From a virus (taxonomy: Duplodnaviria > Caudoviricetes): a stretch of 55,324 nucleotides of DNA. The translations under genes were made by a program, and so were the position numbers. The stretch spans positions 1 to 55,324 of IMG/VR virus record IMGVR_UViG_3300031673_000055, one strand, 5' to 3'. Below are positions 1-55,324 of the stretch, piece after piece (the stretch's first letter is position 1; each line of letters begins with the position of its first letter). The notes beneath the pieces are model-generated. The model saw only the letters and a program-made list of their open reading frames with translations. It ran no database searches and was not told the origin of the DNA.

Positions 1-26
1 TGTCATTTTTCGTTCCTTTTTTTTGC

Positions 27-341
27 CTAATCAATAATATTTTCTGAATTAGTCCATAGGATAATTGATTTATTGCCTATATAAGCCCTTACTTTTGATA
101 TACCCCATGAGTTACTTAAAACAGTTACAGGAATATCAGGTTTTGTAACTATACACAAAGTATTACTAACTAAAAAATTAATTGCATAATCATCTTTATC
201 ATTAATTGCATCTAGTAATTGATTGAAATAATTTTCAGATATACATGCAGGATAACCACCAACTGTTACTTTTGCTTGAGCTGATACATTTATTCCTAAA
301 GTTAAAGCAACGCATATTATTAATGTTTTAATTTTATTCAT
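27..341 (-). CDS. Small exported protein with predicted signal peptide
   Basis: N-terminus MNKIK + hydrophobic stretch + SAQA cleavage-like site; RBS CAGGAG upstream. Confidence 0.7.
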   Translation of the reverse strand: MNKIKTLIICVALTLGINVSAQAKVTVGGYPACISENYFNQLLDAINDKDDYAINFLVSNTLCIVTKPDIPVTVLSNSWGISKVRAYIGNKSIILWTNSENIID

Positions 342-364
342 TTTTTTATTCTCCTGTTAGTTAT

Positions 365-610
365 TTAATATTGAGCTTTGCAAGATTTAGAGCAGAATTT
401 ACCCCATCCTCTTTTTATATCAGCTTTTTTAGCTACAAAACCGCATTTGCAATTTTTACATTCAACTAATTTCTTATTGCTAGGTAAATTATCGTAAAAG
501 CCATTAGCTTTATTTTGTAAATATTGTTTTCTTTCAGCTTCATGTATTTTGTGCCTTGCGCTACAAAAATTTCTACCATCTAAAAACTCTATATCTTTAT
601 ACCTACCCAT
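365..610 (-). CDS. Small Cys-rich (zinc-finger-like) phage protein
   Basis: CKNC...RGWGKFCSKSC motif. Confidence 0.65.
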   Translation of the reverse strand: MGRYKDIEFLDGRNFCSARHKIHEAERKQYLQNKANGFYDNLPSNKKLVECKNCKCGFVAKKADIKRGWGKFCSKSCKAQY

Positions 611-843
611 TAAATACCTAATTCATTTAAAATATTATCAATTTCTTTTTTACTAATTGGCTTTGCTTTACCAACTTTATAACCAGCTCTACGCAATTGC
701 AAAATTACATTATGAGCATCAAAATTAAATACCGATGCAACGCCATTCATTTTAACCGCCATTTCACGCCATGCAGTTTCACCCTCTTTAGATTGAGCTA
801 TAAATCTTGTAAACATTTTATCTTGAGTATAAGTTAAATCCAT
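610..843 (-). CDS. Hypothetical protein, first gene of a leftward cassette
   Basis: AAGGA RBS, TAATG coupling to the next gene, promoter directly upstream. Confidence 0.65.
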   Translation of the reverse strand: MDLTYTQDKMFTRFIAQSKEGETAWREMAVKMNGVASVFNFDAHNVILQLRRAGYKVGKAKPISKKEIDNILNELGI

Positions 844-876
844 AATCTTATTCCTTTATTTTAAATCCCTACACCC

Positions 877-905
877 TTTATATAATAGAACTTATTATAC
901 GTCAA
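877..905 (-). promoter_or_regulatory. Sigma70-type promoter overlapping a 17-bp palindromic operator
   Basis: Minus strand TTGACG-N17-TATAAA; operator ATAATAGAACTTATTAT at 882-898. Confidence 0.7.
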
Positions 906-957
906 TACCTATTTTACAAATAATTGCATTTTCTTGTAAATAATATATAATTATTCT

Positions 958-1401
958 ATGTTTAAAGTAACTCCTGACCCAAATAATAGGCAAGTTGAAT
1001 TCCAATTAACCCACTTGGAAGAAATAAACGTGCGCGGAATAAGGCAGGCTTTCTACGCAATTGGTGCTATTGCTAAAAGAACAATAAATGAAAATGTTTT
1101 AAAACGCCCACGTTCGGGACAAGTTTATAAATATAAAGGCAGGCGGCATCGTGCATCGGTTGAAGGTGAAAGTTTTGCTAATAGAAGCGGTGACGCTAGA
1201 AAAACTATTGGATTTAGTGTAAAAGGCGCGCAGGAATTAGAATTTGGTTTTAGGCAAAACGAAAAAACTATGTATACAAAAATATTAGAAGAAAAACGTA
1301 ATAGGCCAACTTTACGCATTGCATCAAAAGAAACACAAGGTAAGGCTGTTACTATTATGGAAAATGAACTTAAAAAAGCGCATGATGAGGGTTATAGATA
1401 A
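958..1401 (+). CDS. Neck/tail completion protein (HK97 gp10-like)
   Basis: Follows head closure in gene order; RSGQVY...HRAS..GE..ANRSG and RPTL motifs typical of this family. Confidence 0.65.
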   Translation: MFKVTPDPNNRQVEFQLTHLEEINVRGIRQAFYAIGAIAKRTINENVLKRPRSGQVYKYKGRRHRASVEGESFANRSGDARKTIGFSVKGAQELEFGFRQNEKTMYTKILEEKRNRPTLRIASKETQGKAVTIMENELKKAHDEGYR

Positions 1402-2522
1402 TGATAAAAGCATCGACTATAGCAGGGCAATTGCAAAACGCACTACCAACACAAACAAGCTTGTTTAGCAATCCTGATATTACTATAAGCAGCTTAACGC
1501 GTTCAGGAACTACTATAACCGCTGTAACCGCAACGCCGCATGGATTAGCTACTAATAATTATATAACTATTTTAAATGCCAAAACTCCAATAAGTATAAG
1601 TTCTATTACTTCAATACCTAAGCCAGGGATAAGCGCGACTGGCTCAATAGTAACCGTTACAACGGCAACGCCTCATGATTTTACGGAAGGTTTTGATTTT
1701 GTAGCTGAAATTGCAGGGGCTAATCAATCTGCATATAATGGCAGTTTTGCAATAACGGACGTTCTAAATAGGCGAACTTTTAAATATGAAATAGATAGTC
1801 AACCAGTTACCCCTGCAACTGGTACTATCGTATTATTAAATAATGATGCAACTGGCTACAATGGCAGGCATCAAATAACAGTTACAAATAATACAACGTT
1901 TACCTATCAAACTACATTAACCCCTAATAGTCCAGCTCAAGGCACTCCAATTTTAAGAAGTGGTGTAAGAGTTGCAAGGGCTATCTCATGGGAACGCGCA
2001 ATGGAAGCTTATACAAAACAGAATACAAGCGCGCTATGGGCTTTTGTGGTACTTGGCGATATATCAATATCAAAAAGCCGTAGGGATAGTACGGATGCTA
2101 TACAAACTTTAACTTATGGCGATGAATATCGCACAAGGCTTATATTGCCGTTCTCAGTTTATATTTACGTTCCATGCTCAAATGAAATAAGTGGCGGTGC
2201 TGCCCGTGATTTAATAGAGGATGTAAGGGTTGCACTTTATAAATCAATGTTGCGTACTAGGTTTACACCTGTATTAGAAGAAGCTGCAACTTATGTAACT
2301 GTTGCCGCAGGTGATAGATTTATTCAATATAACAATGCGTATTACATTCATGAATTTATGTTTGAAACTGTTTGTGATATAACTATTGGTGATACAGTTG
2401 CACCTACTGAAAATGTTGCGTTCCGTGATTTCTCATTGATATATATTGACCCTATAACAGATGATGGGGATAATATTATCATGCAAACGCTTGATGTTAG
2501 TTTAGATGATGTTCCGATTTAA
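1401..2522 (+). CDS. Putative tail terminator/neck protein with inserted beta-rich repeat modules
   Basis: Lies between tail completion and sheath genes; two nested SxxRSG..TPH..YNG..TF.Y..PATG modules. Confidence 0.6.
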   Translation: MIKASTIAGQLQNALPTQTSLFSNPDITISSLTRSGTTITAVTATPHGLATNNYITILNAKTPISISSITSIPKPGISATGSIVTVTTATPHDFTEGFDFVAEIAGANQSAYNGSFAITDVLNRRTFKYEIDSQPVTPATGTIVLLNNDATGYNGRHQITVTNNTTFTYQTTLTPNSPAQGTPILRSGVRVARAISWERAMEAYTKQNTSALWAFVVLGDISISKSRRDSTDAIQTLTYGDEYRTRLILPFSVYIYVPCSNEISGGAARDLIEDVRVALYKSMLRTRFTPVLEEAATYVTVAAGDRFIQYNNAYYIHEFMFETVCDITIGDTVAPTENVAFRDFSLIYIDPITDDGDNIIMQTLDVSLDDVPI

Positions 2523-2755
2523 TTATCATTATTTATAGAAATTTTATATTTTAATTCTTGTTGTAATTTTTCAATATTTTCTTTGTCAGACACAACTTCG
2601 CCGGTTTTTATATTAACCAGTGACCATTTAACATAATTGGTTTTATAGCACTCAATATAAAAGCCAAGTTTATGTAATAACCAATTAGGCAATAATAATA
2701 TTAATAATTTAAAATATATTTTTTTAATCATAAAGAATAAGGATGTTGTTAACAC
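2519..2755 (-). CDS. Hypothetical protein
   Basis: ORF in the leftward cassette; start uncertain. Confidence 0.4.
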   Translation of the reverse strand: MLTTSLFFMIKKIYFKLLILLLPNWLLHKLGFYIECYKTNYVKWSLVNIKTGEVVSDKENIEKLQQELKYKISINNDN

Positions 2756-2835
2756 AACTCATTCTAATAATTATTATTAATAATACAAATTGTTTTTTAT
2801 TAACATACAAACAAAACTTCACTTTTCTTTACATG

Positions 2836-3120
2836 TTATTTATCCTCCTGTAGGGCTTGTTTAGCTATCTCAAAATTATGTGGTCTTTTTGTTATTTCAG
2901 GCCACGTTAGGTTTTCTGATAGCGCTATCAATTCCAAAGCGTCCCGCAGCCGCTTGTTTTCGGCTTTTAGATTTTTATATTCGGCTATAAGCTTGTCTAT
3001 GAGGGGTTTAGCATCATGTAGCGCGTACCAAGCATCTAGCGTTATCACATTTGCATCGCCTCTTGATTTAAATTGTGTCGCCAATTGCAAAGCCTCTTTT
3101 ATCTGCTGTAGTTTATCCAT
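2836..3120 (-). CDS. Hypothetical coiled-coil phage protein
   Basis: GGGGGAG RBS; LKAENKRLRDAL coiled-coil segment. Confidence 0.6.
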   Translation of the reverse strand: MDKLQQIKEALQLATQFKSRGDANVITLDAWYALHDAKPLIDKLIAEYKNLKAENKRLRDALELIALSENLTWPEITKRPHNFEIAKQALQEDK

Positions 3121-3162
3121 ATCACTCCCCCGCTATTTGTTCTCCCCTGGATAAGGCTTGTT

Positions 3163-4386
3163 TTACCCTTTAACGTTCACAATTTGTCTTAGCCTATATT
3201 TTATACTCACTAAATCATCTTGTGCCGCCATAACCGCACCAATATCTTTATATGCGGCAGGGCTTTCATCTAATACATCCACGTCAAGCCTCGCCTCTAT
3301 ACCTCGCATGGCATTTTTATGCTGCTCAAGGCTTATAAGCTTTTTAGCTTCACCACGCGACATAACCCTGCCAGCACCGTGTGAACATGAGCAAAAGGAT
3401 TCTTTGTTACCCAGCCCCTCAACTATAAAAGAGCCAGTACCCATTGAGCCGGGTATTATTCCTAAATCTCCTCTTCTTGCTCGTACAGCACCTTTTCTTG
3501 TTACAAGTACGTTATCATTAAAGTGATTTTCACGCTCAACATAATTATGGTGACAATTAACAGCCATATCGCTTGTTATTATTTCTTTAGTGTGACTTTG
3601 CAGAACCTTTAAAACCCTATCCATCATTATTTTTCTGTTTTCTAGTGCGTAATTTTGCGCCCAGCTTACAGCTTCAACATAATCATTGAATATTTCTGTA
3701 TGTTCAACTAAATAAGATAAATCCTTATCAGGTAAATATTGAGTTATATGGTAGCGTTCCATTTCTTCTTTTGCTTTTTCAATGAAATACATTCCAATTC
3801 TATTACCCACACCCCTTGACCCCGAATGAAGCATAATCCATACGGAGTCGTTTTCATCAAGGCATATCTCAATAAAATGGTTACCAGTTCCTAAAGTTCC
3901 TAAATGGCTAATGTTATTGAAGGCTCTAGCTTTTGGGTGTTTATCGGTTATCTTGTTATATTGGGAGTCTATTGCGCCCCATTTACTTATAACATCTTCT
4001 GGCAAGTCGCCACCCCAGCCACCTTTATCGTTTTTACCACCATTATCAGTACGACCATGAGGTACAGCAGCTTCAATGTCGCTTCTAACGTTAGATAGAT
4101 TTTCCGGTAAATCATGAGAGGTTAAATTGGTTTTTACAGCCATCATGCCACAACCAATATCAACACCCACTGCCGCAGGTATTATCGCCCCTTTTGTAGC
4201 TATAACAGAACCAACAGTAGCCCCCATCCCCCAATGGACATCAGGCATCCCAGCAACATGTTTATGTATAAACGGCATCTTTGCAACGTTGCGTAATTGC
4301 TGCATAGCGTTTTCATCAAACCCTTGGTGGCTATCCCATAATTTTAAAGGTGCGCCCTCAGTTTGATAATAGTTAAATTTCTTCAT
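3163..4386 (-). CDS. rtcB: RtcB-family RNA ligase (2',3'-cyclic phosphate/5'-OH)
   Basis: Motifs PDVH, GVDIGCGM, GTGNHFIE, HSGSRG, HHNY, RKGA, PGSMG, SCSHGAGR and DESPAAYK are all intact; start moved to ATG 4386 (GAGGGGG RBS). Confidence 0.96.
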   Translation of the reverse strand: MKKFNYYQTEGAPLKLWDSHQGFDENAMQQLRNVAKMPFIHKHVAGMPDVHWGMGATVGSVIATKGAIIPAAVGVDIGCGMMAVKTNLTSHDLPENLSNVRSDIEAAVPHGRTDNGGKNDKGGWGGDLPEDVISKWGAIDSQYNKITDKHPKARAFNNISHLGTLGTGNHFIEICLDENDSVWIMLHSGSRGVGNRIGMYFIEKAKEEMERYHITQYLPDKDLSYLVEHTEIFNDYVEAVSWAQNYALENRKIMMDRVLKVLQSHTKEIITSDMAVNCHHNYVERENHFNDNVLVTRKGAVRARRGDLGIIPGSMGTGSFIVEGLGNKESFCSCSHGAGRVMSRGEAKKLISLEQHKNAMRGIEARLDVDVLDESPAAYKDIGAVMAAQDDLVSIKYRLRQIVNVKG

Positions 4387-4469
4387 AAATCCCCCTCTGC
4401 CATGTAAAATTGCTTGCCGTTGCCCGTGATTATCGCCGCTTTTAGCGGGTCTGTGTAGTATAGGCTCAT
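4383..4469 (-). CDS. 28-aa ORF translationally coupled to rtcB (MSLYYTDPLKAAIITGNGKQFYMAEGDL)
   Basis: ATGA overlaps at both ends; translated by hand. Confidence 0.45.
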   Translation of the reverse strand: MSLYYTDPLKAAIITGNGKQFYMAEGDL

Positions 4470-4642
4470 TGTTTTTCCTCACCTTCTGGTAATTTATTTA
4501 AAAATTCATCGCTAAATGATAGCGAATTCTTAAAATCCTTTATTTGCTTCATAACTTCTAGTGAATAAACGTCTTTTATTTTGCAAGCCCCGCCAAAATT
4601 ATGTTTCGGGATTGTGCCGATATTTCTATCTTTTTTACTCAT
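4466..4642 (-). CDS. Hypothetical protein (58 aa)
   Basis: AAGGAG RBS; open frame MSKKDRNIG...; below the ORF-track cutoff. Confidence 0.55.
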   Translation of the reverse strand: MSKKDRNIGTIPKHNFGGACKIKDVYSLEVMKQIKDFKNSLSFSDEFLNKLPEGEEKQ

Positions 4643-4662
4643 AATTTCTCCTTCACTTGTTG

Positions 4663-4836
4663 TTAATACGGGACTTTATCTTGTGCATCTAGAATACCTA
4701 CCAACTCATTAACTAATTCATCGGTGATATTCATCCCGTAGCTGCTATTTATAGCGCAGCCTAACTTCCTTAGTAGCCTTATTCTAATTTCAATACTAAC
4801 CTCGTCCATACGAAAAACTGCCATTATATCACCCAT
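4663..4836 (-). CDS. Hypothetical protein (57 aa)
   Basis: GAGGAGG RBS; open frame MGDIMAVFRMDEV... Confidence 0.55.
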   Translation of the reverse strand: MGDIMAVFRMDEVSIEIRIRLLRKLGCAINSSYGMNITDELVNELVGILDAQDKVPY

Positions 4837-4906
4837 ACTCAATCCCTCCTCAATATATAACGGCCCTCGCTGTTTATTTGCTTAAATATCATAAATGTAG
4901 TGCATG

Positions 4907-5158
4907 TCACTCTATCCACTCCTTTAGTTTGTTTAATAATTCTTGCTCACCCTCAAGCGCAAATCCACCTTCTTTAATGTTATACTCTATATTGTCTATA
5001 GCGGCTTGCATTAGCGGTATAGCAGCCCTTAGTTTGGCTTCCATGCGTAAAACCAACTTTTCACCATTAACAACCTCTCCGCCATCGTAGGAAGGAGAAT
5101 AATCTTTCACTATTTTTTGGTAGTATCGCGGTACGAACTCTTTTAGTTTAGTTTCCAT
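4907..5158 (-). CDS. Hypothetical protein
   Basis: Overlaps the upstream gene within the leftward cassette. Confidence 0.55.
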   Translation of the reverse strand: METKLKEFVPRYYQKIVKDYSPSYDGGEVVNGEKLVLRMEAKLRAAIPLMQAAIDNIEYNIKEGGFALEGEQELLNKLKEWIE

Positions 5159-5330
5159 CTTTTAACCATCCTGATATTATTTTTTCTTTCAAAGTTCCGC
5201 ATTTTTTACATTGCAATATAAATTGAGTCTTTGGCGTTTTACGATTATAGGAAAGGTCAAAATATTGTTTAAAATTATAAATTTTCCATTTATGAATACA
5301 CCCACAATTAAGCCAATCTAATATAAACAT
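5148..5330 (-). CDS. Small Cys/His zinc-ribbon-like protein
   Basis: CIHKW...CKKCG motif; TAATG coupling at 5330. Confidence 0.6.
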   Translation of the reverse strand: MFILDWLNCGCIHKWKIYNFKQYFDLSYNRKTPKTQFILQCKKCGTLKEKIISGWLKDGN

Positions 5331-5467
5331 TATTCGCAATCCTCATAATCATCATCATAAGGCCCATCATTATCCGCAAAACATGATAGACATTCTTTGC
5401 GTTGTTGCTCAAGATAATTTAATTCGCAATCACATGACCAACAAATATTTTCAATGTTATTGTGCAT
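5330..5467 (-). CDS. 45-aa CxxC/CxxC protein with acidic tail
   Basis: MHNNIENICWSC...CLSC..DDDYEDCE; TAATG-coupled on both sides. Confidence 0.55.
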   Translation of the reverse strand: MHNNIENICWSCDCELNYLEQQRKECLSCFADNDGPYDDDYEDCE

Positions 5468-6054
5468 TATTTAGTACTCCATCCATTTTCATTTAATCTA
5501 AACATTAATTTAAATTCTTTGTGCATATAATCACTTGCTAACATAATCTTATTATTAAAATTATCAAGTATATATTGCTTGCCATCAATATCAACCGCTA
5601 ATACAGCATGTTGCATATTATCGTGATTAGGCAACCAACCAACCCATATATTAAGCTGATTAGCTTTAAATCCAGCCTCACGGGCAGCGTAATACCAACT
5701 TATAGCATAATCTTCGCAATCTCCGCCATTGTTAGCTTTAAACTCATTAGGAGTAGCCCAATAATCAAAATTAACATTAGGTTTAAACCAAAAAGATTGA
5801 TAATTATAACTATCTGATTTGTAAATTCCTCTTACACTTTCAAAAACATTTACTAAAGTTTCATAATTTACTTTTGCATTACCTTCTTTTATAGGTTGCC
5901 TTTCTAAAACTTTATGCCATTTTTCAATTAATTTTGTGCCATTTTTTAAAGGAATTACATAATCAGTTACATTTTTATTTATATCAACTTGTGCAAATAC
6001 ACCCTTTGGTAAACATAATAAACACAAACAAACTACAAATATTCTTAAAATCAT
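5467..6054 (-). CDS. Transglutaminase-like cysteine peptidase (BTLCP/peptidase C93, LapG-like) with signal peptide
   Basis: DYWATP.EF...GGDCEDYA, HAVL and YILDN give the Cys-His-Asp triad; hydrophobic N-terminus. Confidence 0.88.
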   Translation of the reverse strand: MILRIFVVCLCLLCLPKGVFAQVDINKNVTDYVIPLKNGTKLIEKWHKVLERQPIKEGNAKVNYETLVNVFESVRGIYKSDSYNYQSFWFKPNVNFDYWATPNEFKANNGGDCEDYAISWYYAAREAGFKANQLNIWVGWLPNHDNMQHAVLAVDIDGKQYILDNFNNKIMLASDYMHKEFKLMFRLNENGWSTK

Positions 6055-6090
6055 TTTATTATTCCTATTTAATATCTATGCCTTACACCC

Positions 6091-6119
6091 TTTATATAAT
6101 AGAGAATAATAGAAGTCAA
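6091..6119 (-). promoter_or_regulatory. Sigma70-type promoter of the protease-rtcB cassette
   Basis: Minus strand TTGACT-N17-TATAAA followed by GGGTGTA, as in the promoter at 877-905. Confidence 0.7.
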
Positions 6120-6205
6120 TAGGCATTTTACATTTTATTTTAAAATCACCTTTTTATTTTTTAATAATCAATTTATAATTATAGAATTATAAAAACGGTA
6201 AAATT

Positions 6206-6409
6206 ATGATTGTTTTAAAAATAAATACCGCAATAGCAGGATTTAAGCCTAACGATATTATTAAATTAAAAACAGATAAAAATAATAATATTGTTGATAA
6301 TTTTTGGTTTAGACGTTTAAAAGACGCTGAAATTGATGGTTGTGTAGAAGTTGTATTATCAAAAGACATTAATTTAAAAGAACAAAAAAACAAAAAAGGA
6401 AATAAGTAA
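6206..6409 (+). CDS. Mu gp38/DUF2635-like small tail protein
   Basis: FWFRRLKD motif immediately upstream of the sheath gene. Confidence 0.7.
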   Translation: MIVLKINTAIAGFKPNDIIKLKTDKNNNIVDNFWFRRLKDAEIDGCVEVVLSKDINLKEQKNKKGNK

Positions 6410-7953
6410 TGACAATTTCACAACCTGATATTACTTTTAATATTATACCTGCTGCATCTACAATTTCAAACGCCCCACAAAAAGTTTTATTTATAGGGCA
6501 AATGCTTTCTGGAACTGCAACAGCTGGTTCGCTTGTTACAAATATAGGTAATTCAGGCGAAGAAACTGCCCTCTTTGGTGCAAAAAGTATGATTGCTCAA
6601 ATGGTAAGGCAGGCAAGGCGTATAAATAAAGTTACTCAATTTGACGCTATACCCCTTGCAGATGCAGGGGCAGGCACTGCCGCAACTGGCACTATTGCCT
6701 TTTCAGGTACAGCAACAGCTAACGGAACGCTTGTTATATCCATTGGATCAGGTGCTAACTATGCCGTGTCTTTACCTATAGCTATTGATGATACCGCAGA
6801 TGAAATTGGAGATGCTTTTGTAGCTTTAGTAAACGCATTGACAACAGCCCCCTTTACGGCTGCTAACTCCACTGGAACTGTTACTATAACCAGCTCTCAT
6901 AAGGGCGAATTTGGTAATAATGTAGGCTATAAAGTAGAAGGCGCAGTTGCAGGAATAACAGTAGCATTAACACTACCAACGAATGGAGCAACTAATCCGA
7001 CTTTAACAAATATATTTGATGTTATAGATGGTGAACGCTATCAAACTATAGTATGGCCTGAAACTTACACGCTTTCTACACTAACAACTGAATTAGATAC
7101 TAGGTTTAACGTTAGTAATGACATATTGGATGGCGTTGGTATTCAAACATTATCAAACACTTATTCAAATTTAGTTAGCGCAGGTAACGCGCAAAATTCA
7201 AAATCTTTAGTTTTGATAGGTAATAAAAAACTTAACGCAACAGCTCATAAAGGCGGCGCATTACTTGAGTTTAGCGATGTTATATCAGCTCAATTTGCGG
7301 CATTGCGGTCTTTGAGGCTTACTGAAGGTGCTAATATATCGCAATATGTAATTAGCCCTAATGGTGCTTTAGATACTATTGGTGGCCCTGCAATATCAGC
7401 ATTGCCTTATTTTAATTCACCATTTCCGCTACTTGATTTAATTGATGTCGGTGTTGGATTTTCAAAAACTGAAATTGAAGGTTTAATAACTGCAGGCGTA
7501 TCTACATTTGCAAATAATAAAACTAGAACTTCAATTATATCAGGTGAAATTGTTACAACTCGCAAAACTGATAGTGCCGGCAATGCAGAAACTACATTTA
7601 AATTTTTAAACGCTGTAGACACTTCAACTGCAGTTCGCGAATTTTATTTTAATAATTTAAAAGCACGATTTGCACAATCAAGGCTAACTCAAGGCGATTT
7701 AATACCTAATCGCAACATGGCAAATCAAGCTGTTATTGAGTCTTATCTTGATAATCTATTTCAGCAACTTGGCGGTGATAATTATGTATTAGTTCAATCT
7801 GGAGCAACTGCACAAAAATTCTTTAAAGACAATAGAACTGTTACATTAAGTTTAATTGATGGTTCAGTAACTATAACTATGCAAGCTCCAATTGTAACGC
7901 AATTACGCACAATTATAGCAACTATGCAAATTTCATTTTCAACAGAAGGGTAA
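6409..7953 (+). CDS. Contractile tail sheath protein (Mu gpL-like)
   Basis: 514 aa; KVLFIGQ, LFGAKSMIAQM and ITTRKTDSAG-type motifs; gene position. Confidence 0.92.
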   Translation: MTISQPDITFNIIPAASTISNAPQKVLFIGQMLSGTATAGSLVTNIGNSGEETALFGAKSMIAQMVRQARRINKVTQFDAIPLADAGAGTAATGTIAFSGTATANGTLVISIGSGANYAVSLPIAIDDTADEIGDAFVALVNALTTAPFTAANSTGTVTITSSHKGEFGNNVGYKVEGAVAGITVALTLPTNGATNPTLTNIFDVIDGERYQTIVWPETYTLSTLTTELDTRFNVSNDILDGVGIQTLSNTYSNLVSAGNAQNSKSLVLIGNKKLNATAHKGGALLEFSDVISAQFAALRSLRLTEGANISQYVISPNGALDTIGGPAISALPYFNSPFPLLDLIDVGVGFSKTEIEGLITAGVSTFANNKTRTSIISGEIVTTRKTDSAGNAETTFKFLNAVDTSTAVREFYFNNLKARFAQSRLTQGDLIPNRNMANQAVIESYLDNLFQQLGGDNYVLVQSGATAQKFFKDNRTVTLSLIDGSVTITMQAPIVTQLRTIIATMQISFSTEG

Positions 7954-7958
7954 AATAA

Positions 7959-8339
7959 ATGGCAATCACTTTAGCTAATCCAACTATATTGGTTAATAAT
8001 TTATCAACTCCAATAGTTGCTAACTCATTTAGTTATACCGAAGGCAAAGGCGAGCAAACTGTAAGAGTTCAATCGGCCGGTGGTGGTAGCGTTCAAACTG
8101 TTTTATCAAATAATGTTGAAACTAATCTTTCTATGGTTAAATTTTCAATGTTTCCAACTGCTGAAAATATTGCAACTATCCTTTCATGGAAAAATAACGG
8201 CAATGCAAATGTTATAAGTGCTTCAGGTGCAGGTCTTACACGTTCTTTTACAAATGCAACCTTGATAAATGATTATGAAATTAATTTAGGTTCAGATACT
8301 CAAATTGATTTAGAATTTAAAACCGATGCAGCAATTTAA
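7959..8339 (+). CDS. Tail tube protein
   Basis: 126-aa beta-rich protein directly after the sheath gene. Confidence 0.8.
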   Translation: MAITLANPTILVNNLSTPIVANSFSYTEGKGEQTVRVQSAGGGSVQTVLSNNVETNLSMVKFSMFPTAENIATILSWKNNGNANVISASGAGLTRSFTNATLINDYEINLGSDTQIDLEFKTDAAI

Positions 8340-8351
8340 TGTAGGATTTTT

Positions 8352-8819
8352 ATGACTGATTATAAAAGTGAATTTGTTTTTCAATTAAGCAACCCTTTAG
8401 AATATCACGAAAAAGGGCAAATTGAATTTGCTAACGAATTAACTTTAAAAGCCCCATCAAACAGGCAGCGTCATCAATCCGCTAAATTAAAGCAGGGTTT
8501 TTTTCGCGCAATAAAAAGCATGGCTGATAACACTGGACGCGTAGAAACTAACGCTGATAAAAGTGGCGAAAAAGAAGAAGAATTAACAGGTGAAAGCGTA
8601 ATAGAAATAATAATGATGTCAAGCGTAGATTTAGTTGATTATCAAGAAAGCTTTCGTGAGTTAATTTTAAATGATGTTTGTTACGCAAAAGAACAAAAAT
8701 TAACAGCTCCTATGTATGATAAATTATCAGATAATGATACTGAAAAACTTATGGGGGAATATATTGCAAATTTTTTGCTTTCTTCCCATCTTGCGAAAAT
8801 GGGGAACAAGAAAAAATAG
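8352..8819 (+). CDS. Tail assembly chaperone (G-type)
   Basis: Between tube and tape measure; LSNPL...ELTLKAP motif; slippery site near its 3' end. Confidence 0.8.
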   Translation: MTDYKSEFVFQLSNPLEYHEKGQIEFANELTLKAPSNRQRHQSAKLKQGFFRAIKSMADNTGRVETNADKSGEKEEELTGESVIEIIMMSSVDLVDYQESFRELILNDVCYAKEQKLTAPMYDKLSDNDTEKLMGEYIANFLLSSHLAKMGNKKK

Positions 8820-8971
8820 ATTATATGATTGCTAACCTTATGGTATTTTATAAAGGTGGTTTATCATATACAGAATTGCAAAATATGCCATTGCCTGAAG
8901 TTTACAAACTAAATAAATTTGCAGAACGTATAAATAAAGAACGTGAAAGGGCAATGAAAAATGGCGTTTAA
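8768..8971 (+). CDS. -1 frameshift extension of the tail chaperone (GT-type)
   Basis: A AAT TTT heptamer at 8768-8774 in the correct phase; -1 frame open to TAA 8971 (…GGLSYTELQNMPLPEVYKL…). Confidence 0.8.
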   Translation, partial: KFFAFFPSCENGEQEKIDYMIANLMVFYKGGLSYTELQNMPLPEVYKLNKFAERINKERERAMKNGV

Positions 8972-10364
8972 TATTTCATACGTTTATAGGGCTGTTGATA
9001 AATTCTCACCTATTGCTAAAAAAATTAAAGATAATGTTGCTGAATTGAAACAAAAAATTGGCAATACAAGTCAATCAATGCGTGAATTTGGTACGTCCAT
9101 ACGCAATACAGGCGCAAAATTAACAGCCTTTGCAACTATCCCATTAGTGTTTCTTGGCAATAGAATGATTAAAGCTGCATCCGATGCGGAAGAAATGCGC
9201 GCAAGGTTTGAATTTGTATTTTCCGATGTTTCTAAAAATGCCGCAAATTCAGCAAAAATACTAGGAAGTAGTTATAATTTTTCTAATAAAGAAGCTCAAG
9301 AATTTTTAGCTAATTTAGGTGATTTTGCACAAAATTTAGGATTTTCTCAAGAAAAATCTTTAGAATTATCATTCGAACTAAATAAACTTGCAGCCGATGT
9401 TGCCTCATTTAAAAACGTGCAAGGCGGTGCTTCGCAAGTAAGTAGAGCATTTCAATCTGCATTAGTTGGCGAGCGCGAATCATTAAAAACATTAGGTGTT
9501 GCCATTAACGAAGAAATGGTTAAAAACCAAATACTTGTAATGTCCAAACGTGGTGTTCGCTTCGAAACTATGATGCAAGCTAAAGCTTTAGCTACAATTG
9601 AATTACTTCATAAAAACTTCTCAAGCTCAATTGGTGACGTTGCAAGAACTCAAGATGCCCATGCAAATACTATGAGACGTTATAGGGCTAGGCTTGATGA
9701 CGCTTCAGTTTCTATAGGTAATTATTTAATACCAATACAATTAAAACTTGCTGAAATTACTTTGAAACTTTTAAAAGTGTTTGATGATTTATCGCCGCAA
9801 TTAAAAAAGACAATATTAATTATCGCTGGATTGGTTGCAGCCCTTGGCCCACTTCTTTTAATAATTGGAACTTTAGTAATTGGATTTGGATTATTACTAA
9901 CTCCAATTGGGTTGACGGTTGCCGCAATTGGGGGGCTAATTGCAATTGGTGCAATGTTAGCAATAAAATATAAACCTGTATTTGACTTTCTAAGAATGGG
10001 ATTTGAAGTCGTTGCATTAACAGTTACTCATTTTATAAATGGCCTAAAAGTAGTAAAAGATATTATATCTGATTTAATGCCTGATTTTGAATGGATGTCA
10101 AAATTAGCAGAAAAAATAGGCGGCATGTTTGGCGGTGTTGGTGGTGGAATGTCAAGCATTGCTGATAGGCTTGCTGAAAAAAGACGTGAAATTAACACCG
10201 ATGGAAATAAATCAAATGTTAATTCATCAACTTGGAATAAAGCAACCCTTGATGGTACTATTATAGTTGAAGCTTTAGGCAATAGCCGTATAGTTAATAC
10301 TAAAATGAGTCAAAAAGGAATGTCAGGCAACCTTGGAATGAGTATGCCTCAAGGAGCTTATTAA
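8961..10364 (+). CDS. Tape measure protein (short)
   Basis: AVDKFS N-terminus, helical Ala/Leu-rich body, ESLKTLGVAINE motif, hydrophobic segment. Confidence 0.88.
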   Translation: MAFNISYVYRAVDKFSPIAKKIKDNVAELKQKIGNTSQSMREFGTSIRNTGAKLTAFATIPLVFLGNRMIKAASDAEEMRARFEFVFSDVSKNAANSAKILGSSYNFSNKEAQEFLANLGDFAQNLGFSQEKSLELSFELNKLAADVASFKNVQGGASQVSRAFQSALVGERESLKTLGVAINEEMVKNQILVMSKRGVRFETMMQAKALATIELLHKNFSSSIGDVARTQDAHANTMRRYRARLDDASVSIGNYLIPIQLKLAEITLKLLKVFDDLSPQLKKTILIIAGLVAALGPLLLIIGTLVIGFGLLLTPIGLTVAAIGGLIAIGAMLAIKYKPVFDFLRMGFEVVALTVTHFINGLKVVKDIISDLMPDFEWMSKLAEKIGGMFGGVGGGMSSIADRLAEKRREINTDGNKSNVNSSTWNKATLDGTIIVEALGNSRIVNTKMSQKGMSGNLGMSMPQGAY

Positions 10365-11552
10365 ATGTCATTATTAGAAAAATTACAACCTGCAAGCTTT
10401 AAAGGTGTTAGGTTTTTAATTGATAGCACGTCAACAACCGCTGGACGTAAAACCGTAACTCATGAATACCCAAATCGTGATAGTCGATTTGTTGAGGATT
10501 TAGGGGCGTTACAAGAAACTTATTCAATAACTGGTATAGTTAGTGGTGAAAATTACATTGCAGACCGTGACGCATTAATTGCAGCTTTAAAATCCCCTGG
10601 ACGCGGCGAGTTAGTACATCCGTTTTTTGGTAGCTTGCAAGTAACTGCTAAACCGTTTTCGTTATCAGAAAATTTAACTGAATTAGGCATTGCCCGATTT
10701 TCAATGACATTTGAAAAATCGGAAGAACTTATATATGTTAGTAGCTCAAGTAGTAAAAAATCATTAATAAATCAAATTACAGATAATTTAAGTGGATTAG
10801 TTGGTAGAGATTTAACTAATTTATTTAGTGTAAATAAAAAATATCCTCTTAATTTTCTTAGCGCAAAACAAATATTAACAGGTGTAACTGATAATATAGG
10901 ATTAAATGCAAATGAAATATTAAAAACAGCCGATGAAATTTCATCATTTGTAGGTTTTTTAAATGGTTTTTCTAATAATATAGTTAAAACAATTAATGAC
11001 CCTTCAAATTTAGCAACTGAATTTCAAATATTATTTAGAAGCTTTAGCACTATAGGAAGTAATGCTAAAAATCAATTTGATTTAATAAAATCACTTTTTA
11101 ATTATGGCAATAATGAACCTGCAATACCGCAAACAACCATTCCACGGGTTGAACGTGAAACTAACAGGCAAATAATTAATAGTGCTGTAAATATAAATGC
11201 CCTTGCTTATGCTTATAATACAGTTCCGGTTTTAGATATAACAACCGATGAAGATATTAAAAAGATAGAAGAAACTTTAGAAGTTCAATTCAATTACATT
11301 ATGCAAAATAATAATGTAAGCGATGAAACTATACAGGTTTTAAAAGATTTAAGGGTTGAAGTTAGTATATTTTTAAAAGAAAAAATTGTAAATACTTTTA
11401 AAATATCTACAATACAAACTAAACAAATACCTATGACCATATTAGCATATCAATATTATGGCAATGTAAATAATACGGTAGCACTTTTAGATTTAAATCA
11501 AACAATCAATTCATCTTTTGTGGAAGGTGATACAAAAATATTAACAATATGA
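10365..11552 (+). CDS. Mu gp43-like DNA circularization/tail protein
   Basis: LQPASFKGVRF, HEYPNRD..FVEDLG and GELVHPFFG motifs. Confidence 0.92.
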   Translation: MSLLEKLQPASFKGVRFLIDSTSTTAGRKTVTHEYPNRDSRFVEDLGALQETYSITGIVSGENYIADRDALIAALKSPGRGELVHPFFGSLQVTAKPFSLSENLTELGIARFSMTFEKSEELIYVSSSSSKKSLINQITDNLSGLVGRDLTNLFSVNKKYPLNFLSAKQILTGVTDNIGLNANEILKTADEISSFVGFLNGFSNNIVKTINDPSNLATEFQILFRSFSTIGSNAKNQFDLIKSLFNYGNNEPAIPQTTIPRVERETNRQIINSAVNINALAYAYNTVPVLDITTDEDIKKIEETLEVQFNYIMQNNNVSDETIQVLKDLRVEVSIFLKEKIVNTFKISTIQTKQIPMTILAYQYYGNVNNTVALLDLNQTINSSFVEGDTKILTI

Positions 11553-12661
11553 TAACACTTGAAATTTCAGGTATAAAATACGATGGATTTACTTCCATAT
11601 CTGTCTTTAGAAGTATTGAAACTATAAGTGGAAGTTTTAGATTTTCAGCAACTTCAACTGATAAAACTGTTTTTCCGATTAAAGCGGGTTCGCCTTGTTC
11701 GGTTTTTGTAGATGATATAAAGGTTATAAATGGTTATGTAGATACCGTTTCAGTATCTTATGATTCGCAAAGTCATAGTATTAACATAACTGGCAGGGAT
11801 AAAACTTGCGATATTGTAGATAGTAATATAACAGGCAATAAAGAGTTTATAGGGTTAGGATTAGTTGATATTATTAAAAGGGTACTTGCTGATAATAATA
11901 TGAATGATATATCAGTAATTAATCAAGCTGGAACTATAGCCCCGTTTGATGATATTGACCCTGCAAGCTCACCTGTTGGAGATACTATATTTAATTTTTT
12001 AGAGCAATACGCAAGAAAAAGTCAAGTATTACTTACAACCGATGGCAATGGCAATGTTTTAATAGTGCGTTCAGGTGATACAAGCGCAATAACTGTTTTA
12101 GAAAATATTATAGGTGGTAGGTTTAATAATATATTATCAGCAAGTGCTAATTATGATTTTAGCAATAGATTCAACAAATATATTATACAATCAGACCAAT
12201 CAGGCAATGCGTTTGATTTTGGTGGAGGTACTCCTAATTTTAATGATATATCAGCGCAATCAGGTGAATCTATAGATACAAAAATAAGGGCAAGCAGAAT
12301 AAAAGAAACTATTGCTGAAGTATCGGCAGAAAATACGACATTAACTGAACTTGCAACATGGACTAGAAATATAACAGCTGGACGGTCAACTGAATATGAA
12401 TGTACGGTTCAAGGTTTTTATCAAGATAGCTTAAAAACACAATTATGGAAGCCTAATTTACTTACAAAAGTTACTGATAATTTTGCCGATGTTGATGCAA
12501 TTTTATTAATTAAATCAGTTGAATATTCAGTATCTTTAGAAAGTGGCTCAACTACAAATATTACGCTTGTTGATAAAGACACTTATACATTACAAAATAA
12601 AATAGATGCCGCAACAGCAAGGGCAAATAATCAAGGCAGTGAGTTTACATTTGGATTATGA
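11549..12661 (+). CDS. Baseplate hub (Mu gp44-like)
   Basis: GYVD, ITGRDKTCDIVD and LWKPN motifs. Confidence 0.9.
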   Translation: MITLEISGIKYDGFTSISVFRSIETISGSFRFSATSTDKTVFPIKAGSPCSVFVDDIKVINGYVDTVSVSYDSQSHSINITGRDKTCDIVDSNITGNKEFIGLGLVDIIKRVLADNNMNDISVINQAGTIAPFDDIDPASSPVGDTIFNFLEQYARKSQVLLTTDGNGNVLIVRSGDTSAITVLENIIGGRFNNILSASANYDFSNRFNKYIIQSDQSGNAFDFGGGTPNFNDISAQSGESIDTKIRASRIKETIAEVSAENTTLTELATWTRNITAGRSTEYECTVQGFYQDSLKTQLWKPNLLTKVTDNFADVDAILLIKSVEYSVSLESGSTTNITLVDKDTYTLQNKIDAATARANNQGSEFTFGL

Positions 12662-13302
12662 AAATTATAACATTTATCAGAAATTTAATTAAAAGGGGTG
12701 TTGTCACAAGGGCAACCGATGATACAGGGCAATTTGCAATTGCTCAAGTGCAGTGGATTGCGGGTAAATCTGGCAATGTAGAAGTTGTTTATCCTTATGG
12801 CGTATCTGGTTATGCTCCAGTGGGTTCGCTTGCTTTAATGTTTAATGTAATGGGGCATGAAAGTAATCGCGCTGCTATAATTAATAATCCTAAGATGAGG
12901 TTTAAAGACCTAAAGGAGGGTGAAGTTGCCATTGGTAACTTTTTAACAAGAAGTTATATAAAGTTTTTAGAAAATGGCGATATTGAAGTTATAGGAGTTG
13001 CAAGTCAAAATGTAACAATAACGGGCGATGTTAATTTAACAATTGGTGGGAATTGCAATATAACAGCAACAGGTAATATTAATGCAACTGCTGCAAATTT
13101 AACCGCAAATATATCAGGTAATGCTGATATAACCTGCCCGCAAGTTGATATAACGGGCGCATTAAGTGTAACAGGTGACGTTACTGCTTTTGCAGGTGGT
13201 GTAAATGAAATAACATTTAGTGATATTATATCAACTTACAATTCACACACTCATAACGAAACTGGCAGCGTAACAAACGCGCCAAATCAACCATTACCAT
13301 AA
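12658..13302 (+). CDS. Baseplate spike (Mu gp45/gpV-like)
   Basis: PYG, LKEGEVAI, beta-helix repeats, C-terminal HTH (HxH) metal site. Confidence 0.9.
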   Translation: MKIITFIRNLIKRGVVTRATDDTGQFAIAQVQWIAGKSGNVEVVYPYGVSGYAPVGSLALMFNVMGHESNRAAIINNPKMRFKDLKEGEVAIGNFLTRSYIKFLENGDIEVIGVASQNVTITGDVNLTIGGNCNITATGNINATAANLTANISGNADITCPQVDITGALSVTGDVTAFAGGVNEITFSDIISTYNSHTHNETGSVTNAPNQPLP

Positions 13303-13311
13303 GGTTATAAA

Positions 13312-13764
13312 ATGGCAGTAGATATAGCGTTAATACAAAATACAGAAAATGAATTTGATGTTCAATTTGAAAATGGCGATTTTAAACTTGTTGATAGTTT
13401 TGATACATCATTAACAATATCGCTTTTTGCCGATGCAAGGGCATTGCCAAGTCAAATACCCATTTCACAATTGAGGCGTGGATGGTGGGCAGACCAATTC
13501 GACGATGATTTTCCATTGTTTGAAACCGGCTCACGTTTATGGCTACTAGAACAAGCTCGCAACAATCAACTAACTTTAAATAATGCTATTGATTTTGCTA
13601 AAAATGCTTTACAATGGTTAGTTGTAAAAAATCATGCAATTAGTGTTGATGTTACAGGTAGTTTTACACAAAATGGCATAAGATTAGCTATTATTATTAA
13701 TCGTGCTAATAGTATAGTTGAAACTAGATATTTTGACTTATGGAATAATACAGGGCAGCAATAA
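13312..13764 (+). CDS. Baseplate protein (Mu gp46-like)
   Basis: ISLFADARA, RRGWWAD, GSRLWLL and ALQWL motifs. Confidence 0.93.
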   Translation: MAVDIALIQNTENEFDVQFENGDFKLVDSFDTSLTISLFADARALPSQIPISQLRRGWWADQFDDDFPLFETGSRLWLLEQARNNQLTLNNAIDFAKNALQWLVVKNHAISVDVTGSFTQNGIRLAIIINRANSIVETRYFDLWNNTGQQ

Positions 13765-15314
13765 TGGTATTTAACATCCCAAGTTCACAACAGCAAGTTA
13801 TTGATAGGGCATCAACAGACGTTCAGCAGGCTTTACCTAATACTAATCCTTTTTTTAGAAATAGTTTTTTAGGTGCTATTGTAAAAAGTTTTTCAGGTAG
13901 AATTTGCGATTTTTATTTACAATTAAATATATTAATTCGTGAATTATTTGTAGACACTGCAACCAATTCTTTTTTGGAAAGGTGGGGCGTTTATAAGGGT
14001 ATAACTAGAAATGCCGCAACTCAAGCGATAGGAGATATAACCGCAACTGGAACTTTAGCAACTAATATTCCTATTGATACTCAATTATCAAGTGCTGAGG
14101 GTGATTTATATATAACAACTGCAACCGCAACTATAACTGCAAATACATTATCAGTAAGTAGTTTGACACGTTCAGGATCAACTGTAACTGCAACAACTAC
14201 AAGCCCCCATAAATTAGGTTCAACTCAATCAGTTGTTATGGCAGGCGCAGTCGAAACTGGTTACAACGGAACTTATTTAATAACTGTTATAAGTGAAACT
14301 GAATTTACTTATACAATTAGCACAACTCCAACAACTCCTGCAACGGGAACTATAACTGCCTCAATAAATAAGGCAAATTTAAACGTGCGTTCGGTAGCCT
14401 TTGGAAGTACCCAAAATTTAGGCAATGGCAGTCAATTAACTTTTGTTACTCCTATATCAGGCGTAAATGATGTTGCAATTGTGCAATTTGGTGAAGTTGC
14501 AGGAGGTACTGATTTAGAAAGCGATGAGGATTTAAGATTTAGAATAATTGATATATATCAAAATCCAATATCCCATTTTAACCGCAATGATATTATAGCT
14601 AAAGCTAAATCAGTTGCAGGGGTTACAAGGGTTTTTGTGTATAGTTCAGGCGAACTCTTTGGAAGCTCAATAGCTATTGATTCAATTAATAGAAGTGGTG
14701 ATATTGCAACAGTTGTTACAACTACCCCTCATGGGTTAGAAAATGCTATGAATATTACAATTGAAGGCGCAGACCAATCAGATTATAATGTAACCGCAAG
14801 GGCATTGGTTATAGATGGCACTACTTTTGCTTACGTTGTGCAAAATGACCCTGACACCCCTGCAACAGGCACTATAACTGCATTACCTACAGTGCCGTTA
14901 GGGCAAACTATAGTTTATTTTACCCGCGATAATGATATAAATGTTATTCCGTCAACATCCGAAGTTGCGGCAACTGAAACTGTTTTAAGAACTATTCAAC
15001 CTGCAAATACTGCAAATGTTGATTTTATCATATCAGCTCCTAATCCTGTTACGGTTGATTTTGTATTTACAACATTAAGCCCAAATACAAGCACTATGCA
15101 AGCTGCGATAACTGCAAATTTAGCCGCGTTATTTCAAGAGCAAACAAGCGTAGGAGTTAATTTAAAACAATTTGCTTATAATTCAGCAATATTTCAAACA
15201 ATAGACCCTGAAACCGGAGATACAATAAGTAATTTTGCACTATCATCTCCAAGTGGTGACGTAACTATAGCTTCAGGACAACTGGCAGTTTTAGGAGGCA
15301 TTACGTTTCCATAA
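13764..15314 (+). CDS. Baseplate J/Mu gp47-like wedge protein with two inserted modules
   Basis: DTA...LERWG, GGTDLESDEDLRFRI and VAGVTRVFV motifs. Confidence 0.92.
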   Translation: MVFNIPSSQQQVIDRASTDVQQALPNTNPFFRNSFLGAIVKSFSGRICDFYLQLNILIRELFVDTATNSFLERWGVYKGITRNAATQAIGDITATGTLATNIPIDTQLSSAEGDLYITTATATITANTLSVSSLTRSGSTVTATTTSPHKLGSTQSVVMAGAVETGYNGTYLITVISETEFTYTISTTPTTPATGTITASINKANLNVRSVAFGSTQNLGNGSQLTFVTPISGVNDVAIVQFGEVAGGTDLESDEDLRFRIIDIYQNPISHFNRNDIIAKAKSVAGVTRVFVYSSGELFGSSIAIDSINRSGDIATVVTTTPHGLENAMNITIEGADQSDYNVTARALVIDGTTFAYVVQNDPDTPATGTITALPTVPLGQTIVYFTRDNDINVIPSTSEVAATETVLRTIQPANTANVDFIISAPNPVTVDFVFTTLSPNTSTMQAAITANLAALFQEQTSVGVNLKQFAYNSAIFQTIDPETGDTISNFALSSPSGDVTIASGQLAVLGGITFP

Positions 15315-16588
15315 TGAAATTATTTAAAACTACAACAGCACAAGAACAATCAAATAATTTTGCGGCATTTTTCCCTCAAGGGAAAGCTTTTTGCTCCATA
15401 AATAATCCAAGTTCGAACTTTGGGAAGTTTATAGACGCTTTAGCTATTGAATTAAAAAGGGTTTATGATGATTTAAATAATGTATCTGAGGATTATGATA
15501 TATTAGTTACCGATGAATTATTAAGTAGATGGGAAAGTGCGGTTGGTATTCCTGATAATTGTTTTTCTGCAACAGGAAGTAAAGCTGAAAGGCGTTTGCA
15601 TGTATTACTTAAATTTGCAAAAATGAACGTGCAAACAGCCCCCCAAATGGTACAGCTTGCAGTTGCTTTAGGTTTTACCGACACTACAATTCAGCCTTTA
15701 CAGCAAAACGCATTACCGCCTTATAACGTGCCTTTTATTCCTAGCACTTCCCCTGGCTCACGTTATGTAATTGTAGTAAATGCAACAAACGCAATAAATA
15801 ATTTGCCGCCTTATGATGTACCTTTTACCCCTGCTGCTGATAATACAAGCTTGTTAAATTGTATAATGAATGTTGTAAAACCTGCAAATACTGAAGTTAT
15901 ATTTGGTAATTTTGAAGCCCCTGCATTTATGCCAACTGATATACAAAATTGCGCTTGCTGGTTAAATCCTACTTATTTAGACACTGTAACAAAAACGGAA
16001 TTAAACGTATTAGAAACTATAACCGATAAAGCAACTGATAATGATGCAAGTCAAAGTGACGTAGGATTGCGCCCCACTTGGATGGCAAATGCTATAAATG
16101 GTCAAGCTGCTATACGATTTAATAATGCACAAAGTTTATCAATTGTAGGTTCAACTATAAATGATATTCCTGCAGGTGATAGCACTATATTTATAGTTGC
16201 GCGTCAAAATACAGGCGGTGAGAATGATTGTTTGATAAGTTTTTTCGATGGAACAACTCCAACTGCTCAAATTTTATATGATGATAATAGTGTTTTAACT
16301 GGCTCAAGTTATTTGGAATATAGCGTTAATGCGTCAAATAACTTTCAAATGATTATGGCAAGGCGCGAAGGCACTACTCAATATTTATCCCTTGGCGATG
16401 ATGCAGAAGAACAAAACGAATTAGGCAGTGCAGTAACGGGTACGGATGCTGTTTATTTGGGTTCTTTTTTAGAAACCTTTGGATTTTTTACAGGTGATAT
16501 TGCTGAAGTTATTATTTATTCACGTTCACTTTTAGAAGAAGAAATTTTACAGGTTAAAAATTATTTAAGAAATAACTTTGCTTTATAA
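15314..16588 (+). CDS. Mu gp48/DUF2313-like baseplate protein fused to a LamG/ConA-like domain
   Basis: PQGKAF, ELLSRWE..VGIPD and KPANT motifs, then ...FTGDIAEVIIYSRSL in the C-terminal half. Confidence 0.85.
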   Translation: MKLFKTTTAQEQSNNFAAFFPQGKAFCSINNPSSNFGKFIDALAIELKRVYDDLNNVSEDYDILVTDELLSRWESAVGIPDNCFSATGSKAERRLHVLLKFAKMNVQTAPQMVQLAVALGFTDTTIQPLQQNALPPYNVPFIPSTSPGSRYVIVVNATNAINNLPPYDVPFTPAADNTSLLNCIMNVVKPANTEVIFGNFEAPAFMPTDIQNCACWLNPTYLDTVTKTELNVLETITDKATDNDASQSDVGLRPTWMANAINGQAAIRFNNAQSLSIVGSTINDIPAGDSTIFIVARQNTGGENDCLISFFDGTTPTAQILYDDNSVLTGSSYLEYSVNASNNFQMIMARREGTTQYLSLGDDAEEQNELGSAVTGTDAVYLGSFLETFGFFTGDIAEVIIYSRSLLEEEILQVKNYLRNNFAL

Positions 16589-16674
16589 TATAAGTTTTAC
16601 AGTTTTATAAACTATCATCTTTTATATTTTGATAATTATAGTATAATTATAGCTAAACTAAAGGTAGTTAAACT

Positions 16675-17688
16675 ATGGGTATTCAAAATTTAACATTTAC
16701 TGATAATTCACCGCCTCAATGCGGGGCGTTGTTTTTAAATAGCGCACGTTCTGAAGTTAATAATATTATAACCAATTCAGGGCAATCAATAACAACTTCT
16801 AATTTAAACCAATTAGGTATTGCTGCTGCTGTTTATGCTGCTGGTGCTGATTTTTATACTGATTCAGGCGTTGCGGATGCTTATGTATTATCTGCTATAG
16901 GTTCAAAACAAACTCCTAATGCTTATTTTACAGGAATGAGAGTTCGCTTTATAGTTGGAAATACCAATACGGGCGCATCAACTGTAAATGTTGCAACTTT
17001 AGGTGTTAAGAATATTAAAGGACGCGATGGAACAAGTGACCCGTCCGCAGGTGACTTCCCCGCTGGACAAATAATTGATTTAACTTATAACGGCACAAAT
17101 TTTATTGTATCAGCGGGCGTTGCTTATGCAGCTTCTATATTCCCTATTGCGTCCATGTTGCCTTATGCCGCAACCTCCGCTCCAAGTGGGTGGTTGCTAT
17201 GCTATGGTCAAGCTGTAAGCCGCGCAACTTATGCAAGCTTATTCGGTGTTATAGGCACTGCATACGGTTCAGGCGATGGTTCAACTACATTTAATCTTCC
17301 CGATTATCGTGGGCGTACTTTTGTAGGCTTGGATAATATGGGTGGTTCAAGTGCAAATCGCATTACAAGTGCAAATGCCGATAGTTTAAATAATACGGGA
17401 TTTGGTAGTGAAACCGATGCGGGTACAAATGGCGCGGTTGGCGGCACATCACTTACAACTGACCAATTGCCAAGTCATACTCATCCTTATGCCCGTTCTG
17501 GTGGAGCTTCCTTAAGTGGAGGTAATCAATTTCCAATTTATGATGGCGTATCTGGCAATGCAATTGCTAACGCTACAGGTTCAACAGGCTCAGGCAACTC
17601 ACATACACATACAGCACCAACTATAACAATGACAACAGGCGGTAACGCCCAACCTTCACTTGCAAGTGCTGTAATAATTAAATTTTAA
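16675..17688 (+). CDS. Tail fibre protein with phage tail collar domain
   Basis: NTGASTVNV; APSGWLLCYGQAVSRATYASLFGVIG...TTFNLPDYRGR; HTH motifs. Confidence 0.9.
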   Translation: MGIQNLTFTDNSPPQCGALFLNSARSEVNNIITNSGQSITTSNLNQLGIAAAVYAAGADFYTDSGVADAYVLSAIGSKQTPNAYFTGMRVRFIVGNTNTGASTVNVATLGVKNIKGRDGTSDPSAGDFPAGQIIDLTYNGTNFIVSAGVAYAASIFPIASMLPYAATSAPSGWLLCYGQAVSRATYASLFGVIGTAYGSGDGSTTFNLPDYRGRTFVGLDNMGGSSANRITSANADSLNNTGFGSETDAGTNGAVGGTSLTTDQLPSHTHPYARSGGASLSGGNQFPIYDGVSGNAIANATGSTGSGNSHTHTAPTITMTTGGNAQPSLASAVIIKF

Positions 17689-17699
17689 AGGTTAATATA

Positions 17700-17930
17700 A
17701 TGTCTTATATTTTTAAATATCATCCTGATAATGTTATATATTTAAATGGCGCATATCATTCAACTTTTGCAGAATTTATTGAAGTTAATCCTGATTTTCC
17801 AATTGTTGAAGGTGCATTTTTTGAATTAAAAGAACAATCAGTTGAATTAATAGATAATAATGGATGCCATACAAGCGGCAATATAAATGATTTTAATAAC
17901 GTTATTGGTGCAATAGATGGCATTGTTTGA
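17700..17930 (+). CDS. Putative tail fibre-associated small protein
   Basis: Directly downstream of the fibre gene, with RBS. Confidence 0.5.
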   Translation: MSYIFKYHPDNVIYLNGAYHSTFAEFIEVNPDFPIVEGAFFELKEQSVELIDNNGCHTSGNINDFNNVIGAIDGIV

Positions 17931-18264
17931 TAATTTAAGTTTATATCAAGGCGATGATTTTTCGCAGGAAATTCTGTATTTAGAACAGGATAGTACGCCT
18001 GTAAATCTTACAAACTATTCTGCAAGGATGCAGGTTCGCCAAGATTATGGTATAACTCCAATTATAAGTGTTACAACTGAAACCGATGGCGGCATAACAA
18101 AAGATAACGCTAACGGTATTTTTATTATTACAATTACAAATGAATTAACAAGCACTTTAATAGCTGGTTCTTATATTTATGATTTTGAAGTAACCGATGG
18201 CGATGATAAAGTTACAACTATATTAAAAGGCAATTTTTTAATAAATAAAGAAGTTACAAAATGA
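17917..18264 (+). CDS. Ig-like virion structural protein (BppU-N-like)
   Basis: YQGDDF...PVNLTNYSARMQVR...YIYDFEV pattern. Confidence 0.65.
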   Translation: MALFDNLSLYQGDDFSQEILYLEQDSTPVNLTNYSARMQVRQDYGITPIISVTTETDGGITKDNANGIFIITITNELTSTLIAGSYIYDFEVTDGDDKVTTILKGNFLINKEVTK

Positions 18265-19079
18265 TAATAATATCAAAAGAAAAAAAAGTAATTACTTGCA
18301 CAAAAGAAACTAACGATATTATTACAGTTAAAAAAATTGTAAAAGAAATAACTATTACTCGGAAAGACCCGCCGCCGATTATTCCTGTAAATCCTTTTAA
18401 TGATTTTATGCAGGAAAATTCTTTAGCATGGTTTAAAGCTGATAGTGAAAAATTAGTTCTTAGCGAAGATAATAAAGTTATTGAATGGCTAGATAATTTG
18501 GGGCGTGATTTTAATTTTAACAATACCACTGAGGCCAGTCAGCCTTTATTTGGAGTTAATCAATTAAACGGCAAGGATACTTTAAATTTTAATGGCAGTA
18601 AAAGATTATTTGGCAGTGAAAATTTATACAATATCCCCAATGGTGATAATACAGTTTACATTCTTTGTAATAGATTTTCGATATCCGATACTGCAAGTGT
18701 TTTAGATGGTAGGGTTGGCGCAGCAGTTAGATTGTATGGTTTTAGAACGCAAAGTTCAGCAGTTGGTTATTTCGGTCAAGGAAATAATAATATATCAAAC
18801 GCCCCCCGCGTTTTTATGAGTCCTAACAATACAGCTTGGCGCATTTACCGCGGGCGTAAAGAAGGCGCAACGCTTGGCATGAGAGTAAATAGCGGCACTG
18901 AAAATACCAATAATAACGGCATAAATCAAGTAATTAATCTTTTAACTTTAGGCGTGCAATCTAACGGGGCAGACGCTTTTAACGCAGATATTGCCGAAAT
19001 TATGTTTTTCGACAAAGTATTAACATCCGAACAAGATGCTTTAGTAATGTCTTATTTTAATGAACAGTGGGGCGTGTAA
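18261..19079 (+). CDS. LamG/concanavalin-like virion protein (candidate receptor-binding)
   Basis: AWFKAD...VIEWLD...QP...FNG...DIAEIMFFDKVLT pattern. Confidence 0.7.
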   Translation: MIIISKEKKVITCTKETNDIITVKKIVKEITITRKDPPPIIPVNPFNDFMQENSLAWFKADSEKLVLSEDNKVIEWLDNLGRDFNFNNTTEASQPLFGVNQLNGKDTLNFNGSKRLFGSENLYNIPNGDNTVYILCNRFSISDTASVLDGRVGAAVRLYGFRTQSSAVGYFGQGNNNISNAPRVFMSPNNTAWRIYRGRKEGATLGMRVNSGTENTNNNGINQVINLLTLGVQSNGADAFNADIAEIMFFDKVLTSEQDALVMSYFNEQWGV

Positions 19080-19339
19080 TGTTTTTGCGCGGTACTTTAC
19101 AACAATTTGAAAGCTGGCATGAAACTGCCAAAATATCAGAAAATATACCTCAAGAAGGTAAAGTAGGATATTTAAAAGGCAAGCTTGCAATAAATAGGCA
19201 AAAAACTATAAATTATAGCGATGCAATTAAACATCCTATTAATGAAAATGATTATATATGGCTATGCGGCAATTATTGCACAAATGAAAATTTAGATTTA
19301 GAACAAGTAAAATTATTAGGCTGGTTTAACGATGAGTAA
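19079..19339 (+). CDS. Hypothetical protein (possible chaperone of the preceding protein)
   Basis: TAATG coupling to the upstream gene. Confidence 0.55.
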   Translation: MFLRGTLQQFESWHETAKISENIPQEGKVGYLKGKLAINRQKTINYSDAIKHPINENDYIWLCGNYCTNENLDLEQVKLLGWFNDE

Positions 19340-19646
19340 TGACATACCGGAGCGGGTTGCGATTGTGGAACAGATAGCAGCAAGCGCACATAAGCGAATA
19401 GATAGCAATGACATTGAAATAAAGGGCTTGCGTGATTCCCGCCATGGACATGCAAATATGCTGCAACGTCATGATGGGTTAATAGCGCAGCATACTGATA
19501 TTTTAAAAAGTCAAAATGAAACACTTAAGACAATGTCGGATGTTGTTGTATCCATAAAAGCTATGGTAGTTATGGCTATATTTTTAGGCACAATCTTTTT
19601 AACTTTTTGCGGATTTGTCGGAAACGAAATATTCAAATGGTGGTAA
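19332..19646 (+). CDS. Coiled-coil protein with C-terminal TM helix (XhlA/holin-like)
   Basis: SAHKRID motif, single C-terminal TM helix, precedes the endolysin. Confidence 0.6.
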   Translation: MSNDIPERVAIVEQIAASAHKRIDSNDIEIKGLRDSRHGHANMLQRHDGLIAQHTDILKSQNETLKTMSDVVVSIKAMVVMAIFLGTIFLTFCGFVGNEIFKWW

Positions 19647-19648
19647 AT

Positions 19649-20026
19649 ATGAATTGGGATTTATACAAAAATTTTAGTAAATCAGAATTTGATTGCAAAC
19701 ATACAGGCAAAAATGAAATGCGCCCTGAATTTATGCAAGTTTTACAAGAAATAAGAATAGCATATAACAAACCAATGGTTATCAATTCAGGTTATAGAGA
19801 TAAGACACATCCTAAAGAAGCTAAAAAATCTACAACAGGAAGTCATCCTTTAGGCTGTGCTGCTGACATATCAATTGAAGGTGTAAATGCAATGCAGCTT
19901 ATTAATATAGCTTACAATATGGGTATAAGGCGCATAGGAGTTAATCAAAAGGGCGGTGGTAGATTTATTCATTTAGACATTGCTGATAAACTACACGGCT
20001 TCCCTCAATCAATATGGAGTTATTAA
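19649..20026 (+). CDS. Endolysin, peptidase M15 (Zn D-Ala-D-Ala peptidase fold)
   Basis: NFSKSEFDC, INSGYR, GSH..GCAADI and FIHLD motifs. Confidence 0.9.
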   Translation: MNWDLYKNFSKSEFDCKHTGKNEMRPEFMQVLQEIRIAYNKPMVINSGYRDKTHPKEAKKSTTGSHPLGCAADISIEGVNAMQLINIAYNMGIRRIGVNQKGGGRFIHLDIADKLHGFPQSIWSY

Positions 20027-20027
20027 T

Positions 20028-20492
20028 ATGCTATCAGTTGCATTATCATTATTACAATACGCCCCTGCTGCTGTAAAATTAATAGCAGGTGATAAAGCCG
20101 GTAATGTTGCAGAAAAAATTGTAAATATTGCAGAAAAAATAACAGGCAAAAAAGGCAATGAAGCTGTTGAAGCTATAAAGGAAAATCCACAGTTCGCTTT
20201 AGATTTTGAAAAATCAATTATGGATTATGAAATTGAATTGCAAAGGTTAGCCATAGAGGATAGAAAAAGCGCGAGGGAACACGACAAAGCAACTTATGGC
20301 ATAATGTTTGTAGATGTAATCCGTGGACTTGTGCGCCCAATTATTGCCTTATATTTCGCGTGGTTAATAAGTCATTGTTTGATAAAAGGCATTGAATTAT
20401 CTATTGAGCAAATGGGATTACTTGCCGCCCCCGTTATATACTATTTTGGCGAACGTGGATTCTTTAAAAATAAATCTACAAAGGATAAATAA
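20028..20492 (+). CDS. Holin (GTA 3TM-holin-like)
   Basis: DRKSARE, VRPII and YYFGERG motifs; adjacent to the endolysin. Confidence 0.8.
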   Translation: MLSVALSLLQYAPAAVKLIAGDKAGNVAEKIVNIAEKITGKKGNEAVEAIKENPQFALDFEKSIMDYEIELQRLAIEDRKSAREHDKATYGIMFVDVIRGLVRPIIALYFAWLISHCLIKGIELSIEQMGLLAAPVIYYFGERGFFKNKSTKDK

Positions 20493-20639
20493 ATGATAAA
20501 CCCTTTATTTTCACTTATAAAACGCATCAAAGAAATTATTGTTTTTATATATAAAACAGGCAGTAAAGTGCCTCAACCAGTTTATAATTGGGGTGTATTT
20601 TTTCTTATTATTATTGCTATTATATTTAACATGTTTTAA
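20493..20639 (+). CDS. 48-aa membrane peptide at the end of the lysis cassette
   Basis: ATG abuts the holin stop; C-terminal hydrophobic helix; translated by hand. Confidence 0.5.
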   Translation: MINPLFSLIKRIKEIIVFIYKTGSKVPQPVYNWGVFFLIIIAIIFNMF

Positions 20640-20830
20640 TAAATTTCTATAACATCATTATCATTATAAAAAGCAGTGCATTCAGTATCATCTTTATCTA
20701 AACAATAAAAATTTTCTTCTACATATTTTGAAGTTTTAGAAAATTTTTTCTTCTTATCTTTATTTTTAACTAAAGAAGTTTTAATAATTTCAAGATGTAA
20801 AATTTCTATATCACTTAATTGACGCGCCAC
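20636..20830 (-). CDS. Hypothetical protein
   Basis: ORF downstream of the RHH gene. Confidence 0.45.
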   Translation of the reverse strand: MARQLSDIEILHLEIIKTSLVKNKDKKKKFSKTSKYVEENFYCLDKDDTECTAFYNDNDVIEIY

Positions 20831-20861
20831 AATATATCCAATTTTTTAGATATTAATATAA

Positions 20862-21029
20862 TTAATTAGGTTTTGTAGATTTATTATCTAAAAATGATTT
20901 AAATATTTTACGCACTAATTGACTTGTTGACATATCACGCCTTTTAGCTTCATTTTCAAGCTCTTTAGATAGCGTTTCAGGTATATAAAAAGTTTTACTT
21001 TTTTGCTCATTGTTTTTTTCAGTAGTCAT
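20862..21029 (-). CDS. Ribbon-helix-helix (CopG/Arc-like) DNA-binding protein, 55 aa
   Basis: KTFYIPETLSKELENEAKRRDMSTSQLVRKIF fits the RHH pattern; absent from the ORF track. Confidence 0.75.
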   Translation of the reverse strand: MTTEKNNEQKSKTFYIPETLSKELENEAKRRDMSTSQLVRKIFKSFLDNKSTKPN

Positions 21030-21101
21030 AATGCAAATATCCCTTGTTAAATTATAGTATGTTTATATAATAATATATAATAATATGCAATATAAAAGAT
21101 T

Positions 21102-21485
21102 ATGTCAATTAATAAATTTATTATACCGTTTCCGCCAAGTGTAAACGCTAAATATAATATATCCCGTGGTAAGCGCGTAAAAAGCAAAACTGATTTAGAA
21201 TGGATAAAATCAGCAACCAACGCTATAAATCAACAAAATGTAGTACCTTTTTCAGGACGTGCATTTATCATTTATGAGTTATGCCATCCAGATAATCGTC
21301 ATAGGGATGCCGCAAATTATGAAAAAAAAGTAACTGATTTATTAGTTAGTTTAAATATCATAGCAGGGGATGATAGGCGTTATTTGAAAGGCGTAACATC
21401 CCTATGGAATGATACAAAAGGCGATTATATCACTGTTAAAATAATGAGTGTTGATAGTTTTGATTTAAACTACAACGCTCATTAA
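21102..21485 (+). CDS. rusA: RusA-family Holliday junction resolvase
   Basis: PFPPSVN, RHRDAANYEK..D and DDR motifs. Confidence 0.88.
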   Translation: MSINKFIIPFPPSVNAKYNISRGKRVKSKTDLEWIKSATNAINQQNVVPFSGRAFIIYELCHPDNRHRDAANYEKKVTDLLVSLNIIAGDDRRYLKGVTSLWNDTKGDYITVKIMSVDSFDLNYNAH

Positions 21486-21495
21486 TCTATTACAA

Positions 21496-22191
21496 TTACT
21501 TCCTGTTATTTTGCCAAGCTTGAACGCACACAGGAACAACTGGCTTAATTAATTCTAACATTGCATCTGCATAAACTCTTATCTCATATTGTGCATGTTC
21601 ATGCGTTCTAAGTGTTAGGAATTTTAACAAATTTAATAAATTCATAGTTACAAACATATGGCTGTATGTTGAAACTGGCAAAACAGTTCTTGCTAATTCT
21701 CGAGGCCATCCACTTTCAAGTAAATCACGATACAATTCAAATGCTAATTCATTTTGATTGCGTAACAATTCAGTTTCGCATTTACGAAGTGACAAATTGT
21801 TTTTATCAGTATTATTAACGTCCCTTGCTTGTTTACTGCTTTTTGATTGCTTGCCGATTAATTCAGGATTAGGAATGTAAAATTCTTCAGGTAATTCTTT
21901 ATAACGTGCGGATAGCTCATTAATACTTTGCGTTCTATGCCTATGCCATTGCCTAAATACAAATATAGGGGCCTTAACTTCAAACGTGAATGTTACCGCT
22001 TCAAATGGCGTTGTATGATAGTTTTTCCATAAGTAATTGATTAACTTTGCATCGCCTTGTGTATCATCTCCAGCGCGCCATGCGGCATCATAACTAACCC
22101 TTGCAGCTCTTACAACTGATACGTCACTCCCCATGTGGTCAACAAGTCTAACAAACCCGTGGTCAAGTACATTTATTTTATTATTTTTCAT
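21496..22191 (-). CDS. thyX: Flavin-dependent thymidylate synthase
   Basis: AARVSY, H.TPFE, RQWHRHR.QSINELSARY and HAQYEIR motifs. Confidence 0.96.
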   Translation of the reverse strand: MKNNKINVLDHGFVRLVDHMGSDVSVVRAARVSYDAAWRAGDDTQGDAKLINYLWKNYHTTPFEAVTFTFEVKAPIFVFRQWHRHRTQSINELSARYKELPEEFYIPNPELIGKQSKSSKQARDVNNTDKNNLSLRKCETELLRNQNELAFELYRDLLESGWPRELARTVLPVSTYSHMFVTMNLLNLLKFLTLRTHEHAQYEIRVYADAMLELIKPVVPVCVQAWQNNRK

Positions 22192-22399
22192 TTTCTAATT
22201 CCTGAATTATTTTATCTAAATACCATTTAGCTTTAATTAAATCTTCCAATTTATTTTTATGTTCTGCCCTTGATACATATTTAATAACATTGCCAAGTGC
22301 AAAACCTTTTAAGGCTTGACTTGACAATTTAGCTTTTAAATAATCCCACGTTTCAATACCACCAACTTTGTAATGATTTGGATTAATGTTATCTGCCAT
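22181..22399 (-). CDS. DUF3310-family protein
   Basis: NPNHY..GGIE...GNVIKY..R..HKN..EDL.KAKWYL. Confidence 0.9.
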   Translation of the reverse strand: MADNINPNHYKVGGIETWDYLKAKLSSQALKGFALGNVIKYVSRAEHKNKLEDLIKAKWYLDKIIQELENEK

Positions 22400-22400
22400 A

Positions 22401-23519
22401 TTAAACCTTCATACCCATAATTAAATAAATTTCATTCGGATTATTTTGATTTAAAATACTGCAAGGAATGCCGTTATCGTTAAAATTAACAGTTACATTT
22501 AAACTATCAATATTTGATAGCGTTTCTATTAAATATTTAAAATTAAATCCGCGTTCAATTGATTCAATCTCACTTTCAATTTCAATAATTTCTTCGGCTT
22601 GCCCTTCAGTTTCACTTGATGCGGTTAATTTTAATTCATTTTTTGATACAAATATTTTAATACCGTTTTCTTTATCACTTGATGCAATAGAAATTCTATC
22701 AATAGCTCTTAAAAGTAACTCACGGTTAATTCCTAAAATATTACTAGCACTTTTTGGAATAATTCTATCAACGTCAGGAAAGTTTCCATCTACTAATTTT
22801 GATATAAAATGCAAAGAACCTTGAGTAATTGATATTTTTTTATCAGATACTTCAATATTTAATTCAATTGCACTATTTTCAAATATTTTTGAAATAATAC
22901 CAACTGATTTTAAAGGCACTATAATATTAGGAAAATTTTCTAAAGTTTCAGTTAATGTTATAAAATTCTTTGCAAGCTTATGTCCATTTGTTGCGTGTGC
23001 AATTAAATTATTTTCTTCTACTTTTAGATTAACCCCTTGCAAATAATACCTAGCTTCTTCGGTTGACATTGCAAATTTAGTTTTATTTAATAATGATAAA
23101 AATTCAAGCGGTGCAATGTTTAATTTGCAATCCATATCGTTTTTTTCAACAATTGGGAAATCATCTGAGTTTAAACAAGGTAATGTAAATTTACAACCTT
23201 TTGATTTAATCTGAACGCGCCCACTTTCTGCATCGCCTCTTATCGCAATATCATCATCGCCTGACATTTTGCGAACTATCTCATATAATTTTCTTGCACT
23301 TAAAGTTAAAGTGCCTTCAACATCAACTGTTGCTTTTGCAGTTTCCGAAATAGAAATATCCATATCGGTTGCAGTAATTGTAATTTTATCATTTGTTGCA
23401 TCAATTTTAACATTAGATAAAATTTCTAAAGTATTTTTACTAGCAACAACCATTTGCACCTTTCCAAGGGCGTTTGATAACGCTGCTTTTGATATTTTTA
23501 CACTTATGGAATTATTCAT
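22401..23519 (-). CDS. dnaN: DNA polymerase III beta sliding clamp
   Basis: 372 aa; ATDMDI, AMSTEEARYYLQGV, ATNGHKLA, SKLVDGNFPD and GFNFKYL motifs. Confidence 0.95.
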   Translation of the reverse strand: MNNSISVKISKAALSNALGKVQMVVASKNTLEILSNVKIDATNDKITITATDMDISISETAKATVDVEGTLTLSARKLYEIVRKMSGDDDIAIRGDAESGRVQIKSKGCKFTLPCLNSDDFPIVEKNDMDCKLNIAPLEFLSLLNKTKFAMSTEEARYYLQGVNLKVEENNLIAHATNGHKLAKNFITLTETLENFPNIIVPLKSVGIISKIFENSAIELNIEVSDKKISITQGSLHFISKLVDGNFPDVDRIIPKSASNILGINRELLLRAIDRISIASSDKENGIKIFVSKNELKLTASSETEGQAEEIIEIESEIESIERGFNFKYLIETLSNIDSLNVTVNFNDNGIPCSILNQNNPNEIYLIMGMKV

Positions 23520-23761
23520 TTGTTTTTTTCCTTTTCTAATTTTAATAATTTTTCTTTTAACTTTTTATTTTCTTCTTCTAAATCACAAACGTCACTTTCT
23601 AAACTATCAATGTGATTTTGTAAGTCTGAAATTTCATTATTTAAAGCTTTAATTTGATTATATTCACCTTTAATAATATGATTAAATTCATCCCTTGTAA
23701 GTGTAATTGAGTTTTTATAACCCAATCTTATATCTAAATTCATTAAAAAATTATCTGCCAT
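23516..23761 (-). CDS. Coiled-coil hypothetical protein
   Basis: Heptad pattern; promoter/operator at 23794-23810 upstream. Confidence 0.55.
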   Translation of the reverse strand: MADNFLMNLDIRLGYKNSITLTRDEFNHIIKGEYNQIKALNNEISDLQNHIDSLESDVCDLEEENKKLKEKLLKLEKEKNK

Positions 23762-23837
23762 TTTTAAACCTTTTTTATTATGATTATTATTTTATAATAT
23801 AATCTATTATAATTTACAACAACTAAATTAATTATTT

Positions 23838-24047
23838 TTAATATGGGATTGTATCAAAAATTTCCCATGCCTCACACCCACTTATTATTACATGTTGTGG
23901 AGGCTGTTGGTAATTAGCAAGTTTACATCCGTCTTTCCAATTAACGCAAGATATACACCCTTGCTGGACTTCTAAACTTTCAATAAAAGCTTTTAAATTT
24001 TCTAAAGAGTTTAGTAACTCCTTTTGTTGCGTAGCATCTATTTTCAT
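23838..24047 (-). CDS. Small Cys-containing phage protein
   Basis: CISC...C...PP....GC..W...IPY pattern. Confidence 0.6.
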   Translation of the reverse strand: MKIDATQQKELLNSLENLKAFIESLEVQQGCISCVNWKDGCKLANYQQPPQHVIISGCEAWEIFDTIPY

Positions 24048-24066
24048 TTTTATATTTCCATGGTTG

Positions 24067-24390
24067 TTAATTTATAAAAGTATCAAAAATTAAACTTTCT
24101 ATACGTTCTAATTCTGATTTTTTTAATGGCTTTTGCTTAATTAGTAAATGCCTTGTGCTTTTATTTTTACCTTCTAAACTATCAAGATAAATTCGTTTAA
24201 ATGCGTTTAAAACAATGCTATACTCTAAATTTGCATATTCACAAACCAGTTTGCATTTATTGCTTTTAGCCCATGTGTAATGCCATTTTGCGCCCCTTTG
24301 CTCATTTATTATAACGTCTAAATTTGCGCTTGCGTCAAGGGCAGCCTTGCAAATAACTGCCCTCCATAGTTTTATTTCAGAAGCTTCCAT
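24067..24390 (-). CDS. Hypothetical phage protein
   Basis: LWRAVI..A..DA motif seen in many phage proteins. Confidence 0.6.
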   Translation of the reverse strand: MEASEIKLWRAVICKAALDASANLDVIINEQRGAKWHYTWAKSNKCKLVCEYANLEYSIVLNAFKRIYLDSLEGKNKSTRHLLIKQKPLKKSELERIESLIFDTFIN

Positions 24391-24398
24391 TTTTTTAC

Positions 24399-25274
24399 CT
24401 ATAAATCAAATAAACCAGGGGATTTAATCGTAACATTTGATATGTTTTTAACTGCCTGATTAAAATAACTTTCTTTTAATTCACAACCAATAAATTTACG
24501 CCCCTTTTCAATAGCAACGTAACCTTCACTGCCAATACCCATAAATGGAGATAGAACAACATCATTAGGATTACTCCAAAGGTCAATACCGCGCTCAATA
24601 ACTTGTAATTGTAGAGGGCATATATGACGTTCATCATCATTTTCTCTTGCGCTTCTATATTGTAATGTTTTTGAAGGGTTAATATCAGTCCATATTGGGC
24701 TTGCATATTTTTGCCATATTCCCACAGGGAAGCTTTCATTTGTATGGGTTATAGGCTCTTCGTTTTCTCCAGGTTTTCGCATTGTTACTAAATAATCAGG
24801 TATTCCCTGCCTTGACATTGCACTATCTTTTTTTATCTGCTTATGCAATAATCCAAGTGCTTTAGTGCGCTGCATGGCAACTACAGGGTCTTTCCATATA
24901 CAAACTTCCGAATGATATATAAAACCCGCATCTTGATAAGCCCTAATTATATCGCCTCTAAAATCAGTTATACCTATCATTCCGTCACGTTGCTTACTTG
25001 TTGGTAAATTCATACAATGTATGGAAACTAAACGTCCGGCTTTTTGTATGCGGAACTGGTGTTTTATCATAAATTTGTAATGTTCCCAAAATTCGCCATA
25101 TGTTTTACTATTTCCTAAGTCGCGTTCAGAATTGGAATAAGTATACAATGACGCAAAAGGCGGACTGAAAATCTGATAATGAATGGAGTTTTCAGGTAAC
25201 TCTTGCAAAACTTCGCAACTATCCCCATGATATAATGTGTAATTATCGTGTGAAACTTGATTAAATGCTTTCAT
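24399..25274 (-). CDS. N6-A/N4-C DNA methyltransferase (beta class)
   Basis: FSPPF (motif IV) precedes SPFMGIGS (motif I); HICPLQL; GCELKESYF. Confidence 0.93.
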   Translation of the reverse strand: MKAFNQVSHDNYTLYHGDSCEVLQELPENSIHYQIFSPPFASLYTYSNSERDLGNSKTYGEFWEHYKFMIKHQFRIQKAGRLVSIHCMNLPTSKQRDGMIGITDFRGDIIRAYQDAGFIYHSEVCIWKDPVVAMQRTKALGLLHKQIKKDSAMSRQGIPDYLVTMRKPGENEEPITHTNESFPVGIWQKYASPIWTDINPSKTLQYRSARENDDERHICPLQLQVIERGIDLWSNPNDVVLSPFMGIGSEGYVAIEKGRKFIGCELKESYFNQAVKNISNVTIKSPGLFDL

Positions 25275-25278
25275 TATT

Positions 25279-26652
25279 TTATTCTCCTAAAAATGATGGG
25301 ATTGTTATTTCTTTAGTTGGTAAATATTCAGTTTTATTTGCTTTTGTGCTACGGATTTCTTTGCTTTGTAAATCAATCATATTAGCAATCATAGAGTCAC
25401 GCATATAAATAGCATCTTTTTCTTTTCTTTGAATGTTAGCAAGTACATTACCTTCAGTTTCAGCAATAACAATATGCACATGCACCTCATTTTTCTGCCC
25501 AAATCTATAACAACGTCTAACAGATTGATAAAATGATTCATATGAATCAGATAATCCAAGGAAAATCATATTATGGCATCGTTGCCAGTTCATTCCAAAT
25601 CCTGCAATTTTTGGTTTAGTGGTTATACTGTCAATTTCACCGCTTGCAAATCCAAGGAGTTTTTTTTCCTTAATATCAGACTTATCACTGCCAGTTATTT
25701 CAATGCATTTTGTATTTTTCTTTATATATTCAGATTCCCCATTTCTATCGCACCATACAAGCCAACTATCATCGCTTTCATTTATTATTTCAGCAGCTTT
25801 TTTAGCTCTTAAATCAATAGTTGCGCTGCGCTGTTTTATTCTTTCTTGCAATCCGCTTGCTTGCACGGGAAATAAATATCCAACGGTTGGAGTATCAACT
25901 GAGCATATATGTTGATGGTAATGAATATTTGGCAATTCAAATCCTTCATTGCTATAGCCTAAATCACTTGGCTTACTTATCATAACTGCCCAAGAACAAA
26001 CCCAATTCCAAAAAGCCTCTTTTGCATGACCTTTTAAACGCCATTTTGAAGTTTCACCGCCATCATGCACAAAAAACATAGATAACATTTCTTCTCGGCT
26101 CATAGCCCCCACGAATTCAGAGTGATTGCCAAGCTCCATAATATCATTTGGTGAAGGTGTAGCAGTGCATGCAAGCCTATATTGTACATTGCGGATATTA
26201 GTTAATATTTGCGTTCTAATTTTACCAGAAAAACTTTTTATTATTGACGATTCATCGCATACTATTCCGTCAAACTTTGTAAAATCAAAATTATCTAATC
26301 TTTCATAATTGGTTATATTTAAACCATTTATTACTTCTGATTGATTAATTACATATTTAATATCAACATCTAAATTAGTTTTTGCCTCTAAAATTGTTTG
26401 ACTAGCAACTGCCAATGGGGCTAATAATAATACAGGTTTTTTAGTATTTAAATGCACATGCTTAGCCCATTCAACCTGCATGCCTGTTTTTCCCATTCCA
26501 CAATCTGCAAATATAGCACATCGCCCCTTTCTTAAAGCCCATTTAACAATATCAGCTTGATACGGAAATAGCCATTTGTTTACATTATCAACTTCAATTC
26601 CTTTAGAATTAAATGTAAATTCTTTTTTACTTAAAAAAGTTTGATAATCCAT
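25279..26652 (-). CDS. SNF2-like SF2 helicase
   Basis: GMGKT, DESS, TATP, GFGMNWQ and QSVRRCYRFGQ motifs. Confidence 0.92.
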   Translation of the reverse strand: MDYQTFLSKKEFTFNSKGIEVDNVNKWLFPYQADIVKWALRKGRCAIFADCGMGKTGMQVEWAKHVHLNTKKPVLLLAPLAVASQTILEAKTNLDVDIKYVINQSEVINGLNITNYERLDNFDFTKFDGIVCDESSIIKSFSGKIRTQILTNIRNVQYRLACTATPSPNDIMELGNHSEFVGAMSREEMLSMFFVHDGGETSKWRLKGHAKEAFWNWVCSWAVMISKPSDLGYSNEGFELPNIHYHQHICSVDTPTVGYLFPVQASGLQERIKQRSATIDLRAKKAAEIINESDDSWLVWCDRNGESEYIKKNTKCIEITGSDKSDIKEKKLLGFASGEIDSITTKPKIAGFGMNWQRCHNMIFLGLSDSYESFYQSVRRCYRFGQKNEVHVHIVIAETEGNVLANIQRKEKDAIYMRDSMIANMIDLQSKEIRSTKANKTEYLPTKEITIPSFLGE

Positions 26653-26894
26653 TATTTACTTCCTGTTTTTAATTTATTTAATGATTTTCTTAATGTCTTT
26701 GCTTTGCGTTTAATTTTTATATCAGAAAATAAATCACTAATTAAATAATTTAAATTACTAAATAAAGATTGCTTAACGCATATTGATTTATAAGCAGTGC
26801 AATCAGATAATTTATAATTATAAGTTAAATCAGCTCGCCAAGTTGAATTACTTATTGGTAAATTAACTTGTTTTTTATTTTTTAAACAATTCAT
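26652..26894 (-). CDS. Hypothetical basic protein
   Basis: TAATG coupling to the helicase gene. Confidence 0.5.
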   Translation of the reverse strand: MNCLKNKKQVNLPISNSTWRADLTYNYKLSDCTAYKSICVKQSLFSNLNYLISDLFSDIKIKRKAKTLRKSLNKLKTGSK

Positions 26895-26896
26895 AA

Positions 26897-27109
26897 TTAA
26901 TCCTTTTTACATTTTGATATTTCTATAATTTTAAAATTATTATATTTAGGTATTTTTGCATTTATCAAAGAATTATTAAGTAAACTTAATATAATTGGTT
27001 TATCAACATTATTAATTAATGAACTATTATAAATATGAGAAATAGCACCTTTTAACCTTAAAATTTCCCAGTTACGCGTCCTTGCTGCTTTTTGATTTTC
27101 AGTTTGCAT
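26897..27109 (-). CDS. Hypothetical protein
   Basis: Overlaps the upstream gene in the operon. Confidence 0.5.
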   Translation of the reverse strand: MQTENQKAARTRNWEILRLKGAISHIYNSSLINNVDKPIILSLLNNSLINAKIPKYNNFKIIEISKCKKD

Positions 27110-27551
27110 TTTTTTTACTTTCTTCAGCTTTAATTAAATGTTTTGCCATGTGCTTTTTGGCAATCGGCATAATTAACGACTTGTGTTCAGTCCACCAATC
27201 TGCTGCCCTTTTATCCATTAATTTAATTCTTGATTTTTTCAACTTATCCCAATCCTCGATTTTATGCAGCTCGCAACCTATTTTCATGTGCGTACCGGCA
27301 ATAATAATATTCCAAGGTTGAAAGCCAGAAAATTGAATTGGCTGTAAATATATTAATTCTTCGTTAAAACATTTTGCACCAGCCAGATTTGCACTTGTTA
27401 GATTTACACCCTCAAGATTTGCACCAACCTTCGCCGCCTCTTCAATAACAAAGCCAAGCTGCAAACTATATTCTTTTTTCGCTATTTCGACAGGTAATTC
27501 ACGTTCAAACTGAACAGCATTTGTAAATCTATTTTTTATTTGAAATATCAT
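27099..27551 (-). CDS. Pentapeptide-repeat-containing phage protein
   Basis: IKNRFT N-terminus, ANLEG/VNLTS/ANLAG repeats, IGCELH..W motif. Confidence 0.8.
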   Translation of the reverse strand: MIFQIKNRFTNAVQFERELPVEIAKKEYSLQLGFVIEEAAKVGANLEGVNLTSANLAGAKCFNEELIYLQPIQFSGFQPWNIIIAGTHMKIGCELHKIEDWDKLKKSRIKLMDKRAADWWTEHKSLIMPIAKKHMAKHLIKAEESKKNAN

Positions 27552-27643
27552 TTTTTTAATCCTTTATATTTTTTATTAACCTAATAATTATTTTATAATA
27601 GGTTTTATTATACAAGTCAATAGGCTTGATTGATTTATTTTAA

Positions 27644-29296
27644 TTAAAATTCAAAATCCGTTATTTCCATGTATTTGCCTGATTTTTTAGCAAATAAAGC
27701 TTTTGGTAATGTAAACTTATCACGGATTGAAAAGGCTTGATTTGTATCTTGTGGAATATCATAAACTCCCCTAGATTTACACCATTTAATAACAACTCCT
27801 TTAGCCCCTGATTTAGGACTTGAAAAAGGCACAAACTCACTAGCAATTAAACCAAATAAATCATAATAAGACACGCGTAAACAAGGATAGCCGGAAGGGC
27901 CTGTATGACTTTTATATATAACTCTTGTTATATCAAATCTTTCAGGTTTAATTTCTGAACTCATTATAGCAGCATTCGTTGCTGCATGAGTATGTTTTGG
28001 TTTATCGTTAAATTCAAATATATGCCCGCATTGACACTCTCTAACAACTATATGCACAGGCTCACGACAATTTGGGCAGGTTTTTTGCGGTGGAATTTGA
28101 GGCTTACCATCATCATTTTTATTACTTTTTTTATGAGGCATTTGAATTAAATCAACCGCTCCAAATCTCTCTATATTTCCAGCGTAATCCAATATTAAAC
28201 AATTCTTTTTTGTTCCGTTAGCTATTGCTGCAATTCTTCCTTCATCGGTTTCTAAATCGTAACCTTGCGCGTAAACAGGCCTTGCACCCCGCCCGCAAAT
28301 TTGAATATAAAGAGAACTTGATTTAGTGGGGCGTAATAAAACGAGGCAATCAGCATTTGGTAAATCAGTTCCGGTTGTTAAAACTTCATTATTAACAAGC
28401 GCATATCTTGTTTTTGAATTTCTAAATTTATTTAATAATCTTATACGTTCAATTTCAGGTGTTGCACCTGTTATAATATCAGCATCCCATCCCCTTAGTT
28501 TTAATTCATCCAATACATGATAACTATGGTCAATACCAGCGCAGAAAAACATAAAATGCTTTCTATCTTTTGCTAATTGTTGAACTTCATCAATTGCCGC
28601 TTTTGTTAATTCGTAATTATCCATTGCCGTTTTCATTTGCTCGGCTGTAAATTCACCTTTTAATTTTTCAAATTTTGACAAATCACCTTGAATTAAACTA
28701 TTTTTACTAATAAGCGGCGATAAAAACCCGCGTTTTACTAAATATCCTAATCCAATATCATATATAATATCAGTAAATATTGCATTTTTCTGATTGATTA
28801 AACTACCCCCTATTTCACGCCAAGGGGTTGCAGAAAAGCCAATTACTTTTAAATAAGGATTCTGTTTTTTTAATTCATTTATAAGCGTCATATACATTCC
28901 GTCATCTTTTGGGCTTAGTAAATGCGCTTCATCTACTAATAAAAATGCCCTACGGCCTAATATATGCGCTTTTTTATATATGGATTGAATACTAACACAA
29001 ACAACATCTGCCCACGGTTGACGCTTTCCGAGTCCTGCGCTATAAATGCCAGCAGGGGCATCTTTCCATTGGGTTATTATTTTCTGATAATTTTGCGATA
29101 CAAGACTTGCAACATGAGTTGCCATAACTATGCGCTCATTTGGATAAGCTTGCAATACTTGCCTCACAAATTCAGCAATAATATGTGATTTACCCGCGCC
29201 TGTTGCAGCACTAATTATAGGGTTTCCTTTATTGCCATCATCATAATAATCAAAAATAGATTTAACAGCATCCCTCTGGTAATCGCGCGATTTCAT
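27644..29296 (-). CDS. DEAH SF2 helicase with zinc finger (RadD/YejH-like)
   Basis: TGAGKS, DEAH, SATP, VLTTGTD, QICGRG, LDYAGN and CPNC..CQCG motifs. Confidence 0.92.
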   Translation of the reverse strand: MKSRDYQRDAVKSIFDYYDDGNKGNPIISAATGAGKSHIIAEFVRQVLQAYPNERIVMATHVASLVSQNYQKIITQWKDAPAGIYSAGLGKRQPWADVVCVSIQSIYKKAHILGRRAFLLVDEAHLLSPKDDGMYMTLINELKKQNPYLKVIGFSATPWREIGGSLINQKNAIFTDIIYDIGLGYLVKRGFLSPLISKNSLIQGDLSKFEKLKGEFTAEQMKTAMDNYELTKAAIDEVQQLAKDRKHFMFFCAGIDHSYHVLDELKLRGWDADIITGATPEIERIRLLNKFRNSKTRYALVNNEVLTTGTDLPNADCLVLLRPTKSSSLYIQICGRGARPVYAQGYDLETDEGRIAAIANGTKKNCLILDYAGNIERFGAVDLIQMPHKKSNKNDDGKPQIPPQKTCPNCREPVHIVVRECQCGHIFEFNDKPKHTHAATNAAIMSSEIKPERFDITRVIYKSHTGPSGYPCLRVSYYDLFGLIASEFVPFSSPKSGAKGVVIKWCKSRGVYDIPQDTNQAFSIRDKFTLPKALFAKKSGKYMEITDFEF

Positions 29297-29551
29297 TTAT
29301 TTATCACTTTCAAAAACAACTTTATTAATTGCATCAAGTCGCAATGGTTTTCCTTTTAAATCAGGATAAAGTTGATAAACTTTCTGCCAAAATTCATTAT
29401 TTAATTTTAATTGATTTTCGAAAGATTTTTTGGCTTTTTTAAAACCAAATGGTAATTTAACATAAAGATTGCCCATTGCGTTATAAGCATTTGATTCATT
29501 TGATATATCAATTAATTCTTGCGGTATTGTGTAGGTTTTTATATCTGTCAT
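29297..29551 (-). CDS. Hypothetical protein
   Basis: FW..V..LYP motif; start adjusted to the ATG at 29551. Confidence 0.55.
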   Translation of the reverse strand: MTDIKTYTIPQELIDISNESNAYNAMGNLYVKLPFGFKKAKKSFENQLKLNNEFWQKVYQLYPDLKGKPLRLDAINKVVFESDK

Positions 29552-29555
29552 ATTG

Positions 29556-29720
29556 TTATTTAATTTTATTGTTAATTTCAATAGCTACTTCATCGCATGT
29601 TTTATTACTTATTAAAGCAAATTGATTAGGATTAAATAAAATTTTACATCCTTTTTCACTAGGCATTAAAAAAGATATATTAGCCGCTATTAGCCAAGCT
29701 CCAAAGATGTTTATCAGCAT
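29556..29720 (-). CDS. Hypothetical protein (54 aa)
   Basis: AAGGA RBS; MLINIFGAWL...; translated by hand. Confidence 0.45.
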   Translation of the reverse strand: MLINIFGAWLIAANISFLMPSEKGCKILFNPNQFALISNKTCDEVAIEINNKIK

Positions 29721-29775
29721 AATTTAATCCTTATATAATTTATATTAAAAAAAATAGATTATAATAGTAAGCCAA

Positions 29776-30543
29776 TTATAAAGTTATATTTTTATTCAAT
29801 GAAGGGCATGTATTATAAAAATCACACAACTTGCATTTATAAAATGATGGGTTTGTTGATATTCCAACGGGGGGTGATATATAGTTAATTATACGTTGCG
29901 CCTTATCCCTTAAGTGTATAGCAAGCTTAGGATTTTCATTTGTTCTTATTGATTGCAAGCCTCGAGTGCCTGCAAGGGCAACTGTTGTATAATGGCGAGT
30001 TGTTCCGCTATAGTGCATATAAGTTATCCCTTGACAATAGTAATTATAATCCCATTCTTCTAATACGTTTTTTTCAGGTACTTTTTCTTTTAATTTTGTT
30101 AATGCGTCATAATATTTTTGATTTTTTGCTTTATGCTCCCATACATGCATTGTTTTTGGGGCTTGCGGAATACCCAATATTAAACCATCCCAATGACCTT
30201 TATAATTGCCTTCTAAATCAGAAAATCCAAGTTGCTTGCCGTTACTATCGTGCGTTGTAAGTTCAATATTATATGGCGATTGTCTTATTAATGATGCTAC
30301 TAAATCCTCACTTCTATGACCATCATTTGCAGCCATTATAGTTGTGGCAGGCTTTTGTTTTTTAAGTTCAGGTTTTTTATATTGCAGCCATAGTTTTAAT
30401 TCACATTCATCGCCAATTGATGAAGCTCCTATATACCCCCTATACGGCTGTTTTGCGTCCTCAATTTCAATATTTTTATAAATTGATTCAATTAATTTAT
30501 CAGGTTCAGCTTTTTGCATTATTATCATTTTTGCTACTTTCAA
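29776..30543 (-). CDS. Cas4-like PD-(D/E)XK exonuclease
   Basis: GASSIGDEC, GHWDG, WEHKAK, Q..YM and CKLCDFYNTC (1+3 Cys); start uncertain. Confidence 0.85.
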   Translation of the reverse strand: MKVAKMIIMQKAEPDKLIESIYKNIEIEDAKQPYRGYIGASSIGDECELKLWLQYKKPELKKQKPATTIMAANDGHRSEDLVASLIRQSPYNIELTTHDSNGKQLGFSDLEGNYKGHWDGLILGIPQAPKTMHVWEHKAKNQKYYDALTKLKEKVPEKNVLEEWDYNYYCQGITYMHYSGTTRHYTTVALAGTRGLQSIRTNENPKLAIHLRDKAQRIINYISPPVGISTNPSFYKCKLCDFYNTCPSLNKNITL

Positions 30544-30730
30544 TAATTTTTAATATTTCACCATAACCGCCTTGCTTGCCGTTTTTTTCGCATATATTAA
30601 TAATATCATTTATTTTATATTTACCGCCGGCGCGTCTTTTATTTCGACTGTATTCACGGCAACTATCGCACATACTGTATTTTGTATTATGCTCTTCAAA
30701 ACAACCCTTAACGCTGCATATTTTCATCAT
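30506..30730 (-). CDS. Small zinc-finger-like protein
   Basis: CSVKGC...CDSC motif. Confidence 0.55.
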   Translation of the reverse strand: MMKICSVKGCFEEHNTKYSMCDSCREYSRNKRRAGGKYKINDIINICEKNGKQGGYGEILKIIESSKNDNNAKS

Positions 30731-30912
30731 TTTATACTTATTATATATTTATCATCCTCAAACATTTCTGGACGTGGTGTTTTGCCTTTATCTAACCCCT
30801 TTTGGAAATACACCCTTGCAACATTTTCTAAAGTTTCCTCAATGGCGTTTTTAAAAGTTGCACTATCCGCATCTTGTAAGTTAATTAATCGCCTTATTTC
30901 ATTGTCTATCAT
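30727..30912 (-). CDS. Hypothetical protein
   Basis: AAGGA RBS; ATGA coupling downstream. Confidence 0.55.
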   Translation of the reverse strand: MIDNEIRRLINLQDADSATFKNAIEETLENVARVYFQKGLDKGKTPRPEMFEDDKYIISIK

Positions 30913-30922
30913 TTCTTATCCT

Positions 30923-31258
30923 TTATCCTTTATCCTTTATCATTTGTGTGACGGCATGCTTAAATTCTTCCCCATTATTCCAAGTGTAAGTTCTACCATC
31001 GTCTACATCTATAATTCCTGCACCAGTTGGTCTTTCGTATAAATAATAACTTGCAAGCTCGCTAAATCCAGTTAGTGAAAATAAAACATCATCTAAAACA
31101 TCCACAAAAGCTTGCTCTAAATAATTATCCATAGGGTTAATTCTACTGTAAAAATCATTATCGTGTTGGGCTGCTGCAATTTGTTTATTAATGCCATCAT
31201 AAATATTAATCTGCGATTTTATCTTTAGCACTGCGTCTATGTATAAATTGATATTCAT
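30923..31258 (-). CDS. Hypothetical protein
   Basis: Start reassigned to ATG 31258 with AAGGAG RBS; the upstream part of the listed ORF is a hairpin. Confidence 0.6.
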   Translation of the reverse strand: MNINLYIDAVLKIKSQINIYDGINKQIAAAQHDNDFYSRINPMDNYLEQAFVDVLDDVLFSLTGFSELASYYLYERPTGAGIIDVDDGRTYTWNNGEEFKHAVTQMIKDKG

Positions 31259-31277
31259 TTCTATCTCCTTAATTGGC

Positions 31278-31337
31278 GAACAGCGACCCCATAACATGAC
31301 CTCTGGGATAGTGAGCTTTTCCCATGGTGCGCTGTTC
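31278..31337 (-). promoter_or_regulatory. Intergenic structured hairpin upstream of an RBS
   Basis: GAACAGCG/CGCTGTTC 8-bp arms with internal CCAT/ATGG and GGGA/TCCC pairings. Confidence 0.55.
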
Positions 31338-31344
31338 ATAAACT

Positions 31345-31932
31345 TTATTCCTCTTTTTGAAAATCTGCGGCTATGCTCTGTACAATCTCTGGGTTGATAG
31401 CAACCATAGAGTTGTTACTGCCATAAACCTTAGCCCTTATTTTTTCTGGCAGTGGGATTACAGCTTCCACATCTTCAACATATTTACACACATTCAGGAA
31501 TGAGGTGTATTCACGCTCCTTTTTGCGGGTAAATTCTTTTAGTTCGTTAATTTTATCTTCAAGGGTTTCTATCAAATCCTTTAACTCTGGAGTGCCTACA
31601 AATACCTAGCCTATATAACAACCGTTGTTGTATGCGATTTCCATCAAGCCGCAATCTTCTTGATATTCATACGGAACATTAAAACCGAATACACCGCCAC
31701 CCTCTGGAAGGGAAAATTTAAGGCAGTAATCGTACCTTACACATTCATACTTGCGTAGGATTTCCATGTCACTCGCTGGAAATTCCTTAATTAAAATCTC
31801 ATTAGAAGCCCCACAAACAGCTTTTATAGCAGAAAGCACATCGTTTTTTTCTGTGGAATTGTTTATTTTTTCTTGTTTCATCCACTTTAGGATACACTCA
31901 CGGGTGCTTTGCTTTAATCTGGTTTTAGCCAT
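31345..31932 (-). pseudogene. Single 195-codon gene interrupted by one in-frame TAG (read-through or nonsense allele); loosely Nmad5-like
   Basis: ORFs 31606..31932 and 31345..31575 are in the same frame: ...GCYIG*VFVGTPELKDLIETL...; the second part has no well-spaced RBS. Confidence 0.75.
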
Positions 31933-31978
31933 GTTAGCTCCTTTCTGTTAAATAATAATCGTTCGGGTATTAAAGATT

Positions 31979-32280
31979 AAAAAAGTACAGGCAGGGGCGT
32001 TACTCCCTCGCTAGCTTTCCCCAACTATGACGTGTGCGCGTTGCTTAAAACCGATTTAGCTGACTTCCTCCTTTGAAGAAATTGCCCTTACGGTTACGTC
32101 CCGGAACTATCCGACTTGCCTGTACTCCAATGCGATTGCTGATTAGGCGCGGGAATCACCCCATCGCATCTAACCCTTTCGGGTATTTACGCCGCTCATT
32201 GACCCTAGTGGAGCGGCACACCGTATAGGTACTAACTAGCTTTCCCTACATACCAATTTTGAGCATTGTTAAGATGCTTT
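31979..32280 (-). ncRNA. Structured non-coding RNA/leader containing a tRNA-like cloverleaf (31984-32126)
   Basis: GC-rich, no ORF, multiple stems; AGTACAGGCA/TGCCTGTACT closing helix and a T-arm-like GAGGG-AGTAACG-CCCCT. Confidence 0.65.
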
Positions 32281-32299
32281 GGTGGTCTATCTTTTTAAC

Positions 32300-32881
32300 T
32301 TATCTAGCCCATGAGGGGCTTGCATTTTGCTGCTGTCCTGCATTATTATATTGCTGTTGTTGTGCAGGAGCTTGATTATATTGCCCTTGTGCAACTGCAT
32401 TATTTACAGGTTGATTATTATTATTACTAATTGGCTTTAATCCTTTAAAACGAACATTTTTCCTTGGATTGCCGTTATCATCCAATATAAAATCTCCTGT
32501 TTGCTTATTAATTTGATTCGCAACAATAAATAATCCTTCAAACGGTTTAAAATACATTTTTTCATTAAATTCAAAACGTTTATTAGCTTGATTTACTTCA
32601 GTTATAACTGACGCAATGTCTATAATTGCCTCAATCGCTATACGCCTAGCAGTATCATTGCTACTGCCAGTTAAGTAATGAATTTGCACTTTTTGGCCTT
32701 TTAAAGTGCCATCTAAACATTCAAAAGTAATAATAAATTTAGGCTCTTTATTATTAGTTTCCCCTGGTTCAGCATTACAAACATGATAAATTCCAGGGTA
32801 ATTTCCAACTTCTGGAATTGGTATCCCTGATGAATTTGGAGTGTAATTTGTAAATTCCGAACCTGTAGCATCTATATACAT
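32300..32881 (-). CDS. Putative ssDNA-binding protein (DUF669-like)
   Basis: Downstream of the AAA_24 gene; Q/N-rich linker and PSWAR tail. Confidence 0.7.
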   Translation of the reverse strand: MYIDATGSEFTNYTPNSSGIPIPEVGNYPGIYHVCNAEPGETNNKEPKFIITFECLDGTLKGQKVQIHYLTGSSNDTARRIAIEAIIDIASVITEVNQANKRFEFNEKMYFKPFEGLFIVANQINKQTGDFILDDNGNPRKNVRFKGLKPISNNNNQPVNNAVAQGQYNQAPAQQQQYNNAGQQQNASPSWAR

Positions 32882-32919
32882 AGTAATTTCCTTTGTTAAA
32901 TTTTAAAAATAGTTAATAA

Positions 32920-33684
32920 TTAATTAGTGGGATGGGAAGTTCCAATTACTTTTACAAAATCATTCCAGCCGTTAGAATATGTTATATTAATTTCCTCTGG
33001 CAAATGTAAATTGTTTTTTGCATTTATACCTTTTGCGCGCCTTGTTATTAAATATCTTTCCTCAGTTGGAATAACGCGCCCCTTTTGGTCTAAATGTTCT
33101 TTTTTCTGCAAATAAACTTTAGCTTCAACTAAATCAGATATTTTAGCACCTAATTTATCATGAACTCTTAAATCTTGCATAATATATTCATCCTTATCAG
33201 CCTCTTTCTGCTTAGTTGGCAAACATTGCGCCCCTATAACAATAGGCATGTTATGCTTTTTTCGTATTGCGTCAAGTAAAGGATATACATCGCTTAAAAA
33301 CATATTAGCTGCTAAATCGTAACCCTTATTAAAGTTCAGGGCTTTGCAATGATCATCATTAATAACTTTAACTTTGAAAGTTTCGCAAATTTTATCATGT
33401 ATGCAACGTTCAATCCAATCAAGCGTATCAATCGCAATTAAACCGTATTCTAATTTATCTTGATTTAATAAATATTGTAAAGCTTCTATAAATTCATCTA
33501 AATTTTCAGGGCGATAAACTGAAGCTTGCTTTTCGCTTTTGAACTTTTTTTCAGCGTCTATAACAAAAGGGTTTTTTGCGCTTGCTATAAAACTTGATTT
33601 CCCGTGGCCGTTAGGGGCAAAAACCATAACTAAAGGGGCTTCTTCGGGCGGGGTGGTCATTATATTATTTGGTGAAAATACCAT
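32920..33684 (-). CDS. AAA_24/Sak4-like ATPase (recombination)
   Basis: APNGHGKSS, IDAE, IDTLDWIE, KGY and AKN motifs. Confidence 0.85.
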   Translation of the reverse strand: MVFSPNNIMTTPPEEAPLVMVFAPNGHGKSSFIASAKNPFVIDAEKKFKSEKQASVYRPENLDEFIEALQYLLNQDKLEYGLIAIDTLDWIERCIHDKICETFKVKVINDDHCKALNFNKGYDLAANMFLSDVYPLLDAIRKKHNMPIVIGAQCLPTKQKEADKDEYIMQDLRVHDKLGAKISDLVEAKVYLQKKEHLDQKGRVIPTEERYLITRRAKGINAKNNLHLPEEINITYSNGWNDFVKVIGTSHPTN

Positions 33685-33780
33685 TTTTAAAACTCCTTAA
33701 AATTAACTTCAAAACACTAAACACTAACAATTTATAATATATTTTATTATACCTGTCTATAACTATTTTATAATTTTTTA

Positions 33781-34188
33781 TTATTTTTTTACTATTGAAA
33801 AACTTGGTTTTTTAGGCTTAATTGTCAAAGCCTCCGCAAATGTATTATTAAAAATTTCAGGCATCGTTTCTTTTAATAATGCCATTTTTTTACTATCTGG
33901 CTTCCATTCTTTTTTAAATGGAAAAAACGGCAAATTTAACTCATTGCTATTAAATTTATCATGCAAATCATTTACGCAATCATTATCAAATTTTTCATCA
34001 ATTCCAGTGGTTATCTTTAATCCAAGGGGTAAATTATTAGTGCCTTTTTCTTTTAAATCATTACTAACTATTTTTAATAATTCACGCTCAACTTGCAACC
34101 GTGAATTATTAGCCATAGTTTCTATTTCCTTATACTCATTCCATTTTTTTACAAGTTTTATGTAATCTTTGTTAGTTTCGTAATTCAT
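33781..34188 (-). CDS. Hypothetical protein of the recombination module
   Basis: W...K..E......R motif and C-terminal KPKKPSFSI, typical of genes preceding AAA_24. Confidence 0.6.
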   Translation of the reverse strand: MNYETNKDYIKLVKKWNEYKEIETMANNSRLQVERELLKIVSNDLKEKGTNNLPLGLKITTGIDEKFDNDCVNDLHDKFNSNELNLPFFPFKKEWKPDSKKMALLKETMPEIFNNTFAEALTIKPKKPSFSIVKK

Positions 34189-34210
34189 GTTATTTATTCC
34201 TTATTATTTA

Positions 34211-34432
34211 TTAATTTAAATTAGGTAAATAGAATTTGCCGTCTATTTTTAATGGTGATTGTGCATAAGAATTGTTTATCACCTCATACAATTCAGGATA
34301 ATCATTTTCATTAACTAATTGACCATTTGTGATTAATAATGAATCATTGTTTGTTGAATATGATTTTATAATTGTACCAACAGGGTAATAATCATTTGGT
34401 TTAGCAACTATAAAATATTGAAGTTTAGCCAT
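34211..34432 (-). CDS. Stand-alone phage tail collar domain protein
   Basis: PVGTII...LLITNGQLV....YPELYEVI...Y....FYLPNL matches the collar consensus and the fibre's own collar. Confidence 0.75.
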   Translation of the reverse strand: MAKLQYFIVAKPNDYYPVGTIIKSYSTNNDSLLITNGQLVNENDYPELYEVINNSYAQSPLKIDGKFYLPNLN

Positions 34433-34433
34433 A

Positions 34434-34676
34434 TTAAAACCCTTCATTTGTTAAATTACTATTTAAAGCCGCTATATTTTGCTCAATCATAAATAAATTA
34501 TTCATTCTATTAAATATATCCTTACGCGCATTAATTTTTTCATTTTCAGTTTCAGCTTTTACAAGCCGCTTTTGTGCCTGATTTAATAAATCCTTTGCAT
34601 CAGCGCGCTGAATAATCATCATAGCTTGCGGAGTATAATATTTAATTGGTATAATTTTTGCAGCTAATCTATCCAT
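34434..34676 (-). CDS. Hypothetical protein
   Basis: CAGGAG RBS and promoter upstream. Confidence 0.6.
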   Translation of the reverse strand: MDRLAAKIIPIKYYTPQAMMIIQRADAKDLLNQAQKRLVKAETENEKINARKDIFNRMNNLFMIEQNIAALNSNLTNEGF

Positions 34677-34738
34677 TTTTTATTCTCCTGTTAGTAGATT
34701 TATAATAGCTTCTAATATAAACAAGTCAACAACTTTAT

Positions 34739-35212
34739 TTAATTAAATTTAGGAGGCGTTTTATCAAGCTTCCATCTGGCTTTTAAATATTGTTTGTAAG
34801 CTTCATGCACATTATTAATATGTTTAAAATCTAAACCTAAAGATTTATTTGCAGCACAATTAACAAATGGCGTTTGTTCTATTTTTTCAACATCAAGTAA
34901 AGGCAAATCACTTGCTATTAAAGTGCAAGCATGAACTTTACCAAATCTAATTTTATATTCCCCACAAAGTTCCATTGCGTGAATATTAAGCCAAAAGAAA
35001 TTTTCTTGTGACTCCCCCGCCCATTTAACGCATGGGTGATTTTTATGAGTTGATTTATAAGGTGTTATTTTTTCACCTGCATTTTCATTTATAACAGTAC
35101 ATAATATTTGTGTAGTTTCTAAACACATTTTAACAAGACGTTTATTATCAAGAAATTTTGCACTTTCTTTAGGGCAAGGTGACGTTGCAAATATATTCAT
35201 TTTATTATTCAT
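34739..35212 (-). CDS. Pyrimidine-dimer DNA glycosylase/endonuclease V-like protein
   Basis: MNIF...SA..LD.KRLVKM.LE..Q.L, YKSTHKNHPCVKW and EY..RFGK.H motifs. Confidence 0.85.
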   Translation of the reverse strand: MNNKMNIFATSPCPKESAKFLDNKRLVKMCLETTQILCTVINENAGEKITPYKSTHKNHPCVKWAGESQENFFWLNIHAMELCGEYKIRFGKVHACTLIASDLPLLDVEKIEQTPFVNCAANKSLGLDFKHINNVHEAYKQYLKARWKLDKTPPKFN

Positions 35213-35446
35213 TTAATTAAACAAAGAGTTATCAATCCAAATTTGGTCAAGTTTTTTTAAAATTCTTTTTAAAGCTTTTAATTTATTTTTATGTTTACAA
35301 GCCCTAATAGCATTAGGAAAATAACCTTCCGGGCAAATTACTAAAAAATAAATGTCATTTTCTTCTAAAGAAAAACAACAAGGGTGACTTTGAATTTTTA
35401 TTTTTATTTCATTTATATTTTCTATGTTATTCTGAACGCTTAACAT
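35213..35446 (-). CDS. Hypothetical protein, first gene of the leftward early operon
   Basis: AAGGA RBS; TTGACA promoter upstream. Confidence 0.55.
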   Translation of the reverse strand: MLSVQNNIENINEIKIKIQSHPCCFSLEENDIYFLVICPEGYFPNAIRACKHKNKLKALKRILKKLDQIWIDNSLFN

Positions 35447-35482
35447 TATGTATTCCTTATTAATTATCGTTTTGATAATTAA

Positions 35483-35537
35483 TTTATAATAGAAGTTGTT
35501 ATATATGTCAATAATAAAATATAATAGAAGTTATTAT
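35483..35537. promoter_or_regulatory. Divergent early control region with two operator copies
   Basis: Minus strand TTGACA-N17-TATAAA; operators at 35486-35502 and 35521-35537. Confidence 0.75.
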
Positions 35538-35603
35538 TTTTTTGCTTTACTTTTAAGCTTTATTTTGCATATATATGTATATTGTTAATTATATGGGTTT
35601 TAT

Positions 35604-37844
35604 ATGTCTAAAATTTTTGAAAATAATGCGTTAAAATACTATGAAATGGGATATAACGTATTGCCAGTTGAGCCAAATTCTAAAGCCGTTCTAATGGAAA
35701 GTTGGCAAAATTACTGCGAAAAAAAACAAATGGGATGGCAGGTTGAAAGCTGGTTATCATCTTTTGCAAATCATAATATTGGCATTCCTTTAGGTGCTGC
35801 AAGTGATATTATTGCGCTTGATTTTGATATAGATATAAATAACTTGCATGAAAAAGTTCAAGAATTACTCGAAGGCTCTTTAGTTAAGAAAAAAGGGCAA
35901 AAAGGTTTTACGGCATTTTATAAATATAACGGTGAAATAACAAAAAGATGGCGTTATGAAAATAAGTGCGTTGTTGAGTTATTATCAAGCGGCACTTATA
36001 CCGTCATGCCGCCTTCAATCCACCCTGATACAAAGCAACCTTATGTATGGGTTACACCTGATACGTTGCTTGATTTAAATTCAAGTGAATTAACAATATT
36101 ACCTGTTGATTTTATTAAAAATGTTGATGAATTATTTGGTTATAAAGAAAAAATAATTAATTTTAATGATAAATACGATGGCGAATTACCCGAATTATCA
36201 GAAATAGAAAAAGCATTATCTTTTATACCGTCAATGGATTATGCGACATGGATAACTATTGGAATGGCATTGCAGCACAATTATGGCGATGCGGCCTATA
36301 ATGCGTGGGATGCGTGGTCAAGGAAAGCCCCCAATTATACTGAAAAAGGGATGCAGTATAAATGGAATAGTTTCGGTAAATATTCCGGCAATCCTGTTAG
36401 TATAGGGACTATATATCATAGCGCGGTTGGTTATGGCTATATTATCAAACATGAGCCTGAATTTATTATACCAGCTGATTTTAAATTAATTGCTAACGGC
36501 ATAGATTTAATGACCGGCAAAAAAGAAATTGTTGATAAAATATTAATTTCGGAAAATGATGATATTAACGAATTGGAGTTTCCTAAACATTTATTAGATA
36601 ATGCGCCAGGGTTGCCAGGGGAAATAGCAGCTTGGATAAATAGCACGTCAAGGCAAAGGCAACCTATATTAGCACTTGGCGCAGCAATATGCGCTTCAGG
36701 TACTATAATGGCGCATAGGGTTAAATCAGATAGTAACTTAAGAACTAACTTTATGGCACTTGGCCTTGCCGAATCATCAACAGGTAAAAACCATGCGCGA
36801 AATTGCATAAAGAGTTTGTTTTTTAATGCTAATCTTGAAAATTTAACCATAGGGAAGGCGGCAAGTGATACTGGCTTAATAAATAGGTTATATGATAATA
36901 ACAGCGTAGGCATTGCCCTTATGGATGAGATAGGGCGTGAGATGCAAAGCTTAACGTCAAAAGGGGCAGGAAGCCATGAAAGCAGGTTATTAACACTCCT
37001 TATGGAGATTTATAGCGAAGCGGGTACTTATTACGATGGTAAATGTTACGCAAATGCAGAAAATAGTAAAAAACTTATACAGCCATTATTAAATATTTAC
37101 GCAACATCCGTGCCTAAAAGATTTTTTGATAGTATGACTTCAGATGAGGCGATAGATGGCTTTTTAGCAAGATGGCTTATATTTCAAAGTCATGATATTG
37201 ACCCGCCATTACAGGAACATGCTAATATTGATAATATACCTAAAGATTTAATGGATAATGTAATGTATATCCGCAATATGCCTATTTACGCGCCCGTAAA
37301 TCATACGGCAGGGAATAATTTTGCAGTTCAAACACCAATACCACAACCAAAGGTAATTCATTATACGGGCGGTGCAGAAGATATATTGCGTGAATTTTCC
37401 GAGGCTTGTAATAAAAAAAGAATAGCGGAAATAAAAAGAGGCGGCTTATTAGCTCCTATATGGGGGCGTAGTCGGGAACATGCTATAAAGCTTGCATTGG
37501 TAGCGCATCCTTATCGCTATAGCGTTATAGATAGCGTAACGATGCAATGGGCTTGTGAAGTCGCTATGCACTTATCACATGTAGCTATAAAAGCCATTGG
37601 TGATAATGTCGCCGATACCGAACATGAAAAATTATTAAATAAAGTTCGTAATGTTATAAAAAGATGGTGCGATAGAAATAAAGGGCAATATTTAAATCAT
37701 CATCAATTATGCAATTTGGTAAGGTTTATCAAAGGGCGTGAACGCAACGAAATCTTGCAACAATTGTATGAAAGTGGTATGATTGACGTAAAGGAAGTTA
37801 AAAATCCTAACGGAAAAATTTCCAATAGTTATAAGTCGCTGTAA
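35604..37844 (+). CDS. Bifunctional primase-polymerase with PriCT_2 and DUF3987-like P-loop domain
   Basis: NIGI..G, ALDFD, PPSIHPDT; YATWITIGMAL..WDAWS; AESSTGKN, DEIG and DGFLARWL motifs. Confidence 0.9.
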   Translation: MSKIFENNALKYYEMGYNVLPVEPNSKAVLMESWQNYCEKKQMGWQVESWLSSFANHNIGIPLGAASDIIALDFDIDINNLHEKVQELLEGSLVKKKGQKGFTAFYKYNGEITKRWRYENKCVVELLSSGTYTVMPPSIHPDTKQPYVWVTPDTLLDLNSSELTILPVDFIKNVDELFGYKEKIINFNDKYDGELPELSEIEKALSFIPSMDYATWITIGMALQHNYGDAAYNAWDAWSRKAPNYTEKGMQYKWNSFGKYSGNPVSIGTIYHSAVGYGYIIKHEPEFIIPADFKLIANGIDLMTGKKEIVDKILISENDDINELEFPKHLLDNAPGLPGEIAAWINSTSRQRQPILALGAAICASGTIMAHRVKSDSNLRTNFMALGLAESSTGKNHARNCIKSLFFNANLENLTIGKAASDTGLINRLYDNNSVGIALMDEIGREMQSLTSKGAGSHESRLLTLLMEIYSEAGTYYDGKCYANAENSKKLIQPLLNIYATSVPKRFFDSMTSDEAIDGFLARWLIFQSHDIDPPLQEHANIDNIPKDLMDNVMYIRNMPIYAPVNHTAGNNFAVQTPIPQPKVIHYTGGAEDILREFSEACNKKRIAEIKRGGLLAPIWGRSREHAIKLALVAHPYRYSVIDSVTMQWACEVAMHLSHVAIKAIGDNVADTEHEKLLNKVRNVIKRWCDRNKGQYLNHHQLCNLVRFIKGRERNEILQQLYESGMIDVKEVKNPNGKISNSYKSL

Positions 37845-38225
37845 AATGGTGTGTATTTTTAAAAACTACACTCTGGATTTTAAAAACGCTTATAATTCAA
37901 TAACTTAAAAATGGCGTGTAGTCAGTGTGTAGTGTCAAACTACACGCCATTTTAAGGAAAAACCTTTATAAAACAAACACTTATAAAACAGTGTGTAGAA
38001 AATGTAGATATACACCCCTTAGAAAATTTTAGGGGTATCCCCCTACATTTTATACACACTGTTTTTTTATGTCTATATATGTATATATATAATATATATA
38101 TTATTATTATATATTAATAACTTATATATAGTATTCTTAATTAGGGGTGTAACATTTTTGTATAAAATGGCGTGTAGTGCAAAACTACAATTTAACTACA
38201 CGGTGCTACACACTGTTTTTTTATT
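37845..38225. repeat. Nested inverted/direct GTGTAG-CTACAC repeats around an AT-rich core; putative replication origin
   Basis: 15-bp IR 37908-37922/37939-37953; 23-bp IR with 1 mismatch 37985-38007/38043-38065; further copies at 38164-38219. Confidence 0.7.
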
Positions 38226-38353
38226 TGATTTTTTTATTTATACAAAATGTATAAAATAGTTTTTTATTTTTATTTTTTAAAAATAATTATTGATTAATAT
38301 AATAGAAGTTGTTATAAGTCGGTTATTGTAGTTTTTAATTAAGGGGATTTAAT

Positions 38354-38767
38354 ATGGGTTGTGATATACATTTTTTTAAAGAAGTTAAAATTAACGGCAA
38401 ATGGCATTTTTACGGTGAAGCTGATATTGATAGGAATTATGAATTATTTGCATTTTTAGCAGGTGTTAGAAATTATGATAATGTAACGCCAATTGCAAAA
38501 GATAGGGGACTGCCAAATGATATTAGTGATGTAACAAAATTATTTGTCAACCAATGGAAAGGTGACGGCCATAGTTATAGCTATTTAGAAGCTTGCGAAA
38601 TGGAAGAATTAGAAAAATATTTTGAAAATAGGCGTGAATCAATCTGCTATACAAAATATCCTTTAGGTTACTTATTTGGAGGTGATTGGAGTGAGTTTGC
38701 AAAATATCCTAGGGAACGTCAAGAAGGCTTACAAGATGTTAGGTTTATCTTTTGGTTTGATAATTAA
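38354..38767 (+). CDS. Conserved phage hypothetical protein (MGCDIH family)
   Basis: MGCDIH, RNYELF..LAGVR, RGLP.D, HSYS and RFIFWFDN motifs; own promoter/operator at 38290-38318. Confidence 0.8.
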   Translation: MGCDIHFFKEVKINGKWHFYGEADIDRNYELFAFLAGVRNYDNVTPIAKDRGLPNDISDVTKLFVNQWKGDGHSYSYLEACEMEELEKYFENRRESICYTKYPLGYLFGGDWSEFAKYPRERQEGLQDVRFIFWFDN

Positions 38768-38844
38768 AAGAGTTTGACTTGTAAAGATATATTATATATT
38801 ATTATAATTTAACAATTATTAAAATTTTTATAAAAATACCCCGT

Positions 38845-39387
38845 ATGATAAAAAAATTAGATAATAAAGAAAAAATATTTGTAAGTGAATATTTAATAGA
38901 TTTGGATACTGAAAGGGCGGCAATAAAAGCTGGATATTCAAAATCAATGGCAAAAAGTAAAGCTTATTCGTGGGTAAGTAATAGTAAGACCAACACTAAA
39001 CCCCACGTTTATCAGTCTATTTTAAAGAAAATGAAAGCTAAAAAAGAGCGAAATGATGTTGACGCTGATATGATTATCAAAGAATTAATGCGTATTGGTT
39101 TTGGTGATATAAGAAATATAGTTAAATGGAATGGCGATATTGCGCTGATTAAAAATAGCGATGAATTAACTAAAGACGATATGGCAATGGTTGCAGGGGT
39201 GGTTCAGAAAAAAAGTAAATTTGGCGATACTGTTGAAATAAAATTTAATGATAAACTTGCGGCACTCGATAAATTAGCTCGTCATGTTGGTTTGTATAAA
39301 GACATGGTGGAAGTTAAAAAAACAGTTGCTATATCCGATGAAGATAAAGAATTATTAGAACGTATCGGAATAAAAGTTGATGATTAA
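38845..39387 (+). CDS. terS: Terminase small subunit
   Basis: FVSEYLIDL....AAIKAGYS and DKLAALDKLARHVG motifs. Confidence 0.92.
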   Translation: MIKKLDNKEKIFVSEYLIDLDTERAAIKAGYSKSMAKSKAYSWVSNSKTNTKPHVYQSILKKMKAKKERNDVDADMIIKELMRIGFGDIRNIVKWNGDIALIKNSDELTKDDMAMVAGVVQKKSKFGDTVEIKFNDKLAALDKLARHVGLYKDMVEVKKTVAISDEDKELLERIGIKVDD

Positions 39388-40816
39388 TGTTTCAAAAGAA
39401 AAGGCTATAACCTTATTAAATGAAACTTGCAGATTAAAATTAAGTACGTTTACACAACGTGCATTTCATACGATTGACCCTGGAGCGTCTTATTTGCACA
39501 ACTGGCATATTGACGCTATAGCGGAATATTTAACAGCTTGTTATAACCGCGATATAAAACGATTGATTATTAATATACCTCCAAGGTATATGAAAAGTAT
39601 TAGCGTTACAGTTGCATGGCCTGCTTGGCTTTTGGGGCGCAATCCAGATGAGAAAATCCTTGCGGCTTCATATTCGCAACAATTATCAACTAAACATTCA
39701 CTTGATTGTCGCCATTTAATACAATCCAAATGGTATGGCGATGTTTTTCCTAATGTTATATTATCTAAAGATGAAAATCAAAAAACAAGGTTTGAAACTA
39801 CAGAAAAAGGACATAGAATAGCAACATCCGTTGGAGGTTCATCCACTGGTGAGGGTGGCAATATACTTATTGTAGATGACCCTCATAATCCTATGCAGGC
39901 GGCCAGTGAAGTGCAAAGATTAACTGCGCTTACATGGTTTGACCAAACGTTTTCAAGCCGTTTAAATAATAAAAAAGATGGTGTTATTGTTGTAGTTATG
40001 CAAAGATTGCATACAAATGATTTAACTGGCCATTTAAAAGAAAAAGGCGGATGGGAACACTTATGTTTACCTGCCATTGCAGAAAAAAAGCAAATAATTC
40101 ATATAGGGAATTTTTATAAAGAACGTAATGAAAATGAAGTTTTGCACCCAGAAAGGGAAGGATTAAAAGAATTATCTATAGTTAAAAAAGAACTTGGCAG
40201 TTATGCTTTTTCGGGGCAATATCAGCAATTACCATCCCCCCTTGGAGGCGGTATATTTAAAGATATTTGGTGGAAGTATTTTGAAATATTGCCAAAAATT
40301 AAATATTCACTTATAATAGCTGATACCGCAATGAAAACAGGTGAAATGAATGATTATTCTGTTTTTATGTGTATATGTATGGGTGAAGATAAAAACGCTT
40401 ACATTATTGATATTTTAAGGGGCAAATGGGAAGCCCCGCAATTAAAAACTCAATTTGTAGCTTTTTATAATAAACATAAAGCTAATAGTAATATTAAATT
40501 AAGAAACGCAGCAATAGAAGATAAAGCAAGCGGAACGGGTTTAATACAATCAATAAAACAAGAAAGTAAAATACCTGTTAAAGCTATAAAGCGCGATACA
40601 AAAGACAAAGTAACAAGGGCAATGTCGGTTGCTCCTTATGTTGAAAGTGGATATGTTTATTTACCTAAAAATGCAACTTGGCTATCTGATTTTACAAGTG
40701 AAGCTTCAGGTTTTCCAAATGCGCCTCATGATGACCAGGTAGACGTTCTATCCGATGCACTTGACCAGTTATATAATAAAAAACAAGAATTTAATATAAG
40801 GGTAATAAATGTTTAG
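39377..40816 (+). CDS. terL: Terminase large subunit
   Basis: NIPPRYMKS, IVDDPH, VMQR, GQYQQ.P, DTA.K, IEDKASG and FPNAPHDDQVD motifs. Confidence 0.96.
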   Translation: MMINVSKEKAITLLNETCRLKLSTFTQRAFHTIDPGASYLHNWHIDAIAEYLTACYNRDIKRLIINIPPRYMKSISVTVAWPAWLLGRNPDEKILAASYSQQLSTKHSLDCRHLIQSKWYGDVFPNVILSKDENQKTRFETTEKGHRIATSVGGSSTGEGGNILIVDDPHNPMQAASEVQRLTALTWFDQTFSSRLNNKKDGVIVVVMQRLHTNDLTGHLKEKGGWEHLCLPAIAEKKQIIHIGNFYKERNENEVLHPEREGLKELSIVKKELGSYAFSGQYQQLPSPLGGGIFKDIWWKYFEILPKIKYSLIIADTAMKTGEMNDYSVFMCICMGEDKNAYIIDILRGKWEAPQLKTQFVAFYNKHKANSNIKLRNAAIEDKASGTGLIQSIKQESKIPVKAIKRDTKDKVTRAMSVAPYVESGYVYLPKNATWLSDFTSEASGFPNAPHDDQVDVLSDALDQLYNKKQEFNIRVINV

Positions 40817-42266
40817 TAAATTTTTTAACAAAAAAGATGTAATAATTGTTGAAAAAAAATCAGCATTTACAAACTTCCCTTGGCTTATGAACGGTAATGC
40901 AGGTGCTAACAATGAAATGACTATAAAACGTGCTTTACGTTTTTATGATGAGTGCGCCCCTGTTGCAACTGCTATAGATTGGATAAATGATGAATTTAAA
41001 ACATTATCACTTATATTAAAAGAAAATGATGAAATAGAATATGATGCAGAAATATTAAAGTTTTTACGCACTCCAAATGATGATATGGTGCAAGAAGATT
41101 TTTTAGAAACTTTAGGTGCTTATTTCTTAATAACAAATGAAGTTTATATTATAGCATACGGCAACCCAAATAAAAAACCATCTGAGCTAATTATAGTATC
41201 ACCTGAATATGTTACACCTGAAAAAGGCAAAGATGGGTTTGTAAATTCCATGAGGGTTCGTATAAACGGAACATCCGAAGAAATATTTAAACGCGATGAA
41301 AATCAATATAGGTTTTACAATTCAAGTTTAACCGCTGAAATATGGCAAATAAAAGGCTTTAGCGCAATTGGCGATACTGTTTATGGTTCTTCCGGTGTAG
41401 TGGGTATTAATAACGTGCAAAACGCCCGAGGACGTTCTAAATTATCATCAATCCACCGCGAAATTAATCAATATATTGAAATATCAACTCATAATCTTGC
41501 TGTACTCGATAATGGTATGATACCGTCAGGAACAATTGAAGTTCCGGAAGGTACTACGCTTGATGATGATCAATTTGAAAAATTGCGTGAGCAAGCGGTT
41601 AATTTTTATTCAGGTGCAAAAAATGCAGGCAAAGTTTTAATACTTGAAAACGGAATGAAATTTATTCCTGCAAATTTAAATGCAAAGGATATGGATTTTG
41701 AAAAATTATCAAGGCGTGTAGAAATAACCGTATTTAATCGTTATAAAGTTCCGTTACCTTTAGTAAGCCCCGATAATATGACACTTGCTAATATGGAAAG
41801 CGCAAAACTTAATTTGTATGATAATTGTGTTATTCCTATAGCGCATAGGTTATTGCGCGAGCTTACAAACTTTCTAGCCCCTCGCTTTGGATTGTCAGAT
41901 AATGCTTTAATTTGCGCTAATTTAGATAAAATAAGTGCATTACAATTGAGGCGTAATGAGGAATTAAAACTTAAAAAAGAACTAGATGTTTTAACTAAAG
42001 ATGAATTAAGGCGTGAAATAGGATTGGAAGAAATAGAGGGCGGTAATCAACTTTACATGCTAAATAACATGATACCTTTAGGAACTACTCCATTTATTGA
42101 AAATGATTTAATAACTGTTGTAGATAGTCAAAATGAAAAAAGTTTAAAACAATCAATATGCCGTAAAGAATTTATTAAATTAATGCAAAATCAAATTGAT
42201 GTAAAAGGTAATAAAATATTTACCGATATTGAAATAAATCAAATTGCCGATGGTGAGGGGCTTTAA
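40809..42266 (+). CDS. Portal protein (HK97-like)
   Basis: GAKNAGKVLILENGM, DMDF and DELRREIGL motifs. Confidence 0.93.
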   Translation: MFSKFFNKKDVIIVEKKSAFTNFPWLMNGNAGANNEMTIKRALRFYDECAPVATAIDWINDEFKTLSLILKENDEIEYDAEILKFLRTPNDDMVQEDFLETLGAYFLITNEVYIIAYGNPNKKPSELIIVSPEYVTPEKGKDGFVNSMRVRINGTSEEIFKRDENQYRFYNSSLTAEIWQIKGFSAIGDTVYGSSGVVGINNVQNARGRSKLSSIHREINQYIEISTHNLAVLDNGMIPSGTIEVPEGTTLDDDQFEKLREQAVNFYSGAKNAGKVLILENGMKFIPANLNAKDMDFEKLSRRVEITVFNRYKVPLPLVSPDNMTLANMESAKLNLYDNCVIPIAHRLLRELTNFLAPRFGLSDNALICANLDKISALQLRRNEELKLKKELDVLTKDELRREIGLEEIEGGNQLYMLNNMIPLGTTPFIENDLITVVDSQNEKSLKQSICRKEFIKLMQNQIDVKGNKIFTDIEINQIADGEGL

Positions 42267-43111
42267 TGGCAACTAGGCAACAAAAATTAGCATCTTTGCA
42301 ATTAGCAAAGAAAATTAAACTTGAAAATAAGTTTAAACCAAAACTTACGCGCTTTTTTAGGCAATTAGGCAAAGATATAAATGTTGTATGGGCTACTACT
42401 GGCAATATTCCAAATTTAAAACCGTTTGAGCCTGAACTTGTATTTTTATTGCGCGAACATTATAGGGATGTTGCTAAATTATTTAGCGGTGAAGTTAGAG
42501 CTGAAATAAAACATTTTAATTTACAATTAGAAACTAAACAAATAAGTGAAACCGTGGATAGCGATATTATGCAATATATTATGTCGCATAGTATTGAAAA
42601 TGCAGGCATTATACTTGCGACAACACAAAAAGAATTACAAACTATTGTTGCCGGTGTATTGGTTAATTCTGCATTGCAAGATATTCCTTTAACTAATTTA
42701 CAAATTGGAAACCAAATAAAAGAAAATTTTATCAATAAAACCGGTAAACGTGTTGAAACCATTGCAATAACTGAAACTAATACAACTGCAGAAAGAATAA
42801 AATATATTGAAGCTAATGCGTTTCAAAGTGTTATAAATGAAAGCCCATCCCCTGCAAAATTAGTAGACACATGGAATACAACACTTGATGAGCGTACAAG
42901 GGCATCTCATGTTGCGGCTGATAGGCAAGAAGTAACTCACGGTAGGCCATTTACAGTACAAGGGCAATTATTGCGTTTTCCCGGCGATACGGCACTTGGC
43001 GCATCACTTGATAATGTAATAAATTGCAGGTGTAGCGCAATAACGTCAATTAGTGGTGTTGACGCTCCCATTGCTACAATCCCTGCAATTCCTATTATTA
43101 GGTTAAATTAA
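42266..43111 (+). CDS. Head morphogenesis/minor head protein (Mu gpF/SPP1 gp7-like)
   Basis: IAITE, W....DERTRASH, FPGD and INCRC motifs. Confidence 0.9.
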   Translation: MATRQQKLASLQLAKKIKLENKFKPKLTRFFRQLGKDINVVWATTGNIPNLKPFEPELVFLLREHYRDVAKLFSGEVRAEIKHFNLQLETKQISETVDSDIMQYIMSHSIENAGIILATTQKELQTIVAGVLVNSALQDIPLTNLQIGNQIKENFINKTGKRVETIAITETNTTAERIKYIEANAFQSVINESPSPAKLVDTWNTTLDERTRASHVAADRQEVTHGRPFTVQGQLLRFPGDTALGASLDNVINCRCSAITSISGVDAPIATIPAIPIIRLN

Positions 43112-43228
43112 TGATAAGCTTTAATCTTATGATTTTTTTTATTTTTACTTTCAAATAATAATTGTATTAAATTAAACTATCTATATATTGCGTAAACGCA
43201 AGGTTACAGGTAGTCAATTAACAGGTAG

Positions 43229-43369
43229 TTAATAGTTTATTAAATCTTTTATTTTATTTAATAATACCTTGCGGCTTTTTATTATTAGTAATAACACAAA
43301 CAGCCAAAAAGTAGTTACATATAATAATATTGGTAATCCAATAATTACATTTGTTAAATTTAATTCCAT
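43229..43369 (-). CDS. 46-aa single-TM peptide
   Basis: MELNLTNVIIGLPILLYVTTFWLFVLLLIIKSRK...; GGGGA RBS; translated by hand. Confidence 0.5.
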   Translation of the reverse strand: MELNLTNVIIGLPILLYVTTFWLFVLLLIIKSRKVLLNKIKDLINY

Positions 43370-43370
43370 T

Positions 43371-43562
43371 TTATTCCCCTAATTTCATTTCTAAAAATTC
43401 AATAACTATTTTAGGCACTGGGCTTTTTCCACTTACCCAATGACTAATTGTCTTTTGGCTATAATCAGTTGCAGTTGCTAATTGCCCTTTCCAATATTTA
43501 CCGTAAAGCCTAAATCCTAATTCTTGCAATCTATTAATATCTTGTATCTGCAAATTCGACAC
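43371..43562 (-). CDS. XRE/Cro-like helix-turn-helix protein
   Basis: QLATATDYSQKTISHWVSGKSPVP helix-turn-helix; AAGGAG RBS. Confidence 0.78.
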   Translation of the reverse strand: MSNLQIQDINRLQELGFRLYGKYWKGQLATATDYSQKTISHWVSGKSPVPKIVIEFLEMKLGE

Positions 43563-43680
43563 GCAATTGCTCCTTATATTTTGTTAATTCTATATCATTT
43601 TTAATATCATAACCTTTTAAAGCTAAAGCTAATAATACTAATAAAATTAATCCTAATCCATTGTAAAATTTTTCACTCAT
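43534..43680 (-). CDS. 48-aa membrane peptide
   Basis: MSEKFYNGLGLILLVLLALALKG...; AAGGA RBS; translated by hand. Confidence 0.55.
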   Translation of the reverse strand: MSEKFYNGLGLILLVLLALALKGYDIKNDIELTKYKEQLRVEFADTRY

Positions 43681-43818
43681 AATTAATCCTTGTAATTATT
43701 GCCTTAAATCTTTTTAACATTTTGTTAAATGTATTGCAAGCTTTATTTTTCACCTTTTTATTTTTTTTTAATCCTTTATAATATTATAATTATGAAACTA
43801 TTATGGTTATAATACCTT

Positions 43819-44574
43819 ATGGAAAATCTACTTTTTAAAAAAATCAATTCACCTTTAGAATTCAAAGAGCTTGATGATGGCTTTGTGCATATAAAAGGTT
43901 ACGCCTCAACCTTTGGGAATATTGATAGAGTTGGTGATAAAATAGAACAAGGCGCATTTTCCATGAGTTTAACGGAACGTATGCCAAAGTTATTATATCA
44001 GCATAAAATGAGTGAGCCTTTAGGGGTTATTGATAAAGCATATGAAACTGAAGTGGGATTGGTTATCGAAGCGCGTATGCCAAAAGATAACAGCACTGTT
44101 AAAGATTTATTGCCATTATTAAAAATGGGTGCTTTAGGTGATTTTAGCATTGGATTTAGCGTTAAAGAAGCCGAAATGGGTGAGGATGGCATAAGAATAT
44201 TAAAAGAAGTAGATTTATGGGAAGTATCAATAGTTACTATTCCTGCAAATGCCAGGGCAAAAATTATGCAGGTTAAAAAACTTGAAACTGAATTAAATCA
44301 AATAAAACAAAAAAAAGGTACTGATATGGATGAAAAAACAGTTGATGCTTTTAAAGCTGAATCCATAAGTACTAAACGCGAATTTGAACAAATGCTAAAA
44401 GATACAGGTGTATTTACTAAAAAAGCCGCCGTTATTTTAGCTTCAAAGTTCAAAGAAGTTGAAGTGCAGGGTGACCCTGTTACTACAAAGAATAATCAGA
44501 GTGATTCTGTTGATATTAAATGCCTATTAGAGGCAATAAAAGAAACTCAAAAAACTTTTAATAAAGGAAACTAA
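43819..44574 (+). CDS. HK97-family prohead protease
   Basis: GYASTFGNID..GD, LYQH, FSIGF and LWEVSIVTIPAN motifs. Confidence 0.95.
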   Translation: MENLLFKKINSPLEFKELDDGFVHIKGYASTFGNIDRVGDKIEQGAFSMSLTERMPKLLYQHKMSEPLGVIDKAYETEVGLVIEARMPKDNSTVKDLLPLLKMGALGDFSIGFSVKEAEMGEDGIRILKEVDLWEVSIVTIPANARAKIMQVKKLETELNQIKQKKGTDMDEKTVDAFKAESISTKREFEQMLKDTGVFTKKAAVILASKFKEVEVQGDPVTTKNNQSDSVDIKCLLEAIKETQKTFNKGN

Positions 44575-44575
44575 A

Positions 44576-45967
44576 ATGCCTAATGAAAATGAAATGAAGG
44601 ACGTTTTAAGCGGACTTGCAAGCATTCGTGAAATAGCTGAAAAATCAACCTCTATGGGAGCTGAAGCTAAAGAGCAACTTGCAAAACTTGGCGATGAAAC
44701 TTCTAAAAAACTTGCTGAAGTTCAAGCTAAAAGCCTTGAAACCGAAGCTGAAACTAAAAAACTACAATCTGAAATAGAACTTGTTAAAAAAGACTATGAA
44801 GATATGTATAAAAAAGCTAATCGTTTAAATGTTACCAATTCAGGACTTGATGAATTTGCAGAAACTAAAAGCAAATTTAAAAATGAATTTTCTCAATATT
44901 TGCGTAAAGGTGTCGCCCCTTCAAGCGATGCACTTAATGAACTTGCAACTGCTTTTGTTAAAAAAACCATTGATACTAATGATGAATTAGCTTTGAAAAA
45001 TTCTATTTACAATATGGTTAATGAGCAAGGCACTGAGGACGGTAAAGGCTTTTACATGTTTAGCGATGTAAAGTCAATGGTTACAGGTAACAATCCCGAT
45101 GGTGGTTATTTGGTGCGCCCTGACCAGCGTTCAGATGTAACTGTTACCCGTATATTTGAAAGCTCCCCTATGCGCGCTGTAGCTGGAATTATCACAACTG
45201 GAACAAATGAAGTTGAAATTCCTATTGATGATAATGAAGGTGTTTCGGGCGGATGGGTTGGTGAAGTTGAAACCCGCGCATCAACCGGTACTCCTAAAGT
45301 CGGAGTTCTTAAAATTGCAGTTCATGAGCAATACGCTGAACCCCTTATTACTCAAAAAATGCTTGATGATGCTGCAATAAATATTGAAGCTTGGCTTGCC
45401 CGTAAAACTGATGAAAAACTTATGCGTCTTGAAAATACTGCATTTGTATCAGGCGATGGTGCTAACAAGCCTAAAGGCTTTTTGTCTTATGCTGCATGGG
45501 CAACCCCTGGAGTTTATGAGCGCAATAAACTTGAGCAGATAAAATCAGGCACTTCAGGCGTTATAACCGCCGATGGTTTGCGTAAACTTCAAGGTGCATT
45601 GCTTGAGGCTTATCAGCCGGGTGCTGTATTTATGATGAAACGTGATGCCTTTACCGATGTATCATTACTAAAAGATGGTGCTGGACGTTACCTACTTAAT
45701 GAGCGGTTACTTGCTGACGGTGTAGATGTTAGGTTGCTTGGCAAGCCTTTATTCTTTGCCGATGATATGCAGGCAGTTGCAGCCGATGCGCTTGCTGTTG
45801 CTTATGGTGATTTTGGCGTAGGTTATACAATTGTTGACCGTATGGGATTGCGCGTACTTCGCGACCCTTATACCGCAAAACCATTCATCAAATTCTACAC
45901 TACTAAACGTGTAGGCGGTGACGTTACTAACTATCAGGCAATTAAAATACAGAAACTTGCTGTATAA
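44576..45967 (+). CDS. Major capsid protein (HK97 fold with delta domain)
   Basis: Coiled-coil N-terminus, DGGYLV, TQKMLDDA, GDGANKPKG and LRDPYTAKP..KFYTTKRVGG motifs. Confidence 0.96.
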   Translation: MPNENEMKDVLSGLASIREIAEKSTSMGAEAKEQLAKLGDETSKKLAEVQAKSLETEAETKKLQSEIELVKKDYEDMYKKANRLNVTNSGLDEFAETKSKFKNEFSQYLRKGVAPSSDALNELATAFVKKTIDTNDELALKNSIYNMVNEQGTEDGKGFYMFSDVKSMVTGNNPDGGYLVRPDQRSDVTVTRIFESSPMRAVAGIITTGTNEVEIPIDDNEGVSGGWVGEVETRASTGTPKVGVLKIAVHEQYAEPLITQKMLDDAAINIEAWLARKTDEKLMRLENTAFVSGDGANKPKGFLSYAAWATPGVYERNKLEQIKSGTSGVITADGLRKLQGALLEAYQPGAVFMMKRDAFTDVSLLKDGAGRYLLNERLLADGVDVRLLGKPLFFADDMQAVAADALAVAYGDFGVGYTIVDRMGLRVLRDPYTAKPFIKFYTTKRVGGDVTNYQAIKIQKLAV

Positions 45968-45973
45968 TTAAAA

Positions 45974-46002
45974 AGGTGGGAGTGTAAAAACTCCCACTTA
46001 TT
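45974..46002 (+). terminator. Hairpin/intrinsic terminator after the capsid gene
   Basis: GTGGGAGT-N6-ACTCCCAC followed by TTATT. Confidence 0.65.
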
Positions 46003-46031
46003 AAATTTATAAAATATAAGGATTAAAAATT

Positions 46032-46454
46032 ATGGCTATAAATGATATTCGCAGTAATTTACTGCCTAAACTTGCTTTTCGTGCAATAATCACAACTGAT
46101 ACTACTACCAATGGTGCTATTATTGATACTGCTGATTTTGATGGCGGCGTTGTGTTTACGTTGCTTTCAACTGTTTATGGTGCTGGTACTTATACGCCTG
46201 TGCTAGAAGAATCAAATAATGCCGATATGTCAAGTGCTAACGATGTTGCGGATGCTAATTTGATAGGTACTGAAGCAGGCGCGGTTATTTCTGCACTTAC
46301 TGCCTCAGGTGCTAATCTGCCCTCAATTGGAGCTTTTGGCACTAAACGTTATTTGCGTTTAAAGATAGTTTCTGCTACTACTACCACTACTACAATAGCT
46401 GCTATATTCCAAGGTGTTCCAAATGTAATGCCAAGTGGTGATTTATCTGTTTAA
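46032..46454 (+). CDS. Putative head decoration/cement protein
   Basis: IDTADFD...EES..AD...GTKRYLRL pattern directly after the capsid gene. Confidence 0.7.
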   Translation: MAINDIRSNLLPKLAFRAIITTDTTTNGAIIDTADFDGGVVFTLLSTVYGAGTYTPVLEESNNADMSSANDVADANLIGTEAGAVISALTASGANLPSIGAFGTKRYLRLKIVSATTTTTTIAAIFQGVPNVMPSGDLSV

Positions 46455-46467
46455 TTAATAACAAATT

Positions 46468-46497
46468 AATGGTGGGTGTAAAATCCCGCCATTTTTT
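46468..46497 (+). terminator. Intrinsic terminator
   Basis: AATGGTGGG/CCCGCCATT stem followed by a T-run. Confidence 0.7.
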
Positions 46498-46509
46498 GAA
46501 AGGTATAAT

Positions 46510-46869
46510 ATGATTGTAACTATTATAAAAAGCGGCGCGCTTGCAATTTCTCCAAGGGAGGTTGTTATATTTTCTAAAGGTGATAAATTCAAAGAAGGTG
46601 ATAAAAATTTAACGCTTGAAAATCTTAAACGCCTTGTAGAATTAAACCTTGCTACTTTTGATAATAAAGATATTATCGTTAAAGAAGAAAAAATAGAATT
46701 TAATGATTTTGATATATCAATTGAAAATGATACTTTAGATGAAATTGATACATTTACTGATAAAGATGATTTAATTGAATATGCAAAAGAAATTTACAGC
46801 GTTAATCTTGATAAAAGAAAAACACTAGAAAAATTAAAAGAAACTCTTAAATTAGCAATAAAGGAATAA
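46510..46869 (+). CDS. Head-associated protein with C-terminal HeH/Rho-N-like motif
   Basis: DKDDLIEYAKE...LDKRKTLEKLK. Confidence 0.6.
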   Translation: MIVTIIKSGALAISPREVVIFSKGDKFKEGDKNLTLENLKRLVELNLATFDNKDIIVKEEKIEFNDFDISIENDTLDEIDTFTDKDDLIEYAKEIYSVNLDKRKTLEKLKETLKLAIKE

Positions 46870-46873
46870 TAAT

Positions 46874-47443
46874 ATGACTGCTAACGTTCTTAATAGATTT
46901 GGCCAGCCTGATTTAACAGGTGATAATCCCCTTTATATTGGCGGTACTTTTGAAATACTACCTGATGCAACCGTAAGCCGTGCAGGCCGCAAAATAGTAA
47001 CTCCTATTTGCGGTAATGCAAAAGTTGGTGCAACTGCAGGATGGGTTATTACAGGCGGCACTAATATTTGTCATGCTACATTGCCTGCAAGTCAAACTTC
47101 ATCTACTTTAGTTGTTCCAATAACAGGATTAGAAATAGGCGATACGTTTACAGGCTTATCAATACAAGGACAAGTTGAATCCGCTGGTAACAACGTAACG
47201 CTTGTTCTATCAGTTCGCAAATTAACAACTGCCGCCGGTGCTGTAGTTGATGCTGAACTTGGAGCTGATAACGTGGGAACGCTAATAGCTGATACGCTTA
47301 TAAGTTCTGCTAATTTAGCAGTAACAGGTCTTACTGAAACCCTTGCGGAAGGTGAAACCCTTTACGCATTACTAACAGGAACTACCGCTGCATCTACTGA
47401 TATTGATTTAACAGGTATGATTGCAACTGTTAATCGTTCTTAA
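46874..47443 (+). CDS. Virion structural protein (beta-rich)
   Basis: Thr/Gly/Ala-rich protein in the head region. Confidence 0.55.
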   Translation: MTANVLNRFGQPDLTGDNPLYIGGTFEILPDATVSRAGRKIVTPICGNAKVGATAGWVITGGTNICHATLPASQTSSTLVVPITGLEIGDTFTGLSIQGQVESAGNNVTLVLSVRKLTTAAGAVVDAELGADNVGTLIADTLISSANLAVTGLTETLAEGETLYALLTGTTAASTDIDLTGMIATVNRS

Positions 47444-47449
47444 TTAAAT

Positions 47450-47481
47450 ATAGGCAGTAAAAAATCTACTGCCTATTTATT
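47450..47481 (+). terminator. Intrinsic terminator-like hairpin
   Basis: ATAGGCAGTA/TACTGCCTAT stem followed by TTATT. Confidence 0.65.
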
Positions 47482-47490
47482 AGGTTATTT

Positions 47491-47811
47491 ATGCCCGGCG
47501 AAAATTACAAACAATTATTGCAAAACGTGGGAGCGGATGCAGGGGTTGCTATAATTGGTGAATGGCAAACGCATTTTGGCGGTGAAGCTGATTTTTGGGT
47601 GTGGGGTAATCTTGGCGGCGGTAAAGTTCATTTAGAAGGTGCTATTGATACAAATGCGCCCGTAATTGTTTGTAATAGCACTATAAGTAATACAAGCCCC
47701 ACAAATTCAGGCGTTATTAAATTTTATTTTGCGCCGGGAACTCAAATAAGGGCGGTTTTAACCAATTCAACTTTGCCAAGTTCAGGCGTTTATGCAAGGG
47801 TTAATGTTTAA
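47491..47811 (+). CDS. Small virion structural protein
   Basis: G..GGGKVHLE...IRAVLT pattern. Confidence 0.55.
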   Translation: MPGENYKQLLQNVGADAGVAIIGEWQTHFGGEADFWVWGNLGGGKVHLEGAIDTNAPVIVCNSTISNTSPTNSGVIKFYFAPGTQIRAVLTNSTLPSSGVYARVNV

Positions 47812-49289
47812 TGGTTTGTCAATCAACCGGCATAGTAAATTCTTTTGCAATTAATCCTAATGATACGGGTGCAAAATCTGCATTTAATGAAAATTATGCA
47901 GTAACTCCAATATCTTATATTGAAGGTTCAGCAACTTATAATTTAATACCTTCAAATTTTCGTACATTTACATCAAATAACGGTACTGTTACAACTGAAA
48001 ATAGGTTGTTTAAAATATCAACAAGCACAACTGAAAATGGCAGTGCATTATTAAAGTCTTTTAGGTCTTTACCTCATAGGGTGGGTAAAAGCGCAACAGG
48101 AAGGTTTAGCGGATATTTTGAAAATAATGCGGCAAATAGTGAGCAGGGTTTAGGCCTTATAACCATTGGGGAAGAAATGTCATTTGGTTATAACGGCACT
48201 ACTTTTGGTATATGGCATAGATATGATGGTATAGCAGAAGTTAGAACGATAACAATTACAATAGCAGCAACAGGAAATGAAACTTTAACATTAACTCTAA
48301 ATGGTATTGATTATTTAATCCCCTTAACAATAGGAACGATAGCGCATAATGCTTATGAAATACAATCATGGTTAAATGCTAATCAACTTATATGGGGTGC
48401 AAATCAAATAGGTTCAACTGTTATTATTAATGCGCTTTCCGATGGCGCAAAAAGTGGAGTTTATACATATAATTCTAGCGGCGATAGTGTGGGGAATATA
48501 ACGCAAAATACAATGGGCGTTACAAAAACAAGTAATTTTGTTGCACAATCCCAATGGAATGGCGAGGCTTTAATAGAGCAATTTGACCCTTCAAAAGGAA
48601 ATTTATATCAAATATCTTATCAAAATATGTGCTGGGGTGAAATAAAATATTTTATTGTAGATAGAATAAGAGGTTTTTATGTAAACGTACATACGGTTAG
48701 ATTTGTAAATACTACAACAGTATCAGGATTATCAAATCCAGCTATGAGAGTTGGAGTTTATGCTACTTCTTTAGGCAGTACAACCAATTTAAATGTTTAT
48801 GTAAATTCTTTTGAAGCTGCAATTGACGGCAATGTAAATAGAACAAGAAACCCACGTTCTATAACGGCAACTCAAGATGTTACAACAACAAATGAAACTG
48901 CATTATTAACTCTTAGAAATAGAAAAACTTATAATTATTTAACAAATCAAATCGAAATTGAGCCATTGTTTATAAATATAGCAAATGATACAAATAGAAA
49001 TATAAGAATTAGAGTAAGAACGGCTGTAACAACTGGTATTGAGCAAAATTTTGTAAGCGCAGGTAATAATTTAGTTGCTGATATTGATAGAACTCCTATT
49101 GTTTATACAGGTGGAACGCTTATTGCGTCAACCGCTGTTGCTGCATCAGGAATATCTAACATTGATTTAAATATGCGTCAAATTACACTACCTCCCGATT
49201 TAATGATGATTATAACCGCTGAACGTACTGCTGCAATTGGGGGGAATAATAATATTGAGGCAACTTTAGATTGGTATGAGGATTTATAA
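47811..49289 (+). CDS. Large beta-rich virion protein (head fibre/lectin-like candidate)
   Basis: Thr/Asn-rich; QSQWNG...DPSKGNLYQI.YQ..WG motif; ends in W.E. Confidence 0.55.
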   Translation: MVCQSTGIVNSFAINPNDTGAKSAFNENYAVTPISYIEGSATYNLIPSNFRTFTSNNGTVTTENRLFKISTSTTENGSALLKSFRSLPHRVGKSATGRFSGYFENNAANSEQGLGLITIGEEMSFGYNGTTFGIWHRYDGIAEVRTITITIAATGNETLTLTLNGIDYLIPLTIGTIAHNAYEIQSWLNANQLIWGANQIGSTVIINALSDGAKSGVYTYNSSGDSVGNITQNTMGVTKTSNFVAQSQWNGEALIEQFDPSKGNLYQISYQNMCWGEIKYFIVDRIRGFYVNVHTVRFVNTTTVSGLSNPAMRVGVYATSLGSTTNLNVYVNSFEAAIDGNVNRTRNPRSITATQDVTTTNETALLTLRNRKTYNYLTNQIEIEPLFINIANDTNRNIRIRVRTAVTTGIEQNFVSAGNNLVADIDRTPIVYTGGTLIASTAVAASGISNIDLNMRQITLPPDLMMIITAERTAAIGGNNNIEATLDWYEDL

Positions 49290-49353
49290 TAAATAACTAC
49301 AATAATTATATTTATCATGTATAATAGTTCTATAACTATAAGGATTTAAAACG

Positions 49354-49704
49354 ATGGAAGCTATAAATTTAGTTGATAAAGATGTTAAAGTATTAACCGC
49401 AACTATAGCAGTTGACGGCACAACTTCAAATGCTGTTTTACTTTATGGCGCAACTGCAATAGCCATAACAACTCCTGCTGCTATGGTAGGTACTGCATTT
49501 AGTTTTTTAGGTAGTGTTGATGGTGGATTAACTTTTGTTGCTATTCGTGACTCACTTAATAATTTAATTAGTTATACGTTTACAGCAAATAGCGGTTATC
49601 CGCTTGAGCCTAGAATTTTTGCAGGTTACGACCAAATAAAAGTTGTATCAAATGATACAGAAACCAGTGCAATATCTTTCCAAATTAAACCTTTTGCAAT
49701 TTAA
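49354..49704 (+). CDS. Small virion structural protein (head spike base-like)
   Basis: TIA..GT.S.AV...I.TPAA..GT..SF..S.DGG pattern. Confidence 0.6.
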   Translation: MEAINLVDKDVKVLTATIAVDGTTSNAVLLYGATAIAITTPAAMVGTAFSFLGSVDGGLTFVAIRDSLNNLISYTFTANSGYPLEPRIFAGYDQIKVVSNDTETSAISFQIKPFAI

Positions 49705-49709
49705 TTATT

Positions 49710-50951
49710 ATGGCTAAAGTATTATTCTTTAATGGCGAGCAATTAGAGTTTCCAATAGTTAATGGAAGTCAGCTATGGCAAGGCGCAACCTTCACCCGCA
49801 ACTCACTTGCTAACGCCTTTGTTGGCACAACCCTAACCCCATTTGCGGTGGACGTTCCAAGGTTTGGTGCTTTAGAGAGTGGGGATGATGCGGGGCTTGT
49901 GGTTGAGGGGAGTAGGACTAATTTATTCTTGCGAAGTGAGGAATTTGATAATGCTTCTTGGACTAAGAATGATACTACCGTAACCGCTAACCAAACAACA
50001 GCTCCTGATAACACAACCACTGCTGATAAATTAAACGATACTGCGACCACCAGCGCCCATATCTTAAGTCAAAGCGTTACAGTTACGAGTGGCACTACTT
50101 ACACTGGCTCATTCTTTTTTAAGCAAGGTGAGCATAAATGGGTGCAATTATTATTCAGCACAACAAGCTCAACTTTTGCAGGTGATGCTTGGGCTAACTT
50201 CGATATAGAAAACGGTGTAGTTGGTAATACAGGAACGGACGCTGTTACCCCAACGATAACCGATGCAGGAAATGGCTGGTATAGATGTAGTATATCAAGG
50301 GCTGCTATAGCGTCGGCATCATCGGGCGTGGCAATACCTGCGTTAACTGGTAATGTAAATACCTCCGTAAGGGCTAGGTCATATCTCGGCACTGGAGAGG
50401 GTGTTTTTATATGGGGTGGACAATTTGAGGTTGGCAGTTTCGCCTCCTCCTACATACCAACCACAAGCGCAGCCGTAACCCGCGCCGCCTCCGTTCCGCT
50501 TATTGAGGATGTTAATACTAAGCCGTGGTTTAATGCAAGTGAGTTTACTGTTATTGCGGAATTTGAAGTGCCTCAATTTGTAACCAGCCAAAGGATACTA
50601 GCTTTCGGTACTGCTGGTAGTTTATTAAATAGGATAGAAATATTAACAACTGGAACATCCGCAAGGTTATTTGTTGAAGGTGGGAGTGGTGCTGTTGCCG
50701 ATTTTACGGCCGCTGGGCTAGTGGCAGGTGCATCAAATAAGATAGCATTGCGTTGTAAATTGGATGACTACGCTATGTCTGTAAACGGCGGGGCAGTTGG
50801 AACAGATACGTCAGCTATAGTACCGCCTGTTACCGCCTTATTCCTTGGAATGAGTACTGTTAGCGGTAATCATTTAAACGGCGTTATAAAGTCACTTACA
50901 TTAATTCCAAGGGGACTTACCAACGCACAACTACAGGCATTATCATCATGA
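49710..50951 (+). CDS. Head spike/fibre protein with carbohydrate-binding and LamG-like domains
   Basis: GLVVEGSRTNL..RSEEFDNA.W, GNGWYRCSI and WGGQFEVG.FASSYIPTTSAAVTRAA motifs. Confidence 0.78.
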   Translation: MAKVLFFNGEQLEFPIVNGSQLWQGATFTRNSLANAFVGTTLTPFAVDVPRFGALESGDDAGLVVEGSRTNLFLRSEEFDNASWTKNDTTVTANQTTAPDNTTTADKLNDTATTSAHILSQSVTVTSGTTYTGSFFFKQGEHKWVQLLFSTTSSTFAGDAWANFDIENGVVGNTGTDAVTPTITDAGNGWYRCSISRAAIASASSGVAIPALTGNVNTSVRARSYLGTGEGVFIWGGQFEVGSFASSYIPTTSAAVTRAASVPLIEDVNTKPWFNASEFTVIAEFEVPQFVTSQRILAFGTAGSLLNRIEILTTGTSARLFVEGGSGAVADFTAAGLVAGASNKIALRCKLDDYAMSVNGGAVGTDTSAIVPPVTALFLGMSTVSGNHLNGVIKSLTLIPRGLTNAQLQALSS

Positions 50952-51226
50952 TAGAAATATATTTAAAAGCAAATAGTGAGGATGAACTGATAGAAGCCCT
51001 ACCTATGTTTTATAATGAAGGCTGGCTTGATAATTATGGAAAAAGCTCGCTGCACGTTATCGGCACTATATACACCGATGGAGAATATGACGAAAATGGC
51101 GAGGTTATAACGCTTCCTGTTGCGTATGATGGCTTTCATGCGAATTTAGTTAATCGAGATAATATCGAAGTGCTAGAAAGCCTGATAATTCCTAAACCGC
51201 AAAATCCTAAATATGAGTGGGCGTAA
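50948..51226 (+). CDS. Fibre-associated small protein
   Basis: IYLKA..E...VIGTIY...GFHANL...P..P motif; ATGA-coupled to the fibre gene. Confidence 0.6.
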   Translation: MIEIYLKANSEDELIEALPMFYNEGWLDNYGKSSLHVIGTIYTDGEYDENGEVITLPVAYDGFHANLVNRDNIEVLESLIIPKPQNPKYEWA

Positions 51227-51885
51227 TGTTTTATAATAACAGTTACATTACAGATAGACGTAAAATAGCATATACATATAATGTTACAACTCCTGCTGCA
51301 AATTTGCCATTGACTTTAGCGGAAGTTAAAACGCATTTAAGGCTTGACCCCGATGATACAAGTGAGGATAGCTATTTAACCATTTTGATTGAAACTGCAA
51401 CCGACTTTGGGGAGCGTTATACTGGACGTGATTTTATAAATAAAACATATACAACTTTTAGAAATGATTTTTTTGAACCTTTACTTTTAAGGCGTTCAAA
51501 AGTATCAAGCATTACATCAATACAATATTTAATTAATGGTGTATTAACTACTGTTGCAAATACGGTATATGGATTAGAAGACGTTAATGATTATCCTTAT
51601 ATTTATTTAAAAGATAATCAAGAATGGCCAACTGATACTGATTGTATACCGCAATCAGTTAAAATAGTATTTGTTAGTGGTTATGGTGCTTCAAATGTTA
51701 ACATTCCAAGTGATATTAAACTTGCATTATTAAATCACATTGCTTTTTTATATGAAAATAGAGGCGATTGTAGTGGGGATTGCGGCGGTGCAATGTTGCC
51801 TGCAAATTCAAAAACCATATATGATAAAAGGCGTATTATTAATATTGGAAGTTACGAAAAACCAGCAAGTTATTACAGGTTGTAA
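51226..51885 (+). CDS. Head-tail connector/adaptor (gp6-like)
   Basis: PLTLAEVKTHLRLD, E.YTGR, GYG...IPSDIKLAL...LYENRG motifs. Confidence 0.92.
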   Translation: MFYNNSYITDRRKIAYTYNVTTPAANLPLTLAEVKTHLRLDPDDTSEDSYLTILIETATDFGERYTGRDFINKTYTTFRNDFFEPLLLRRSKVSSITSIQYLINGVLTTVANTVYGLEDVNDYPYIYLKDNQEWPTDTDCIPQSVKIVFVSGYGASNVNIPSDIKLALLNHIAFLYENRGDCSGDCGGAMLPANSKTIYDKRRIINIGSYEKPASYYRL

Positions 51886-51887
51886 AA

Positions 51888-52277
51888 ATGCCAAAGTGCG
51901 AACAAATAAGACGTAAAAACAGGGCTGTTTGTATTGGTGATATGCGTGATAAAATTGTTATACAAGTAAGAACAATAACAAGCCCATCATCCGATGGTGT
52001 TGATTTTACCGAAGTATTTAATACTGATAAAACCGTATGGGCTATGGTTGAAACTAAAAATGGCGTAGAAATATTCGATGGAACTAATTTATTGGGTGTT
52101 GCTACTCATTATTTTTATATTCGTTATATAGAAAATCTAACAGCCGAATCATGGATAAAGTTTAAATCCAAATATTTTGACATTTTAGATATTCAAAATT
52201 TAGAAGAACGTGACGAATTTATGTTAATTAGATGTAATGAAAGAGGTGTTACATCTAAAGAAACTAATTTTGCTTAA
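51888..52277 (+). CDS. Head closure protein (SPP1 gp16-like)
   Basis: GDMRDKIVIQ, VWA.V, THYFYIRY and FDILDI.N motifs. Confidence 0.88.
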   Translation: MPKCEQIRRKNRAVCIGDMRDKIVIQVRTITSPSSDGVDFTEVFNTDKTVWAMVETKNGVEIFDGTNLLGVATHYFYIRYIENLTAESWIKFKSKYFDILDIQNLEERDEFMLIRCNERGVTSKETNFA

Positions 52278-52814
52278 TCATTCAACTATAAATGAATTGT
52301 CATGTAATTGCTCTTGTAAAATTGCCAATCCCAACTCATACCCCTTTGGCTTATCGCCCATAATTTCTTCTACAATTTTCTTAGCTTTGCGTTCTAATTT
52401 TAACGTAAAATCCACACAATCTAAATCAATTTCTATTCTTTCTTTTTGTAGTTTTTCAACATCCCTAAGGGGCATAGATTTCAATAATTCGTGATATTTC
52501 CTTATAATATTACCAGAGGTTTCTATATGATTTTCCAATTTATCATCAGTTAAATTATCATCTAAAAAATCAAAATCTTTCATTACATCTAAAGTAAAAT
52601 TTTGATTATCTTGAATTTCTTCTAATTTACTTAATTTATCTTTATTATTATTTAAACGATTTTCATTTTCAACAAAAAACCATTCAAATTTTTTTTTTAA
52701 CTTTGCAAATTCTGATTCTATAAGTTTATTTTCTTTGTATATAAAATCTATTACAAATAACAATTCATCTTTAGTGCCTCTAAATCTGTATTTTTCAAAA
52801 ATATCATTTGTCAT
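52278..52814 (-). CDS. Hypothetical coiled-coil protein, last gene of the leftward cassette
   Basis: AAGGA RBS; 178-aa ORF. Confidence 0.6.
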   Translation of the reverse strand: MTNDIFEKYRFRGTKDELLFVIDFIYKENKLIESEFAKLKKKFEWFFVENENRLNNNKDKLSKLEEIQDNQNFTLDVMKDFDFLDDNLTDDKLENHIETSGNIIRKYHELLKSMPLRDVEKLQKERIEIDLDCVDFTLKLERKAKKIVEEIMGDKPKGYELGLAILQEQLHDNSFIVE

Positions 52815-55324
52815 TTTTCGTTCCTTTTTTTTGCCTAATCAATAATATTTTCTGAATTAGTCCATAGGATAATTGATTTATTGCCTATATAAGCCCTTAC
52901 TTTTGATATACCCCATGAGTTACTTAAAACAGTTGCAGGAATATCAGGTTTTGTAACTATACACAAAGTATTACTAACTAAAAAATTAATTGCATAATCA
53001 TCTTTATCATTAATTGCATCTAGTAATTGATTGAAATAATTTTCAGATATACATGCAGGATAACCACCAACTGTTACTTTTGCTTGAGCTGATACATTTA
53101 TTCCTAAAGTTAAAGCAACGCATATTATTAATGTTTTAATTTTATTCATTTTTTTATTCTCCTGTTAGTTATTTAATATTGAGCTTTGCAAGATTTAGAG
53201 CAGAATTTACCCCATCCTCTTTTTATATCAGCTTTTTTAGCTACAAAACCGCATTTGCAATTTTTACATTCAACTAATTTCTTATTGCTAGGTAAATTAT
53301 CGTAAAAGCCATTAGCTTTATTTTGTAAATATTGTTTTCTTTCAGCTTCATGTATTTTGTGCCTTGCGCTACAAAAATTTCTACCATCTAAAAACTCTAT
53401 ATCTTTATACCTACCCATTAAATACCTAATTCATTTAAAATATTATCAATTTCTTTTTTACTAATTGGCTTTGCTTTACCAACTTTATAACCAGCTCTAC
53501 GCAATTGCAAAATTACATTATGAGCATCAAAATTAAATACCGATGCAACGCCATTCATTTTAACCGCCATTTCACGCCATGCAGTTTCACCCTCTTTAGA
53601 TTGAGCTATAAATCTTGTAAACATTTTATCTTGAGTATAAGTTAAATCCATAATCTTATTCCTTTATTTTAAATCCCTACACCCTTTATATAATAGAACT
53701 TATTATACGTCAATACCTATTTTACAAATAATTGCATTTTCTTGTAAATAATATATAATTATTCTATGTTTAAAGTAACTCCTGACCCAAATAATAGGCA
53801 AGTTGAATTCCAATTAACCCACTTGGAAGAAATAAACGTGCGCGGAATAAGGCAGGCTTTCTACGCAATTGGTGCTATTGCTAAAAGAACAATAAATGAA
53901 AATGTTTTAAAACGCCCACGTTCGGGACAAGTTTATAAATATAAAGGCAGGCGGCATCGTGCATCGGTTGAAGGTGAAAGTTTTGCTAATAGAAGCGGTG
54001 ACGCTAGAAAAACTATTGGATTTAGTGTAAAAGGCGCGCAGGAATTAGAATTTGGTTTTAGGCAAAACGAAAAAACTATGTATACAAAAATATTAGAAGA
54101 AAAACGTAATAGGCCAACTTTACGCATTGCATCAAAAGAAACACAAGGTAAGGCTGTTACTATTATGGAAAATGAACTTAAAAAAGCGCATGATGAGGGT
54201 TATAGATAATGATAAAAGCATCGACTATAGCAGGGCAATTGCAAAACGCACTACCAACACAAACAAGCTTGTTTAGCAATCCTGATATTACTATAAGCAG
54301 CTTAACGCGTTCAGGAACTACTATAACCGCTGTAACCGCAACGCCGCATGGATTAGCTACTAATAATTATATAACTATTTTAAATGCCAAAACTCCAATA
54401 AGTATAAGTTCTATTACTTCAATACCTAAGCCAGGGATAAGCGCGACTGGCTCAATAGTAACCGTTACAACGGCAACGCCTCATGATTTTACGGAAGGTT
54501 TTGATTTTGTAGCTGAAATTGCAGGGGCTAATCAATCTGCATATAATGGCAGTTTTGCAATAACGGACGTTCTAAATAGGCGAACTTTTAAATATGAAAT
54601 AGATAGTCAACCAGTTACCCCTGCAACTGGTACTATCGTATTATTAAATAATGATGCAACTGGCTACAATGGCAGGCATCAAATAACAGTTACAAATAAT
54701 ACAACGTTTACCTATCAAACTACATTAACCCCTAATAGTCCAGCTCAAGGCACTCCAATTTTAAGAAGTGGTGTAAGAGTTGCAAGGGCTATCTCATGGG
54801 AACGCGCAATGGAAGCTTATACAAAACAGAATACAAGCGCGCTATGGGCTTTTGTGGTACTTGGCGATATATCAATATCAAAAAGCCGTAGGGATAGTAC
54901 GGATGCTATACAAACTTTAACTTATGGCGATGAATATCGCACAAGGCTTATATTGCCGTTCTCAGTTTATATTTACGTTCCATGCTCAAATGAAATAAGT
55001 GGCGGTGCTGCCCGTGATTTAATAGAGGATGTAAGGGTTGCACTTTATAAATCAATGTTGCGTACTAGGTTTACACCTGTATTAGAAGAAGCTGCAACTT
55101 ATGTAACTGTTGCCGCAGGTGATAGATTTATTCAATATAACAATGCGTATTACATTCATGAATTTATGTTTGAAACTGTTTGTGATATAACTATTGGTGA
55201 TACAGTTGCACCTACTGAAAATGTTGCGTTCCGTGATTTCTCATTGATATATATTGACCCTATAACAGATGATGGGGATAATATTATCATGCAAACGCTT
55301 GATGTTAGTTTAGATGATGTTCCG
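52809..55324. repeat. Direct terminal repeat, copy 2 (duplicates the genes of 1-2516; last gene cut by the window end)
   Basis: ORFs 52835..53149, 53173..53418, 53418..53651 and 53766..54209 duplicate those at the start. Confidence 0.97.

Follow-up and report, generated by a model that had tools for sequence, protein, structure and literature searches.

A compact RNA cassette with a strand-specific, cloverleaf-shaped fold is shared between unrelated phages and may act as an accessory non-coding RNA

Introduction

To our knowledge, the non-coding RNAs encoded by phages are poorly catalogued. The described systems that come closest to the locus reported here are tRNAs and tRNA-shaped RNAs, riboswitches, mobile regulatory cassettes and the antitoxin RNAs of AbiF. 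The elbow of tRNAs has a recognisable consensus, consisting of a D-loop of 7-11 nt that contains GG and a T-loop of the form UUCRANY. YrlA and other bacterial Y RNAs are non-coding RNAs from rsr-rtcB operons that carry a tRNA-shaped module. Riboswitch classes are usually widespread, and T4-type phages contain mobile regulatory cassettes in the form of promoter-early stem-loops.

Described AbiF antitoxin RNAs are RCd22 of C. difficile (bioRxiv 10.1101/2025.04.15.648962) and AbiFr (PMC12737573), and the AbiF antitoxin motif has recently been linked to the origin of Cas13 (reviewed in PMC12737573). An example of a phage small-RNA gene led by an abiF motif is found in the Synechococcus phage S-CREM1 (PMC9964418).

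Here we analyse a non-coding gap in the IMG/VR record IMGVR_UViG_3300031673_000055 (Duplodnaviria; Caudoviricetes). We refer to the whole stretch of DNA that was analysed, 55,324 nt in length, as the window. An original prediction, made from the sequence alone, had placed a tRNA-like cloverleaf RNA with an enlarged anticodon-position arm in this gap.

Results

A cassette with exact borders lies in a replication operon

The phage is myovirus-like, comes from soil and measures 52.8 kb; in its recombination/replication operon the gap spans positions 31933-32299 and holds the cassette in sense orientation (Table 1). The extent of the cassette became apparent from an otherwise unrelated viral contig, L124, which shares a nearly identical block with the window; the coordinates of the original prediction had captured the core domain of this block but cut the unit short. 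Read from 5' to 3', the cassette consists of two hairpins, a five-way junction, a tract of six U residues (U6) and an A/T-rich spacer of 45 nt that includes a ribosome-binding site. Its structured RNA part, comprising the two 5' hairpins, the junction and U6, amounts to about 215 nt. In both phages the block stops 2 nt short of the ATG of the next ORF, which in L124 encodes 88 aa and is different from the 108-aa ORF of the window. The block has moved without either flanking gene, and in each of the two unrelated genomes its edges coincide with gene borders. In two other soil runs, contigs of 7083 nt (X4) and 5213 nt (X5) resemble the window at the block only and are unlike it on both flanks.

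The first copy of a 10-nt direct repeat begins exactly at the 5' edge of the block (Table 1), and by our own arithmetic about 0.03 such repeats would be expected by chance in 254 nt. A transposon-like reading is unsupported, as no terminal inverted repeats were seen by eye and the two phages share sequence past the second repeat. No second copy of the cassette was found in the genome; being single-copy, it is not a repeated regulatory cassette.

The upstream gene sits between a gene for a Sak4-like annealase and the cassette RNA. Its 193-aa product matches no PHROG or Pfam family; Atlas relates it to DUF669 (0.93 by features, TM 0.53-0.59 by structure), and its AF2 model has a pLDDT of 48. We consider it a putative ssDNA-binding partner. 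Identity as an SSB found no support (hhalign against an Enc34-type SSB, probability 0.3), which leaves the DUF669 lead from Atlas. One relative, P0002, is 47% identical and has the same last 45 residues as the window protein; this suggests a mosaic junction, and the 26.5-kb P0002 contig perhaps carries the same RNA downstream. A scan of viral contigs with the 193-aa protein returned only relatives at 57% identity, without the RNA, and a metagenome scan returned the same contigs plus one more among the matches listed. The cassette of L124 also lies behind a putative ssDNA-binding-protein gene, an ORF that ends in an acidic tail. In L126, the counterpart of the putative ssDNA-binding gene belongs to PF10991 (E 1.6e-42).

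Table 1. Features of the locus and its genome setting (positions in the window)
Feature	Position	Strand	Basis or remark
Upstream gene, 193 aa	32300..32881	-	DUF669-like by language-model and fold look-alikes
Degenerate abiF-type hairpin (RF03085)	32252..32282	-	23.4 bits (gathering score 37), E 0.059
7-pair hairpin GCCGCUC-N13-GAGCGGC	32191..32217	-	between abiF-type hairpin and cassette, outside the shared block
Whole shared cassette	31934..32187	-	96.457% identity over 254 nt to L124:95-348
Direct repeat AATACCCGAA, 10 nt, first copy	32178..32187	-	second copy 31962-31971
Two 5' hairpins of the cassette	32129..32184	-	RNAalifold and fold of the 213-nt unit
First 5' hairpin, ACCC-GAAA-GGGU	32173-32184	-	loop GAAA in window, AAAA in L124
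Second 5' hairpin	32129-32170	-	8-pair stem GAUGCGAU/AUCGCAUU, inner hairpin, asymmetric loop
Five-way-junction ('cloverleaf') domain	31984..32126	-	MFE z -4.1; RNAalifold; 132/132 cells paired
U6 tract, directly continuous with closing helix	31979..31984	-	sequence, RNAalifold
Ribosome-binding site AAAGGAG	31938-31944	-	within the spacer of the shared block
Downstream gene, 108 aa, no known family	31606..31932	-	different 88-aa ORF at this place in L124
RtcB gene	3163-4482		PF01139, E 1.6e-126

The core domain folds stably and in a strand-specific manner

RNAfold assigns the minus strand of the core domain a minimum free energy (MFE) of -51.2 kcal/mol, compared to -36.4 +/- 3.6 kcal/mol for shuffled sequences (z -4.10), and none of 200 shuffles reached this value. 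For the 213-nt unit, the minus strand scores z -3.0 (1/200 shuffles as good) versus z -1.6 (11/200) for the plus strand. Ten of the 66 predicted pairs are G.U and therefore valid on the sense strand only. When 2760 windows on both strands were ranked after correction for GC content, the exact 143-nt window had a residual z of -2.66 with 20 windows scoring better, which places it in the top 1% and not at the very top. The cloverleaf-shaped fold is real and strand-specific.

The MFE structure contains the closing helix AGUACAGGC/GCCUGUACU, built from 9 Watson-Crick or G.U pairs and two possible extra G.U pairs (32127-32128 with 31982-31983), hence 9-11 pairs in total. It is followed by a hairpin at the D-position, CGGA-UAGU-UCCG, with 5 pairs including a U.G and a 4-nt loop, and by a long arm composed of GACGU/ACGUC, AACCG/CGGUU and an inner hairpin, UUUCUUC...GAGGAAG. 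A short hairpin with a G/A-rich loop occupies the variable position between the long arm and the last hairpin, which adjoins the 3' strand of the closing helix; U6 comes next. RNAalifold on the window and L124 returned the same helices as the single-sequence fold. All helices of the original prediction are present in the minus-strand sequence and nearly all appear in the MFE structure, with two of them modified. The T-arm-like hairpin GAGGG/CCCCT exists, but its stem contains an A.C mismatch and it has no clean 7-nt loop; as folded, it consists of AGGG/CCCU plus two inner pairs. The variable-position hairpin is likewise present, but in the RNAfold register it is shifted by two (GUUGG/CUAGC), and the alignment of window and L124 is compatible with either register.

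The cassette RNA shares its topology but not its loops with class II tRNAs

What the junction domain has in common with a class II tRNA is its architecture: a single junction joins five helices that follow the tRNA order with short linkers between them, and the last hairpin stacks directly on the closing helix at its 3' strand. In other respects the two differ. The closing helix has 9-11 pairs where a tRNA has 7, and at the position of the anticodon loop a branched arm of about 60-70 nt sits on the 5-pair stem GACGU/ACGUC, with no anticodon-like 7-nt loop in any hairpin of the predicted fold. The D-position loop UAGU is 4 nt long and lacks GG, the T-position loop (AGUAACGC, or AAC if the inner pairs form) has no UUCRA, and the 3' end of the closing helix runs into U6 in place of a discriminator and CCA. 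The original prediction had correctly stated that a TTCGA T-loop and CCA are missing and that the RNA is no canonical tRNA.

Gene finders agree with this picture. ARAGORN at default settings, with or without introns, called no tRNA or tmRNA in the window; at thresholds of 50-80% none of its calls matched the cloverleaf, two lying on the opposite strand and one in the upstream leader. Rfam gave no match at gathering score, and a 371-nt search at E<=10 returned only the upstream abiF hairpin, with no match for tRNA, tmRNA or Y-RNA-type models. We therefore rejected tRNA or tmRNA identity on ARAGORN and Rfam. The description of the RNA as uncatalogued held up, given the stable strand-specific fold and the lack of an Rfam match at gathering score.

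The proposal that the RNA mimics tRNA, whether to lure anticodon nucleases as a decoy, to yield a regulator through RNase P processing or to serve as an RtcB substrate, is not supported: it draws on the order of the helices and on a phage that encodes RtcB and has no tRNA of its own, and it runs against both the search results and the loop features, so that we give it very little credence. RtcB is indeed encoded in this genome, but at least 25 kb away from the RNA, which makes the link circumstantial. With YrlA and the Y RNAs the cassette has in common that a tRNA-shaped non-coding RNA occurs in an RtcB-encoding genome; it differs from them in that no Rfam Y-type model matches, no Ro-type gene is found among the annotated ORFs, and RtcB lies outside the operon of the RNA.

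An AbiF-antitoxin-type hairpin precedes the cassette in the window phage

The hairpin upstream of the cassette scores below the gathering threshold of RF03085, yet all 19 of 19 fixed letters of the abiF-type loop pattern match at 32258-32279, where 100 shuffles give an expectation of 0.00 even with 2 mismatches. Its outer stem is reduced to 3-4 pairs, three pairs per side being deleted relative to the 6 of RF03085. The likeness to abiF RNA, letter for letter in the conserved loop, is limited to this leader hairpin and excludes the cloverleaf, and the motif occurs singly rather than in tandem. Over its full 112 nt, the leader is predicted to be no more stable than its shuffles (z -0.41). No Abi_2 (PF07751) gene was matched in the whole record.

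To place this hairpin in context, we surveyed 117 viral loci with the abiF core, 113 of which come from records where the AbiF gene is absent. A tRNA or tmRNA starts within about 30 nt of the hairpin in 23 loci and later in 8, while 29 have a T-run directly after the hairpin and 11 a T-loop-like word. Rfam confirmed abiF in 16 of 17 scanned loci, with a tRNA or permuted tmRNA 4-8 nt further on. Across 105 distinct stretches upstream of such hairpins, the only shared signal was AAnA before the stem; an early impression of a -10 box failed the position count, and no -10/-35 consensus emerged. In the main texts searched, we found nothing in print on a link between abiF and tRNAs. The main text of Weinberg 2017 (PMC5737381) does not contain 'abiF', and its supplement may cover the contexts of the motif.

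The window locus resembles these abiF-led RNA genes in that a hairpin is followed on the same strand by a structured RNA and then by a T-run or the next RNA. It departs from them in its spacing, as about 65 nt and another hairpin separate the abiF-type hairpin from the cassette, and in the nature of the RNA, since the other loci mostly have a tRNA, a permuted tmRNA or a tRNA-like RNA with a T-loop at this place. The usual position of phage abiF-type hairpins in front of tRNAs or tRNA-like RNAs would speak for tRNA mimicry, but the tRNA-like RNAs behind other abiF hairpins keep GGTTCGA-type T-loops, which the cassette RNA lacks, and the block of L124 has no abiF hairpin.

The association also invites a broader reading, in which 31933-32299 would be a counter-defence RNA locus: an orphan AbiF-antitoxin mimic and a structured decoy would share one transcript, the phage would have RtcB for RNA repair besides, and the abiF hairpin would be a widespread phage device. 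AbiF would be a proto-Cas13 HEPN toxin whose antitoxin hairpin the orphan copy mimics. The hairpin might then neutralise AbiF-type HEPN RNases, or shield and mark stable phage RNAs against them, and the tRNA or cloverleaf behind it might serve as a processing signal that releases it. We judge this combination to be improbable.

Relatives of both phages lack the cassette

To trace the distribution of the block, we built a covariance model (R1) from window 31972-32190 and L124:92-310. Among 15, 100 and 6 sources and 5 further whole records, R1 matched only the two sequences from which it was built, and none of 10 PolA relatives of L124 gave a match. In 8 PolA relatives at 54-58% identity, small ORFs fill the stretch before PolA; a whole SSB-type ORF precedes PolA in 6 of the 8 listed relatives, and the other 2 end at the contig edge. 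On the side of the window phage, relatives of the upstream protein are encoded in L002 and L003, where a plain hairpin with a T-run stands in place of the cassette. No close relatives were found among viral contigs via the flanking proteins, and the gap had no match in GenBank phages or PLSDB plasmids. An exact-word scan with a 23-mer from the cloverleaf found L124 only, and one with an 18-mer found L124 and six unrelated places. A 21-mer scan of species genomes hit a single place, in Nitrosovibrio sp. Nv4; as a source this was rejected as a chance word, since the 21-mer alone is shared and the 366-nt gap had no BLAST match. The species-genome scan thus gave no evidence for a host origin. In total, the viral, metagenome and genome scans revealed two genomic contexts of the cassette.

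The collection of homologous regions therefore produced a near-identical block in an unrelated phage but none in the relatives of either phage, which argues that the cassette was acquired; by these comparisons it is an acquired accessory element. The remaining similarity between window and L124 comprises a lysis-type cassette, where 783 nt are 98.1% identical and an adjoining 246 nt reach 75%, and one further short match of 45 nt at 82%, which is at chance level. Sharing of the lysis-type cassette may reflect a shared host. The GC content peaks at the cassette at 0.53 against a genome mean of 0.33, and L124 has 45% GC; the peak may reflect foreign origin.

Between window and L124 the block shows 9 differences in 254 nt, and all 5 of those in stems keep a standard pair, among them the basal pair of the second 5' hairpin, which changes from G.U to G-C. 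Five random stem transitions would all preserve pairing with a probability of 0.58^5 = 0.068. As the comparison involves two sequences from which the structure was itself derived, and contains no double compensatory change, covariation supports the structure weakly: pairing is maintained throughout, but at a chance of about 7% and with no significant covariation. A third variant, a 226-nt contig from run X7, has listed differences at 7 of 97 coding bases versus 2 of 128 non-coding bases. The 96.5% identity of the block is not above that of the co-transferred lysis-type cassette, so its conservation may simply result from recent transfer.

These observations bear on whether the block has any function, or is foreign non-coding DNA that hitch-hiked through recombination between co-infecting phages and folds by chance. 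An identity no higher than that of the lysis-type cassette, the lack of significant covariation, a GC content that fits the other phage and not the window phage, and the finding of two contexts in all scans would be accommodated by such a passive origin. Against it stand a strand-specific fold at z -3 to -4, block edges that coincide exactly with gene borders in both unrelated genomes, the lower variability of the non-coding part of the third variant relative to its adjoining coding part, and insertion at an equivalent place in two lineages, although the relatives of both are without the block. We consider absence of function rather doubtful.

Transcription signals and action in cis

No sigma-70-type promoter was called upstream of the cassette in the window gap or in L124. 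With no called promoter and no -10/-35 consensus, a separate transcription start is hypothetical, and none of the sequencing runs listed is recorded as RNA. At the 3' end, a stem of 9-11 pairs runs into U6, which makes it a candidate intrinsic terminator; the consensus terminator scan made no call here, as a multibranch domain of 125 nt takes the place of the loop. Our own reading of a restart promoter, TTTAAT-N18-TATTAT, fails the criteria of the promoter scan.

The main rival to an RNA that acts in trans is a cis-acting cassette for operon punctuation, in which the structured domain with U6 would terminate the upstream mRNA for the ssDNA-binding protein and protect its 3' end, while the A/T-rich spacer would restart expression of the next gene, so that a function in trans would be unnecessary. 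The closing helix that abuts U6, the position behind a putative ssDNA-binding gene in both phages and the lack of a detected promoter of its own all suit this role, as do the plain hairpin and T-run after the homologous gene in L002 and L003 and the fact that the block of each phage brings along the spacer with its ribosome-binding site and stops only 2 nt from the ATG. A five-way junction of 125 nt is, however, far beyond the needs of a terminator, and neither the terminator scan nor the candidate restart promoter lends support, and the block has moved without its flanking genes. On balance we find a purely cis-acting cassette unlikely, though less so than the other alternatives.

The same arrangement, a multi-helix junction in sense orientation with a P1-like helix by a U tract and upstream of a ribosome-binding site, could also be that of a riboswitch-like attenuator, a leader sensing a ligand or protein and controlling read-through into the downstream replication genes. 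No riboswitch class matched in Rfam at gathering score or at E<=10, no alternative anti-terminator pairing was found, and the 9-11-pair closing helix looks constitutively stable. As the downstream gene also differs between the two phages and the cassette occurs in two contexts only, we regard an attenuator as very improbable. A function at the level of DNA, as replication origin or single-strand initiation site, is more improbable still: the cassette is structured, lies in a replication module and is followed by an A/T-rich stretch, but its G.U pairs and strand bias indicate RNA or one strand only. A much better origin candidate exists at 37845-38353 beside the primase gene, a region that is iteron-rich and AT-rich and contains inverted repeats.

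Discussion

The picture that emerges is that of a compact non-coding block with exact borders, whose RNA folds stably on one strand, lacks the features of a tRNA and has spread horizontally between phages that are otherwise unrelated. We tentatively favour the view, at somewhat less than even confidence, that the cassette is a self-terminating accessory RNA acting in trans. In this proposal, about 215 nt would be made as a stable non-coding RNA ending at the U tract. In the window phage it would be read together with the upstream AbiF-antitoxin-type hairpin, in line with the many phages in which such hairpins precede tRNAs, tmRNAs and other small RNAs. Its target in trans would be a host factor, and it would serve as a host-specific RNA of the accessory or counter-defence type; the host-specific, accessory flavour follows from the lysis-type cassette being the only other recent exchange between the two phages. 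A separate transcript, action in trans and a target in the host are what we infer from the comparisons above.

Two features of the locus would fit a cis element equally well, namely that the block includes the spacer and the ribosome-binding site of the next gene, and that relatives have a plain terminator at the same position.

Compared with described mobile elements, the cassette is reminiscent of the T4-type cassettes and of intrinsic terminators: it is non-coding, lies at gene borders, combines a stem and T-run with restart signals, and is exchanged between phages. It differs from them in being larger, branched and single-copy, and in having no called promoter.

Compact, stable, strand-specific and mobile between unrelated phages, the cassette looks like an accessory gene and not like a neutral spacer, and it provides a 215-nt RNA whose borders are exactly defined. 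Should the cloverleaf turn out to be only an elaborate terminator, the analysis would still be useful in removing a false tRNA-mimic lead. The AbiF antitoxin motif may matter more: it is common in phages without the toxin and stands in front of tRNAs and tmRNAs, which suggests that it is part of an anti-defence that works through RNA, or else a leader of stable phage RNAs that has gone unrecognised.

A 254-nt RNA cassette shared by two phage lineages

The cloverleaf, a five-way-junction RNA, lies in a minus-strand block that also holds two 5' hairpins, a U6 run, a spacer and a ribosome-binding site (see table). When contigs of four public sequencing runs were aligned to window positions 31300-33000, a 7083-nt contig from run X4 and a 5213-nt contig from run X5 matched the window solely at 31934-32187, with 8-9 differences and unlike sequence on both flanks. 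An IMG/VR search with a 23-letter cloverleaf word recovered a viral contig, L124 (7117 nt, 45% GC), which over its positions 95-348 has 96.457% identity to window 32187-31934. Besides a chance-level 45-nt match (82%), the only other similarity between the two is a lysis-type cassette of an M15 peptidase and small neighbouring ORFs (window 19248-20272, L124 5406-6691; 98.1% over 783 nt), with a second stretch of 246 nt at 75% beside it.

In L124 the block starts about 10 nt past an ORF with an acidic tail at its end and stops just short of a small ORF that differs from the one in the window; PolA comes next, then a 99-aa ORF and a 465-aa ORF whose translation reads as helicase-like. In relatives of this PolA, the gene at the position of the acidic-tailed ORF encodes an Enc34-type ssDNA-binding protein (PF10991, E 1.6e-42). 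Small ORFs occupy the stretch before PolA in eight relatives (54-58% identity), with no comparable gap; six have the whole SSB-type ORF there and two end at the contig edge. Two viral contigs encoding relatives of the 193-aa upstream protein, L002 and L003, lack the RNA; their homologous gene is followed by a plain hairpin and a T-run. A covariance model built from the window and L124 copies found no match in 10 PolA-relative loci, L002, L003, L123, 100 loci with the abiF loop pattern, six word-match loci and five further whole records. Because relatives of both phages are without the RNA, sequence comparison identifies the cassette as an accessory element that two lineages acquired at the same relative place. 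The phages exchanged it recently, and they exchanged the lysis-type cassette as well. These exchanges hint at a host common to both phages. Only two genomic contexts of the cassette are known; that it passed between phages as neutral, hitch-hiking DNA seems improbable to us.

Features of the window around the cassette and of the RtcB region
Feature	Position	Strand	Remarks
RtcB-type RNA ligase	3163-4482	-	PF01139, E 1.6e-126; phrog_1075, E 1.3e-144
Transglutaminase-like cysteine protease ORF near RtcB	5467-6054		PF06035, E 2.7e-10
Downstream ORF	31606-31932	-	108 aa
Non-coding gap holding the cloverleaf	31933-32299		367 nt, between two minus-strand ORFs
Cassette	31934-32187	-	254 nt
Cloverleaf	31984-32126	-	five-way junction
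Hairpin with conserved loop of abiF RNA (RF03085)	32252-32282	-	Rfam, 23.4 bits
Upstream ORF	32300-32881	-	193 aa

Genomic setting

The window is an entire IMG/VR record. Its ends, 1-2516 and 52809-55324, carry the same sequence apart from a single mismatch, which makes the genome unit 52,808 bp; the genome is either terminally redundant or circularly permuted. PHROG and Pfam scans of the window (33% GC) describe a contractile-tailed phage with genes for tail sheath, baseplate, terminase, portal and major head protein, and a minus-strand replication and recombination block of primase, Sak4-like annealase, Cas4-type exonuclease, helicases, a sliding-clamp-like protein and thymidylate synthase.

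The 193-aa protein has no PHROG or Pfam match. It resembles DUF669 phage proteins in language-model features (0.93) and predicted fold (TM 0.53-0.59), a likeness that we take as a lead only; as the Sak4-like annealase gene adjoins its ORF, the protein is a putative ssDNA-binding partner. Over its last 45 residues (32303-32437, minus strand) it matches its only database relative, P0002, without a difference, and over the rest it is about 40% identical, a pattern suggestive of a mosaic junction within the gene shortly before the RNA gap.

The largest non-coding gap, at 37845-38353 beside the primase gene, contains three copies of a 15-nt iteron, several long inverted repeats and a TA-rich core, as well as the genome's best-folding windows on both strands, and is likely a replication origin or bidirectional terminator region. 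That the cassette itself acts at the DNA level as an origin is highly implausible, this gap being the better candidate.

Fold and sequence variation of the RNA

The helices of the original prediction are present in the sequence, nearly all of them in the minimum-energy fold of the cloverleaf. Against shuffled controls, a comparison that it had proposed, the RNA folds better than expected (-51.2 kcal/mol versus -36.4 +/- 3.6 for 200 dinucleotide shuffles; z -4.1), and none of the shuffles folds as well. Two helices needed adjustment: the last stem exists, but as drawn it includes an A.C mismatch, and the short hairpin with the G/A loop could take either of two registers. For a 213-nt unit, z is -3.0 on the minus strand (1/200 shuffles as good) and -1.6 on the plus strand (11/200). 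Since the minus strand scores better and 10 of the 66 predicted pairs are G.U, the modelled structure is that of the sense strand. After GC correction, 20 of the 2760 windows of 143 nt that were scanned have a better fold than the cloverleaf window. The local GC peak at the RNA (0.53, tied for the genome's highest) may be due to foreign origin, not to structure.

The window and L124 copies differ at nine of 254 positions. All five differences in predicted stems retain a standard pair, three by converting G.U to G-C or A-U; the others fall in the first-hairpin loop (GAAA to AAAA), a junction (one) and the 3' spacer (two). As to covariation, which the original prediction had suggested as a check, there is no double compensatory change, and five random stem transitions would all keep pairing with a probability of 0.068. 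The two copies, from which the structure was itself derived, say not much about it. A third variant, a 226-nt contig from run X7, has seven listed differences in 97 coding bases and two in 128 non-coding bases, which is suggestive, no more.

Two words recur on the minus strand, an 11-nt word at 32236-32246 (leader) and 32011-32021 (short hairpin of the cloverleaf), and a UCAGC-N-AAUCG-like word on the 3' side of both large asymmetric arms (32133-32142, 32052-32063). They may be traces of internal duplication or paired protein-binding sites.

The cloverleaf is not a tRNA

With or without introns allowed, ARAGORN detected no tRNA or tmRNA gene in the window at its default settings; at thresholds of 50-80% it made three calls, none matching the cloverleaf (two on the opposite strand, one upstream in the leader). 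Searched permissively against 4227 Rfam families (E<=10), the 371-nt gap gave a single match, the abiF-type hairpin described below, and no tRNA, tmRNA, Y RNA or riboswitch; that the element is a riboswitch-like attenuator is a reading of very low probability. The cloverleaf resembles a class II tRNA in its helix order and in the last hairpin abutting the 3' strand of the closing helix. Unlike a tRNA, it has a closing helix of 9-11 pairs and a D-position loop of 4 nt, lacks the T-loop consensus and any 7-nt anticodon-like loop, and carries U6 in place of CCA. Together, ARAGORN, Rfam and these loop, stem and 3'-end features rule out tRNA identity. The initial judgement that this is no canonical tRNA, having neither T-loop nor CCA, therefore stands, as does its description as uncatalogued, no Rfam family matching the cloverleaf. 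The proposal of a tRNA mimic fares worse: with no tRNA-type match and no tRNA loops we consider it very unlikely, and the label should be dropped unless tRNA-specific activity appears. The phage, itself without a tRNA gene, encodes an RtcB-type ligase.

An abiF-type hairpin upstream

The abiF-type hairpin in the leader scores below the RF03085 gathering score of 37 because its outer stem is reduced to 3-4 pairs. All 19 fixed letters of the loop pattern match, with 0.00 matches expected from 100 shuffles, even at two mismatches. Reports on abiF describe the motif as an RNA that serves as antitoxin to the AbiF HEPN toxin, which is related to the Cas13 ancestors (bioRxiv 10.1101/2025.04.15.648962; PMC12737573; PMC12165695). 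The window encodes no Abi_2 protein.

The motif is frequent in viral contigs: a pattern scan found the loop in at least 117 IMG/VR loci. Among the 117 listed, 23 are followed within about 30 nt on the same strand by a tRNA (21) or permuted tmRNA (2), for example L016, L019 and L033 (tRNA after 4-8 nt) and L010 (permuted tmRNA after 5 nt), and eight by a later tRNA within 330 nt. A T-run directly follows the hairpin in 29, which look like stand-alone hairpins with T-runs; 11 have a T-loop-like word and no ARAGORN call, 44 something else, and two are too short to judge. Among the loci without a tRNA, several give folds of tRNA-like RNAs that are acceptor-closed and bear a T-loop, or of other small RNAs with a T-run at the end. 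Rfam abiF scored above gathering in 16 of 17 loci scanned. An Abi_2 protein occurs in four of the 117 listed records (2/50, 1/50, 1/17) and in one of the 21 listed that are at least 90% complete.

Among cultured phages, 39 GenBank records carry the motif, five labelled Synechococcus and 34 Mycobacterium (some phages twice). The annotated abiF sRNA of S-CREM1 stops 4 nt before a tRNA-Gly; the accessible part of the S-CREM1 paper mentions the sRNA, not this link (PMC9964418). We found no description of orphan abiF hairpins ahead of phage tRNAs in the accessible literature. Downstream of the hairpins of L021, L024 and L027 lie acceptor-closed multi-branch RNAs with two T-arm-like hairpins bearing GGTTCGA-type loops, on which ARAGORN makes no call; they appear to be tRNA-like phage RNAs of an unusual class. 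L052 has a second, diverged abiF-like hairpin after the first, a tandem layout like that of the two-motif C. difficile antitoxin RCd22.

As many viral abiF hairpins precede tRNAs, tmRNAs and other small RNAs, the window gap fits a recurrent phage layout of abiF-type hairpin and structured stable RNA. The fit is weakened because another hairpin (32191-32217) and about 65 nt intervene, the fold of the leader is at chance level (z -0.41) and the L124 cassette lacks the abiF hairpin.

A candidate trans-acting accessory RNA

We tentatively favour, at somewhat less than an even chance, a stable, self-terminated non-coding RNA that would be a host-specific accessory acting in trans, perhaps in counter-defence. 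This reading is suggested by a compact folded unit with sharp borders that moved without either neighbour gene and was acquired twice at the same place, by an upstream hairpin that elsewhere leads stable RNAs, and by a closing helix and U6 that could define the 3' end. The main rival, which we hold to be rather unlikely, is a cis-acting cassette that would terminate the message of the ssDNA-binding protein, protect its 3' end and supply restart signals and a ribosome-binding site. It would account for the plain terminator at the same spot in relatives and for the spacer and ribosome-binding site within the shared block, and would agree with promoter searches that detected none. The cassette RNA has no match among Rfam families, GenBank phages or plasmids. 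It represents a new RNA within a general kind already known, that of accessory non-coding elements carried by phages.
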